Of a stretch of DNA of 26,515 nucleotides, positions 1 to 26,515 are shown piece by piece. Below the pieces are notes generated by a model. That model was not told the origin of the DNA. It did not search any database and saw only the letters and a program-made list of their open reading frames with translations. How positions within the stretch are numbered: position 1 is the first letter of the stretch; each line of letters begins with the position of its first letter. The translations under genes and the position numbers were made by a program. Source of the DNA: Candidatus Woesearchaeota archaeon (lineage in GTDB: Archaea; Nanobdellota; Nanobdellia; Pacearchaeales; GW2011-AR1); contig CAYUGD010000002.1 in assembly GCA_964444275.1 (NCBI GenBank), forward strand, positions 1-26,515. Reading direction: 5' to 3'.

Positions 1-102
1 GCTATTTATGGAAGGATTAAGGATAAACCTCTTATTAGTGCTAAATTGTTCGCTATATTGCTCTACAGAGCCCAGATTGAGTATTTTGATAGTGGGGGAT
101 AA
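1..102 (+). CDS. 3' end of a CDS truncated by the window edge, hypothetical
   Basis: Frame 1 is open from base 1 (AIYGRIKDKPLISAKLFAILLYRAQIEYFDSGG) to TAA at 100-102; too short to identify. Confidence 0.45.
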   Translation, partial: AIYGRIKDKPLISAKLFAILLYRAQIEYFDSGG

Positions 103-154
103 TTATATAATTTAAAAAATTAAATTTTTAAAATACTTTTTCTTAATTGTAATT

Positions 155-283
155 ATGAAAACAGGTTCAGTTTATGTCAAAAATCTTTCAATATTGCATG
201 TGTCTGGTGCAAATATCGGAGATAATTGGTTTATTGGAAATGATTATTTAGTGGAATTTGCAGAGGAAGAATCTAATGATTAG
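155..283 (+). CDS. Small hypothetical protein, 42 aa (not in the ORF track)
   Basis: ATG155 to TAG283 encodes MKTGSVYVKNLSILHVSGANIGDNWFIGNDYLVEFAEEESND. TTTTAAAA at 126-133 ends 22 nt before the ATG, the same spacing as other leaderless genes here. Confidence 0.5.
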   Translation: MKTGSVYVKNLSILHVSGANIGDNWFIGNDYLVEFAEEESND

Positions 284-301
284 TTACTTTCCTATCTACT
301 G

Positions 302-1096
302 TTAGTAACTTCGCCACAAAACCAGTTTCCCTTTTTCATCTCTCAAAAACAAAGTGTCTCCTGCGCGGGTCCAAACATAATCTTCGCCGCTCCAATACAA
401 AGATGAATCTGTGTCAGTTCCATTGCCTACAATTATTCTAACCTGCTTTTTTGGTTCAATCTGAAAATTCTGAAAAGCATATTTTTTTCTTCCTTCATCT
501 TTAATCTGCCAGCCACTCATGTCACAAATGAAAGAACATCTGTTGTAAAAAATAACTTCTTGATTTTTATAATCTAATTTTTTTAATTCAATACAGCCTG
601 CGCATTTGTCAGTTGATTTTTCGCAGATTCCAATATTTTTTTCAATACATTCTTCCCAAGCTTTTCTTAGAATTCCTTCGTTCTTCTTGTCGTCAAGTAT
701 ATAGACATTTGCAAATCCGTTTTTTACAAGTTCAACATTAACATTCTCTTTTCCAAAATGTAAAAATGCAAGAAGCCGCCCGTATTTATCATACTTTTCA
801 GCAGAACATTCAAGATTTATGGTTTTGTTAAGAACTTTATCTTCTAAGAATTTTTTTGCTTCATCAAAATAAAACTCGCCGCGTTCAGGCGCATTAATTC
901 CGAGCAGACGAACACTCTCTCCCGAATCAATGACAATTGTATCTCCATCGATAACTCTCTCGACAAAAGCAGTTTCATAGTCCAGCAAAAAATTTTCAAC
1001 AGTCCTGTCAAGAAAAGAGTAATTAATCACAAAAAGAGCTAACACAAGAAGAACGAGAATTATTATGTCTTTTCTCTTTTCCTTTGCTCCGCCCAT
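302..1096 (-). CDS. Membrane-anchored thermonuclease (SNase family) with C-terminal lamin-tail-like domain
   Basis: N-terminal hydrophobic anchor. SNase motifs VERVIDGDTI, VRLLGINAPE and DKYGRLLA. The C-terminal part (MSGWQIKDEG...GDTLFLRDEKGKLV) resembles an LTD. Confidence 0.85.
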   Translation of the reverse strand: MGGAKEKRKDIIILVLLVLALFVINYSFLDRTVENFLLDYETAFVERVIDGDTIVIDSGESVRLLGINAPERGEFYFDEAKKFLEDKVLNKTINLECSAEKYDKYGRLLAFLHFGKENVNVELVKNGFANVYILDDKKNEGILRKAWEECIEKNIGICEKSTDKCAGCIELKKLDYKNQEVIFYNRCSFICDMSGWQIKDEGRKKYAFQNFQIEPKKQVRIIVGNGTDTDSSLYWSGEDYVWTRAGDTLFLRDEKGKLVLWRSY

Positions 1097-1130
1097 TCAG
1101 ATTCTAAGGAAATTATCTTAAAAAAATTAA

Positions 1131-2900
1131 TTATTGTTTTATTTTTCTTATCAAGTGGACTGTTGTGATGACAGCCAGCATTAGCAATATTGAGAAAATG
1201 AGCCAGATTAATATTCTCTCAATCATCCTTGGCTCTTTTTCTGGCTGACCGCTCTCTATTGCAACGCCAAAAACTTTTTCAAACTGACCAAAATATAATG
1301 ATTCGTAAAATTCGTCTTTAGGGATTTCTCTTGCTCCAATCCCACCGCCATTTACTGCATTAGATTCATCGTCCTCGTCATCATCTTCCTGCTCTGAAAT
1401 ATCTATAACTATCAAAGTATAAATCTGCTCAGCTTCATTGTCGTCGCTGTCAGTGACTCTTACATTAATATTAAAATCTGTATCTTCGTCAACCTCTGGC
1501 GCTGTCCCTGAAATTAAACCTGTCTGAGAATTAATTGAAAGCCATTCTGGTGCCTCGATTAATGAGAATTCATAAAGCCCGCTCCCGCCTTCAGCTTCCA
1601 CCTGATATTCATAAAACTCTGTCTCGTTAACCTCTGTTACCGGCGTTGAAGTTATTTCAAGTTGGTCTGGCTCACCAATATCTCTGACTGTTAAAAAATA
1701 AAACTGAGAGTCAGTTCCGCCCCAACGGCCATCCGAGACTCTGACGATTACTCTAAAACGCGTGTCTTCATCAACCTCTGGCGCTCTCCCGTAAATTAAT
1801 CCTGTCTGAGAATTAATTGAAAGCCAGTCAGGAGCAACTCTCAGGGAATACCTCAAAGGATCTCCGTCAGGGTCATAAGCTCTGACATGGTAAGTATAAA
1901 ACTCTCTTTCATCAACCTGCGTGACCGGACCCGAAGTTATGATTGGCGGATGATTCTCCTGAGGACCATCTGTGTTTCTGACTGTAATTGTAAATGTCTG
2001 CGTGTCAAAATCTTCCCCATCTGAAACCCTGACTCCAACTTCAAAATCGGTATCTGCACTAACCTCTGGCGCTGTGCCTGAAATTAACCCTGTCTGAGAA
2101 TTAATTGAAAGCCATTCTGGTGCCTGAATAAGTGAATAAGTTAATGTGTCACCGTCAGCGTCAGTAGCTTCAACATCATAAGTGTAAAACTCTAATTCAT
2201 TGATTTCTGTTACCGGCGTTGAAGTTATCTCAGGCGCGTGGTTTTCCGGTCCCTCTTCTTCAATTATTTCTATATCAGCGTCGTCTGTTGCGACATCTCC
2301 GTCAAAATCTGAAACCCTGCATACAGGATTATAATTTCCTGTCTGCGTGTAAATGTGATTCAATAAACCTGTGTCAGTTACATCCTGGAAGTTTCCGTTG
2401 CCTTCTGCGTCTATCTCAATGGTCAGGGGCTCGTTTCCGCCAGATGCTGAACACTGCAAATGAACATTTTCATCAACATAAGATTGCGAAGGAACAATTA
2501 AATTAGCGCTTGGTGTGTAGTCAGGCTCAACAGGAACAGAATTGCTTCTTGTTTGAGGGATGTCTATAAATATCACAACCCCTCCCTGATAAACAGAACC
2601 CACTGCACAAATAAGCTCATGATTCATGTATTCAGAAAGAGCAGATGCATCCAGTTCCTGGACACCTAAATAATCCCAGTTTGCTCCTATAGCATCACTT
2701 TTCCATGCTATAGTCCAAGGGGAAATATCACTCAAACTTACTTCCGCGCCGTCTACATAAATATGGCAGAATAAATCTGTTTCTCCGGCGATTGCTGTTC
2801 CAGGTGTTATCGTTGTTGTGATTTCTGGCGAAGCACTTGCGGTTATTGAAACCAACACTGCCAAAAACATTACCGGAAAAATCAAAATTTTTTTGTTCAT
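1131..2900 (-). CDS. Cell-surface protein: signal peptide, PKD-like domain, three putative-Ig (cadherin-like) repeats, C-terminal TM anchor
   Basis: Signal peptide MNKKILIFPVMFLAVLVSITASA. Three repeats of PEITSTPVT..EFYxYxVxAxDxDGD..YSL..APxWLSINSQTGLIxGxAPEV..DTxFxVxVRVxD. Acidic linker, then C-terminal hydrophobic helix followed by RKIKQ. Confidence 0.85.
   Translation of the reverse strand: MNKKILIFPVMFLAVLVSITASASPEITTTITPGTAIAGETDLFCHIYVDGAEVSLSDISPWTIAWKSDAIGANWDYLGVQELDASALSEYMNHELICAVGSVYQGGVVIFIDIPQTRSNSVPVEPDYTPSANLIVPSQSYVDENVHLQCSASGGNEPLTIEIDAEGNGNFQDVTDTGLLNHIYTQTGNYNPVCRVSDFDGDVATDDADIEIIEEEGPENHAPEITSTPVTEINELEFYTYDVEATDADGDTLTYSLIQAPEWLSINSQTGLISGTAPEVSADTDFEVGVRVSDGEDFDTQTFTITVRNTDGPQENHPPIITSGPVTQVDEREFYTYHVRAYDPDGDPLRYSLRVAPDWLSINSQTGLIYGRAPEVDEDTRFRVIVRVSDGRWGGTDSQFYFLTVRDIGEPDQLEITSTPVTEVNETEFYEYQVEAEGGSGLYEFSLIEAPEWLSINSQTGLISGTAPEVDEDTDFNINVRVTDSDDNEAEQIYTLIVIDISEQEDDDEDDESNAVNGGGIGAREIPKDEFYESLYFGQFEKVFGVAIESGQPEKEPRMIERILIWLIFSILLMLAVITTVHLIRKIKQ
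1400..2245 (-). repeat. Three tandem intragenic Ig-like repeats (~95 aa each)
   Basis: 1491-1555 and 2061-2125 match at 63/65 nt. The 26-mer cctgtctgagaattaattgaaagcca occurs at 1519, 1801 and 2089. Confidence 0.9.
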
Positions 2901-2909
2901 TTTTTATTA

Positions 2910-4604
2910 TTAAAATTTAATTCCTGCACCTACACCTATTTGATGAACTCTGTTAGTTTTCTCGCTGGCTCCTGTTCTATCTTTCCTATCGAAAGGAGCG
3001 TGATAACCTTCTTCTGTGGTGAATCCTGTTTTGATGAGGAACCTGTGCAGGTTAAGCATTGCTTCAATTTCAAATTTATCATATTCAACATTTAATTCAT
3101 CGTCTATAATTGAGGCGTTATTACCTAAAGGAACATAAACCCTGTTTCCTCTTTCACCTATGAATCTCAAAGAAACTGCACCATTATGGTAACCTAATCC
3201 AACTCTAATTGCATTTCCACTGACCATTGTTCTGATTATATCCTCCTGCTTAGCTATAAGGTCTGTTCCCTGGAATGTTTCTGAATCAAATTTTAAAGAA
3301 GCGTTTCCTTTTGAAAACTTGTATAACACTTCAGCTAAAAAATCTCCTGCATTAATTTTTCCGCCCAAACCAAGCCACTTTATCATTTCCCTGAATTCTC
3401 CTTGGGTGTTGCTTCTTAGGTTCATTAATTCATTTGAAATGGTTTCATTATCTAAAGAAACACGGCCTTCTAAACCAACGCCGCCTGCCGGACTTATACT
3501 GGCCCCTTCAAAATTAATAACGCGCGGAGTGTAAATGAAACTTCCTTCTATTTCTTTTGTTTTATTTGTATAACCATCATCATCATTTAAAAATCTTAAA
3601 TCAAATTCTGCTTTTGAGTTAGGACCGCTAAGAAAAGCGTCAAGTTCTAGACCCCCTCTTGCAGCTTTGAACCCAACAGGTTTTCCGCTTGGATTTGTCG
3701 ATTTAGCATAATTGTCAATCACTGCGCCGAGAGTTGAACCAAAATGCACGTTATGAAAAGCATCCCAGTTGTTTCTTTTTTTTGTTTTGCTGTCTGTTAT
3801 TATGTTTGGAGTTTCTTTTTCCCAATCAATCTCGTCTCCATATTCAATCTCTTCCCATTCAATTTCATCTTCATTGCTGCTTTCTTCTTTGGAATATTCT
3901 GATTCTGAACTAATGTCTGTTACATCCTTTCCATATTCTCTTCTGACTCTCCAGTAAACTTTTTCTGATTCAGGTGTTAGCTCTTTTCTTTTAATTTCAT
4001 ATTCTGCCTTTTTTATTTCTCCTGAATTGTCTGCTTTAATGTCTAGGATAATTGGAACACCATTTTTTTTACGTCCCCCTATGCTTTCACTTTTTGCAAC
4101 GATAAAATATCTCCCTAGTTCTATGTGACCGAGACTCTCTTTTTGGACGTCAAGAACTCCATCTTTAACAGCTTTTTCAAGTTTGTTCAATGAAGCCCTT
4201 TCATTATGAGGAGTTTTTTTCAAAAGAGATTGGTAATATCTTATTGTTGCTATTCTTTCTTTTTTTGACTGGGAATCTCTAGAGCTAAGATCCTTTTTTA
4301 AATAAGATATAATGCTTTTAAGTCCTTTTCTTGCATCAATGACATCATAACTAATATCTCCTCTTTTTGCGTAAAGCCCAAATTTATCATTCAAATTAAT
4401 TTTTGAATCAGAATCTAGATCAAGATTAAAAACAAAATCTTTTAGTCCTACCCCCTCTCCAGCAGTTGAAAGTTCAGAATTACTCGAATAAATCCTGTTT
4501 TGATTTACTTCCTGTGCGAACAAATTATTAGGGGCTCCAAAATAAAGTGCAGTTCCAATTTCAAAAGCACTTACTAAATCTCTAAGTGATGGTCGCCATT
4601 TCAT
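2910..4604 (-). CDS. Hypothetical exported protein with EF-hand/dockerin-like loop and beta-barrel-like C-terminal half
   Basis: Signal-like N-terminus ending NNLFA-Q. DLDSDSKINLND Ca-loop-like motif and an acidic linker. C-terminal ~280 aa are Gly/aromatic-rich alternating strands ending HQIGVGAGIKF. Confidence 0.6.
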   Translation of the reverse strand: MKWRPSLRDLVSAFEIGTALYFGAPNNLFAQEVNQNRIYSSNSELSTAGEGVGLKDFVFNLDLDSDSKINLNDKFGLYAKRGDISYDVIDARKGLKSIISYLKKDLSSRDSQSKKERIATIRYYQSLLKKTPHNERASLNKLEKAVKDGVLDVQKESLGHIELGRYFIVAKSESIGGRKKNGVPIILDIKADNSGEIKKAEYEIKRKELTPESEKVYWRVRREYGKDVTDISSESEYSKEESSNEDEIEWEEIEYGDEIDWEKETPNIITDSKTKKRNNWDAFHNVHFGSTLGAVIDNYAKSTNPSGKPVGFKAARGGLELDAFLSGPNSKAEFDLRFLNDDDGYTNKTKEIEGSFIYTPRVINFEGASISPAGGVGLEGRVSLDNETISNELMNLRSNTQGEFREMIKWLGLGGKINAGDFLAEVLYKFSKGNASLKFDSETFQGTDLIAKQEDIIRTMVSGNAIRVGLGYHNGAVSLRFIGERGNRVYVPLGNNASIIDDELNVEYDKFEIEAMLNLHRFLIKTGFTTEEGYHAPFDRKDRTGASEKTNRVHQIGVGAGIKF

Positions 4605-4753
4605 GTAATTTTGAAGAAAACCGCGGTTTATAAAGATTTATATATTTTATCACTTAGGAATTAATACAATAATGTTGTCTTTTTAGAGTTATATTCTTTT
4701 GGGATTTAATAAATACAAATTAGTTTAGAAAATTAATTTTTGAGAATATAAGT

Positions 4754-4809
4754 GTAGGAGGAAAAAAACACCGAAGTGTTCTACATTAACCGAAGTTAAC
4801 GCCTCCTAC
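4754..4809 (-). ncRNA. Candidate 56-nt structured small RNA (three-way junction, two cUUCGg tetraloops)
   Basis: GUAGGAGG/CCUCCUAC 8-bp closing stem encloses CGUUAAC-UUCG-GUUAAUG and AACAC-UUCG-GUGUU. A BRE/TATA-like GAAAAGTTTATAAA (4845-4832) lies 23 nt upstream. Confidence 0.5.
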
Positions 4810-4831
4810 TTTTTTGTTTAGGACTTTATGG

Positions 4832-4845
4832 TTTATAAACTTTTC
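4832..4845 (-). promoter_or_regulatory. BRE-TATA promoter upstream of the candidate small RNA
   Basis: Minus strand GAAAAG-TTTATAAA, closely resembling the tRNA promoters GAAAAC-TTTATAAG (14632-14619) and GAAACT-TTTATAAC (14457-14444). Confidence 0.55.
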
Positions 4846-4872
4846 TTTTTGTTTTTTGGCTATAAAATAAGA

Positions 4873-5002
4873 TGAGGGGGACAGGATTCGAACCTGCGTA
4901 AGGGACTAACCCACTGGATTTCTAACATAATGTTTGAAACATAGAGAATCTTCGATTCTCCTGTCTTAAGTCCAGCCCGTTTGACCACTCCGGCACCCCC
5001 TC
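4873..5002 (-). tRNA. tRNA-Leu(UAA) with 45-nt intron at 37/38 (4964-4920)
   Basis: Acceptor GAGGGGG/CCCCCUC plus A73. Anticodon arm CUGGA-CUUAAG/A-UCCAG. Long variable arm, T arm GCAGG-UUCGAAU-CCUGU, relaxed BHB. CCA not encoded. Confidence 0.92.
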
Positions 5003-5081
5003 TAAAATTTAGGAATTGCTCTCAACTTAAAAAACTTCTCATTTTCAAAATCTTTATTAACTTATTTTTTCTTCTATAATC

Positions 5082-6773
5082 ATGAAAGAAGTTGTAATTA
5101 AGTTGATGAAGAAAGCACTTAAGGAAGAGGGGGTTAATCTTAGCAATAAAGAGATAGAAAAAATTGTAGAAGTCCCATCTAATCCTGAATTTGGGGATTA
5201 CGCTTTTCCGTGTTTTTCTCTCACAGAAAAACTCAAAGACAATCCTTCTCAAATTGCAATTGAGCTGAGGGAAAAAATCGGAGAGCCGCCTGCAACAGAT
5301 TTTGAAGATGTGCAAACACGCGGCCCTTACATTAATTTTTTTGTGAACAGAAAAAGCCTGGCTCGCATGGTTGTTTGGGATGTGATTAATCAAAAAAAGA
5401 ATTATGGGAAAGCCAACGTCGGTAAAAGAAAAAAAGTTGTTGTTGAATTCTCTTCGCCGAACATAGCAAAACCTTTTGGAATAGGTCACTTGAGGTCAAC
5501 TATAATTGGAAACTCCATCGCGAACATTCTTGAGTTCCAGGGATTCAAGGCAATCGGAATAAATTATCTCGGCGATTGGGGAACCCAGTTTGGGAAACTT
5601 ATTGTTGGTTTCAGAAAATTCGGTTCTGAAAAAAAGCTTGAGAAAGAACCGATAAAACACCTGCTTAAAGTTTATGTCAAGGCGAACAAAAAGAAATACG
5701 AAAAAGCCGCGAGAGAAGCCTTCAAAGCACTTGAACAGGGAGACAGAAAATCGCTGATGCTCTGGAAAGTTTTCAGGAACTTAAGTATGGAGGAGTTCAA
5801 AAGTTTGTACAAAAAACTCGGGATAAAATTTGATTTAATCGAAGGCGAATCAAACTATAACAAAAAATCAAAACAGATTCTTGCCGAACTCAATGAGAAA
5901 AATCTTTTGAAGAAAAGCAAAAAAGCTCTCATTGTCGACCTTTCAAAATACGGGCTTAACGTTGCCTTGGTTGAAAAAAGCGACGGGACAACTCTTTACG
6001 CGACGAGAGATTTGGCTGCCGCAATAAACAGACACAAAAAATATAATTTTGTAAATATGATTTATGAAGTCGGAAAGGAGCAGGAGCTTTACTTCAAACA
6101 AGTTTTCAGGATTCTCGAGATGATGGGATATGACTGGGCAAAAGATTGCATCCATGTTTACCACGGCCATTACTTAACTAAATCTGGCAAAAAAATCGCA
6201 ACGCGGAAAGGAAATGTATTTTTTATGGACGATGTTCTGGAGAAGACCTGCTCGCTGGCTGAGAAAGAATTAAAAAAGAGGAAAGCAAAAATATCCAAAA
6301 CTGAGATGAAAGAAAGAGCGATGAAAATCGCAATCGCGGCAATCTTTTACGGCGACCTGAAAAATAACAGAGTAAATAATATTGTTTTTGACATCAAAAA
6401 GTTTTCTTCGTTTGAAGGGGACACCGGGCCGTATCTTTTGTATAGTTACGCGAGAGCAGGTTCAATATTAAAAAAAGCGCCGCCAAAGCAGAAGAAATTT
6501 GAAGTCCCTGACTTGGACGAAAAAGAAATAGAACTCGTTAAAAAACTTTCCTACTTTCCCGAGGTCGTGTCAAATGCCGCCAGGAGTTTAAACCCCTCTA
6601 TAATCGCGAATTATTCTTACCAGCTCGCACAATTGTTCAATGAATTTTATCACAGCTGCAAAGTTATCGGCTCAGAACAAGAAGCGTTCAGGCTGGCTCT
6701 GGTCCAGTCATTCAGACAGGTTTTGAAAAATTCATTAAAACTGCTCGGCATAGAAACAATTGAAGAAATGTAA
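5082..6773 (+). CDS. argS: Arginine--tRNA ligase
   Basis: VVVEFSSPNIAKPFGIGHLRSTIIG (HIGH region), NYLGDWGTQFG, DGTTLYATRDLAAA, FEGDTGPYLLYSYAR and the C-terminal DALR-type end LGIETIEEM. Confidence 0.97.
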   Translation: MKEVVIKLMKKALKEEGVNLSNKEIEKIVEVPSNPEFGDYAFPCFSLTEKLKDNPSQIAIELREKIGEPPATDFEDVQTRGPYINFFVNRKSLARMVVWDVINQKKNYGKANVGKRKKVVVEFSSPNIAKPFGIGHLRSTIIGNSIANILEFQGFKAIGINYLGDWGTQFGKLIVGFRKFGSEKKLEKEPIKHLLKVYVKANKKKYEKAAREAFKALEQGDRKSLMLWKVFRNLSMEEFKSLYKKLGIKFDLIEGESNYNKKSKQILAELNEKNLLKKSKKALIVDLSKYGLNVALVEKSDGTTLYATRDLAAAINRHKKYNFVNMIYEVGKEQELYFKQVFRILEMMGYDWAKDCIHVYHGHYLTKSGKKIATRKGNVFFMDDVLEKTCSLAEKELKKRKAKISKTEMKERAMKIAIAAIFYGDLKNNRVNNIVFDIKKFSSFEGDTGPYLLYSYARAGSILKKAPPKQKKFEVPDLDEKEIELVKKLSYFPEVVSNAARSLNPSIIANYSYQLAQLFNEFYHSCKVIGSEQEAFRLALVQSFRQVLKNSLKLLGIETIEEM

Positions 6774-6843
6774 ATGTTAAAAATTACAATCCAAAAATTA
6801 TTTAAATAACATTTTGCTAAATAAAATATATAAGGAGGTGAAA

Positions 6844-7293
6844 ATGGTTCAGACAAAAAAGATGAACGAATCTTTCTTTGCGAAGATTCTGAAAGAGTTT
6901 AATGTGGCTGGCGAACTCATAAGAGCAAGGCAAGAAGAAAAACAAGGGCTTCTGAATGATTTTGATGCAGAATGTAAGAGATTTTTCTTTGGGAAAATTT
7001 CCGAAAGGTCACTTGCTTCATCTGTTAAAAAAACAAACAGGGAACTTCAAAGGCTTGACAAGGACATTAGGAAGAATATAACGAAAGCCAGGAGAGCAGG
7101 AGACAGAGCAGAGAAACTTGCTGCAAAGCAGGCCCCGGTAAAATACAGAGCTACCCTTTCGGGGATTAGCGGAGGAAAAACCAAAGCTAAAAAGAGAAAA
7201 GTGAAGAAGAAAAAGAAAAGAAAAAAAGCGAAGAAAAAGAAGAAAACAAGAAAAGCAAAGAAAAAACGAAGAAAGAAAAAGAGGAAAAAATAA
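6844..7293 (+). CDS. Hypothetical helical protein with extremely Lys/Arg-rich C-terminal tail
   Basis: SD GGAGGTG at 6834-6840 favours ATG6844 over the track start at 6814. Tail: KTKAKKRKVKKKKKRKKAKKKKKTRKAKKKRRKKKRKK. Confidence 0.75.
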   Translation: MVQTKKMNESFFAKILKEFNVAGELIRARQEEKQGLLNDFDAECKRFFFGKISERSLASSVKKTNRELQRLDKDIRKNITKARRAGDRAEKLAAKQAPVKYRATLSGISGGKTKAKKRKVKKKKKRKKAKKKKKTRKAKKKRRKKKRKK

Positions 7294-7354
7294 TTAATTT
7301 TTAATTTGTTATTTTCCTAATCAAATAAAATTAAATTAATAAAGGAGGTAAAAG

Positions 7355-7552
7355 ATGGCAAAAAAACAAGGCGGAAGAGTGCTAAACTTTGTAGCTTGGT
7401 TGACTGGAGTGATCGTTTCACTTGCAGTAGGTTTGGCTCTTATAGACGGAACTTTGAGTGTGCCCTATCTTGGGGTTGTTAATGTAATCGCAGGATGGGT
7501 CGTCGTTGTGACAACCTTGATCAGCGTTGTGATGGCTATACTCAGTCAATAG
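7355..7552 (+). CDS. Small two-TM membrane protein, hypothetical
   Basis: SD GGAGGT just upstream, two hydrophobic helices, followed by a long T-tract. Confidence 0.75.
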   Translation: MAKKQGGRVLNFVAWLTGVIVSLAVGLALIDGTLSVPYLGVVNVIAGWVVVVTTLISVVMAILSQ

Positions 7553-7585
7553 TTTTATTTTTTATTTTAATCTTTTTTTATTTTT
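7553..7585 (+). terminator. Oligo-T archaeal terminator-like tract
   Basis: A run of T-tracts (ttttatttttttattttaatcttttttta ttttt) directly follows the 7552 stop. Confidence 0.5.
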
Positions 7586-7691
7586 GAATTATTTATATAG
7601 AATTAACTATAAATCGACGCGAATCTCATAGGTGATAATTTTTCTAAGAAATTAGAATTATCACTCAGCGTCCATAATCTAGATTTTGTTA

Positions 7692-8498
7692 TTATTTTAC
7701 AGGCTTCATCTCTTTCCACGCTAAATCAAAAAGCTGTTCAAGCGCCTGAGCAAAGAATTCTGTGTTAATCCATACACCAACATCGTAATTAGGATGGAAT
7801 TTTTCGTCGTCGAGAAGCATGAACATAAGCTGATTTGAATCAATTATTACAAATCTTGCTTTGAAATTTTCTACATTTTTTACCTTTGCGACCTTTTTGA
7901 AATCTTTAGCAACTTTTATATTATTTTTATTAATCGGCGCAGCAATTCTTATGTTAACTCCTCTTTTTTTGACCTTTTCTAGACTTGGCATTAAAATCTC
8001 CATCTTTCTGTTAATACCTTCTTCTGTGGTCATAATAGTGATTGTCTCTTCAGCTTCCCTTATCATCATATCAAGATGATTATACAAATTCTGTCTTCCT
8101 TTTATGCTTCCAGACAAGTCTGAGGGTTCGACAAATTTAATTCCTTTAGTGAATAAAGAATTCAGTTCTTCAAGAACCTCGTCGTTTTTCAACTTCTCAA
8201 GTCTTTTTGATTTTTCCTTTGCTCTGGTTAAGAGATTTTTTTTAACTCGCTCAATGACTTCCTCTGGTTTTAGTGCAACGAACTTGATTGGCTTCCCGAG
8301 CTTCATTACGATGAATCCTTTTTTCTCCAAGCTTTCAAGAATATCGTATGTTCTGGACCTCGGAACGTCAGATATGCTGCTTAATTCTCCTGCAGTGCTT
8401 GTCCCTCGGGAAAGAAGAGCGGCCCAAACTTTTACCTCGTATAAGTTGAGACCAAAAATTTTTCTCAGTCTGCTCAAAAATTCTTCTTTGATTATCAT
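7692..8498 (-). CDS. TrmB-family transcriptional regulator / chromatin protein
   Basis: wHTH FGLNLYEVKVWAALL..TAGELSSISDVPRSRTYDILESLEKKGF. C-terminal PLD-like effector domain (ARFVIIDSNQLMFML). Confidence 0.88.
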   Translation of the reverse strand: MIIKEEFLSRLRKIFGLNLYEVKVWAALLSRGTSTAGELSSISDVPRSRTYDILESLEKKGFIVMKLGKPIKFVALKPEEVIERVKKNLLTRAKEKSKRLEKLKNDEVLEELNSLFTKGIKFVEPSDLSGSIKGRQNLYNHLDMMIREAEETITIMTTEEGINRKMEILMPSLEKVKKRGVNIRIAAPINKNNIKVAKDFKKVAKVKNVENFKARFVIIDSNQLMFMLLDDEKFHPNYDVGVWINTEFFAQALEQLFDLAWKEMKPVK

Positions 8499-8575
8499 AT
8501 TTTTATCTTTCCTCTTTTTTATTATCCCACCTTTCTTTTTAAAGATTGTTATGATAAAAGAGTGACCTCAAGGGA

Positions 8576-11392
8576 TTACCTCTTGGTAATAATTATTTCC
8601 CCTCTTTTATCTTTTATACTAAAGTTGATTTTGTTTTTAAAGTTTTCCTTCGTTTTGTTTTGAGCGTCTGTGAAAACCTCCAATTTTTTGGAACCAGTCC
8701 TCTCTTTTATGAAATTTTTGTTTTTCTCAAGAATCTCTCCGAGTTCCTTGCCTACGAGAATTTGTAACTCAATTCTGTCTTTTTTTTCGAGCCCGAGTTT
8801 CTTTCTGAATGTCTGGACTTTTCTTGAAACCTCGCGTGCGTAACCCTCTGCTTCAAGTTCAGGCGTGAGTTTCGTATCAAGTTCAACAGAAATTTCTTTT
8901 CCTTTTTTGAATTCTATTTTTCTAACATTCAACTGGTTGAGGATTATTTTTTCTAACTTTTTGTTTGGTTTTTCATCATGATTGATAATTGCTTTTGCAA
9001 GCGGCCATCTTAAACCAATCTTTAACCTGTCTCTTTCTGCAAGACCTTTTTCGATTATTTGGAGCGCGGTCTCAAAATCCGCCTCAAGTTTTTTGTTAAT
9101 TTTCTTTTTATCGGCTCTCGGCCACGACGACAAATGCACACTTTCTTCTTTAACAATTTTTTTCTGTTTCAAATCCTGCCAGATTTTTTCTGTTACAAAC
9201 GGAATTATTGGGGAAAGAATCTTCAGAAGTTTTGTTCTTATTTCATTCATAAGTTCGTAAACCTCACCGCTTCTTTCCCTTATAATCTGTATGTATGTCT
9301 TGCTAAAATCTTTAATTACAAACTCCTCTAATTTTTGAATCACTTCCGGAAGCCAAAATTTCTCATATCTCTTTTCTGTTTCTGAGATTAATTTATTAAG
9401 TTTAGATAAAATCCATTTGTCTTCTATCTGCGTCTTCGCTCGTCCTTTTTCAATTTGATTAACAAAATTGTTTAAGTTAACTAAGACTCTAAACACGTTC
9501 CGTATGTCTTTGAATTCTCTTTCATCGTAAGCAAAATCTTCTCCCTTGGATATTTTGGAAAAGTAGTACCTTAATCCGTCTCTCCCGTACTTTTCGATTG
9601 CGTCGCGCGGCGAGACTATGTTGTCCAGAGATTTTGACATTTTTATTTTTCCAAGGTCAAGGACCATTCCATGAACCAAAATATTTTTGAAAGGTTTTTT
9701 TCCGAATCTTATTTCAGACAAAATCAGCTGTGAGTTCCACCACCCGCGGAACTGGTCTTTTCCTTCGATGTTTAAATCCGCAGGCCAGAATTTTCTGAAG
9801 AGTTTTCCATTTTTAGAAAAATCAAGAGCAGCCCAGCTTGAAACTCCTGAATCAAACCACACATCAAGAACTTCTGGCACTCTTTTCATCCTCCCGCCAC
9901 ATTCACACTTCCAGGATATTTTATCAATTTCCGGTTTGTGCAAATCCTTAACTTTTGTCTTTGATTTTTTTTCAAGCTCTTTAGCACTTCCGACAACAAC
10001 CCTTTTCCCGCACTTATCACATTCCCATATTGGAAGAGGGGTCCCCCAGTATCTGCTTCTTGAAATCGGCCAATCAGAAATTCCTTCCAGCCAAGCTTTC
10101 ATTCTTAATTTCATGTAAGAGGGGGACCAGTTAACTCTATCATTTTCTTTTATTAACTTCTCGTGAATTTTGCTTATTTTGAAAAACCACTGCGGGACAG
10201 AAATCATAATCAAAGGAGTTTTACAACGCCAACAGATTGGGTAATCATGTTCATGTTCCTCTTTGTAAACCAAAGAATTACTTTTTTCCAAATCCTCTAT
10301 TATTTCGCTGTCAACCTCTCTTGCTTTTTTCCCTTTATATTTGCCTGCCTGCGGCGTTAATGTTCCATCTATTTCCACCAAACTTACTATGGGAAGATTC
10401 TCTTTCTGGCCTGCATCAAAATCTTCCTTCCCGCACCCGGGCGCAGTATGAACCAAACCTGTTCCCTCCTCAAGATTTACATATCTCTCGTTTAGAATAA
10501 TCCGATACATCTTTTCAGTCTCTTTAAGTTTGAGATGCTTTGAGAGGGGATTTTCGTATTTCTTATCTTTAAGCTCCTTGCCTTTGAACTCTCTTTTTAT
10601 TTTATAATCCTTGCTAACCTTTTTCATCAATTCTTTCATCCTTTCTTTTGCAATTATCCATCTTTCTCCGCAGACTTCTGCTTCAACATAATCAAACTTA
10701 GGATTAACCATCACGCCGGTGTTACTTGGAAGGGTCCACGGAGTTGTAGTCCATATAATTAAAAATTTGTCTTCATTTTTAAATTTAAATTTGACATAAA
10801 CAGAAGTGTCTTTTTGTTTTTTGTATTCGATTTCATTATAAGCTACCGCAGTTTCGCAGTGAGGGCATGCGTGAACAGGATATTTGCCGAGATACAAAAG
10901 CCCTTTTTCATTTGCTTTTTTGAAGGTGCCCCAAATTGTTTCAATGTAAGAATTTTTTAATGTTAAATAAGGATTTTCAAAGTCCATCCAAACACCAAGA
11001 TTCGCAAATTCTTCGTTCATCACGTCGATGTATTTAGTGGCAAATTTTTTGCATTCGTTCACGAATTTTTTGATGCCGTATTTTTCTATATCCTCTTTTT
11101 TTTCAAATCCGAGTTTTTTTTCAACTTTGTTTTCTATGGGTAGTCCGTGTGTGTCGTAACCCGGCCTGTCAAAAACATCTTTCCCTTGAAGTCTTTGATA
11201 TCTCATGAAAATATCTTTCAGAACTTTGTTGAGCGCAGTTCCCATGTGAATGTGCCCGGTGGCGTAAGGCGGACCATCCATCATATAAAATGTTTTTTTA
11301 CTTCCTTCATTTTTCTTTCTCGCTTTTTCCAGAATCTTCTTCTTTTTCCAGAACATCAAAATTTCTTTTTCTATTTTTTGCGCATTATACAT
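8576..11392 (-). CDS. ileS: Isoleucine--tRNA ligase (archaeal/eukaryote type)
   Basis: MDGPPYATGHIHMGTALNK, GYDTHGLPIE, CP1 WTTTPWTLPSN, DWPISRSRYWGTPLPIW, DVWFDSG, EGKDQFRGW and KMSKS. Confidence 0.97.
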   Translation of the reverse strand: MYNAQKIEKEILMFWKKKKILEKARKKNEGSKKTFYMMDGPPYATGHIHMGTALNKVLKDIFMRYQRLQGKDVFDRPGYDTHGLPIENKVEKKLGFEKKEDIEKYGIKKFVNECKKFATKYIDVMNEEFANLGVWMDFENPYLTLKNSYIETIWGTFKKANEKGLLYLGKYPVHACPHCETAVAYNEIEYKKQKDTSVYVKFKFKNEDKFLIIWTTTPWTLPSNTGVMVNPKFDYVEAEVCGERWIIAKERMKELMKKVSKDYKIKREFKGKELKDKKYENPLSKHLKLKETEKMYRIILNERYVNLEEGTGLVHTAPGCGKEDFDAGQKENLPIVSLVEIDGTLTPQAGKYKGKKAREVDSEIIEDLEKSNSLVYKEEHEHDYPICWRCKTPLIMISVPQWFFKISKIHEKLIKENDRVNWSPSYMKLRMKAWLEGISDWPISRSRYWGTPLPIWECDKCGKRVVVGSAKELEKKSKTKVKDLHKPEIDKISWKCECGGRMKRVPEVLDVWFDSGVSSWAALDFSKNGKLFRKFWPADLNIEGKDQFRGWWNSQLILSEIRFGKKPFKNILVHGMVLDLGKIKMSKSLDNIVSPRDAIEKYGRDGLRYYFSKISKGEDFAYDEREFKDIRNVFRVLVNLNNFVNQIEKGRAKTQIEDKWILSKLNKLISETEKRYEKFWLPEVIQKLEEFVIKDFSKTYIQIIRERSGEVYELMNEIRTKLLKILSPIIPFVTEKIWQDLKQKKIVKEESVHLSSWPRADKKKINKKLEADFETALQIIEKGLAERDRLKIGLRWPLAKAIINHDEKPNKKLEKIILNQLNVRKIEFKKGKEISVELDTKLTPELEAEGYAREVSRKVQTFRKKLGLEKKDRIELQILVGKELGEILEKNKNFIKERTGSKKLEVFTDAQNKTKENFKNKINFSIKDKRGEIIITKR

Positions 11393-11426
11393 TTTTAACT
11401 TAGTAGCGTTTTATATTTTTAAATTA

Positions 11427-12146
11427 TTAGTTAATTTCCTTAAAGCCTTCTAAAAATTCTTCTTCTGTAAAATGCAATTCTCCCGGGACAATTATACAAA
11501 AAGGGGATTTGATTTTCTTCTTTTTTAATTCTCCTGTTCTTCCATAATAAATTTTTGAGTCTTTATTTCCAAGCCGTGAGCACACAATTATTCTCATTAG
11601 ATTAACGCCTTTTTTTCTTGAATCCTTCTCAAGTTTTTTAATAGAATCTTCGAGATTCATTCCTATATCTACTAAGATTAAACTATGGGCCTTGATGCTC
11701 AGATTTTTCTTGACAATCTCAATATAGCTGTCTGCTTCGAAACTTGGCATACTCGCGGTTTTTCCGAATTTGTATATCTGCAGTCCGGTTTCCCCGACAG
11801 CGTCGAGAATTGAAGCGTTGTGGAGAACTCTAATTTTGATTTTTTCTTTTTTAGCTTCCTGGACAAGACTCATATGGGTCGTAGCTGTTAATGGCGAGCC
11901 GTAAACGAGCAGGACAATATCCATTTTTTTCGCTTCATCAATTATTTTACGCATGTTCTTTTCGACAAAATCTCTGTCTGCCTGGATGAATTTCTTACCT
12001 TCAAACCGACATCCCAGTTCTTTTATTTCATACGGAAAATCAACAGTGTACTTTTCAAGGTAAACTTTCCCTGCTCCGGAAATTATATCATAAGATTCTC
12101 TGCTGTAACTCTTTTCGTTCAGACCAAGACCAATTAAATAAAGCAT
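11427..12146 (-). CDS. dph5: Diphthine synthase
   Basis: MLYLIGLGL..., VYLEKYT, LVYGSPLTATTH, ETGLQIYKFGKTASMP, HSLILVDI, SPFCIIVPGELHFTEEEFL. ATG12146 is preferred over TTG12152 because a TATA-like TTAATAAA ends 22 nt upstream. Confidence 0.92.
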   Translation of the reverse strand: MLYLIGLGLNEKSYSRESYDIISGAGKVYLEKYTVDFPYEIKELGCRFEGKKFIQADRDFVEKNMRKIIDEAKKMDIVLLVYGSPLTATTHMSLVQEAKKEKIKIRVLHNASILDAVGETGLQIYKFGKTASMPSFEADSYIEIVKKNLSIKAHSLILVDIGMNLEDSIKKLEKDSRKKGVNLMRIIVCSRLGNKDSKIYYGRTGELKKKKIKSPFCIIVPGELHFTEEEFLEGFKEIN

Positions 12147-12268
12147 AGACAAAATAAAATTTAGGCGTTTATTAAGCTATCCCAAAATTTTTGAAGTCTT
12201 TTTTCAGAGACAATACAGATTTAAAAATAAAAATGATTTATTTCCTGATTGAAAAGAGGTCATGGAAT

Positions 12269-12304
12269 ATGGCTAAAAAGAAGACAAAAAAGAAAAAGAA
12301 GTAA
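12269..12304 (+). CDS. Candidate 11-aa Lys-rich micropeptide MAKKKTKKKKK
   Basis: TTTAAAAA at 12220-12227, SD GAGGT at 12256-12260, ATG12269 and TAA12302-12304, all in an otherwise empty intergenic gap. Confidence 0.35.
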   Translation: MAKKKTKKKKK

Positions 12305-12324
12305 TAATTAACCAGAAAATTTCT

Positions 12325-12585
12325 TTAATTTTTCATTCTTCCTCTTTTTCTTTCTTTCAAACTCCTACTCGTGACAATCGCAATAAAGAAAAAACTGAAC
12401 ATCAAAATATCATTTCTAATAATCAGCCCCGCCATTCCCCCAATCAAACTTAAAATTATAACTATTTTAAACCATTTTTGCCCTGGTTTTAATTCTTCTC
12501 TTGTCCATCGCGCGAGGAGATTTCCAACAGGGATTCCTAGAACAAGGAAAATTATGCCGGCCAAGATTTTGATTATTTCTTGCAT
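12325..12585 (-). CDS. Small membrane protein (about 3 TM), hypothetical
   Basis: Three hydrophobic segments and a basic C-terminus. Confidence 0.7.
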   Translation of the reverse strand: MQEIIKILAGIIFLVLGIPVGNLLARWTREELKPGQKWFKIVIILSLIGGMAGLIIRNDILMFSFFFIAIVTSRSLKERKRGRMKN

Positions 12586-12674
12586 GAATCATCTAAAAAA
12601 TCTTAGATTAAATACTTTCTGATTGGTCAGCTTAAACTAGAAAAATTTAAAAAAATTTAATTCTTAGTAAAAAA

Positions 12675-12887
12675 ATGTTTGAAAGAATAAATAAGATGAA
12701 ATCCAGGCACCAGATTTTTTTTGCAATTTTAATTTCTTTTGCCGTCATCTCGTTTTGGAGAGGTGTTTGGGGGCTGATGGACGAATATCTATTTCCGAAT
12801 AATTATGGATTAAGTCTTTGGATTTCCTTAATGCTAGGAATTGCGATTCTGATTACGACACACTACGCAACTAAAGAATTAATATAA
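12675..12887 (+). CDS. Small two-TM membrane protein, hypothetical
   Basis: Two hydrophobic helices around SFWRGVWGLMDEYLFP. TTTAAAAA (12646-12653) ends 22 nt before the ATG. Confidence 0.75.
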   Translation: MFERINKMKSRHQIFFAILISFAVISFWRGVWGLMDEYLFPNNYGLSLWISLMLGIAILITTHYATKELI

Positions 12888-12948
12888 TTCCTGTTTGCTC
12901 GAATTTCAACACAACAAATTTTAAAACTATTCCCTTCCTGTTTCAGCC

Positions 12949-13776
12949 ATGTACAAAAAATATCTCATAGTTGCGAGCAAACTTGACAAAGCAGGCGTGA
13001 ACATCGTGACTCAGCTCTCGCAGTTCAGGCAGAATCCTGTTTTAACTTCAATGAAAGATTCTCCTAATTTTGATTTTTATCTGTGTGAGAAAGACATTCT
13101 CCATAAAGAAAATTTGGATTTAGAAAAAATCAGTCAGTATGATTTTGTTATTTTTGCCTCAAAGCATGAATCAAAAAGCAAAAAGAAAACTCTTTCTGTG
13201 CACGCTCCTGGGAACTGGCGTTCTGCGGAATTGGGGGGCGAATCTGGAAAAGTGTGCAAAAGTTCTGCATTATTTTCAAAACAAATGTTAAAAAAATTAA
13301 ACAAAAACACAGGACAATATCATTTAAAAAATTACAATGTGACGATGGAAGTAACTCATCACGGGCCCCTGATTGAAAAGCCGTGCATATTTATAGAAAT
13401 CGGCTCAACAGAAAAGGAGTGGACAGATAGGAGAGCTGCGTTCGCGGTGGCAAAAACAATTTCAGAAACAATTGAAGAGTTTAAAAAAAATCCTTACAAC
13501 GAGGTTGCTGTCGCAATCGGTGGCCCGCACTATTGTCCTAACTTCAACAAAATCCAGTTAAACTCGAATGTCGCAATCTCACACATCATCCCCTCTTACG
13601 CAGTACCAATCACAGAAGAAATGATTAAAGAAGCAATTAACAAAACCGAGGAGGAAGTTGATTTTATTCTTCTTGACCGGAAAGGGTTAGGAAAATCAGA
13701 GCACAAGCAAAATCTTCTTAAAATCTTAAACAAATTTTACATCCCAAAAAAGAAAACAAGCGAGATAAAAAAGTAA
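12949..13776 (+). CDS. dtdA: D-aminoacyl-tRNA deacylase (archaeal DTD2 / COG1650)
   Basis: FASKH, LSVHAPGNW..AELGGE, MEVTHHGP, FIEIGS and IGGPHYCPNF. Confidence 0.92.
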   Translation: MYKKYLIVASKLDKAGVNIVTQLSQFRQNPVLTSMKDSPNFDFYLCEKDILHKENLDLEKISQYDFVIFASKHESKSKKKTLSVHAPGNWRSAELGGESGKVCKSSALFSKQMLKKLNKNTGQYHLKNYNVTMEVTHHGPLIEKPCIFIEIGSTEKEWTDRRAAFAVAKTISETIEEFKKNPYNEVAVAIGGPHYCPNFNKIQLNSNVAISHIIPSYAVPITEEMIKEAINKTEEEVDFILLDRKGLGKSEHKQNLLKILNKFYIPKKKTSEIKK

Positions 13777-14328
13777 TCACTTTTTCAATTCCCAAAGATT
13801 TAATTTTTCAAAGAACAATTTTCTACAACCAACTTTTTCGGACTTGTATTCAAAACTCTTAAAATCAATTTTTTCTGACAAAGAGCTCGTTATCAAAAAA
13901 ATTGTCCCTTTTTCATTTAAATATTCTTTAGCTTGTTCCAAGAATTTTTTTATTATCTCGTTTCCTTTTTTTCCGCCTGTTGTCGCTGTTCTGAAATTTT
14001 TGGGTTCTTTTTTGTTAAGTGGAAGGTAGGGCGGATTGAAAACTATGATATCAAACTTTTGCTTTGGGATTTTCTCAAACAAATCTGATTGCATGCAGTT
14101 GAAACCGAGATTTTTGCAGTGTTCAACAGATTCATAATTAATATCTGTACCAAAAATGTTTTCTTTTTTCAATCCGGCGTTCAAAGCTGTTTCAAGCTGG
14201 ATTCCAGAGCCAATTCCAATCTCAAGAAATTTAAGATTTGGATTTTTTCTTACCAAAACTGGAAGAACTTTTTTGAGGCAATCTGACATTAAATAAGAAT
14301 CTTCTACAGGTTGGTAAATCTCTGGCAT
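13777..14328 (-). CDS. HemK2/PrmC-like N5-glutamine methyltransferase (putative aRF1 MTase)
   Basis: IYQPVEDSYL, motif I LEIGIGSGI, FDIIVFNPPYLP and ATTGGKKG. The true start is ATG14328, because the track's N-terminal 26 aa overlap tRNA-Ser. Confidence 0.88.
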   Translation of the reverse strand: MPEIYQPVEDSYLMSDCLKKVLPVLVRKNPNLKFLEIGIGSGIQLETALNAGLKKENIFGTDINYESVEHCKNLGFNCMQSDLFEKIPKQKFDIIVFNPPYLPLNKKEPKNFRTATTGGKKGNEIIKKFLEQAKEYLNEKGTIFLITSSLSEKIDFKSFEYKSEKVGCRKLFFEKLNLWELKK

Positions 14329-14339
14329 CTTATAAAAAA

Positions 14340-14420
14340 CGCCGCAGGCAGGAATCGAACCTGCGCACCCCGAAGGGTCCAGATTAGCAATCTGGTGCAA
14401 TACCACTATGCGACTGCGGC
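14340..14420 (-). tRNA. tRNA-Ser(GCU), no intron
   Basis: GCCGCAG/CUGCGGC plus G73. CCAGA-UUGCUAA-UCUGG anticodon arm. Variable arm ACCC-UUCG-GGGU and T arm GCAGG-UUCGAUU-CCUGC. Confidence 0.95.
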
Positions 14421-14468
14421 TTGATTATCTTAGAGAAATTTAAGTTATAAAAGTTTCTTAACTTAGGA

Positions 14469-14595
14469 TAGCGGGAGTGGGATTTGAACCGCACGATCTC
14501 TGGGTGTCCGAAATCGAAGATTTCTAAGCAACTCAAAGTTCAGAGAACTTCGACTTTATGGGCCCAGCGAGGACTCCAGACTCCTCCATCCCGCT
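14469..14595 (-). tRNA. Initiator tRNA-Met(CAU) with 51-nt intron at 37/38 (14556-14506)
   Basis: A1:U72 pair (AGCGGGA/UCCCGCU) and three consecutive G-C pairs in the anticodon stem (CUGGG/CCCAG). Anticodon CAU, C33, T loop UUCAAAU, relaxed BHB. Confidence 0.9.
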
Positions 14596-14688
14596 GCAAT
14601 AAAATCTAAATAATTTTGCTTATAAAGTTTTCTTATTTTCACTAAAATATTAACAAATCTTTAAAAACAAACTTTCTTTTTTTTGTCA

Positions 14689-15381
14689 ATGAAAACAAAG
14701 TTAAAAGACCAGAAAACACTTCTCGGAGTTGACGACGCGGGTCGAGGACCTGTGATTGGCCCGATGGTTCTTGCAGGATGTCTGATTGATTCTAAGACGA
14801 GAGATGAATTCAAAAAAATCGGCGTGAGAGACAGCAAGCAACTTACACAAAAAAGGCGCGAGTTTCTGGAAGAAATAATCAAGAAAAAAGCAAAAGCCTT
14901 TGAGGTTGTTGTTTTAAATCCAGAGGAAATAGATAAGAGAAATAGTGAAGGGATAAAACTTAATGAAGTAGAAGGATTGGCTGCTGCGGAAATAGTTAAC
15001 AGAATAAATGACGGGAAAGAAAAAATAAAAGTGATAATAGATTGTCCCTCACCCAATAGAACCAGCTGGAGAGACTTTGTTCTTTTAAAAATAGAAAATC
15101 TCTCGAATTTAGAAATCGCCTGCGAACACAAGGCAGACAGAAATCACGTTGTTGTCGGGGCTGCTTCTATCCTGGCAAAAAGTGAGCGTGAGAGGCAGAT
15201 GGATAAGTTAAAGAAAATATATGGAAAAGATATGGGCTCGGGCTACAGCTCTGACCCCCGAACTAAAAAATTCCTCGAAAAAAACATAAAAAATCACAAC
15301 AACAAAGGGATATTCAGAAAAACCTGGAGCACATGGAAAAAAGCAAGCCACAAATCCAAACAGAAAAAGCTTTTTGAGTAA
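14689..15381 (+). CDS. rnhB: Ribonuclease HII
   Basis: GVDDAGRGPVIGPMV, GVRDSKQL, IIDCP, EHKADRNHVVVGAASILAK and GSGYSSDPRT. ATG14689 is preferred because TTTAAAAA ends 22 nt upstream. Confidence 0.95.
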   Translation: MKTKLKDQKTLLGVDDAGRGPVIGPMVLAGCLIDSKTRDEFKKIGVRDSKQLTQKRREFLEEIIKKKAKAFEVVVLNPEEIDKRNSEGIKLNEVEGLAAAEIVNRINDGKEKIKVIIDCPSPNRTSWRDFVLLKIENLSNLEIACEHKADRNHVVVGAASILAKSERERQMDKLKKIYGKDMGSGYSSDPRTKKFLEKNIKNHNNKGIFRKTWSTWKKASHKSKQKKLFE

Positions 15382-15419
15382 TTATAAATCTTTAAAAATA
15401 TCTTTTCGTTTCATTTCTC

Positions 15420-18299
15420 ATGTACATTAAAAAACTGGTGATGAAGGGTTTCAAGAGTTTTCCCAAAAAAACAGAGATTCCTTTTATGCCTGGGATAAAC
15501 GTGATTCTTGGACCTAACGGCAGCGGCAAGTCAAATATTTCAGACGCGATATGTTTTGTTCTGGGGCGACTTAGTGTAAAATCAATGCGGGTCGCAAAAG
15601 CCAAAAACCTGATTTTCATGGGAACAAAAGCAGCATCTCCTTCAAAAGAAGCAAGTGTCGAACTGGTCTTTGACAATTCTAACAAAACTTTTTCTCTTGA
15701 TAAAAAGGAAATCTCAATAAAAAGAATTGTGAGAAAGAGCGGGCAGAGCATCTATAAAATAAATGATGAGAAAAAGACAAGACAGGAAGTTCTGGCATTA
15801 CTGGCTCAGGCAGGGATAGACCCTCAAGGATTTAACATAGTCCTACAGGGCGAGATTCAAAATTTCGTAAGAATGCACTCGGAAGAAAGAAGACAAGTAA
15901 TCGAGGAAGTTTCAGGAATTTCTGTCTACGAATCGAAAAAACAAAAATCGCAGAGAGAGTTAGAGAAGACAGAAGAAAAACTTAAGTCAGTCAATTCGGT
16001 CCTCAGAGAAAGAACTTCTTATTTGAATAATCTAGAAAAAGAAAGACGGCAAGCCCTCAAATACAAAAAATTGAAGGAAGACGTAAAAAGATTGAAAGCA
16101 AGTATAATTTTTTATGGCCTCAAAAAGAAAAGAAAAGAATCCAAATTAATTAATAAAAAAATGCAGGAAAAAGATTCTGCGCTTGAGAAAACAAAAAAAT
16201 CTCTAGCAGATATTGAAACAGACATAAAAAATCTTAAGGCAAAAGCGGACAAAATTAATTCACAAATTCAGGGTTCTGCAGGCGTAGAGCAGGAGAGATT
16301 AAATCAGGAAATTGCAAATCTGCGAGCAGAACTTTCAGGAATAAATGTAAAACTCGAGAATCAGGAAACCAAACATAATAATTTATCAAAACAGAAACAA
16401 GAGCTCCGAGAAGCGATAAAAAAAGCAGAGAAGTCTATTAATGAACTGCAGAGAGAAAGTAAAGAAGCCCTGACGGAAAAGAAAAAATCGCAGGAAGTGG
16501 AAGAGAAAAAAAAGATTCTTGAAGAAATTGACGAGCAACGCAAAAAATTTTATATGACCAAGTCCAAGCTTTCATCTTTGAAAGAAAGAATCCGCGACAA
16601 AGAAATCTCTCTTAAAAATTACAATAACGAAGCCGATTCTCTTGTCCGGCAGTCAGAAGAGATTTCATTGGAAATTTTTGACCCAAAATCAAATCGGAAA
16701 AGACTAGACAAACTTAAAACTCTTTTCGCCGAGAAAAAAGAAGCCCTAAGCAGACTTTTGAAAAGAGAAATCGAACTCGAGAAGACTACTTCTGTCAATG
16801 AGTCCGAAATAGAAAATCATAAAAAAATCCTTGGGAAAGTTTCAAAGCTTGACGTCTGTCCTGTTTGCAAAAGTAAGATAACACCCGAACATTTGAAAGA
16901 AATAGAAAATGAATTTTTACCAAAGATAAAAAAACTTGAGAAAGAGGTGCAGGATTCTGACAGGGAATTGAAAATAATTTATCAAAAGAAAGAAATACTT
17001 ACTAAGGACATAGAGCAACTTACTGAGAAGATTTCCAGAACAGAGTCGGATATAAGTAAAATAAAAAGTATGAATGAAAAGAAATCGCAGATAAAAAAAC
17101 TTAAGGAAAAATCCGAGGAGGTTGAGAAAGAGTTGGTAGAGTTGATTAAGAAAAGAGAAAAGTTTGAAAAAATTCTTGAAGCCAGTTCAAACATTGAAAC
17201 AAAGTACGAGACTCTAAAAATTGAGATTCAGGAGATTTCTTCAAGGACAAAAGAGAACTTAAGTTCAGAGGTTGATTTCAAGAAAAGGGAGTTTGAGCGT
17301 TTGAAAATTTCTTTGAAACAGGCGGTGATAGACGACGAGGAAGTGAAAGAAGAGGTTGAATCTTTGAAGAAAATTGTTGAGGAGAAAGAGAAAGCACTAA
17401 CGGAAAAGAGGAGGCAGGAGGAAATTCTCAGCCAGAAATTTAAGAAGTTCATTTCTGAGAGAGATTCTATTTATTCCCAGGTGAGAGAAAAGGAATCCGA
17501 GGTCTTGGAACAACAGCACAAAATTCGTATGACAGAAGATGAAATTAACGAGTTGAAGATAGATAGGGCGAGAGTTGACGCAGAGACAGAGAACCTTGAG
17601 ACAGAGATGCTTGAATTTGAAGATGTTAGAGATAAGATAATTAAGAAAAAAAGCAAAGAGTCTCTTTCCGAAAAGCTTGCCAAAGTTCAGGATATTCTTT
17701 CAAGAATCGGGAGCGTGAACCTCCGCTCGCTGGAAGTTTATGACTCTATAAAAAAAGAATACGATTCAATAAAAGAAAAGGCAGAGATAATTTCCAAGGA
17801 AAAAGAAGGCATTTTGAAAATAATTGAGGAGATTGACAAAAAGAAGAAGAGGGCCTTCCTTAAAACGATGAAAACTTTGAACGAACTTTTCTCAAGGAAC
17901 TTTTCGCAATTAAGTATCAAAGGGCATGTTTTTCTTGAGCTTGAGAACAAGAAGGACCCTTTTGAACATGGCTCAGGCGTTCAGATAATTGTTAAAACAG
18001 GCCACGGAAAATATTTTGATGTGAAATCTCTGTCCGGCGGCGAGCAGACACTTGTGGCTCTCTCACTCATTTTTGCAATTCAGGAATACAGCCCTTATTA
18101 CTTTTATCTGCTCGACGAAATTGACGCAGCTCTTGACAAGAAAAACTCTGAGCGCCTCGCGGGTTTGTTAAATAAATATATGCAAAAAGGCCAATACATA
18201 GTTATCACACACAATGACGAAATAATCTCAAAAGCCACGAACCTTTACGGAATAAGCATGCACGACGGCATAAGCAAGATTGTCAGCTTGAAGGTTTGA
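15420..18299 (+). CDS. smc: Smc-family chromosome segregation ATPase, atypical: short, no hinge, central CPVC
   Basis: Smc-type head: YIKKLVMKGFKSF, Walker A GPNGSGKSN, DAICFVLG, Q-loop IVLQGEI, IGSVNLRS, signature LSGGEQ and Walker B/D-loop YLLDEIDAALD. Long coiled coils, with CPVC at residues 480-483 of 959. Confidence 0.85.
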   Translation: MYIKKLVMKGFKSFPKKTEIPFMPGINVILGPNGSGKSNISDAICFVLGRLSVKSMRVAKAKNLIFMGTKAASPSKEASVELVFDNSNKTFSLDKKEISIKRIVRKSGQSIYKINDEKKTRQEVLALLAQAGIDPQGFNIVLQGEIQNFVRMHSEERRQVIEEVSGISVYESKKQKSQRELEKTEEKLKSVNSVLRERTSYLNNLEKERRQALKYKKLKEDVKRLKASIIFYGLKKKRKESKLINKKMQEKDSALEKTKKSLADIETDIKNLKAKADKINSQIQGSAGVEQERLNQEIANLRAELSGINVKLENQETKHNNLSKQKQELREAIKKAEKSINELQRESKEALTEKKKSQEVEEKKKILEEIDEQRKKFYMTKSKLSSLKERIRDKEISLKNYNNEADSLVRQSEEISLEIFDPKSNRKRLDKLKTLFAEKKEALSRLLKREIELEKTTSVNESEIENHKKILGKVSKLDVCPVCKSKITPEHLKEIENEFLPKIKKLEKEVQDSDRELKIIYQKKEILTKDIEQLTEKISRTESDISKIKSMNEKKSQIKKLKEKSEEVEKELVELIKKREKFEKILEASSNIETKYETLKIEIQEISSRTKENLSSEVDFKKREFERLKISLKQAVIDDEEVKEEVESLKKIVEEKEKALTEKRRQEEILSQKFKKFISERDSIYSQVREKESEVLEQQHKIRMTEDEINELKIDRARVDAETENLETEMLEFEDVRDKIIKKKSKESLSEKLAKVQDILSRIGSVNLRSLEVYDSIKKEYDSIKEKAEIISKEKEGILKIIEEIDKKKKRAFLKTMKTLNELFSRNFSQLSIKGHVFLELENKKDPFEHGSGVQIIVKTGHGKYFDVKSLSGGEQTLVALSLIFAIQEYSPYYFYLLDEIDAALDKKNSERLAGLLNKYMQKGQYIVITHNDEIISKATNLYGISMHDGISKIVSLKV

Positions 18300-18747
18300 T
18301 TTTAAATTCCTCTCCCTCAATCTGTTTCCAGTATATCTCTGTGACTAAACTATAAAGTTCACTTATGGGGTGATTTATTACTTTTGAATCTGAATAAAAT
18401 TTTTCTATGTATTTACTACATAATTTATAGATAAAATATAAGGCGCCGTTAGGAGTGTTTGTTAGAGTAAGCCATTCTAGTTTTCCAAACTTGTAGTTAA
18501 ATGTCTCTGGTATCTCTTTCCAAAAATTTTTCAAATTTTTTTGCGACCGATTTTTTTGGAGAATATTTCCTCTGGATTTTTCTTTTTCAAATTTATGTTC
18601 ATTAAATAAAGGGTATATCTCTTTTTCAAACTTATTTTTTATATAATTTATTAACCATCTGCTTTCTTCTGATATGGCTCTTTCTATAATCTTGTCAATT
18701 CCATAATTAATAGAATTAGATATTGCTCTTTCCTTTTCATTTATCAT
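18283..18747 (-). CDS. Hypothetical protein (AT-rich ORFan)
   Basis: 154-aa ORF. TTTATAAA (18776-18769) ends 22 nt before the ATG. It overlaps the smc 3' end by 17 nt; no recognisable motif. Confidence 0.6.
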   Translation of the reverse strand: MINEKERAISNSINYGIDKIIERAISEESRWLINYIKNKFEKEIYPLFNEHKFEKEKSRGNILQKNRSQKNLKNFWKEIPETFNYKFGKLEWLTLTNTPNGALYFIYKLCSKYIEKFYSDSKVINHPISELYSLVTEIYWKQIEGEEFKIKPSS

Positions 18748-18808
18748 AATTTAAACTCTCAAAAAGATTTTATAAAGATTTATTTAGCCTACTATCTATT
18801 AGTTTGTT

Positions 18809-19438
18809 ATGAACAAAGAAGAACTCCTTCGAAGATTAAAAAAGATGGGTTTTTCAAAGAAGATTGTGAATGCTTTTTCTGATGTGAAGAGAGAGGATTT
18901 TATTCCAGAGGAGTTTGAAGAGCAGACATATGAAGACACCGCTCTTCCGATTGGCGACGGGCAGACAATTTCCCAGCCATACACAATCGCAGTAATGCTT
19001 TCTGAGCTTGATTTAAAGCCAGGCCAAAATGTTCTTGAAGTTGGCTCGGGCTCTGGATATGTTATGGCCCTGATGTCAAAAATTGTCGGAAAAAAAGGCA
19101 GGGTTTTTGGCCTGGAAGTGATCAAGGATTTAGCAAAAAAATCAAGAGAATCATTGGCAGAAGGAAATCACAGAAATGTGGAAGTTCATGCAAGAAACGG
19201 ATTTAATGGCTTTCCAGAGAAAGCCCCTTTTGACAGGATTTTGATAAGTGCCGCTGTTCGTGAGATACCTGAAGCTCTTTTAGAACAACTAAAAGATAGA
19301 GGAATTCTCGTGGCTCCGAAAGGCCCAAGATTTCAGCAGGATATTGTGGTGATTCAAAAACAAGGAGACAAATTTATTACAAAAAGTGAAATACCCGGAT
19401 TTATCTTTGTGCCCTTTGTTGAGGGTGGTGGGGATTAA
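18809..19438 (+). CDS. pcm: Protein-L-isoaspartate O-methyltransferase
   Basis: VKREDFIP, YEDTALPIGDGQTISQPY, VLEVGSGSGY, APFDRILISAA, LLEQLKDRGILVAP and FIFVP. Confidence 0.95.
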   Translation: MNKEELLRRLKKMGFSKKIVNAFSDVKREDFIPEEFEEQTYEDTALPIGDGQTISQPYTIAVMLSELDLKPGQNVLEVGSGSGYVMALMSKIVGKKGRVFGLEVIKDLAKKSRESLAEGNHRNVEVHARNGFNGFPEKAPFDRILISAAVREIPEALLEQLKDRGILVAPKGPRFQQDIVVIQKQGDKFITKSEIPGFIFVPFVEGGGD

Positions 19439-19824
19439 TCTTCTTCTAAAAGTCCTTCAATATCATTTGGAGAAATATTATATCCTTTTCCAAAAGAATC
19501 TTCTTTTCCCCAGTATTCATACTGAGGGCAATTGCTATAGTCTTTAGTACACCAAGAATTGTAAATTTTCTCTCTTAAATGTTTTACTACAAGCCCCCCT
19601 TCTGTCTCAAGAAGACGTATTTTACGATTAACATCTTCTGCCAATGCAGGAACTATTTTTTTTATTTCCCCAAGATATTTATTCATAAAATTATCTAATT
19701 CTGTTCTTTGTTTCCCATTTCTATACTTAATTTCATCCTCTAAAGAGAATAACAAGCCGTTAACAATACATCCTTTATTTAAATAAGGGCATTTTTCTTT
19801 TGATTCTTCACTTGGTGGTTCCAT
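19435..19824 (-). CDS. Hypothetical protein with four Cys (AT-rich ORFan)
   Basis: 129 aa with KCPYLNKGC and WCTKDYSNCPQY; SD-like AGGAG upstream. Confidence 0.6.
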   Translation of the reverse strand: MEPPSEESKEKCPYLNKGCIVNGLLFSLEDEIKYRNGKQRTELDNFMNKYLGEIKKIVPALAEDVNRKIRLLETEGGLVVKHLREKIYNSWCTKDYSNCPQYEYWGKEDSFGKGYNISPNDIEGLLEED

Positions 19825-19866
19825 TTTCTTTTCTCCTGTTTTTTATTTTATATGATTATTATCTCT

Positions 19867-20970
19867 TTATTTTGGAATAAATCCTATCCCAATTCCATAA
19901 AACTGCCCATCATCATTATACTTTGCTCTTAATTCTGGGATTACTGTTCCAAAATTAGTATTGATTCCTTTTGAAACTCTAGCAAAATATGTTTCACCTT
20001 CTGGTTGATATGTTAAATCCAGAGTTACCTTTCCATTGTAGCTTACACCGAACATTGGCTCAAGTTCTCTTAATGCAGTTGTGAAATAAGCTGTAATATC
20101 TTTTAAGTTTGCTCTTGCACCTATTTTAGTTTTTTCTAAATTTCTTAGATTTATTAAACTAGCAAGACCCCCATCTTTCATGCCTAAATCAACACTTAAG
20201 GTAAAATCAGAGGGGATACTCTCTTCATTTATCCACATCTTTGTAGCTTGTAATCCAAGATTAAGGTTTCCTTTTTTAGTTGCAATATTTCCTTGTAGCA
20301 ACTTAATATCATTTTGAGAGTCTGTCCATCCTAAAATGTAAGCGCTATTATCTTTTTGTTTACCAAGGGGAACACTGCCAACTATCCATTTGTCTTTATT
20401 TACATCAAAACAAACTTTATAATACTGAACAGGCACCTGTCTAGAATCACTTGTAAGATCTGCTGAGTTGCCGGCAAATACTTTATTTGATCCTAAAAAC
20501 ATTCCTCCAATTAATCCTAGAAATATCGCGTTCTCTTTTGTTTTGTCTTTTATTTCCCTCATTGCAATTTTCCGTAAACTCTTTCTGGCAACCTGAGTTT
20601 CATATCCAACTCTTTTATTGATTAACTCTTTTAGTGCTGGCTTGATTTTACCTTCACCAAAAACACCTAGAGCCTCAGCAGCATCTCTTCTGACCTCATA
20701 GAATTCATCATCAAGTGCTTCAATAAGATAAGGAATTGATCTTTTATCCCTAATATTTCCTAATTCGATAGCGGCTAATTTACGATTACTTTCATATTCA
20801 TCATTTTTTAAAGCCCATACTAGAGGTAAAGTAGCATCCTTGTTACCTATTTCCCCTAATCTCACTATTGCTCTTTCACGAGCAATAAAACTATCACTAT
20901 CTATATTTTTAGTATATTCGCTAATCTTTTTTTCAAGATTTTCCTTTTCTGAGATTGTTTTTGTCTCCAT
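19867..20970 (-). CDS. HEAT/PBS-lyase repeat protein fused to a hydrophobic segment and a beta-rich C-terminal domain
   Basis: Repeats RERAIVRLGEIG, RKLAAIELGNIRD and RRDAAEALGVFG. Internal AIFLGLIGGMFLGSNKVFA segment. C-terminal alternating strands ending FYGIGIGFIPK. Confidence 0.7.
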   Translation of the reverse strand: METKTISEKENLEKKISEYTKNIDSDSFIARERAIVRLGEIGNKDATLPLVWALKNDEYESNRKLAAIELGNIRDKRSIPYLIEALDDEFYEVRRDAAEALGVFGEGKIKPALKELINKRVGYETQVARKSLRKIAMREIKDKTKENAIFLGLIGGMFLGSNKVFAGNSADLTSDSRQVPVQYYKVCFDVNKDKWIVGSVPLGKQKDNSAYILGWTDSQNDIKLLQGNIATKKGNLNLGLQATKMWINEESIPSDFTLSVDLGMKDGGLASLINLRNLEKTKIGARANLKDITAYFTTALRELEPMFGVSYNGKVTLDLTYQPEGETYFARVSKGINTNFGTVIPELRAKYNDDGQFYGIGIGFIPK

Positions 20971-21016
20971 TTTTCCTTATTTTATATTTTTTAATGTGAG
21001 AAGAAGGCGAAAGTTA

Positions 21017-21047
21017 AATAATAAAAAAATAAAAAACAAAAATAAAA
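21017..21047 (-). terminator. Oligo-T terminator-like tract after the surface protein gene
   Basis: Minus strand TTTTATTTTTGTTTTTTATTTTTTTATTATT directly follows the TAG at 21050-21048. Confidence 0.5.
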
Positions 21048-22268
21048 CTAGTAATAACTTTCGCTGAATTCTTCAGTTTTTTCAGGCTTTTTTCCGAGCA
21101 AGACAATTAGAACAACCAGCAATACAATAAAGATTATTGCCAGAACAATTGTCAAGACAACGATTGGGCTTGTAACTGTTCCATCAACTGTTTCTGTGAA
21201 GCTAACTGTTTCAACGAGCTTTCCGTCCATTCCGAAAACACTTACAGAATAAGTGTGTGTTCCGGAAACGTCAGAATCAGCATCTACTATCACAGTTTTG
21301 CTTGAACCTGCAGGAACTGAAACAAGAGTCTCAGACAAACTTACAGTCACATCATCTGTTGACTGAGGAACAAGTCTGTAAACAACGATTTCGTTTGTAG
21401 GGTTCACAATCAAAAGCTTTCCGTCAGAAACGATGAAGTTTCCGTCAGGGAAAGAGTTCTTTGTGACAAGCTGGACTGCTTTGCTTGAAACAGTATCTTC
21501 ATTTTCTACCTCTACTTCAAGCGCATAAACACCTGGCTCAGCATCATACGGCATTTGAAGGAAAATTCTTCCTGTAACAGTGTCTCTTTCATCTTCAAAA
21601 CACTTTCTTGTAATGTTGACGCCCCAGTTTTCTTCAGCAGATTCTGCTTCATCATCGCATCTAAGAGCGACAATGTCTCCGAAAAAAGATGTTCTTTCAA
21701 CACCCAAAGCAGATACTTTTGCTGTTACGAACAAGTCTTCCAAGTCGTTGTAACCAAGGTTCTTCAGAACAATGTCAACCGGGAAAAGTTCTCCGGCGTT
21801 AACTTTCTGAGGAACTTCTACAGACAAAATGTCCACGCTGTACGATTCTCTCTGAATCCTTAGAGTGTAACTTTCTGAAGTTTCGTAACCGCTTCCGCTT
21901 ATATCGATGTTAAGACTTGCATCGCCGCTAAGCGAATCTCTAAGGTCAAAAGGAACCTCAAGGACAAGTGTCTTGTGGTATCTGTTTCCGGCTTCAACAT
22001 CAAAAAGAGATGTTTCTGCGTCCACGTCTTTTCTGTCGCCTTCAAGCTCTACTTCAATTGTAACATCCTGCGTGTTAACAAGTGCATCAAATTCAACTCT
22101 TACTAAAATTGTTTCTCCAACAACTATTGAAGCATTGTCATTAACGTCAATTCCGTTAACTTCAACAGTAATTGGGTCTTCTGCAATTTCAGCAGCGCTT
22201 ACAGTGTTGGCTACAAAGAGTACGCCTACAAGCACCATGAAAAAAACCAAAAGTTTTTTCATATTCAT
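21048..22268 (-). CDS. Cell-surface / S-layer-like Ig-fold protein with signal peptide and C-terminal TM anchor
   Basis: Signal peptide KKLLVFFMVLVGVLFVANTVSA. Acidic beta-rich repeats (DIVLKNLGYNDLEDLFVTAKV, APGVYxLEVEV). Strong C-terminal TM followed by KKPEK. The S-layer label is an inference. Confidence 0.65.
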   Translation of the reverse strand: MNMKKLLVFFMVLVGVLFVANTVSAAEIAEDPITVEVNGIDVNDNASIVVGETILVRVEFDALVNTQDVTIEVELEGDRKDVDAETSLFDVEAGNRYHKTLVLEVPFDLRDSLSGDASLNIDISGSGYETSESYTLRIQRESYSVDILSVEVPQKVNAGELFPVDIVLKNLGYNDLEDLFVTAKVSALGVERTSFFGDIVALRCDDEAESAEENWGVNITRKCFEDERDTVTGRIFLQMPYDAEPGVYALEVEVENEDTVSSKAVQLVTKNSFPDGNFIVSDGKLLIVNPTNEIVVYRLVPQSTDDVTVSLSETLVSVPAGSSKTVIVDADSDVSGTHTYSVSVFGMDGKLVETVSFTETVDGTVTSPIVVLTIVLAIIFIVLLVVLIVLLGKKPEKTEEFSESYY

Positions 22269-22331
22269 TTTTTCTTGTGTAATTTATTTAGGGTGAAGAC
22301 TAAGTCTTCTAATTAACTCACTGTAAAGTCC

Positions 22332-22339
22332 CTTATAAA
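22332..22339 (-). promoter_or_regulatory. TATA box of the surface protein gene
   Basis: TTTATAAG preceded by A-rich sequence. The predicted TSS near 22310 gives a ~40-nt leader. Confidence 0.55.
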
Positions 22340-22375
22340 CTTTATTGTGATAACATAAAATATTCATTATGTAGT

Positions 22376-22398
22376 ACTAAATGTTAGTAACATTTAGT
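22376..22398. promoter_or_regulatory. Perfect 11-1-11 inverted repeat, candidate operator
   Basis: ACTAAATGTTA-G-TAACATTTAGT. Confidence 0.5.
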
Positions 22399-22416
22399 TA
22401 ATTGTCTAATAATTTG

Positions 22417-23211
22417 CTATTTACCGACGAGAGTTTGAGAAATTGCCAAACCGAGGATAGAATCTTTCAAAGGGTCCGGGCTTTCGTTTATTATAATTAT
22501 TTCTTTGTTTTTTGAAATTCTGGACAGGTTTTTGAGGAGTTTTTTCCACTCTCTTTCCTTTGTCTTCCTGTGCCGCTTCTCGCCTTTTTTTCCGTAAACA
22601 ATTCCAGAAAAGTGAATGTGTAGTTCTTTGTGATTTCTGAATTTTTTTAATATTTCTTTAAATTTATACGTTTTGTATCTTGCGAGAATGTGCGCGAAGT
22701 CGATGCAGAAAGCGCAGCCAGTGTCCTTAACAAGATTCGCGATTTCATCAATGCTTCCAAAAACATTAACTTTGCCTGTGGTTTCCGGCGCTAGCTTGGG
22801 CGTGTATTTTTTATCTCTAATTTCTTTTTTTATTTCCAGAATATTCTTTTTTATATTTTCATAAGTTTCTTCTCTGCTTTTCTTTCCGTAATATCCTGGG
22901 TGAAAAACAACTCTGTAAGCGCCAAGCCAAGTCCCAACTTCGCAGCATCTTAGAATTCTCTCTTTACTTTTTTTAATTACGTTCTTGTCATCAGAATTAA
23001 GATTAATCCAGTATGGAGCGTGAATACTGAGCTTTATACCAAGCTTTTTCGCCGCCCTGCCGATTTTTCTCGCGTCTTCTTTTTTCTTAATGTAGGCGCT
23101 ATAAGTGAATTCAACCTCGCACGCTTTGAGTCCAAACGCAGAATAAGTCTCCAAATTTAAGATAGCCTTTTTCACTCCGCCCAAGCCCGCAGGCCCGAAT
23201 TTTATTGTCAT
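22417..23211 (-). CDS. nfo: Endonuclease IV-family (AP endonuclease 2) TIM-barrel protein
   Basis: Metal-ligand motifs SIHAPYWINL, VVFHPG, APETTGK, CIDFAH, HIHFSG and EKRH. Confidence 0.85.
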   Translation of the reverse strand: MTIKFGPAGLGGVKKAILNLETYSAFGLKACEVEFTYSAYIKKKEDARKIGRAAKKLGIKLSIHAPYWINLNSDDKNVIKKSKERILRCCEVGTWLGAYRVVFHPGYYGKKSREETYENIKKNILEIKKEIRDKKYTPKLAPETTGKVNVFGSIDEIANLVKDTGCAFCIDFAHILARYKTYKFKEILKKFRNHKELHIHFSGIVYGKKGEKRHRKTKEREWKKLLKNLSRISKNKEIIIINESPDPLKDSILGLAISQTLVGK

Positions 23212-23304
23212 GTTTTTTTCCAGAAAACAAGAGAATAAAAAATTAACTGTTTTAAGATATAAAAGAACATAAAAATTTATATAATCGCTGTTATTTTGAT
23301 TTTT

Positions 23305-23649
23305 ATGTTTAGAAGTCTGCCCTATAAAGATTCAAAGATGTTAGAATTATTAGAAGAATTAGACATTAAAAGATATACTCTTCGTCATGACCCGATATGG
23401 GGGCCTAAGGTTTTTTTTAGCAACCCTAAAGATTATTACAGGCTTGTAAAGAAGTTAAGTCTAAAAAGCACGAAGATACGTACTGCCCCTGATTATGTTG
23501 ATGTATTATTAGAAAAATTAGATACTACTTGTCACGGTTGGACTTTTCAAACAGTAATTGGAAAAGATGCAGTCTCTAAAGATATTACAAATAAATTAAA
23601 AAAAGAAAAATTATTGCGAAAGAAAACTCTATATATTGAGTATATATAA
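23305..23649 (+). CDS. Hypothetical protein (AT-rich ORFan)
   Basis: TTTATATA (23276-23283) ends 22 nt before ATG23305, favouring it over TTG23296; no recognisable motif. Confidence 0.6.
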   Translation: MFRSLPYKDSKMLELLEELDIKRYTLRHDPIWGPKVFFSNPKDYYRLVKKLSLKSTKIRTAPDYVDVLLEKLDTTCHGWTFQTVIGKDAVSKDITNKLKKEKLLRKKTLYIEYI

Positions 23650-23655
23650 TTTTTT

Positions 23656-24819
23656 CTAAATCCCAATCAGCTCAATCTTTGTGTCAGTTGTTGTGAAGTT
23701 TCTCGCTGCGATTGCTTTGACACCTGATTTTTCTGCGACATTTATTGCTTTCTTTGTCGCTGCTCCGTCGACAATTATTATGAAGGGTTTTTCTTTTGAT
23801 TTTTTTAATGTGATTGTTATGGCTATTGCGGAAATTTTTTTCATTTCCTCCAGATTATTGTTTAAGAATATTGCCTTCCCTTTTCCCTTGTTTTTCTCTG
23901 CGATTTCCCTTATTTTTGTTTTCATTTTTTTGTTGAGGTCTGGAGAAGAACCAGAACTTTTGGTTGTCCTGGCTCTTGTCCCTTTTTTATATCTCTTCTG
24001 TTTGCCTTTTTCTAAAAACTCATCAACAGGCATTTTTTTCCTTAGTGTTTGAAGAACCTCTTTTCCTGAGAGCTCTTCAACTTCTTTACCGTCTGGGGCA
24101 ACGCAGATATATTTGACTTTTGCATTGTCAAGCACGTTCTTTATAATCAGTTTACCGCCTCGGTCTCCGTCGACAAAAAGAGTTATGTCTTTTTTTTCAG
24201 ACAATTCCTTAATGCTGTCTGGTAGTTTGGTCCCGTTCATGGAAATTACGTTTTTCACGCCTGTTCTTAAAAGATTCAAGACATCAGCGCGACCTTCGAC
24301 AACGATTATCTCTTTTTCAGAAAGGTCTCCATAAGGGAGTTTTTCTTTTCCGTATTCTTTGACATCTGCGACTCTTGCTGATTCTTTTACTGCCTTTGAA
24401 ATCTCTCTGGAGTCGGTTCGGCTTCCCAGGTCTGCCATGAGTTTTTTGGCTCTTTCAACAATATACTTTCTTTTACTGCCGCGAACATCTTCAATCCTTT
24501 CAATGTCGACCTGAGCGTCGCAAGGACCAATTTTTTCAATTGTTTCAACTGCAGCTGCGATTAGAGTTGTTTCTGACTGGTCAAGGGCTGTTGGTATCTT
24601 GATTTCACCCAGAGTTATCCTGTTCTTTCTTTCAAGCTCAACTTCAATTCTGCCAAGTTTTCCCTCTTTCTGCAAATCCCTCATTTCAAGGTCTGCGCCG
24701 AGAAGCCCTTCTGTCTGCCCGAAAATCGCTCCGATTATGTCAGACTTTTCCAGCGCTCCCTCTACACGAAAGTTCGCATGTATCATGTATTTAATCGATA
24801 CTGGACTTATTTTTGCCAT
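23656..24819 (-). CDS. dnaG: Archaeal DnaG (TOPRIM primase-like, exosome-associated)
   Basis: KYMIHA..EGALEKSDIIGAIFGQTEGLLG..LQKEGKLGRIEV, TOPRIM IIVVEGRADVLNL and FVDGDRGG, APDGKEVEEL. SD AAGGAG upstream. Confidence 0.93.
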   Translation of the reverse strand: MAKISPVSIKYMIHANFRVEGALEKSDIIGAIFGQTEGLLGADLEMRDLQKEGKLGRIEVELERKNRITLGEIKIPTALDQSETTLIAAAVETIEKIGPCDAQVDIERIEDVRGSKRKYIVERAKKLMADLGSRTDSREISKAVKESARVADVKEYGKEKLPYGDLSEKEIIVVEGRADVLNLLRTGVKNVISMNGTKLPDSIKELSEKKDITLFVDGDRGGKLIIKNVLDNAKVKYICVAPDGKEVEELSGKEVLQTLRKKMPVDEFLEKGKQKRYKKGTRARTTKSSGSSPDLNKKMKTKIREIAEKNKGKGKAIFLNNNLEEMKKISAIAITITLKKSKEKPFIIIVDGAATKKAINVAEKSGVKAIAARNFTTTDTKIELIGI

Positions 24820-25051
24820 TTTTTCTCCTTTAATTTAATTGACTGAAATCTAATGATTCCACGAGAAATATGTTGATAACTTTCTTCTACCTTTTGCAAA
24901 ATTAATGCAGTGAGTGTGATGAATCGTGAAAGTGATGAAATATTAATTTCTAATCAATATACTTCTCAAATATTTAAGAATAAAGCTGTTTTTAAGGTTT
25001 TCTATTAACTAAATATTTTTATAGTTATTATTCTTAATATTTAAGATTAAG

Positions 25052-25429
25052 ATGTCTATAGAAGAAAAAATTGATAAGTTCTTTAGAGGATTAGGAATAG
25101 AAGAGCCAATAACTCCTTTAGATTTAGAAAATTTAAGAAAAAGTTTTGATCTTGAAAATCCTGAATATAAAGCAAAAATTGATAATTTACTTGAGGACAT
25201 GGGAATAAAAAGACTCATATGGACTTCATATTTAGAAAATTTAAGAAAAAGTTTTGATCTTGAAAATCCTAAATATCAATTTATATATTCCCTTATAGGT
25301 GAAGCATGGCTTAAGCAAGAGGCAGATTCAGGGAAGGACTACCCAATCCATATAGTCCATCAACCTTATTGGTTAGAAAAAAGAATGAAAGATTTACGAG
25401 AAACTGGTGAATTTACTGAAAAGAAATAA
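25052..25429 (+). CDS. Hypothetical protein with internal 13-aa duplication (AT-rich ORFan)
   Basis: LENLRKSFDLENP occurs twice, 36 aa apart. Confidence 0.55.
   Translation: MSIEEKIDKFFRGLGIEEPITPLDLENLRKSFDLENPEYKAKIDNLLEDMGIKRLIWTSYLENLRKSFDLENPKYQFIYSLIGEAWLKQEADSGKDYPIHIVHQPYWLEKRMKDLRETGEFTEKK
25122..25270 (+). repeat. Exact 41-bp direct repeat (25122-25162 and 25230-25270)
   Basis: atttagaaaatttaagaaaaagttttgatcttgaaaatcct occurs twice, with a 108-bp period. Confidence 0.9.
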
Positions 25430-25432
25430 ATC

Positions 25433-26515
25433 TTAATTCTTCTTCTTGACAATCTCAGTGCAGATTCCAGCTGCAACTGTTGAGCCGGCGTCTCTTACTG
25501 CGAACCTGCTCATGTATGGGTTGTCTTTCTGCGTTTCAAGGCAAAGATTTCCCTGCGGCTTGATTCTTACTTTTGCGCTGTCGCCGTTTTTCAGGAATTC
25601 TGGTTTTTCTTTTACAACCTGGCCTGTTTTTGGGTCAATCTGTTCAAGAAGTTCTACAAACTGGCAAGGAACCTGTGCAGTGTGAACGTGGAATACAGGT
25701 GTGTATCCTTTTGCCAGAACAGTAGGGTGATTTATGACTGTGATTGTTGCGATGAATTCCTCGACAACGCTTGATGGTTTTGCCGCGTCGCAGATAACGT
25801 CCCCGCGCGCAATGTCTTTTTTGCCAACGCCACGAATGTTAATTCCGACGTTGTCGCCTGCAACTGCTTCCTGCAATTGTTCATGATGCATTTCGATTGT
25901 TTTTACTTCACCATTAATTCCTTTTCCTGTTCTCCCAGGCAATACAATAACTTTTTGTCCTACTTTCATAATTCCTGTTTCAACTTTTCCCACAGGAACT
26001 GTTCCAATGCCTGTAATCTCGTAAACGTCCTGAACAGGCATTCTCATTGGCAGGTCAGTTGGGAGCTTTGGCTCTGCGAACTGGTCAAACTGCTCGAGAA
26101 CTGTTGGGCCTTTATACCATGCCATCTTGTCAGATTTTTTAGCAACATTATCTCCTTTTAATCCTGAGCATGCAATAAAAGGTGTTGTTTCAGGGTTGAT
26201 TCCAACACTCTGAAGTAACTTGCTTACGTCTTCTTTAACTTTATTGAATTTGTCTTCGCTGTATTCTGCTGCATCCATTTTGTTAATTGCAACAGCGACG
26301 TTTTTAACACCCATTGTTCTCAAAAGCCACAAGTGCTCTGTTGTCTGGGGCTGTACGCCGGCTGGAGCAGCAATAACAAGGAAAGCAGCATCTGCCTGGC
26401 TCGCCCCTGTAATCATGTTCTTAACAAAGTCCCTGTGTCCTGGTGCGTCAATAATTGTAATCTGATATTTCTGAGTGAGAATTTTCTTGTAAGCAAGGTC
26501 GATAGTTACACCGCG
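25433..26515 (-). CDS. tuf: Elongation factor 1-alpha, 5'-truncated by the window edge
   Basis: The frame is open to the window end: RGVTIDLAY..IIDAPGHRDFVKNMITGASQAD, NKMD, PVQDVYEITGIGTVPVGKVETG and GDNVGINI. Confidence 0.96.
   Translation of the reverse strand, partial: RGVTIDLAYKKILTQKYQITIIDAPGHRDFVKNMITGASQADAAFLVIAAPAGVQPQTTEHLWLLRTMGVKNVAVAINKMDAAEYSEDKFNKVKEDVSKLLQSVGINPETTPFIACSGLKGDNVAKKSDKMAWYKGPTVLEQFDQFAEPKLPTDLPMRMPVQDVYEITGIGTVPVGKVETGIMKVGQKVIVLPGRTGKGINGEVKTIEMHHEQLQEAVAGDNVGINIRGVGKKDIARGDVICDAAKPSSVVEEFIATITVINHPTVLAKGYTPVFHVHTAQVPCQFVELLEQIDPKTGQVVKEKPEFLKNGDSAKVRIKPQGNLCLETQKDNPYMSRFAVRDAGSTVAAGICTEIVKKKN

Follow-up and report, generated by a model that had tools for sequence, protein, structure and literature searches.

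Gene content and organization of the locus

The window, as the whole stretch of 26,515 nt of archaeal DNA analyzed here is called, carries on its minus strand an open reading frame encoding a protein of 564 amino acids, preceded by a TATA box and followed by a gene encoding a protein with cadherin-like repeats and by a nuclease gene. The features are given below with their coordinates in the window.

4627..4634, minus strand: TATA box TTTATAAA, read from the sequence, 22 nt upstream of the ATG
2910..4604, minus strand: 564-aa open reading frame with stop codon, putative exported modular surface protein (translation, dN/dS, orthologues on independent contigs)
4512..4604, minus strand: residues 1-31, weak signal-like N-terminus ending LFA/QE (hydrophobicity, signal peptides of relatives)
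4005..4511, minus strand: residues 32-200, N-domain ("head") of alpha/beta type, conserved and serving as marker of the family (pLDDT >90, Foldseek)
3753..4004, minus strand: residues 201-284, helix followed by a disordered Ser/Glu-rich linker (AF2, alignments)
2913..3752, minus strand: residues 285-564, C-module, all-beta and rich in Gly, of about 12-14 amphipathic strands (dyad pattern, AF2)
2913..2939, minus strand: last strand IGVGAGIKF, beta-signal-like (Phe as last residue, hydrophobic residues at positions 1, 3, 5, 7 and 9 counted from the C-terminal end)
1131..2900, minus strand: partner gene, 589 aa, signal peptide, PKD/He_PIG cadherin-like repeats and C-terminal transmembrane helix, 9 nt downstream of the 564-aa gene
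302..1096, minus strand: third gene, staphylococcal-type nuclease (SNase) with lamin-tail domain, 264 aa, membrane-anchored or secreted (domain matches)

The 564-aa protein is thus tripartite, comprising a weak signal-like N-terminus, the N-domain, and an acidic Trp-containing linker with the all-beta C-module.

The source genome (G000) comprises 0.36 Mb at 82% completeness, and belongs to a very small, symbiont-type DPANN archaeon of the Pacearchaeota/Woesearchaeota type. An earlier reading of this DNA made from the letters alone (the sequence-only reading) had described the organism as an apparent archaeon, which is borne out by the presence in the window of TrmB, of a tRNA with an intron and of the archaeal type of D-aminoacyl-tRNA deacylase (PF04414). 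The gene order ArgRS, 564-aa gene, He_PIG gene and SNase gene was found again on contigs from other samples, and independent salt-marsh contigs keep the same neighbors around the 564-aa gene. Because this order is repeated in independent samples and the neighbors are archaeal, a chimeric or contaminated contig, which the sequence-only reading had named as a way in which it could fail, is ruled out.

Comparison with the relative P0002 gave dN/dS values of approximately 0.2-0.27 for both domains of the 564-aa protein; the open reading frame is under purifying selection and the gene is real and native. Its upstream region has the features of an archaeal promoter, from which a leaderless mRNA would be transcribed. 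Horizontal acquisition of an outer membrane protein (OMP) had been suggested as one origin of the gene, but a recent transfer from bacteria is unlikely because the family is widespread and the promoter is native, and the same is indicated by the composition. Regarding the distribution of the gene, it was detected in only two metagenomes, both of salt-marsh DNA, and a search for RNA runs containing it returned none. The paralogues that the sequence-only reading had proposed to look for were not found, since tblastn and three HMMs detected neither these nor further barrel-type open reading frames in G000.

A gene for a membrane-anchored Ig-repeat (He_PIG/PKD) protein lies directly 3' of the family gene in all 11 loci examined, nine of them distinct (the window, L001-3, which share an identical gene, L004, L005, L007, L011 and L023, with L024/L025 for the C-module type found here), and the stop and start codons of the two genes are often overlapping or separated by 1-2 nt. 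Pairing with the Ig-repeat gene is obligatory. L001-L003 and the distant L005 retain the nuclease gene, which is absent in L007. Peptidoglycan hydrolases, sought in G000 as a sign of a bacterial host, were not found.

A family of archaeal proteins sharing the head domain

The N-domain is common to about 55 protein clusters (P0002, P0006-P0060), which in this search derived only from Nanoarchaeota-type metagenome-assembled genomes (MAGs); phmmer E-values range from 2e-46 (P0006) to 1e-4, with 51 N-domain matches among the 55 clusters listed. The named family records are MAGs of Nanoarchaeota or Woesearchaeota, and a locus search with a smaller alignment led to two Nanoarchaeota MAG loci. Family motifs extend over residues ~32-200 (NRIYS, GEGVxLKDFV, LYAKxGDISY and SLNxLEKAVxDGVIDV) and place the 564-aa protein within the family.

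The C-terminus of most family members is an OmpA/OmpX/Ail-like barrel. The family OMP_b-brl (PF13505) was matched by 19 of 58 members at E<=0.1 (best E 1e-9), and two stand-alone archaeal proteins scored 38.2 and 34.7 bits against the PF13505 cut-off of 28.7, while the only PDB sequence matches of the family profile were OmpX/Ail, designed transmembrane barrels, EspP, CarO and OprF. The AlphaFold (AF2) model of the relative P0014 has a pLDDT of about 90 or more over the barrel (residues 333-516); Foldseek comparison of this model with the PDB gave 68 matches at E<=1e-3, the best 50 of which are all bacterial outer membrane barrels, with a probability of 1.00 for OmpA, Ail, OmpX and OprF. One face of the modelled strands is hydrophobic and aromatic and the other is rich in Gly and charged residues, as in small outer membrane barrels. 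The predicted structure shows an OMP-type barrel in a relative sharing the head domain, and the genes for such barrel-bearing proteins lie on contigs that are archaeal beyond question. The YadA_anchor family (PF03895) was matched by a single member of the 58, at E 0.089, and no pore-forming-toxin family (aerolysin, leukocidin/hemolysin, MACPF) was present among the Pfam matches of the 58 members or the Foldseek matches.

Heads and tails have been shuffled among the relatives (P0003-5, P0025, L011), as would be expected from these sequences if the tail were an interchangeable anchor module. In the 564-aa protein, the C-module occupies the slot that in the rest of the family belongs to the OmpA/OmpX-like barrel.

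N-terminus, head domain and linker of the 564-aa protein

The signal-like peptide noted earlier is of a marginal kind. The cleavage-type motif A-x-A/Q of the family is retained as LFA/QE, but the best 10-residue Kyte-Doolittle window reaches only 1.35, where the family median is 2.1, and the hydrophobic core is interrupted by one Asp and one Glu; the signal peptides of relatives are clean and end in AYAQ.

The head domain (residues 32-200) is modelled by AF2 with a pLDDT above 90. It is conserved and non-enzymatic, with only Gly49 and Tyr166 invariant across the family, and Foldseek searches of the model of the whole protein, head domain included, against the PDB and BFVD returned nothing at E<=0.001. 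A candidate Ca loop proposed in the sequence-only reading is indeed found at residues 62-73 (DLDSDSKINLND), but the closest relatives do not keep the first two of its Asp residues, and AF2 models the stretch as a beta-strand. The consensus of the family is LNPDSxINLD. Even P0002, where the counterpart reads YLNSDSRINLND, differs at loop positions 1 and 3, and the reading as a Ca loop of EF-hand or dockerin type is not supported by conservation.

In the relatives, the place of residues 201-284 is taken by a helix about 100 residues long. The acidic linker was correctly recognized; it lies at residues ~233-262 (EDEIEWEEIEYGDEIDWEKE) and contains the conserved motif EWEE..EI.W..PN(I/V)IT.SKT, whose W-containing core is kept in all seven proteins that carry the same type of C-module.

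The C-module

All strands on which the proposal of an outer-membrane-type barrel had been founded (GGLELDAFL, KAEFDLRF, EIEGSFIY, WLGLGGKIN, FLAEVLYKF, IRVGLGY, KFEIEAMLN and FLIKTGF) are present in the translation, as is the C-terminus IGVGAGIKF with Phe as the last residue. The alternation of hydrophobicity likewise exceeds chance, as 119 of the 280 C-terminal residues fall within windows of strict hydrophobic/non-hydrophobic dyads, compared with 57 +/- 20 in 2000 shuffled sequences, only two of which attain the observed coverage. Gly accounts for 12% of these 280 residues. The dyad pattern is kept in relatives down to 31% identity, and the last strand has the arrangement of a C-terminal beta-signal, a terminal aromatic preceded by hydrophobic residues at the third, fifth, seventh and ninth places from the end; a terminal Phe or Tyr is found in all seven proteins with this type of C-module. 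The module is also rich in charged residues.

This type of C-module is confined to seven clusters, to which region-restricted and profile searches contributed only P0025 and P0062. Pfam searches with the whole protein and with the C-module alone matched no family even at E<=10, and NCBIfam and PDB sequence searches with the protein and with the profile of its close homologues returned nothing for this protein. The structural check by AlphaFold and Foldseek was divided in its outcome: the relative P0014 yields a confident barrel, whereas in the 564-aa protein pLDDT is 25-35 over residues 290-460 and 59-74 over residues 460-564, and no significant match was obtained. The low-confidence model of the C-module consists of about 11 strands of 12-18 residues each in consecutive hairpins. 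When this type of C-module was compared with the two barrel types of the family by hhalign, probabilities of 42-74% were obtained, and a control with a reversed sequence between the two barrel types gave 43%; the signal, at first 51-74%, was rejected on account of this control as evidence that the C-module is homologous to the family barrels.

Thus, the proposal of an outer-membrane-type barrel holds for the family, but for the 564-aa protein itself there is no Pfam or PDB match and pLDDT is low. An OMP-type beta-barrel in its C-module is plausible, and its possession of the same N-domain and the same operon slot as the barrel-bearing relatives argues for one at the level of sequence and gene order.

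Omp85/BamA and the archaeal envelope

In textbooks, transmembrane beta-barrels of the OmpA/OmpX class mark the outer membranes of bacteria, mitochondria and plastids, and the Omp85 insertase is thought to be required for such barrels. To our knowledge, archaea do not make outer-membrane-type barrels, and we know of no outer membrane or insertion machinery in archaea. In the literature searched, no report of a double membrane in the Pacearchaeota/Woesearchaeota group was found, nor was a prior report of BAM-less OMP-type barrels in these archaea found in the searchable literature.

The sequence-only reading had proposed to look for an Omp85/BamA homolog. Searches with PF01103, which detected all seven diderm control genomes, found none in G000 or in 11 further genomes carrying barrels of the family, eight of which are at least 90% complete. 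A terminal Phe is present in the 564-aa protein and in 33 of 60 family members, compared with 8% of the open reading frames of at least 150 aa in G000; 21 of the 60 have Lys or Arg as last residue, the final strand being followed by a Lys/Arg tail. As roughly one family member in three has such an end, the protein need not terminate in Phe, and together with the absence of BamA this weakens the idea, put forward earlier, that the terminal aromatic is a BAM-type hallmark.

Proposed function and alternative explanations

The 564-aa protein may be an exported modular surface protein in which the head and the acidic linker are followed by a C-terminal beta-module that replaces the OmpA/OmpX/Ail-like barrel of the family. 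The C-module would be a barrel of the outer membrane type, enlarged to roughly 12 strands, assembled independently of BAM and serving as a membrane-embedded anchor, and the protein would probably act as a pair with the downstream He_PIG protein, itself anchored in the membrane of the archaeon through its C-terminal helix. This would give a tether fixed in the symbiont membrane by the He_PIG protein, continuing through the head and linker and ending in the barrel, inserted into the membrane of a partner (host) cell; the adjacent surface nuclease would collect released nucleic acids. Such a tether is the most economical model, as removal of the signal peptide leaves the barrel protein without a helix to anchor it. 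We consider that the tether explanation as a whole, including a barrel-type C-module paired with the He_PIG protein, has about an even chance of being correct; within it, we infer that the C-module of this copy is closed into a barrel and seated in a membrane, that this membrane is probably that of the host cell, and that the barrel protein would interact physically with the He_PIG protein. A broader formulation, in which DPANN archaea make true BAM-less barrels that are exported on a head and stalk into the host membrane as self-supplied anchors or receptors for their own Ig-repeat adhesin, beside a nuclease that scavenges nucleic acids, with the module of the 564-aa protein as a second, enlarged barrel type of approximately 12 strands, is put forward tentatively and is on the unlikely side.

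The C-module could instead be a soluble or wall-associated all-beta domain (for instance a sandwich stack, a solenoid or an oligomerizing sheet) that took the place of the family barrel in a small subgroup, the protein then being an adhesin or scaffold, secreted or bound to the surface, without lipid contact. This possibility, which appears rather unlikely, would account for the undetectable homology to any OMP family, the hhalign scores at the level of the control, the high content of charged residues and the failure of AF2 to reach confidence here when it does so for the true barrel of P0014; soluble beta-sheets with one face buried also alternate in hydrophobicity. It is harder to reconcile with a slot that genuine barrels occupy in a family whose heads and tails are shuffled, with the retention of the terminal aromatic and the Gly-rich polar face, with modelled strands of 12-18 residues in consecutive hairpins, which are atypical of sandwiches, or with a dyad pattern conserved at 31% identity.

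The barrel module could also be inserted into the archaeon's own envelope, either into the cytoplasmic membrane from outside or into an unrecognized outer lipid layer, and act there as an anchor or small channel that belongs to the surface apparatus of the archaeon itself and is not directed at a host. Bacterial OmpA, Ail and OmpX anchor surface structures in the membrane of their producer, and in P0014 the hairpins bearing the best-conserved barrel motifs (LIGPGTYKxRTDE, STIxxERN) reach well past the neighboring strands, conserved motifs of this kind fitting an invariant partner of the cell's own better than a variable host. Nevertheless, we regard this location as improbable, given the absence of Omp85 or another known insertase, the lack of reports of a double membrane noted above, the helical anchor that the He_PIG partner already has, and the long charged hairpins that insertion into the cytoplasmic membrane would place in the cytoplasm. 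A secreted pore-former or porin-like channel, opening the host membrane for the uptake of nucleotides by way of the nuclease and transporters, seems very improbable: a barrel of roughly 12 strands could conduct solutes, the operon includes a nuclease gene, some Woesearchaeota have been proposed to live as predators that use pore-forming toxins (PMC9723730), and the porin-like PopA of Bdellovibrio was reported to enter prey membranes (PMC12228718), but similarity to any pore-forming-toxin family is lacking, most family members carry 8-stranded barrels of a kind that in bacteria forms closed anchors and not channels, and a conserved head with a stalk points to a tethered protein more than to one that diffuses freely.

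A conserved and selected family of OMP-class barrels in archaea without an outer membrane or Omp85, always accompanied by an adhesin-like partner and often by a nuclease, raises the questions of which membrane archaeal barrels enter and by what route. If the host cell is the target, as in the tether model, the family would provide a molecular handle on attachment and feeding in Pacearchaeota and Woesearchaeota and on whether their partners are bacteria, as well as a natural case of BAM-independent barrel insertion. The particular value of the 564-aa gene lies in a second, larger type of tail and in the clear evidence that it offers for the shuffling of head and tail modules.

Comparison with known systems

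The closest structural counterparts of the family barrels are the small 8-stranded outer membrane barrels, including the transmembrane domain of OmpA (1BXW, 1QJP), OmpX (1QJ9), Ail (3QRA), the N-domain of OprF (4RLC) and members of PF13505. The relatives share with them strands alternating between hydrophobic and Gly-rich polar residues, a terminal Phe, and beta-hairpins that protrude as in OmpX and Ail. They differ from the bacterial proteins in their archaeal host, which has neither Omp85/BAM nor a known outer membrane, in the position of the barrel, which is C-terminal to a head and stalk and not N-terminal to a periplasmic domain, and in the Lys/Arg tail with which a third of them end; the C-module of the 564-aa protein, moreover, is about 100 residues longer than these barrels and not detectably homologous to them.

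The arrangement of an N-terminal head, a long helix (residues 231-327 of P0014) and a C-terminal barrel in an adhesin-like context resembles that of the YadA-type trimeric autotransporters; however, each P0014 chain is modelled with a full barrel and not with a 4-strand share of a trimeric one, and in the 564-aa protein the helix is replaced by the disordered acidic linker. By analogy only, the combination of an Ig-repeat adhesin with a second protein in the membrane of the partner is also reminiscent of Intimin-Tir of EPEC, although the roles would be reversed, with the helical anchor on the Ig-repeat protein, and there is neither an injection system nor homology, so that this likeness is wholly inferential.

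Regarding the placement of a barrel in the membrane of another cell, PopA of Bdellovibrio, a porin-like OMP, has been reported to pass from the predator into the membranes of its prey (PMC12228718). PopA shares with the proteins described here that it is an OMP-class barrel of a small cell living on other cells, for which a location in the membrane of the partner is proposed; it differs in that it shows no sequence or structure match to them and comes from a diderm bacterium with BAM, transfer by the archaea being a proposal only. A possible distant relative of PopA in the DPANN Altiarchaeales was mentioned in the same study (PMC12228718).

The query gene and its sequence features

Features considered here:
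2910-4604, minus strand: query ORF, 564 aa, C-terminus ...IGVGAGIKF
4873-5002, minus strand: tRNA, presumably intron-bearing (Rfam, 130 nt, 47 bits; unreported by ARAGORN)

The window encodes TrmB, an archaeal D-aminoacyl-tRNA deacylase and class I aminoacyl-tRNA synthetases, with the intron-containing tRNA located immediately upstream of the query gene, and related contigs carry the names of Nanoarchaeota, Nanoarchaeia or Woesearchaeota MAGs. The source assembly (0.36 Mb) has a completeness of 82%. A TTTATAAA box upstream of the query gene ends 22 nt from the ATG, a leaderless promoter layout of the archaeal kind. The order ArgRS, query gene, He_PIG protein and SNase nuclease is repeated on contigs of several other samples and also in one distant relative; public runs containing the query sequence are salt-marsh metagenomes only. 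Together with this recurrent gene order and the archaeal promoter, a dN/dS of 0.22-0.27 in two comparisons, alike for the N-domain and the C-module, establishes that the query is a native, functional gene and no assembly chimera.

The sequence-only reading had noted an outer-membrane-type beta-barrel signature in an apparent archaeon, and this observation was confirmed: all strand motifs that it quoted are found in the translation, including the end IGVGAGIKF. Windows of strict hydrophobic/non-hydrophobic alternation cover 119 of the last 280 residues vs 57 ± 20 in shuffled sequences, a coverage attained in 2 of 2000 shuffles, and the pattern is preserved column by column in relatives at 31-34% identity; Gly makes up 12% of this region. 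A terminal Phe occurs in 8% of the larger ORFs of the query genome vs 33 of 60 members of the head-domain family (proteins sharing the query N-domain). The acidic linker is likewise real, with a Trp-containing core common to all tail carriers (EWEE..EI.W, then PN(I/V)IT.SKT, kept in every protein with the query-type tail). Asp and Glu break the weak hydrophobic core of the signal-like peptide, which is therefore marginal, and the supposed Ca loop, DLDSDSKINLND, is unconserved even in the closest homologue.

Barrel tails in the head-domain family

An exhaustive phmmer search yielded 55 clusters, nearly all having the N-domain alone in common. Most members have a clean signal peptide ending AYAQ, the typical C-terminus is ...SFNRVGKKNSGRINLRYRF, and Pfam OMP_b-brl was matched by 19 of 58 (best E 1e-9), while the family profile retrieved from PDB sequences only OmpX/Ail, designed TM barrels, EspP, CarO and OprF, all weakly. 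The AF2 model of P0014, a relative sharing the operon type of the query, runs from a signal peptide through the head and a 97-residue helix to a barrel domain with pLDDT of about 90 or more. Foldseek returned 68 PDB matches for this model at E<=1e-3, the best 50 all being outer-membrane barrels of bacteria (probability 1.00 for OmpA, Ail, OmpX, OprF-N, CarO and KdgM); at TM-scores of 0.4-0.5 on the target and large rmsd, the predicted match represents agreement in fold class, no tight superposition. As in small outer-membrane barrels, the modelled strands have an aliphatic/aromatic face opposite a Gly/Ser/charged face, and two hairpins far longer than the adjacent strands, which bear the motifs most conserved in this domain (LIGPGTYKxRTDE and STIxxERN), resemble the protruding sheet of OmpX/Ail.

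In P0014 (L005, 3976-5526), residues 231-327 were modelled as one continuous helix, about 97 residues long, running from head to barrel. Its loosely repeated (R/K)DS(I/T)A(K/R) motifs align across many family members, and it may form a coiled-coil stalk; in the query a disordered, acidic linker occupies this position.

A second tail subtype, homologous to the first (hhalign 93%, E 2e-7), has a Lys/Arg-rich tail beyond the last strand (e.g., ...GLNIKLNKRPGKNNK), which replaces the terminal Phe in about a third of the family (P0007-P0009, P0011, P0013, P0016-18, P0020-21, P0029 and others). Such ends cannot be reconciled with a strict BAM-type C-terminal signal, and Omp85 was detected in none of 12 barrel-carrying genomes, diderm controls being positive in 7 of 7. 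The distribution of the family is patchy, with carriers making up 7 of the 401 genomes sampled from the phylum. The GTDB family of the query genome also has OMP_b-brl proteins that stand alone and score above the Pfam cut-off, on archaeal contigs adjoining SRP54/Bud32 and DNA polymerase D genes:
L021 7856-8656 and L022 5402-6019, minus strand: stand-alone OMP_b-brl proteins, 205-266 aa, 34.7-38.2 bits

The C-terminal module of the query protein

The AF2 model of the query, built on a 58-sequence alignment, has a confident alpha/beta domain (residues 32-200, pLDDT above 90), a short helix followed by disorder (about 208-290) and, at low confidence, a run of successive hairpins with about 11 strands, each 12-18 residues long (292-563; pLDDT 25-35 as far as residue 460, then 59-74). 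A Foldseek search of PDB and BFVD with this model gave no significant match, so the head has no recognisable fold relative there. Since only Gly49 and Tyr166 are nearly invariant across the family, head sequences argue for a binding or structural role and not catalysis.

The 280-aa C-module, which had no Pfam match even at E 10, occurs in only seven clusters (P0001-5, P0025 and P0062), and its N-terminal fusion partner is of three kinds: the family head, a different globular domain (P0003-5) or a coiled coil (P0025/P0062). Because, in addition, a family-type barrel follows yet another N-region in a genome of the same genus (L011), heads and tails are interchangeable modules, with the query tail taking the place of the barrel. 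Within one genus, three genomes, including those of L011 (G281) and L007/L008 (G368), have three barrel-protein architectures differing in N-regions and tail types, and their upstream neighbours differ as well, which suggests that modules are exchanged rapidly at a locus of host contact. The query tail aligned with one barrel subtype at 42-74% hhalign probability; reversed-sequence controls reached 43% between barrel subtypes and stayed below 1% with the query tail itself, and homology to the family barrels is unproven. The barrel interpretation is partly supported, firmly for the family and no more than circumstantially for the query copy, whose tail we lean slightly towards regarding as a closed OMP-like barrel.

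Genomic context and proposed mechanism

An Ig-repeat surface-protein gene (He_PIG/PKD/cadherin-like) lies directly downstream in 11 of 11 loci, nine of them distinct since L001-L003 have the identical gene; stop and start codons overlap in one locus and are 1-2 nt apart in three others. The partner encoded in the window carries a signal peptide and, at its C-terminus, a TM helix. The next gene of the window, as of L001-3 and the distant L005, encodes an SNase-type nuclease that includes a lamin-tail domain. Where Woesearchaeota loci carry the query-type tail, the cluster instead ends with an Amidase_3 peptidoglycan amidase:
L024 9480-16912 and L025 9393-16805: 839-aa PKD protein, two large FixG_C/NPCBM-like surface proteins, Amidase_3

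These two clusters lie downstream of AglB (STT3) and glycosyltransferases, a surface-glycosylation setting that hints at a bacterial target; no peptidoglycan hydrolase was detected in the query genome.

Because the barrel protein lacks a helical anchor once its signal is cleaved and the partner has one, a two-protein tether is the preferred model. The He_PIG partner would be held in the symbiont membrane with the head domain attached to it, followed by a linker or stalk and then the beta-module set in a lipid membrane, for which that of the contacted cell would be the most economical choice; the nuclease would scavenge nucleic acids at the contact site. Both the identity of the membrane entered and spontaneous insertion of the beta-module are what we infer. 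For the query tail, we regard membrane embedding as evenly balanced and insertion in the membrane of a partner cell as rather unlikely. Alternatively, the C-module may be a soluble domain, the beta-module may sit in the archaeon's own envelope, or the query protein may be a pore.

A precedent exists in Bdellovibrio PopA, an OMP-class protein of the predator reported in membranes of prey, with one remark on a possible relative in Altiarchaeales (PMC12228718). Some Woesearchaeota have been proposed to live by preying on bacteria (PMC9723730), and whether DPANN have bacterial hosts is an open question (PMC8204110). Full-text literature searches returned no account of an OMP-type barrel from a DPANN archaeon. 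The fold class itself is already known; the new variants are its occurrence in archaea that lack BAM, a layout of head, stalk and barrel, an Ig-repeat partner that is obligatory, and a second, larger tail type.

Other features of the loci

In some relatives a small ORF (116-146 aa) without Pfam match lies between the barrel and He_PIG genes at 1-2 nt spacing; the window lacks it, the corresponding gap measuring 9 nt:
L004 1626-2066 and L005 5528-5878: small wedged ORF

In L005, the barrel/He_PIG/SNase cluster is followed by two transposase genes (rve, DDE_Tnp_1) and, past these, by genes for a PD-(D/E)XK nuclease, a PLD-like protein and a ResIII/helicase, and the region 8524-15526 looks like a mobile or defence island.

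What the first reader, a model, noticed from the sequence alone, without database searches (positions are those of the whole stretch)
4753..4845. Promoter-backed 56-nt RNA with two cUUCGg tetraloops
Seen, on the minus strand: GUAGGAGG CGUUAAC-UUCG-GUUAAUG UAG AACAC-UUCG-GUGUU UUUUU CCUCCUAC. This gives an 8-bp closing stem, a 7-bp stem whose G-U pair works only on this strand, and a 5-bp stem. Both loops are the extra-stable cUUCGg. A tRNA-like BRE/TATA ends 23 nt before the first G, and this GC island sits in otherwise AT-rich DNA. An alternative UGUAG/CUACA pairing competes with the closing stem. An AGGAGG SD-like sequence is sequestered, with AUG-UAG inside. I could not assign it to a known RNA family. 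Inference: an independently transcribed, possibly switchable, small RNA.
Basis: partly seen in the sequence, partly recalled or inferred. Interest (0 to 1): 0.65.

Follow-up and report, generated by a model that had tools for sequence, protein, structure and literature searches.

The report
New small structured RNA gene, Pacearchaeota
This is most likely the gene for a 56-70 nt Y-shaped RNA with its own promoter, belonging to an uncatalogued RNA family kept in about 40 genera of tiny-genome DPANN archaea; comparative evidence supports it strongly, but no RNA data exist and its function is unknown.

Summary
Window 4809-4754 (minus strand) folds into an 8-bp closing stem and two cUUCGg-capped hairpins (-21.7 kcal/mol, z -4.7). 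A BRE/TATA box ends 22 nt before the first G.

The element is single-copy in its genome and matches no Rfam family. It belongs to a family I found in 52 of 401 genomes (39 of 191 genera) of one archaeal family.
- In 31 aligned members, 97.9% of pair cells are standard pairs and 15 of 21 pairs show compensatory changes.
- 77 G-U cells make the fold specific to the promoter's strand.
- The best TATA match ends 21-22 nt before G1 in 27 of 31 loci.
- Three genomes hold two copies in tandem; in the two inspected, each copy has its own promoter.

The ancestral position lies between tRNA-Leu(UAA) and a membrane-anchored SNase-LTD nuclease gene.

It is not a tRNA terminator, a REP/MITE, a riboswitch, a C/D or H/ACA RNA, a mini-5S or a coding sequence. 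The proposed UGUAG/CUACA switch and the SD/AUG-UAG features are not conserved.

I found no RNA-seq data that cover it. The function is unknown. My best guess is a stable trans-acting, protein-binding RNA recognised through its invariant GUAGG/CCUAC end helix. In three loci it is also the only possible promoter and leader of the nuclease gene.

The parts
4832..4846 (-). Archaeal promoter of the small RNA: purine-rich BRE-like AGAAAAG (4846-4840) plus TATA box TTTATAAA (4839-4832). It ends 22 nt before the first base of the RNA.
   Evidence: Read from the sequence. The best TATA 8-mer ends 21-22 nt before G1 in 27 of 31 homologous loci, and a TATA-like box is visible at that position in the other four. 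Fifteen further members look the same.
4754..4809 (-). Core of the small RNA (56 nt). P1 is 4809-4802 paired with 4761-4754 (GUAGGAGG/CCUCCUAC). Hairpin 1 is 4801-4784 (7 bp, cUUCGg). Hairpin 2 is 4782-4765 (5-7 bp, cUUCGg). The junction linkers are short and U-rich.
   Evidence: Fold z = -4.68. RNAalifold on 11 sequences shows compensatory changes in 7 of 21 pairs. In 31 sequences 97.9% of cells pair, 15 of 21 pairs are compensatory and 0 of 500 shuffles reach this. Only the sense strand keeps the pairs. No Rfam family matches.
4762..4768 (-). T7 tract between hairpin 2 and the 3' strand of P1. It is peculiar to this copy and a few others, and it could end some transcripts before P1 is complete.
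   Evidence: The internal T run is 7 here, 6 in two relatives, 5 in four others, and 2-4 in the remaining 24 members. That archaeal RNA polymerase terminates at oligo-T is established knowledge. The effect on this copy is inference.
4743..4753 (-). Conserved 3' tail ACUUAUAUUCU after P1. It is the T-rich region where transcription probably ends.
   Evidence: The tail motif AC(U/C)NAUAUUCU, or ACU followed by a T4-T8 run, occurs in most members. A T run of 4 or more lies within 25 nt after P1 in 24 of 31 loci, and of 5 or more in 13 of 31. The 3' end itself was not mapped.
4873..5002 (-). tRNA-Leu(UAA) gene with a 45-nt intron at 37/38. It is the conserved upstream neighbour of the small RNA gene.
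   Evidence: Rfam tRNA, 47.1 bits. ARAGORN with introns allowed also finds it. tRNA-Leu(UAA) lies within 1.5 kb in 26 of 31 loci, on the opposite strand in 5 of those, and in 12 of 15 further loci.
2910..4604 (-). Next gene downstream (564 aa, no Pfam domain). It has its own TATA box (TTTATAAA, 4634-4627) 22 nt before the ATG, so it is not led by the small RNA.
302..1096 (-). Membrane-anchored SNase + lamin-tail-domain nuclease gene. In most other genera it lies directly after the small RNA gene. Here two surface-protein genes separate them.
   Evidence: Pfam SNase 4.1e-15 and LTD 1.2e-10. Orthologues lie downstream on the same strand in 20 of 31 loci and in 7 of 15 further loci.

Best explanation
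Window 4846-4743 (minus strand) is a small RNA gene of a previously uncatalogued family.

Transcription starts at G4809, 22 nt after a BRE/TATA promoter, and most likely ends in the T-rich tail just after the closing stem. The product would be about 56-70 nt.

The RNA folds into a compact, very stable three-way junction. The closing helix begins with an invariant GUAGG/CCUAC. The two arms (three in some genera) are capped by cUUCGg tetraloops and vary freely in sequence, length and number while they keep pairing.

The only sequence-constrained parts are the end helix and the first tail nucleotides (R-C-pyrimidines). The junction strands are short and U-rich. I therefore infer that the RNA works in trans as a stable protein-binding or decoy RNA recognised through its paired 5'/3' end, with the hairpins as structural ballast.

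The gene sits in an old neighbourhood: tRNA-Leu(UAA), then this RNA, then the SNase-LTD surface nuclease, then the SRP RNA. In three loci its promoter is the only one available for the nuclease gene. There the RNA also acts as a 5' leader with a leaky oligo-U terminator.

Shown: the fold, covariation, strand specificity, promoter geometry, copy number, distribution and gene neighbourhood. Inferred: the transcription start and end, stability, a protein partner, and action in trans. The confidence given (0.7) is for 'independently transcribed small structured RNA gene of a new family'; the specific end-helix protein-binding mechanism alone I would put at about 0.25.
For: **Fold**
- z = -4.68 on the minus strand only.

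**Homologues and distribution**
- BLAST homology begins exactly at G4809 in seven relatives whose upstream DNA is unrelated.
- The element is in 13 of 42 genomes of the genus, one copy each.
- It is in 32 of 301 genomes of the order, all in one family.
- It is in 52 of 401 genomes and 39 of 191 genera of that family.

**Covariation**
- 97.9% of 625 pair cells are standard pairs, and 15 of 21 pairs show compensatory changes.
- 0 of 500 shuffles reach this, and slid controls give 42-52% paired.
- 77 G-U cells lower pairing on the antisense strand to 85.8%.

**Promoter**
- The best TATA match ends 21-22 nt before G1 in 27 of 31 loci.
- Fifteen more loci look the same.

**Independence from neighbouring genes**
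- tRNA-Leu is on the opposite strand in 5 loci and absent from 5.
- The downstream neighbour is convergent in 4 loci.
- In this window the next gene has its own TATA 22 nt before its ATG.
- Three genomes hold two copies in tandem.
- In the two I inspected each copy has its own promoter. The older pair has diverged promoters, and its hairpin 2 differs between copies while still pairing.

**Termination and family membership**
- T-rich tails follow P1 in most members.
- No Rfam hit falls on the element in the window or in 20 diverse loci, even at E <= 5-10.
Against: - No transcript evidence exists. No public RNA run covers the element, and the RNA runs found hold only tRNA-Leu of other organisms.
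- The gene is missing from about 70% of the genomes of its own genus and from about 87% of the family sample. In some of these the nuclease gene abuts tRNA-Leu directly. The RNA is therefore dispensable.
- This copy carries an internal T7 tract (4768-4762) right after hairpin 2. That tract could terminate many transcripts before the 3' strand of P1 is made.
- No partner protein or target was identified. The end-helix-binding idea rests only on the conservation pattern. GUAGG could partly reflect a preference for the initially transcribed sequence, because the SRP RNA of the genus starts GUAGAC and its RNase P RNA starts GUAAGU.
- In three loci (L052, L056, L059) the nuclease ATG lies 7-24 nt after P1 with no room for a promoter of its own. 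This fits a cis-acting leader as well as it fits a trans-acting RNA.
- The covariation alignment was fitted to the model, which favours the structure somewhat.
Confidence: 0.7

Rival explanations
1. The element is a cis-acting 5' leader or attenuator of the surface-nuclease gene or operon. The promoter drives a transcript whose structured start, followed by an oligo-U tract, stops most polymerases. The fraction that reads through becomes the SNase-LTD mRNA. The short RNA would be a by-product.
For: - The SNase-LTD gene lies downstream on the same strand in 20 of 31 and 7 of 15 loci.
- In L059, L056 and L052 the ATG lies 7, 22 and 24 nt after P1, with no room for a TATA box, so the element's promoter must serve the gene.
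- In some genomes without the element the same gene starts 4-9 nt after tRNA-Leu. This gene is therefore habitually fed by read-through from an upstream stable-RNA gene.
Against: - In most loci the nuclease has its own TATA-like box 18-24 nt before the ATG. I read this by eye in L013, L040, L041, L064, L065, L067 and L069 and in L226.
- The spacing from P1 to the ATG ranges from 7 nt to more than 1 kb.
- In 4 loci the next gene is convergent, and in the G000 lineage two genes with their own promoters intervene.
- Tandem copies keep separate promoters.
- No alternative, mutually exclusive structure is conserved.
Confidence: 0.14
2. The element is a processing ('punctuation') signal that stands in for a tRNA. 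Its end helix plus an unpaired purine mimics an acceptor stem plus discriminator. tRNase Z or another endonuclease would cut after it and release a nearly leaderless nuclease mRNA, as presumably happens after tRNA-Leu in genomes that lack the element.
For: - The arrangements correspond: tRNA-Leu...CA-UUUU-AUG in element-negative genomes and P1-ACUUUUU-AUG in L059.
- The first base after P1 is always a purine (A or G), followed by C in all but one member.
- From my own knowledge, not checked here: tRNase Z has been reported to cut after a tRNA-like element upstream of 5S rRNA in Haloferax volcanii, and plant mitochondria are reported to use tRNA-like 't-elements'.
Against: - The topology is the mirror image of a tRNA. 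The hairpin continuous with P1 is on the 5' strand, and 3-5 unpaired nt separate hairpin 2 from the 3' strand.
- The loops are 4 nt, with no T-loop.
- Rfam's tRNA model does not match.
- Most members are not followed directly by an ORF.
- The RNA has its own promoter, which a pure processing signal does not need.
Confidence: 0.05
3. The element is merely the terminator or 3' trailer structure of the upstream tRNA-Leu gene.
For: It lies 63 nt after tRNA-Leu on the same strand. Hairpin 2 followed by U7 looks like an intrinsic terminator.
Against: - A BRE/TATA box sits between the tRNA and the element at a fixed 21-22 nt from G1 in nearly all loci.
- tRNA-Leu is on the opposite strand in 5 of 31 loci and absent from 5.
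- The T7 tract is not conserved.
- The tRNA has its own T-rich trailer.
Confidence: 0.03
4. The element is a dispersed hairpin repeat (REP/MITE-like) or a chance palindrome.
For: Hairpins with the AACUUCGGUU core occur in other RNA-like loci of this genome (C4 end) and of related genomes.
Against: - There is one copy per genome, plus three local tandem duplications.
- ACTTCGGT is not over-represented in the genome: 6 found against 8 expected.
- The position is conserved and syntenic.
Confidence: 0.01

Closest known systems
Stand-alone archaeal small non-coding RNA genes with their own promoter, as described from RNA-seq of Nanoarchaeum, Pyrobaculum, Haloferax and Methanosarcina (general knowledge)
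   Same: A small RNA gene with a BRE/TATA promoter and an oligo-T end, lying among tRNA and SRP RNA genes, structured and conserved within a lineage.
   Different: It has no C/D or H/ACA boxes and no obvious antisense seed. The family is in neither Rfam 15 nor the papers I could search.
Y RNAs and other RNAs recognised through a conserved helix formed by their 5' and 3' ends (an analogy from my own knowledge)
   Same: The conserved part is the terminal helix made of the two ends plus a U-rich 3' tail. The interior varies in sequence, length and number of hairpins.
   Different: There is no bulged-C Ro-binding helix and no tRNA-like module, I did not look for a Ro/Rsr gene, and the RNA is much smaller. 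This is a functional analogy only, not membership.
Other small Y-shaped, UUCG-capped RNA genes reported by this scan in Pacearchaeota (notes e1-4563001, e1-5114845, e1-905473)
   Same: Promoter-backed Y-shaped RNAs with cUUCGg loops next to a tRNA-Leu gene in the same group of archaea, and likewise of unknown function. One note describes tandem ~57-nt copies, as I saw in three genomes.
   Different: Two of those RNAs are about 90-93 nt, and all three lie between 5S rRNA and a tRNA-Leu. No 5S gene is near any of my 31 loci. This RNA has a perfect closing stem and no bulge-helix-bulge. I could not compare the sequences, so whether they are one family is open.
Type III toxin-antitoxin loci (ToxIN): promoter, structured RNA, leaky terminator, then a nuclease gene
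   Same: The gene order promoter, small structured RNA, U-tract, nuclease ORF is seen in several genera.
   Different: The RNA is a single unit, not a repeat array. The nuclease is a membrane-anchored, presumably extracellular SNase-LTD, not a ToxN-type endoribonuclease. Many genomes keep the nuclease without the RNA.

Membership tests
Any Rfam 15 family | A covariance-model match at or near the gathering score | tested here: not met
   Nothing matches the element in the window at gathering score. At E <= 10 only chance hits appear, 13-16 bits against cut-offs of 68-249. Nothing matches the element in 20 diverse homologous loci at E <= 5.
tRNA / tRNA-like | Cloverleaf with a 7-nt anticodon loop and a T-loop, with the acceptor stem stacked on the T arm through the 3' strand | tested here: not met
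   The RF00005 model hits the neighbouring tRNA-Leu but not the element. The loops are 4-nt UUCG. The hairpin continuous with P1 is on the 5' strand.
C/D box sRNA | C box RUGAUGA and D box CUGA near the ends, forming a k-turn, with guide regions between | tested here: not met
   The element contains no CUGA, and a UGAUGA occurs in only one homologue. The ends form a perfect Watson-Crick helix.
H/ACA sRNA | A single hairpin with a large internal pseudouridylation pocket, a k-turn or k-loop in the upper stem, and an ANA box directly 3' of the lower stem | tested here: not met
   The interior is two or three separately covarying hairpins, not a pocket. The tail after P1 is ACU, ACC or GCU in most members, and only two begin with an A-N-A triplet.
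Riboswitch (purine-type three-way junction, or guanidine-II mini-ykkC tandem hairpins) | Invariant junction or loop nucleotides that form a ligand pocket, plus an expression platform coupled to a constant downstream gene | tested here: not met
   The junction strands are 0, 1-3 and 1-5 nt long, U-rich and variable. The loops are UUCG, or GCAA once, not ACGR. The distance to the next gene ranges from 7 nt to more than 1 kb, and the next gene is sometimes convergent.
Small self-cleaving ribozyme (hammerhead) | A three-way junction with a conserved CUGAUGA...GAAA core | tested here: not met
   The core motifs are absent from the junction, and no Rfam ribozyme model matches.
BHB-processed or circularised archaeal RNA | A bulge-helix-bulge motif formed by the sequences flanking the RNA | tested here: not met
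   P1 is an uninterrupted 8-bp helix in this copy. The promoter places the start at its first base, so there is no 5' flank to form a BHB.
tRNA gene terminator / 3' trailer | No promoter of its own, always downstream of the tRNA and co-oriented with it | tested here: not met
   A TATA box lies at a fixed distance. The tRNA is on the opposite strand or absent in 10 of 31 loci.
REP / MITE-type repeat | Many dispersed copies per genome | tested here: not met
   One copy in the window's own genome. One per genome in relatives, or a local tandem pair in three.
Reduced or trans-encoded piece of a universal RNA (5S rRNA, SRP RNA helix 6, RNase P RNA) | The universal RNA or the piece is missing from the genomes that carry the element, and the element is present wherever the piece is missing | tested here: not met
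   - A normal 5S rRNA is in this genome and in 35 of 41 genomes of the genus.
- The two SRP RNAs I aligned lack helix 6, and all 32 SRP RNA hits in the genus are about 260 nt long. No genome of the genus has an SRP19 hit. Only 13 of 42 genomes carry the element.
- RNase P RNA co-occurs with the element in six genomes.
Small ORF / leader peptide | A conserved start codon and reading frame | tested here: not met
   The AUG is replaced by UUG, GUG or AUA, and the linker indels are not multiples of three.

The most novel reading that the evidence does not exclude
The RNA is one half of an expression module for the cell-surface nuclease of these nucleotide-scavenging archaea. A strongly transcribed stable RNA would meter read-through into the SNase-LTD gene through its leaky oligo-U terminator. 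Its end helix would then be cut, as a tRNA 3' end is, to release a nearly leaderless mRNA. It would be functionally interchangeable with tRNA-Leu, which occupies the same place (tRNA-UUUU-AUG) in some genomes that lack it. That would be tRNA-style 'punctuation' used to make a translatable leaderless mRNA in an archaeon, with a dedicated non-tRNA punctuation RNA.
Probability: 0.1. Interest if true: 0.7.

Novelty: new variant of a known kind. Interest (0 to 1): 0.5.

Why it matters
DPANN archaea have some of the smallest cellular genomes, so a non-coding gene kept with its promoter, fold and position across about 40 genera is likely to do something useful. Almost nothing is known about RNA biology in these uncultured organisms.

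The family gives a well-defined target for metatranscriptomics and for pull-downs in the few DPANN co-cultures: 46-77 nt, an invariant GUAGG/CCUAC end helix and UUCG-capped arms. It can also be submitted to Rfam, which would improve annotation of several hundred MAGs.

Its tie to the surface nuclease gene touches on how transcripts are made translatable in a largely leaderless genome, as does the finding that this gene starts a few bases after a tRNA in relatives. The practical value is limited until a function or partner is found.

Tried and rejected
**Identities tested and rejected**
- Mini-5S rRNA: rejected, because normal 5S genes are present.
- SRP RNA helix 6 supplied in trans: rejected. 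The two SRP RNAs aligned lack helix 6 and all 32 hits are about 260 nt. No genome of the genus has an SRP19 hit. Only 13 of 42 genomes carry the element.
- RNase P fragment or replacement:
  - RNase P RNA went undetected in 6 of 12 element-positive genomes and in 3 of 29 element-negative ones.
  - It co-occurs with the element in six genomes.
  - The MAGs are incomplete and the RNA is divergent in this subclade.
  - I treated this as unrelated.
- Hammerhead, C/D, H/ACA, riboswitch, BHB/circular RNA, coding ORF, REP/MITE and tRNA terminator: see the membership tests.

- The switch through UGUAG/CUACA is not conserved.
- The tail ACUUAUAUUCU as an antisense seed: the genome holds only AT-rich chance matches, plus one 45 nt downstream of the element itself. 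The 16S and 23S genes are not in this MAG, so rRNA targets could not be checked.

**Searches that led nowhere**
- A pattern scan of genome contigs was too loose.
- RNA-seq: no run holds the window's element. Runs found with a relative's locus hold only the conserved tRNA-Leu.
- Literature search on DPANN, non-coding RNA and tetraloop: nothing relevant.
- The earlier-notes index has no look-alike sequence from any other window.

Full report
**1. The observation**

On the minus strand, 4809-4754 reads GUAGGAGGCGUUAACUUCGGUUAAUGUAGAACACUUCGGUGUUUUUUUCCUCCUAC.
- an 8-bp closing helix P1;
- a 7-bp hairpin and a 5-7-bp hairpin, both closed by cUUCGg;
- -21.7 kcal/mol against -10.05 +/- 2.49 for dinucleotide shuffles (z = -4.68, 0 of 200 shuffles as good).

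The opposite strand folds worse and differently. A TATA box TTTATAAA (4839-4832) with a purine-rich BRE-like stretch ends 22 nt before G4809.

An intron-containing tRNA-Leu(UAA) lies upstream on the same strand at 5002-4873. The next gene downstream (4604-2910) has its own TATA 22 nt before its ATG.

**2. The element is neither chance nor a repeat**

The window belongs to a 364-kb, 51-contig genome that is 82% complete. The element occurs once in it.

BLAST against relatives found three full-length matches. It also found seven matches that begin exactly at G4809 although the upstream DNA is unrelated.

| Search | Model | Genomes with a match |
|---|---|---|
| Genus | R1 (11 sequences) | 13 of 42, one copy each |
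| Order | R1 | 32 of 301, all in the window's own family |
| Family | R2 (31 sequences) | 52 of 401, in 39 of 191 genera |

Three genomes carry two copies in tandem.

**3. Structure support**

On the 31-member alignment:
- 97.9% of 625 pair cells are standard pairs.
- 15 of 21 pairs show changes on both sides.
- None of 500 column shuffles reaches any of the five measures.
- Sliding the partners by 1-3 columns drops pairing to 42-52%.

The alignment was fitted to the model, which favours the structure somewhat. A plain MAFFT alignment of 11 sequences already gave compensatory changes in 7 of 21 pairs.

The alignment holds 77 G-U cells. Read on the other strand, pairing falls to 85.8%. The helices are therefore RNA helices on the promoter's strand.

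Across genera:
- The arms change in sequence and length.
- Two members have three hairpins and one has a long second arm.
- Loops are UUCG, or GCAA once.
- The junction strands are short and U-rich.
- Invariant or nearly so: G1, U2, A3, G4, G5 with their partners CCUAC, the ACUUCGGU core of hairpin 1, and a purine followed by C just after P1.

**4. Evidence for an independent transcription unit**

*Promoter geometry.* The best TATA match ends 21-22 nt before G1 in 27 of 31 loci. A TATA-like box is visible at that position in the other four. Fifteen additional members show the same. The window's own leaderless gene at 4604 has the same spacing (22 nt).

*Termination.* After P1, most members have a T-rich tract. 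A run of T4 or more lies within 25 nt in 24 of 31 loci, and T5 or more in 13 of 31. Several genera share the tail AC(U/C)NAUAUUCU.

*Independence from neighbours.*
- The element occurs with tRNA-Leu on the opposite strand (5 loci) or with no tRNA-Leu within 1.5 kb (5 loci).
- The next gene is convergent in 4 loci.
- The tandem copies in G365 have different promoter flanks, and their hairpin 2 differs while still pairing. The copies in G467 are a recent 217-bp duplication.

*Missing evidence.* No RNA run holds the element. Runs found through a relative hold only conserved tRNA-Leu sequence.

**5. Neighbourhood**

The ancestral order is tRNA-Leu(UAA), then the element, then a membrane-anchored SNase + lamin-tail-domain nuclease, then further genes, then the SRP RNA.
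- tRNA-Leu(UAA) lies within 1.5 kb in 26 of 31 and 12 of 15 loci.
- The nuclease lies downstream on the same strand in 20 of 31 and 7 of 15 loci.
- The SRP RNA lies 0.5-4.5 kb further on in many genomes.

In this window two surface-protein genes sit between the element and the nuclease gene at 1096-302. They are a 564-aa protein without a Pfam domain and a He_PIG Ig-repeat protein.

In most genera the nuclease has its own TATA-like box 18-24 nt before the ATG. In L226 and L064 this box overlaps the RNA's oligo-T. In L059, L056 and L052 the ATG is only 7, 22 and 24 nt after P1, so the RNA's promoter is the only one available.

I inspected 20 genomes that the model had scored negative. Where a tRNA-Leu(UAA) locus was recovered, nothing resembling the element follows the tRNA. 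In four genomes of the genus the next ORF starts 4-9 nt after tRNA-Leu. One of these ORFs is confirmed as SNase by Pfam, and the others look the same by their N-termini.

The RNA is thus dispensable. The nuclease gene is repeatedly placed to receive read-through from a stable-RNA gene.

**6. What it is not**

- No Rfam family matches.
- It is not a tRNA, C/D RNA, H/ACA RNA, hammerhead, riboswitch, BHB substrate, terminator-only element, REP/MITE or ORF. The membership table gives the details.
- It is not a reduced universal RNA:
  - 5S rRNA is present.
  - RNase P RNA co-occurs with it in six genomes.
  - The SRP RNAs of the genus are short and lack helix 6 where aligned, with no SRP19 hit in any genome, whether or not the element is present.

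**7. Most likely mechanism**

The shown facts point to a small, very stable RNA made from its own promoter. Selection acts on three things: the paired 5'/3' end (GUAGG/CCUAC plus R-C), the mere existence of stable arms, and a U-rich end. That pattern is typical of RNAs bound by a protein at the terminal helix, with the interior serving as a scaffold.

I therefore favour a trans-acting protein-binding or decoy RNA. I put about 0.7 on 'independent small RNA gene'. I put much less, about 0.25, on the specific end-helix-protein idea.

A secondary, lineage-dependent role as promoter donor and leaky terminator for the nuclease gene is directly suggested by three loci. The main rival, a pure cis leader or attenuator, fits those loci but not the majority.

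This copy has one peculiarity: a T7 tract directly after hairpin 2. It may truncate part of the transcripts (inference).

**8. Novelty and interest**

The family is absent from Rfam 15. It resembles in kind, but not demonstrably in sequence, other small UUCG-capped RNAs that this scan has flagged in Pacearchaeota.

It is a solid new RNA family of unknown function in a poorly known group. That makes it useful for annotation and a good target for experiments, but it is not yet a mechanistic surprise.

Archaeal identity is supported by:
- the BRE/TATA promoters;
- the tRNA intron at 37/38;
- the Archaea_SRP and RNaseP_arch matches in the genus.

Noticed in passing
L047:1501-1764 and L038:2089-2351 (SRP RNA of relatives G017 and G009); whole genus: The SRP RNA of this genus is only about 263 nt long, and both copies I aligned lack helix 6 (a 40-position deletion in the Archaea_SRP model). 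No SRP19 gene (PF01922) was found in any of 41 genomes, although three archaeal control genomes scored. The archaeal SRP here seems to have lost SRP19 and its main binding helix together.
   Followed up: partly
L078, L084, L085, L074 (relatives G020, G002, G024, G032), just after tRNA-Leu(UAA): In these four genomes without the small RNA, the next ORF starts 4-9 nt after the 3' end of tRNA-Leu (...CA-TTTT-ATG), with no room for a promoter. It is confirmed as the SNase nuclease gene in L078 and looks the same by N-terminus in the others. This suggests a tRNA-mRNA co-transcript in which tRNA 3' processing would create a nearly leaderless mRNA.
   Followed up: partly
Own genome contig C40:20-99, minus strand (outside the window): A second promoter-backed small RNA candidate of about 80 nt. 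AAAGTTTAAAAAT lies 23 nt before GAGAGGGGUGG..., the RNA is a long hairpin holding two CUUCGG motifs, and it ends in T6. It folds at -26.5 kcal/mol. It was not compared with other genomes or with Rfam.
   Followed up: no
Own genome contig C4, last ~75 bases, minus strand (outside the window): The 3' end of another structured RNA is cut by the contig end. It has two AACUUCGGUU-type hairpins followed by T5, and lies just upstream of a translation initiation factor (aIF5B-like) gene that has its own TATA box.
   Followed up: no
Genus-wide; own genome: RNase P RNA was not detected in this genome or in 5 of the 11 other element-positive genomes sampled. It was weak (46.8 bits) in the close relative G026. 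Among element-negative genomes it was missing from only 3 of 29. This could reflect divergence or loss in this subclade.
   Followed up: partly
window 4687-4697 against 4743-4753, minus strand: AGAAUAUAACU, 45 nt downstream of the RNA's tail, is nearly complementary to the tail ACUUAUAUUCU. The two could form an AU-rich stem if transcription reads through. Conservation appears weak in G027.
   Followed up: no
L072, L073, L070 (relatives G254, G288, G295): These are arrays of three to six UUCG-capped hairpins (TAACTTCGGTTA, TTGACTTCGGTCAA and similar). They scored weakly with the model and seem to belong to longer, different structured RNAs.
   Followed up: no

Follow-up and report, generated by a model that had tools for sequence, protein, structure and literature searches.

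A probable Pacearchaeota Smc orthologue with a Rad50-type CPxC zinc hook in place of the hinge

Two molecules of the chromosome-folding protein Smc are normally joined by a globular hinge, while a short cysteine-bearing zinc hook is otherwise a hallmark of the DNA-repair protein Rad50. Models of SMC action disagree on the hinge, which is regarded either as a mere dimerisation clamp or as an active element that binds DNA or acts as a gate. To our knowledge, a bacterial Smc that lacks its hinge has been shown to function in one case only, an engineered B. subtilis chimera. In this chimera the hinge was swapped for the P. furiosus Rad50 hook and normal growth was supported (PMC5344682); in Rad50, the reverse exchange is functional as well (PMC6969161). 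Hinge loss in the SMC clade also occurs naturally, in the 'hinge-less' SMCs of marine Actinobacteria (Environ Microbiome 2025, PMC12153180). These hook-less proteins and the engineered B. subtilis Smc(Zh) are the closest precedents for the protein described below, and no published description of a hook-type Smc was found in the literature.

The gene belongs to a tiny uncultured archaeon of the Pacearchaeota (DPANN) and lies in a 26,515-nt stretch of DNA, analysed as a whole and hereafter called the window. The features used in this work are as follows.

14683..15381, plus strand: RNase HII gene, a conserved neighbour upstream of hook-type smc (Pfam RNase_HII, 3.6e-45)
15420..18299, plus strand: hinge-less, hook-bearing smc gene (ATG start; ORF of 959 aa; Pfam SMC_N; TIGR02169)
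15420..15929, plus strand: N-terminal head half, residues 1-170 (SMC_prok_A 214.8 bits against Rad50 60)
15930..16844, plus strand: N-terminal arm helix, residues ~171-475 (AF2; TIGR02169 alignment)
16845..16892, plus strand: predicted zinc-hook loop, residues 476-491, SKLDVCPVCKSKITPEH (invariant Cys/Pro; Rad50_zn_hook; 1L8D)
16893..17786, plus strand: C-terminal arm helix, residues ~492-789 (AF2)
17787..18299, plus strand: C-terminal head half, residues 790-959, with the stop codon (SMC_prok_B 162.8 and SMC_prok_A 161.4 bits)

The first-pass annotation had quoted a series of Smc head motifs within this ORF, and both the ORF length and the motif positions proved correct. The SMC_N domain covers residues 2-952 of the protein (Pfam, 6.4e-48). 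In the N-terminal half, the Walker A motif GPNGSGKSN starts at residue 31 (nt 15510-15536) and the Q-loop glutamine is Q143; in the C-terminal half, the signature LSGGEQ starts at residue 871 (nt 18030-18047), the Walker B/D-loop FYLLDEIDAALD at residue 895 (nt 18102-18137), and the H-loop histidine is H931. Further head motifs are GFKSF at residue 10, DAICFVLG at 42, GSVNLRS at 764 and ALSLIFAIQ at 880. Walker A, Q-loop, signature LSGG, Walker B, D-loop and H-loop are all present and invariant across the family of hook-type proteins, including G31, N33, G34, G36, K37, S38, N39 and Q143.

To judge from profile scores, the head halves are unambiguously Smc-type, as had been supposed at first reading. 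The N-terminal half alone scored 214.8 bits against SMC_prok_A, compared to 60 for Rad50, 43 for arcadin-4 and 27 for ASRP, and the C-terminal half alone gave 161-163 bits for SMC, 35 for ASRP and 29 for Rad50 (NCBIfam profiles), so that in neither half was a Rad50-type ATPase head found. The best PDB match was the Pyrococcus Smc head at 4.8e-103, with the Rad50 heads at ~1e-13. When the full AF2 model was searched with Foldseek, condensin and Pyrococcus Smc came out on top (5xei, 5xns, 4i99; TM(target) 0.73-0.90), and Rad50 first appeared at rank 12. The whole protein matched TIGR02169 in two stretches with 532 bits, and no Rad50 model exceeded 121 bits. Assignment as a Rad50 orthologue was rejected, since heads and arms score as Smc; arcadin-4 was rejected on its N-head score, and membership of the ASRP/ClsN family on the low head scores (27-35 bits against 161-215 for Smc) and on a full-length score of 133.3 bits with NF045487, whose cutoff is 300. 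The NCBIfam equivalog cutoffs were likewise missed (TIGR02169, 532.1 against 729.4; TIGR02168, 512.5 against 567.35) because the hinge is missing. In databases such proteins go simply by the name 'chromosome segregation protein SMC'; they are missed by the equivalog models.

Between the head halves run two long arm helices (residues 168-475 and 489-831 in the AF2 model) with paired breaks, at 203-215, 344-352 and 418-425 in the N-terminal strand and at 589-591, 607-612, 732-745 and 761-769 in the C-terminal one. The N-terminal strand follows the Smc model without interruption, positions 1-480 (of 1165) of TIGR02169 aligning with residues 2-475. Conservation within the family is among the highest in the neck (residues 168-213 in the N arm, with invariant or nearly invariant positions in the A3 alignment) and in the C-terminal cap strand, the regions that bind the kleisin in canonical Smc. 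Arm length is also nearly fixed: Walker A and the first hook cysteine are 446 residues apart in 101 of 139 relatives, and the distance from this cysteine to the signature is 386 or 388 in 113 of them. Around the apex, a helix (426-475) is followed by a 13-residue loop (476-488) and another helix (489-588), in agreement with the continuous coiled coil that had been read on both sides of CPVC. The absence of a globular hinge was borne out as well, with no sign of even a degenerate one. In the MAFFT E-INS-i alignment, which sets the boundaries of the replacement (hook-versus-hinge pairwise BLASTP slides along the coiled coil and defines none), residues 463-489, about 27 in all, align where the ~160-aa hinge lies in sister proteins such as P0153. 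In this control, SMC_hinge (PF06470) was found by Pfam at residues 517-634 with 3.3e-33; Pfam gave no SMC_hinge match in the 959-aa protein. The hinge motif G-x5-7-G-x3-GG occurs neither in this protein nor in any hook-type relative; GDLxExSGAMxGG is carried by most relatives of ~1100-1200 aa.

In place of the hinge is CPVC, at residues 480-483 (nt 16857-16868, TGTCCTGTTTGC), exactly midway along the protein (0.50 of its length), as the first-pass annotation had put it. Two of the only three cysteines in the protein (45, 480 and 483) are thus at the apex. The Rad50_zn_hook profile (PF04423) matched the apex fragments of 23 out of 23 family members, with a best E-value of 5e-8. The Pfam result that had been anticipated for the protein itself (SMC_N present, SMC_hinge absent, Rad50_zn_hook present) was obtained in its first two parts; its own hook score of 22.1 bits stayed just below the gathering threshold of 24.3 and appeared only with the apex scanned alone. 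In NCBIfam, the isolated apex matched solely archaeal Rad50 models and ASRP, in both cases at their midpoints. Its best PDB profile match was 1l8d (E 0.003), with CPvCkskitpeh aligned to CPVCGRELTDEH of P. furiosus Rad50. The apex fragment was modelled as a helix-loop-helix with a pLDDT of 93.7 (AF2), and its best fold match was the Rad50 Zn hook 1l8d_B at a TM of 0.79, whereby the Foldseek E-value is weak (0.07) because a short helical hairpin was compared. The proposal of a Rad50-type hook thus received support from Pfam, PDB profiles, NCBIfam and the predicted fold. Conservation of the cysteine pair in orthologues was also confirmed and goes far beyond chance: each of the 120 close homologues among the matches listed has CP[VIL]C at this position, and CPxC is found without exception in the 139 full-length relatives checked and in the 22 hook-type cluster representatives, with identity down to 38%. 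Among the latter, C480, P481 and C483 are the sole invariant residues from 288 to 717. The similarity to 1L8D suggests that the protein would bind zinc and dimerise through the hook in a zinc-dependent manner.

Well over 100 distinct sequences with this architecture were collected from NCBI, JGI, ENA and Logan, on contigs of up to 608 kb, and they span many 50%-identity clusters; members with a source name are assigned to Pacearchaeota or Nanoarchaeota. Examples of Pacearchaeota assemblies with the gene are GCA_038818895.1, GCA_029258825.1, JGI contig Ga0376277_0000080 (608 kb) and ENA ERZ23499938 scaffold_2 (505 kb). In a head-only tree (neighbour-joining, 336 columns, built without a Rad50 outgroup), the hook proteins together with four derived proteins formed one clade with a bootstrap of 96/100, whose sister clade was the hinge-bearing Smc of Woesearchaeota. 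In this tree, the hook family has a single origin. The four derived proteins (P0141, P0142, P0143 and P0145) nest inside the clade with intact heads and have lost the CxxC; the hook-less, hinge-less relatives are 779-804 aa long. Short hinge-less Smc proteins were also seen in candidate-phyla-radiation bacteria, among the matches listed in a contig profile search; this search combined the hook-family alignment with the generic patterns DEIDAALD and GPNGSGK, and the matches listed were mostly bacterial Smc.

Overall, we consider it probable, at roughly 80%, that the gene is the Pacearchaeota Smc orthologue and that its ancestral hinge of ~160 residues was replaced by a ~27-residue CPxC zinc-hook apex. 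The earlier description as a 'chimeric' SMC whose hinge gave way to a zinc hook holds at the level of domains, with Smc heads and a Rad50-type apex. The swap of the hinge for a Rad50-type CPxC hook would have taken place in an ancestor of the Pacearchaeota lineage; the hook may have come from Rad50 or an ASRP, or may have arisen by convergence. Each chain would double back to form an antiparallel coiled coil with ~300 residues in each strand of the arm, the intact Smc ATPase head and the hook loop lying at opposite ends, and two chains would be joined permanently at the apex through one Zn2+ held by Cys480 and Cys483 of each, in the manner of Rad50. The heads may engage and disengage with ATP as those of canonical Smc do, and the complex, presumably with the ScpA kleisin and ScpB, would entrap chromosomal DNA and translocate along it. 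The partnership with ScpAB and the activity on DNA are inferences.

A bolder version, which we regard as unlikely, is that in the highly reduced genomes of Pacearchaeota a single hook-type Smc does double duty. It would fold the chromosome and also tether DNA as Rad50 does, its hook meeting that of another complex or the hook of a Rad50 or ASRP, in a lineage that is minimising its apex stepwise from hinge to hook to neither. If so, no specific dimerisation domain would be required for SMC function in nature.

The gene neighbourhood bears on the choice of partner, and with it on the possibility that the protein is instead a Rad50-like ATPase for DNA-end tethering or repair, perhaps standing in for a lost Rad50, whose hook bridges complexes and whose partner is a nuclease, not ScpAB. 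The RNase HII gene also adjoins smc at L001, L003, L085, L089 and L090. As had been noted before, neither mre11/sbcD nor scpA/scpB is nearby: a Pfam scan of all other window ORFs gave no ScpA, ScpB, Mre11 or SbcD domain. Neither in the window nor at eight further hook-type loci did Pfam annotate ScpA, ScpB or another kleisin up to 10 kb from smc, and this speaks for the Rad50-like role, as does the Rad50-type character of the apex in every test. DPANN genomes are strongly reduced, another point in its favour. Four hinge-type Woesearchaeota loci were likewise without ScpA/ScpB near smc (Pfam, ±10 kb), and therefore smc-kleisin adjacency is not the rule in these archaea. The same was seen in the ORFs adjoining smc at one Micrarchaeota locus (Pfam scan), and archaeal ScpA/ScpB queries (L005, L010) found no match in the ORFs of the collected loci with phmmer or hmmsearch. 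The supplementary tables of DPANN genomics papers contained nothing on ScpA, ScpB, Rad50 or Mre11 for Pacearchaeota. Among the matches listed in the contig profile search were two archaeal smc-scpA(-scpB) loci. Archaeal rad50 and mre11 are usually adjacent; however, Mre11/SbcD adjoins smc in none of the nine hook-type loci, the window included (Pfam). Moreover, heads and arms are those of Smc and not of Rad50, the neck and cap strand are kept, and the IleRS gene upstream of smc is common to hook-type loci and the hinge-bearing Woesearchaeota ones, all of which makes the Rad50-like role improbable. Two other ORFs of the window deserve mention. A conserved 406-aa ORF (21048-22268, minus strand) was weighed as a candidate for a divergent kleisin, but was discarded because of its signal peptide and C-terminal membrane anchor; no conservation was seen for a 154-aa ORF that overlaps the stop codon of smc.

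The protein might also be an additional SMC-like paralogue, comparable to the ASRP/ClsN coalescin or Sph proteins, that exists beside a canonical Smc and has another role in chromosome compartments. Like this protein, ASRPs are SMC-related, come from archaea and carry a zinc hook (PMC9389158), and the ASRP model does give a sub-threshold match of 133 bits to the full protein. Yet this is far below its 300-bit cutoff, and the heads prefer Smc as described above; the protein has 959 aa against a model of 593 positions, and its arm follows the Smc model over the whole length. The sister position to Woesearchaeota Smc is the one expected of an orthologue, and the synteny is in part shared with hinge-type smc. 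A paralogue is, in our opinion, a decidedly poor candidate.

Still less credible is a CPxC that forms no intermolecular zinc bridge and is a structural turn or a redox-sensitive pair, the dimer being held by arm-arm and head contacts, or the protein being a monomer. The four clade members that lost the CxxC fit such a reading, and since their heads are intact, an apex bridge is not absolutely required in the lineage. Nevertheless, cysteine, proline and cysteine are the sole residues that stayed invariant in ~430 arm residues at identities down to 38%, and both the sequence and the predicted fold resemble the Rad50 hook, solved as a zinc-mediated dimer in 1L8D. An artefact, either an assembly chimera or a deletion that took the hinge out of an ordinary smc, would be conceivable for a window that is a single metagenomic contig, but it was rejected as next to impossible because the same architecture recurs in independent assemblies, in the more than 100 sequences of the four sources and in many 50%-identity clusters.

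With the hook taken as a replacement for the hinge, a whole and widespread archaeal lineage would have exchanged hinge for hook, and strict selection would have maintained the change. The invariant cysteines, the fixed arm length and the intact heads and neck provide a natural argument that the apex fold is interchangeable and the arm geometry is not. The family would illustrate concretely how the Smc and Rad50 branches of the superfamily have either exchanged a domain or converged, and the natural hook-type and hook-less proteins are ready material for testing whether DNA can be entrapped and loops extruded in the absence of a hinge.

In comparison with canonical Smc-ScpAB (TIGR02169/TIGR02168; Pyrococcus 5XEI, 5XNS, 4I99), hook-type Smc shares the head halves, the ATPase motifs, the neck, the cap strand, the long antiparallel arm with its joint-like and elbow-like breaks, and a chromosomal housekeeping context; it differs in having a CPxC loop instead of the hinge, in being ~200 aa shorter and in scoring under the equivalog cutoffs. 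Rad50/SbcC likewise have an antiparallel coiled coil tipped by a CPxC hook, and the family consensus CPxC-x4-T-x2-H, invariant in the close homologues among the matches listed, has the spacing of P. furiosus Rad50 CPVCGRELTDEH; in contrast, the heads are not of the Rad50 type, the arms align with Smc and no Mre11 gene is nearby. ASRPs (ClsN/coalescin, Sph1/2) are also archaeal members of the SMC superfamily with a zinc hook and not a hinge, but they form a separate and shorter family, with the NF045487 and head scores given above. Unlike hook-type Smc, which has a hook in the hinge's place, the marine Actinobacteria proteins are bacterial and explicitly without a CXXC hook; the hook-less relatives from Pacearchaeota and Saccharibacteria/candidate-phyla-radiation bacteria are nearer to that case. 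The engineered B. subtilis Smc(Zh) of 2017 is built alike, with a Rad50-type apex hook on Smc arms and heads, and since it supports normal growth, such a design is known to work. Whereas it is a bacterial laboratory chimera, hook-type Smc is natural, archaeal, lineage-wide and under strong purifying selection, and is the natural version of a swap so far made by engineering only.

The smc gene and the gene immediately upstream of it were placed as follows.

14683-15381, + strand, RNase HII gene, immediately upstream of smc and on the same strand
15420-18299, + strand, smc ORF, ATG start, 959 codons

The first-pass annotation had reported a hinge-less Smc with a mid-protein CPVC, and this was confirmed by the ORF, the motif positions and Pfam: one SMC_N match covered residues 2-952, SMC_hinge was not matched, and every quoted motif was located where it had been placed. 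The CPVC occupies residues 480-483 (nt 16857-16868), at 0.50 of the protein length, and apart from C480 and C483 the sole cysteine of the protein is C45.

On NCBIfam the whole protein scored 532 bits with SMC_prok_A, while the best rival models reached 121 (Rad50), 133 (archaea-specific SMC-related proteins, ASRP) and 52 bits (arcadin-4). The N-head alone (1-170) gave 214.8 bits with SMC_prok_A versus 60 for Rad50, 43 for arcadin-4 and 27 for ASRP, and the C-head alone (790-959) gave 161-163 bits with SMC models versus 35 for ASRP and 29 for Rad50. Since residues 2-475 are colinear with positions 1-480 of the 1165 in SMC_prok_A, the whole N-terminal arm is Smc-like, beyond the head. The top PDB sequence matches were Pyrococcus Smc heads (5xei, 4.8e-103), with Rad50 heads at ~1e-13. 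The AlphaFold2 model, a monomer built with 116 homologues as input (mean pLDDT 75.5; ~90 across residues 400-600), has an Smc head and helices 168-475 and 489-831, with paired interruptions (203-215 with 732-769; 343-356 with 607-618) at sites where the joint and elbow would be expected. Foldseek ranked condensin Smc4 and Pyrococcus Smc heads first (5xei, 5xns, 4i99; TM by target 0.73-0.90), Rad50 appearing only at rank 12. These results agree with the earlier reading of the heads as condensin-type Smc. Measured against the formal features of Smc, the protein departs in two, having no hinge domain and an equivalog score below the cutoff, and agrees in all others tested; of the Rad50 features it shows the hook alone. 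Assignment to ASRP was rejected (133 bits for the whole protein; heads 27 and 35 vs 161-215 for Smc).

The apex, taken alone, is by sequence and model a Rad50-type hook. When 12 hook-type and 14 hinge-type relatives were aligned with MAFFT, residues 463-489 of the window protein came to face the hinge region of the sister proteins (in the hinge-bearing P0153 ~ residues 505-665, with Pfam SMC_hinge at 517-634, 3.3e-33); the N-side arm of the hook type is only ~33 residues shorter, and the C-side arm only ~16-21. The alignment indicates that the hinge is absent altogether and has left no degenerate remnant. With apex fragments alone, Pfam found Rad50_zn_hook in 23 of 23 family members (best 5.1e-8); the window's own fragment stayed narrowly below the cutoff (1.4e-4, 22.1 bits; cutoff 24.3). 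NCBIfam matched the apex fragment to archaeal Rad50 models, at their midpoints, and to ASRP only, and to no SMC model. The best PDB match of the apex profile was the P. furiosus Rad50 hook 1L8D (E 0.003), where CPvCkskitpeh aligns against CPVCGRELTDEH, so that the Thr and His past the CxxC are equally spaced in both. The fragment, likewise modelled as a monomer, is predicted to fold as a helix, a 13-residue loop and a helix (pLDDT 93.7), closest to 1l8d_B (TM 0.79, probability 1.0); the E-value is weak (0.07), which is usual with hairpins this short.

Searching 5.8 billion proteins yielded at least 120 homologues at 61-100% identity among the matches listed. These 120 are 935-963 aa long, except three intein-bearing alleles, those with a source name being for the most part Candidatus Pacearchaeota or Nanoarchaeota SMC, and CP[VIL]C stands at the identical position in 120/120. 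When 1.84 billion cluster representatives were scanned in full with HMMER, ~20 more full-length hook-type clusters were recovered, reaching down to 38-39% identity, all with CPxC at the midpoint (x = F, L, V, T, M, I or K); the CxxC is thus conserved in orthologues across this range. Relatives of ~1100-1200 aa begin at ~500 bits, the majority with GDLxExSGAMxGG. In 22 representatives, conservation is dense in the heads, neck and C-terminal strand, and between positions 288 and 717 nothing but C480, P481 and C483 is invariant. Walker A and Cys1 are 446 residues apart in 101/139 sequences, and Cys1 and the signature motif 386 or 388 in 113/139. An invariant hook on arms of nearly fixed length is what one would expect if the apex is functional and the arm length-tuned. 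Five hook-type smc alleles (P0023, P0031, P0040, P0122, P0128; 1465-1487 aa) carry an intein of ~525 aa inside the Walker A P-loop (GSGK[S]|C...HN|SN), with LAGLIDADG and intein-splicing Pfam domains recorded for the first three. Two hook-type proteins (P0006, P0030), which NCBI lists under 'Patescibacteria group bacterium' and 'Bacillota bacterium', are probably from mis-binned or mis-classified DPANN contigs.

In a neighbour-joining head tree (336 head-only columns, 115 sequences; distance-based, without a Rad50 outgroup), all hook-type proteins and four shorter ones formed a single clade (bootstrap 96/100), whose sister group is hinge-bearing, with named members from Candidatus Woesearchaeota. 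SMCs of bacteria, archaea and eukaryotes have the hinge in common, which makes the hook the derived state; the most parsimonious account is that an orthologous smc gene exchanged its hinge for a hook once, on the Pacearchaeota stem. The hook may have been captured from an archaeal Rad50 or ASRP or may have arisen by convergence; the CPxC-x4-T-x2-H spacing common to both hooks and the matches to HMMs lean towards capture, small as their scores are. The four shorter proteins (P0141, P0142, P0143, P0145; 779-804 aa; both of those with a named source are from Pacearchaeota) branch at separate points from within the hook clade. Their Smc heads are 44-46% identical to the window protein, each arm is ~75-90 residues shorter, SMC_N is the only Pfam match, and neither CxxC nor hinge is present; the hook appears to have been secondarily lost. 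Short Smc-like proteins also occur in candidate-phyla-radiation bacteria, two Saccharibacteria MAGs and one unclassified bacterium (L024:8166-10421, L075:3577-5853, L076:10001-12379; 761, 769 and 810 aa). Since their mid-region has neither the glycine-rich hinge motif nor CxxC, hinge loss seems recurrent in ultrasmall, reduced-genome lineages.

RNase HII lies directly 5' of hook-type smc in the window and five other loci (L001, L003, L085, L089, L090), an adjacency extending to lineages whose Smc shares just 38-39% identity with that of the window; the pair could be an operon or a replication/repair-to-Smc functional link. IleRS is upstream of smc in hook-type loci and in one Woesearchaeota hinge-type locus. 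On the Pacearchaeota-like contig L090, an intein-bearing T2SSE-family (type IV pilus/archaellum-type) ATPase gene (1962-4991) is also upstream. By Pfam, housekeeping genes of an AT-rich archaeon make up the window's other ORFs: ArgRS, IleRS, DTD2-type deacylase, RNase HII, PCMT, aEF-1alpha, an AP-endonuclease-2-family protein (xylose-isomerase-like TIM barrel) and a Toprim-domain protein, probably a DnaG-type primase. Further ORFs were as follows.

302-1096, - strand, 264-aa protein, staphylococcal-nuclease domain fused to a lamin-tail domain
1131-2900, - strand, 589-aa protein with repeated He_PIG/Ig-like domains, adjoining the former
18283-18747, - strand, 154-aa ORF, convergent with smc and overlapping its last 17 nt
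21048-22268, - strand, 406-aa protein, signal peptide at the N-terminus and transmembrane anchor at the C-terminus

The first two products are probably secreted or located at the cell surface, and may serve to scavenge nucleic acid. The 154-aa ORF had no Pfam match and no counterpart detected in related loci, and is either lineage-specific or not a gene. The 406-aa product has conserved counterparts near smc in L003 (62% identity) and L001/L002 and a weakly conserved one in the Woesearchaeota-like locus L087; it probably belongs to the cell surface or is S-layer-like.

As in Rad50 (1L8D), one Zn2+ would be bound by Cys480 and Cys483 from two chains, the hook would tie two ~300-residue arms at their tips, and ATP-driven cycling of the Smc heads would follow; zinc binding, dimerisation, partners and activity are all what we infer for this protein. 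A kleisin partner may be supposed from conserved neck and cap regions only. The reported lack of mre11/sbcD or scpA/scpB nearby was borne out, as Pfam found no ScpA, ScpB, Mre11 or SbcD domain among the other window ORFs. Adjacency of scp genes is uninformative, because ScpA/ScpB were found neither in the 10 kb around smc at nine hook-type loci, nor near it in four Woesearchaeota loci, nor adjoining it in one Micrarchaeota locus; scpA is directly 3' of smc in an Asgard locus, which has scpB too, and in another archaeal locus.

No account of a hook-bearing Smc occurring in nature turned up in a full-text literature search of incomplete coverage, and a survey of archaeal SMCs counted the DPANN group among lineages with 'canonical aSMC' (PMC8665677). 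The hook-bearing Smc is a clear natural experiment spanning a lineage, of real interest for the SMC field. The 'hinge-less' SMCs of marine Actinobacteria, called 'a new kind of biology' in a 2025 paper, are explicitly without a CXXC hook (PMC12153180), whereas the window Smc has one. The design is workable, since B. subtilis Smc with the P. furiosus Rad50 hook replacing its hinge supported normal growth, while still dependent on proper arm length (PMC5344682); in the converse swap, Rad50 was functional with the MukB hinge (PMC6969161). Given this engineered precedent for a hook in the hinge's place, a hook-bearing Smc is not mechanistically shocking, but the window Smc is a natural one.
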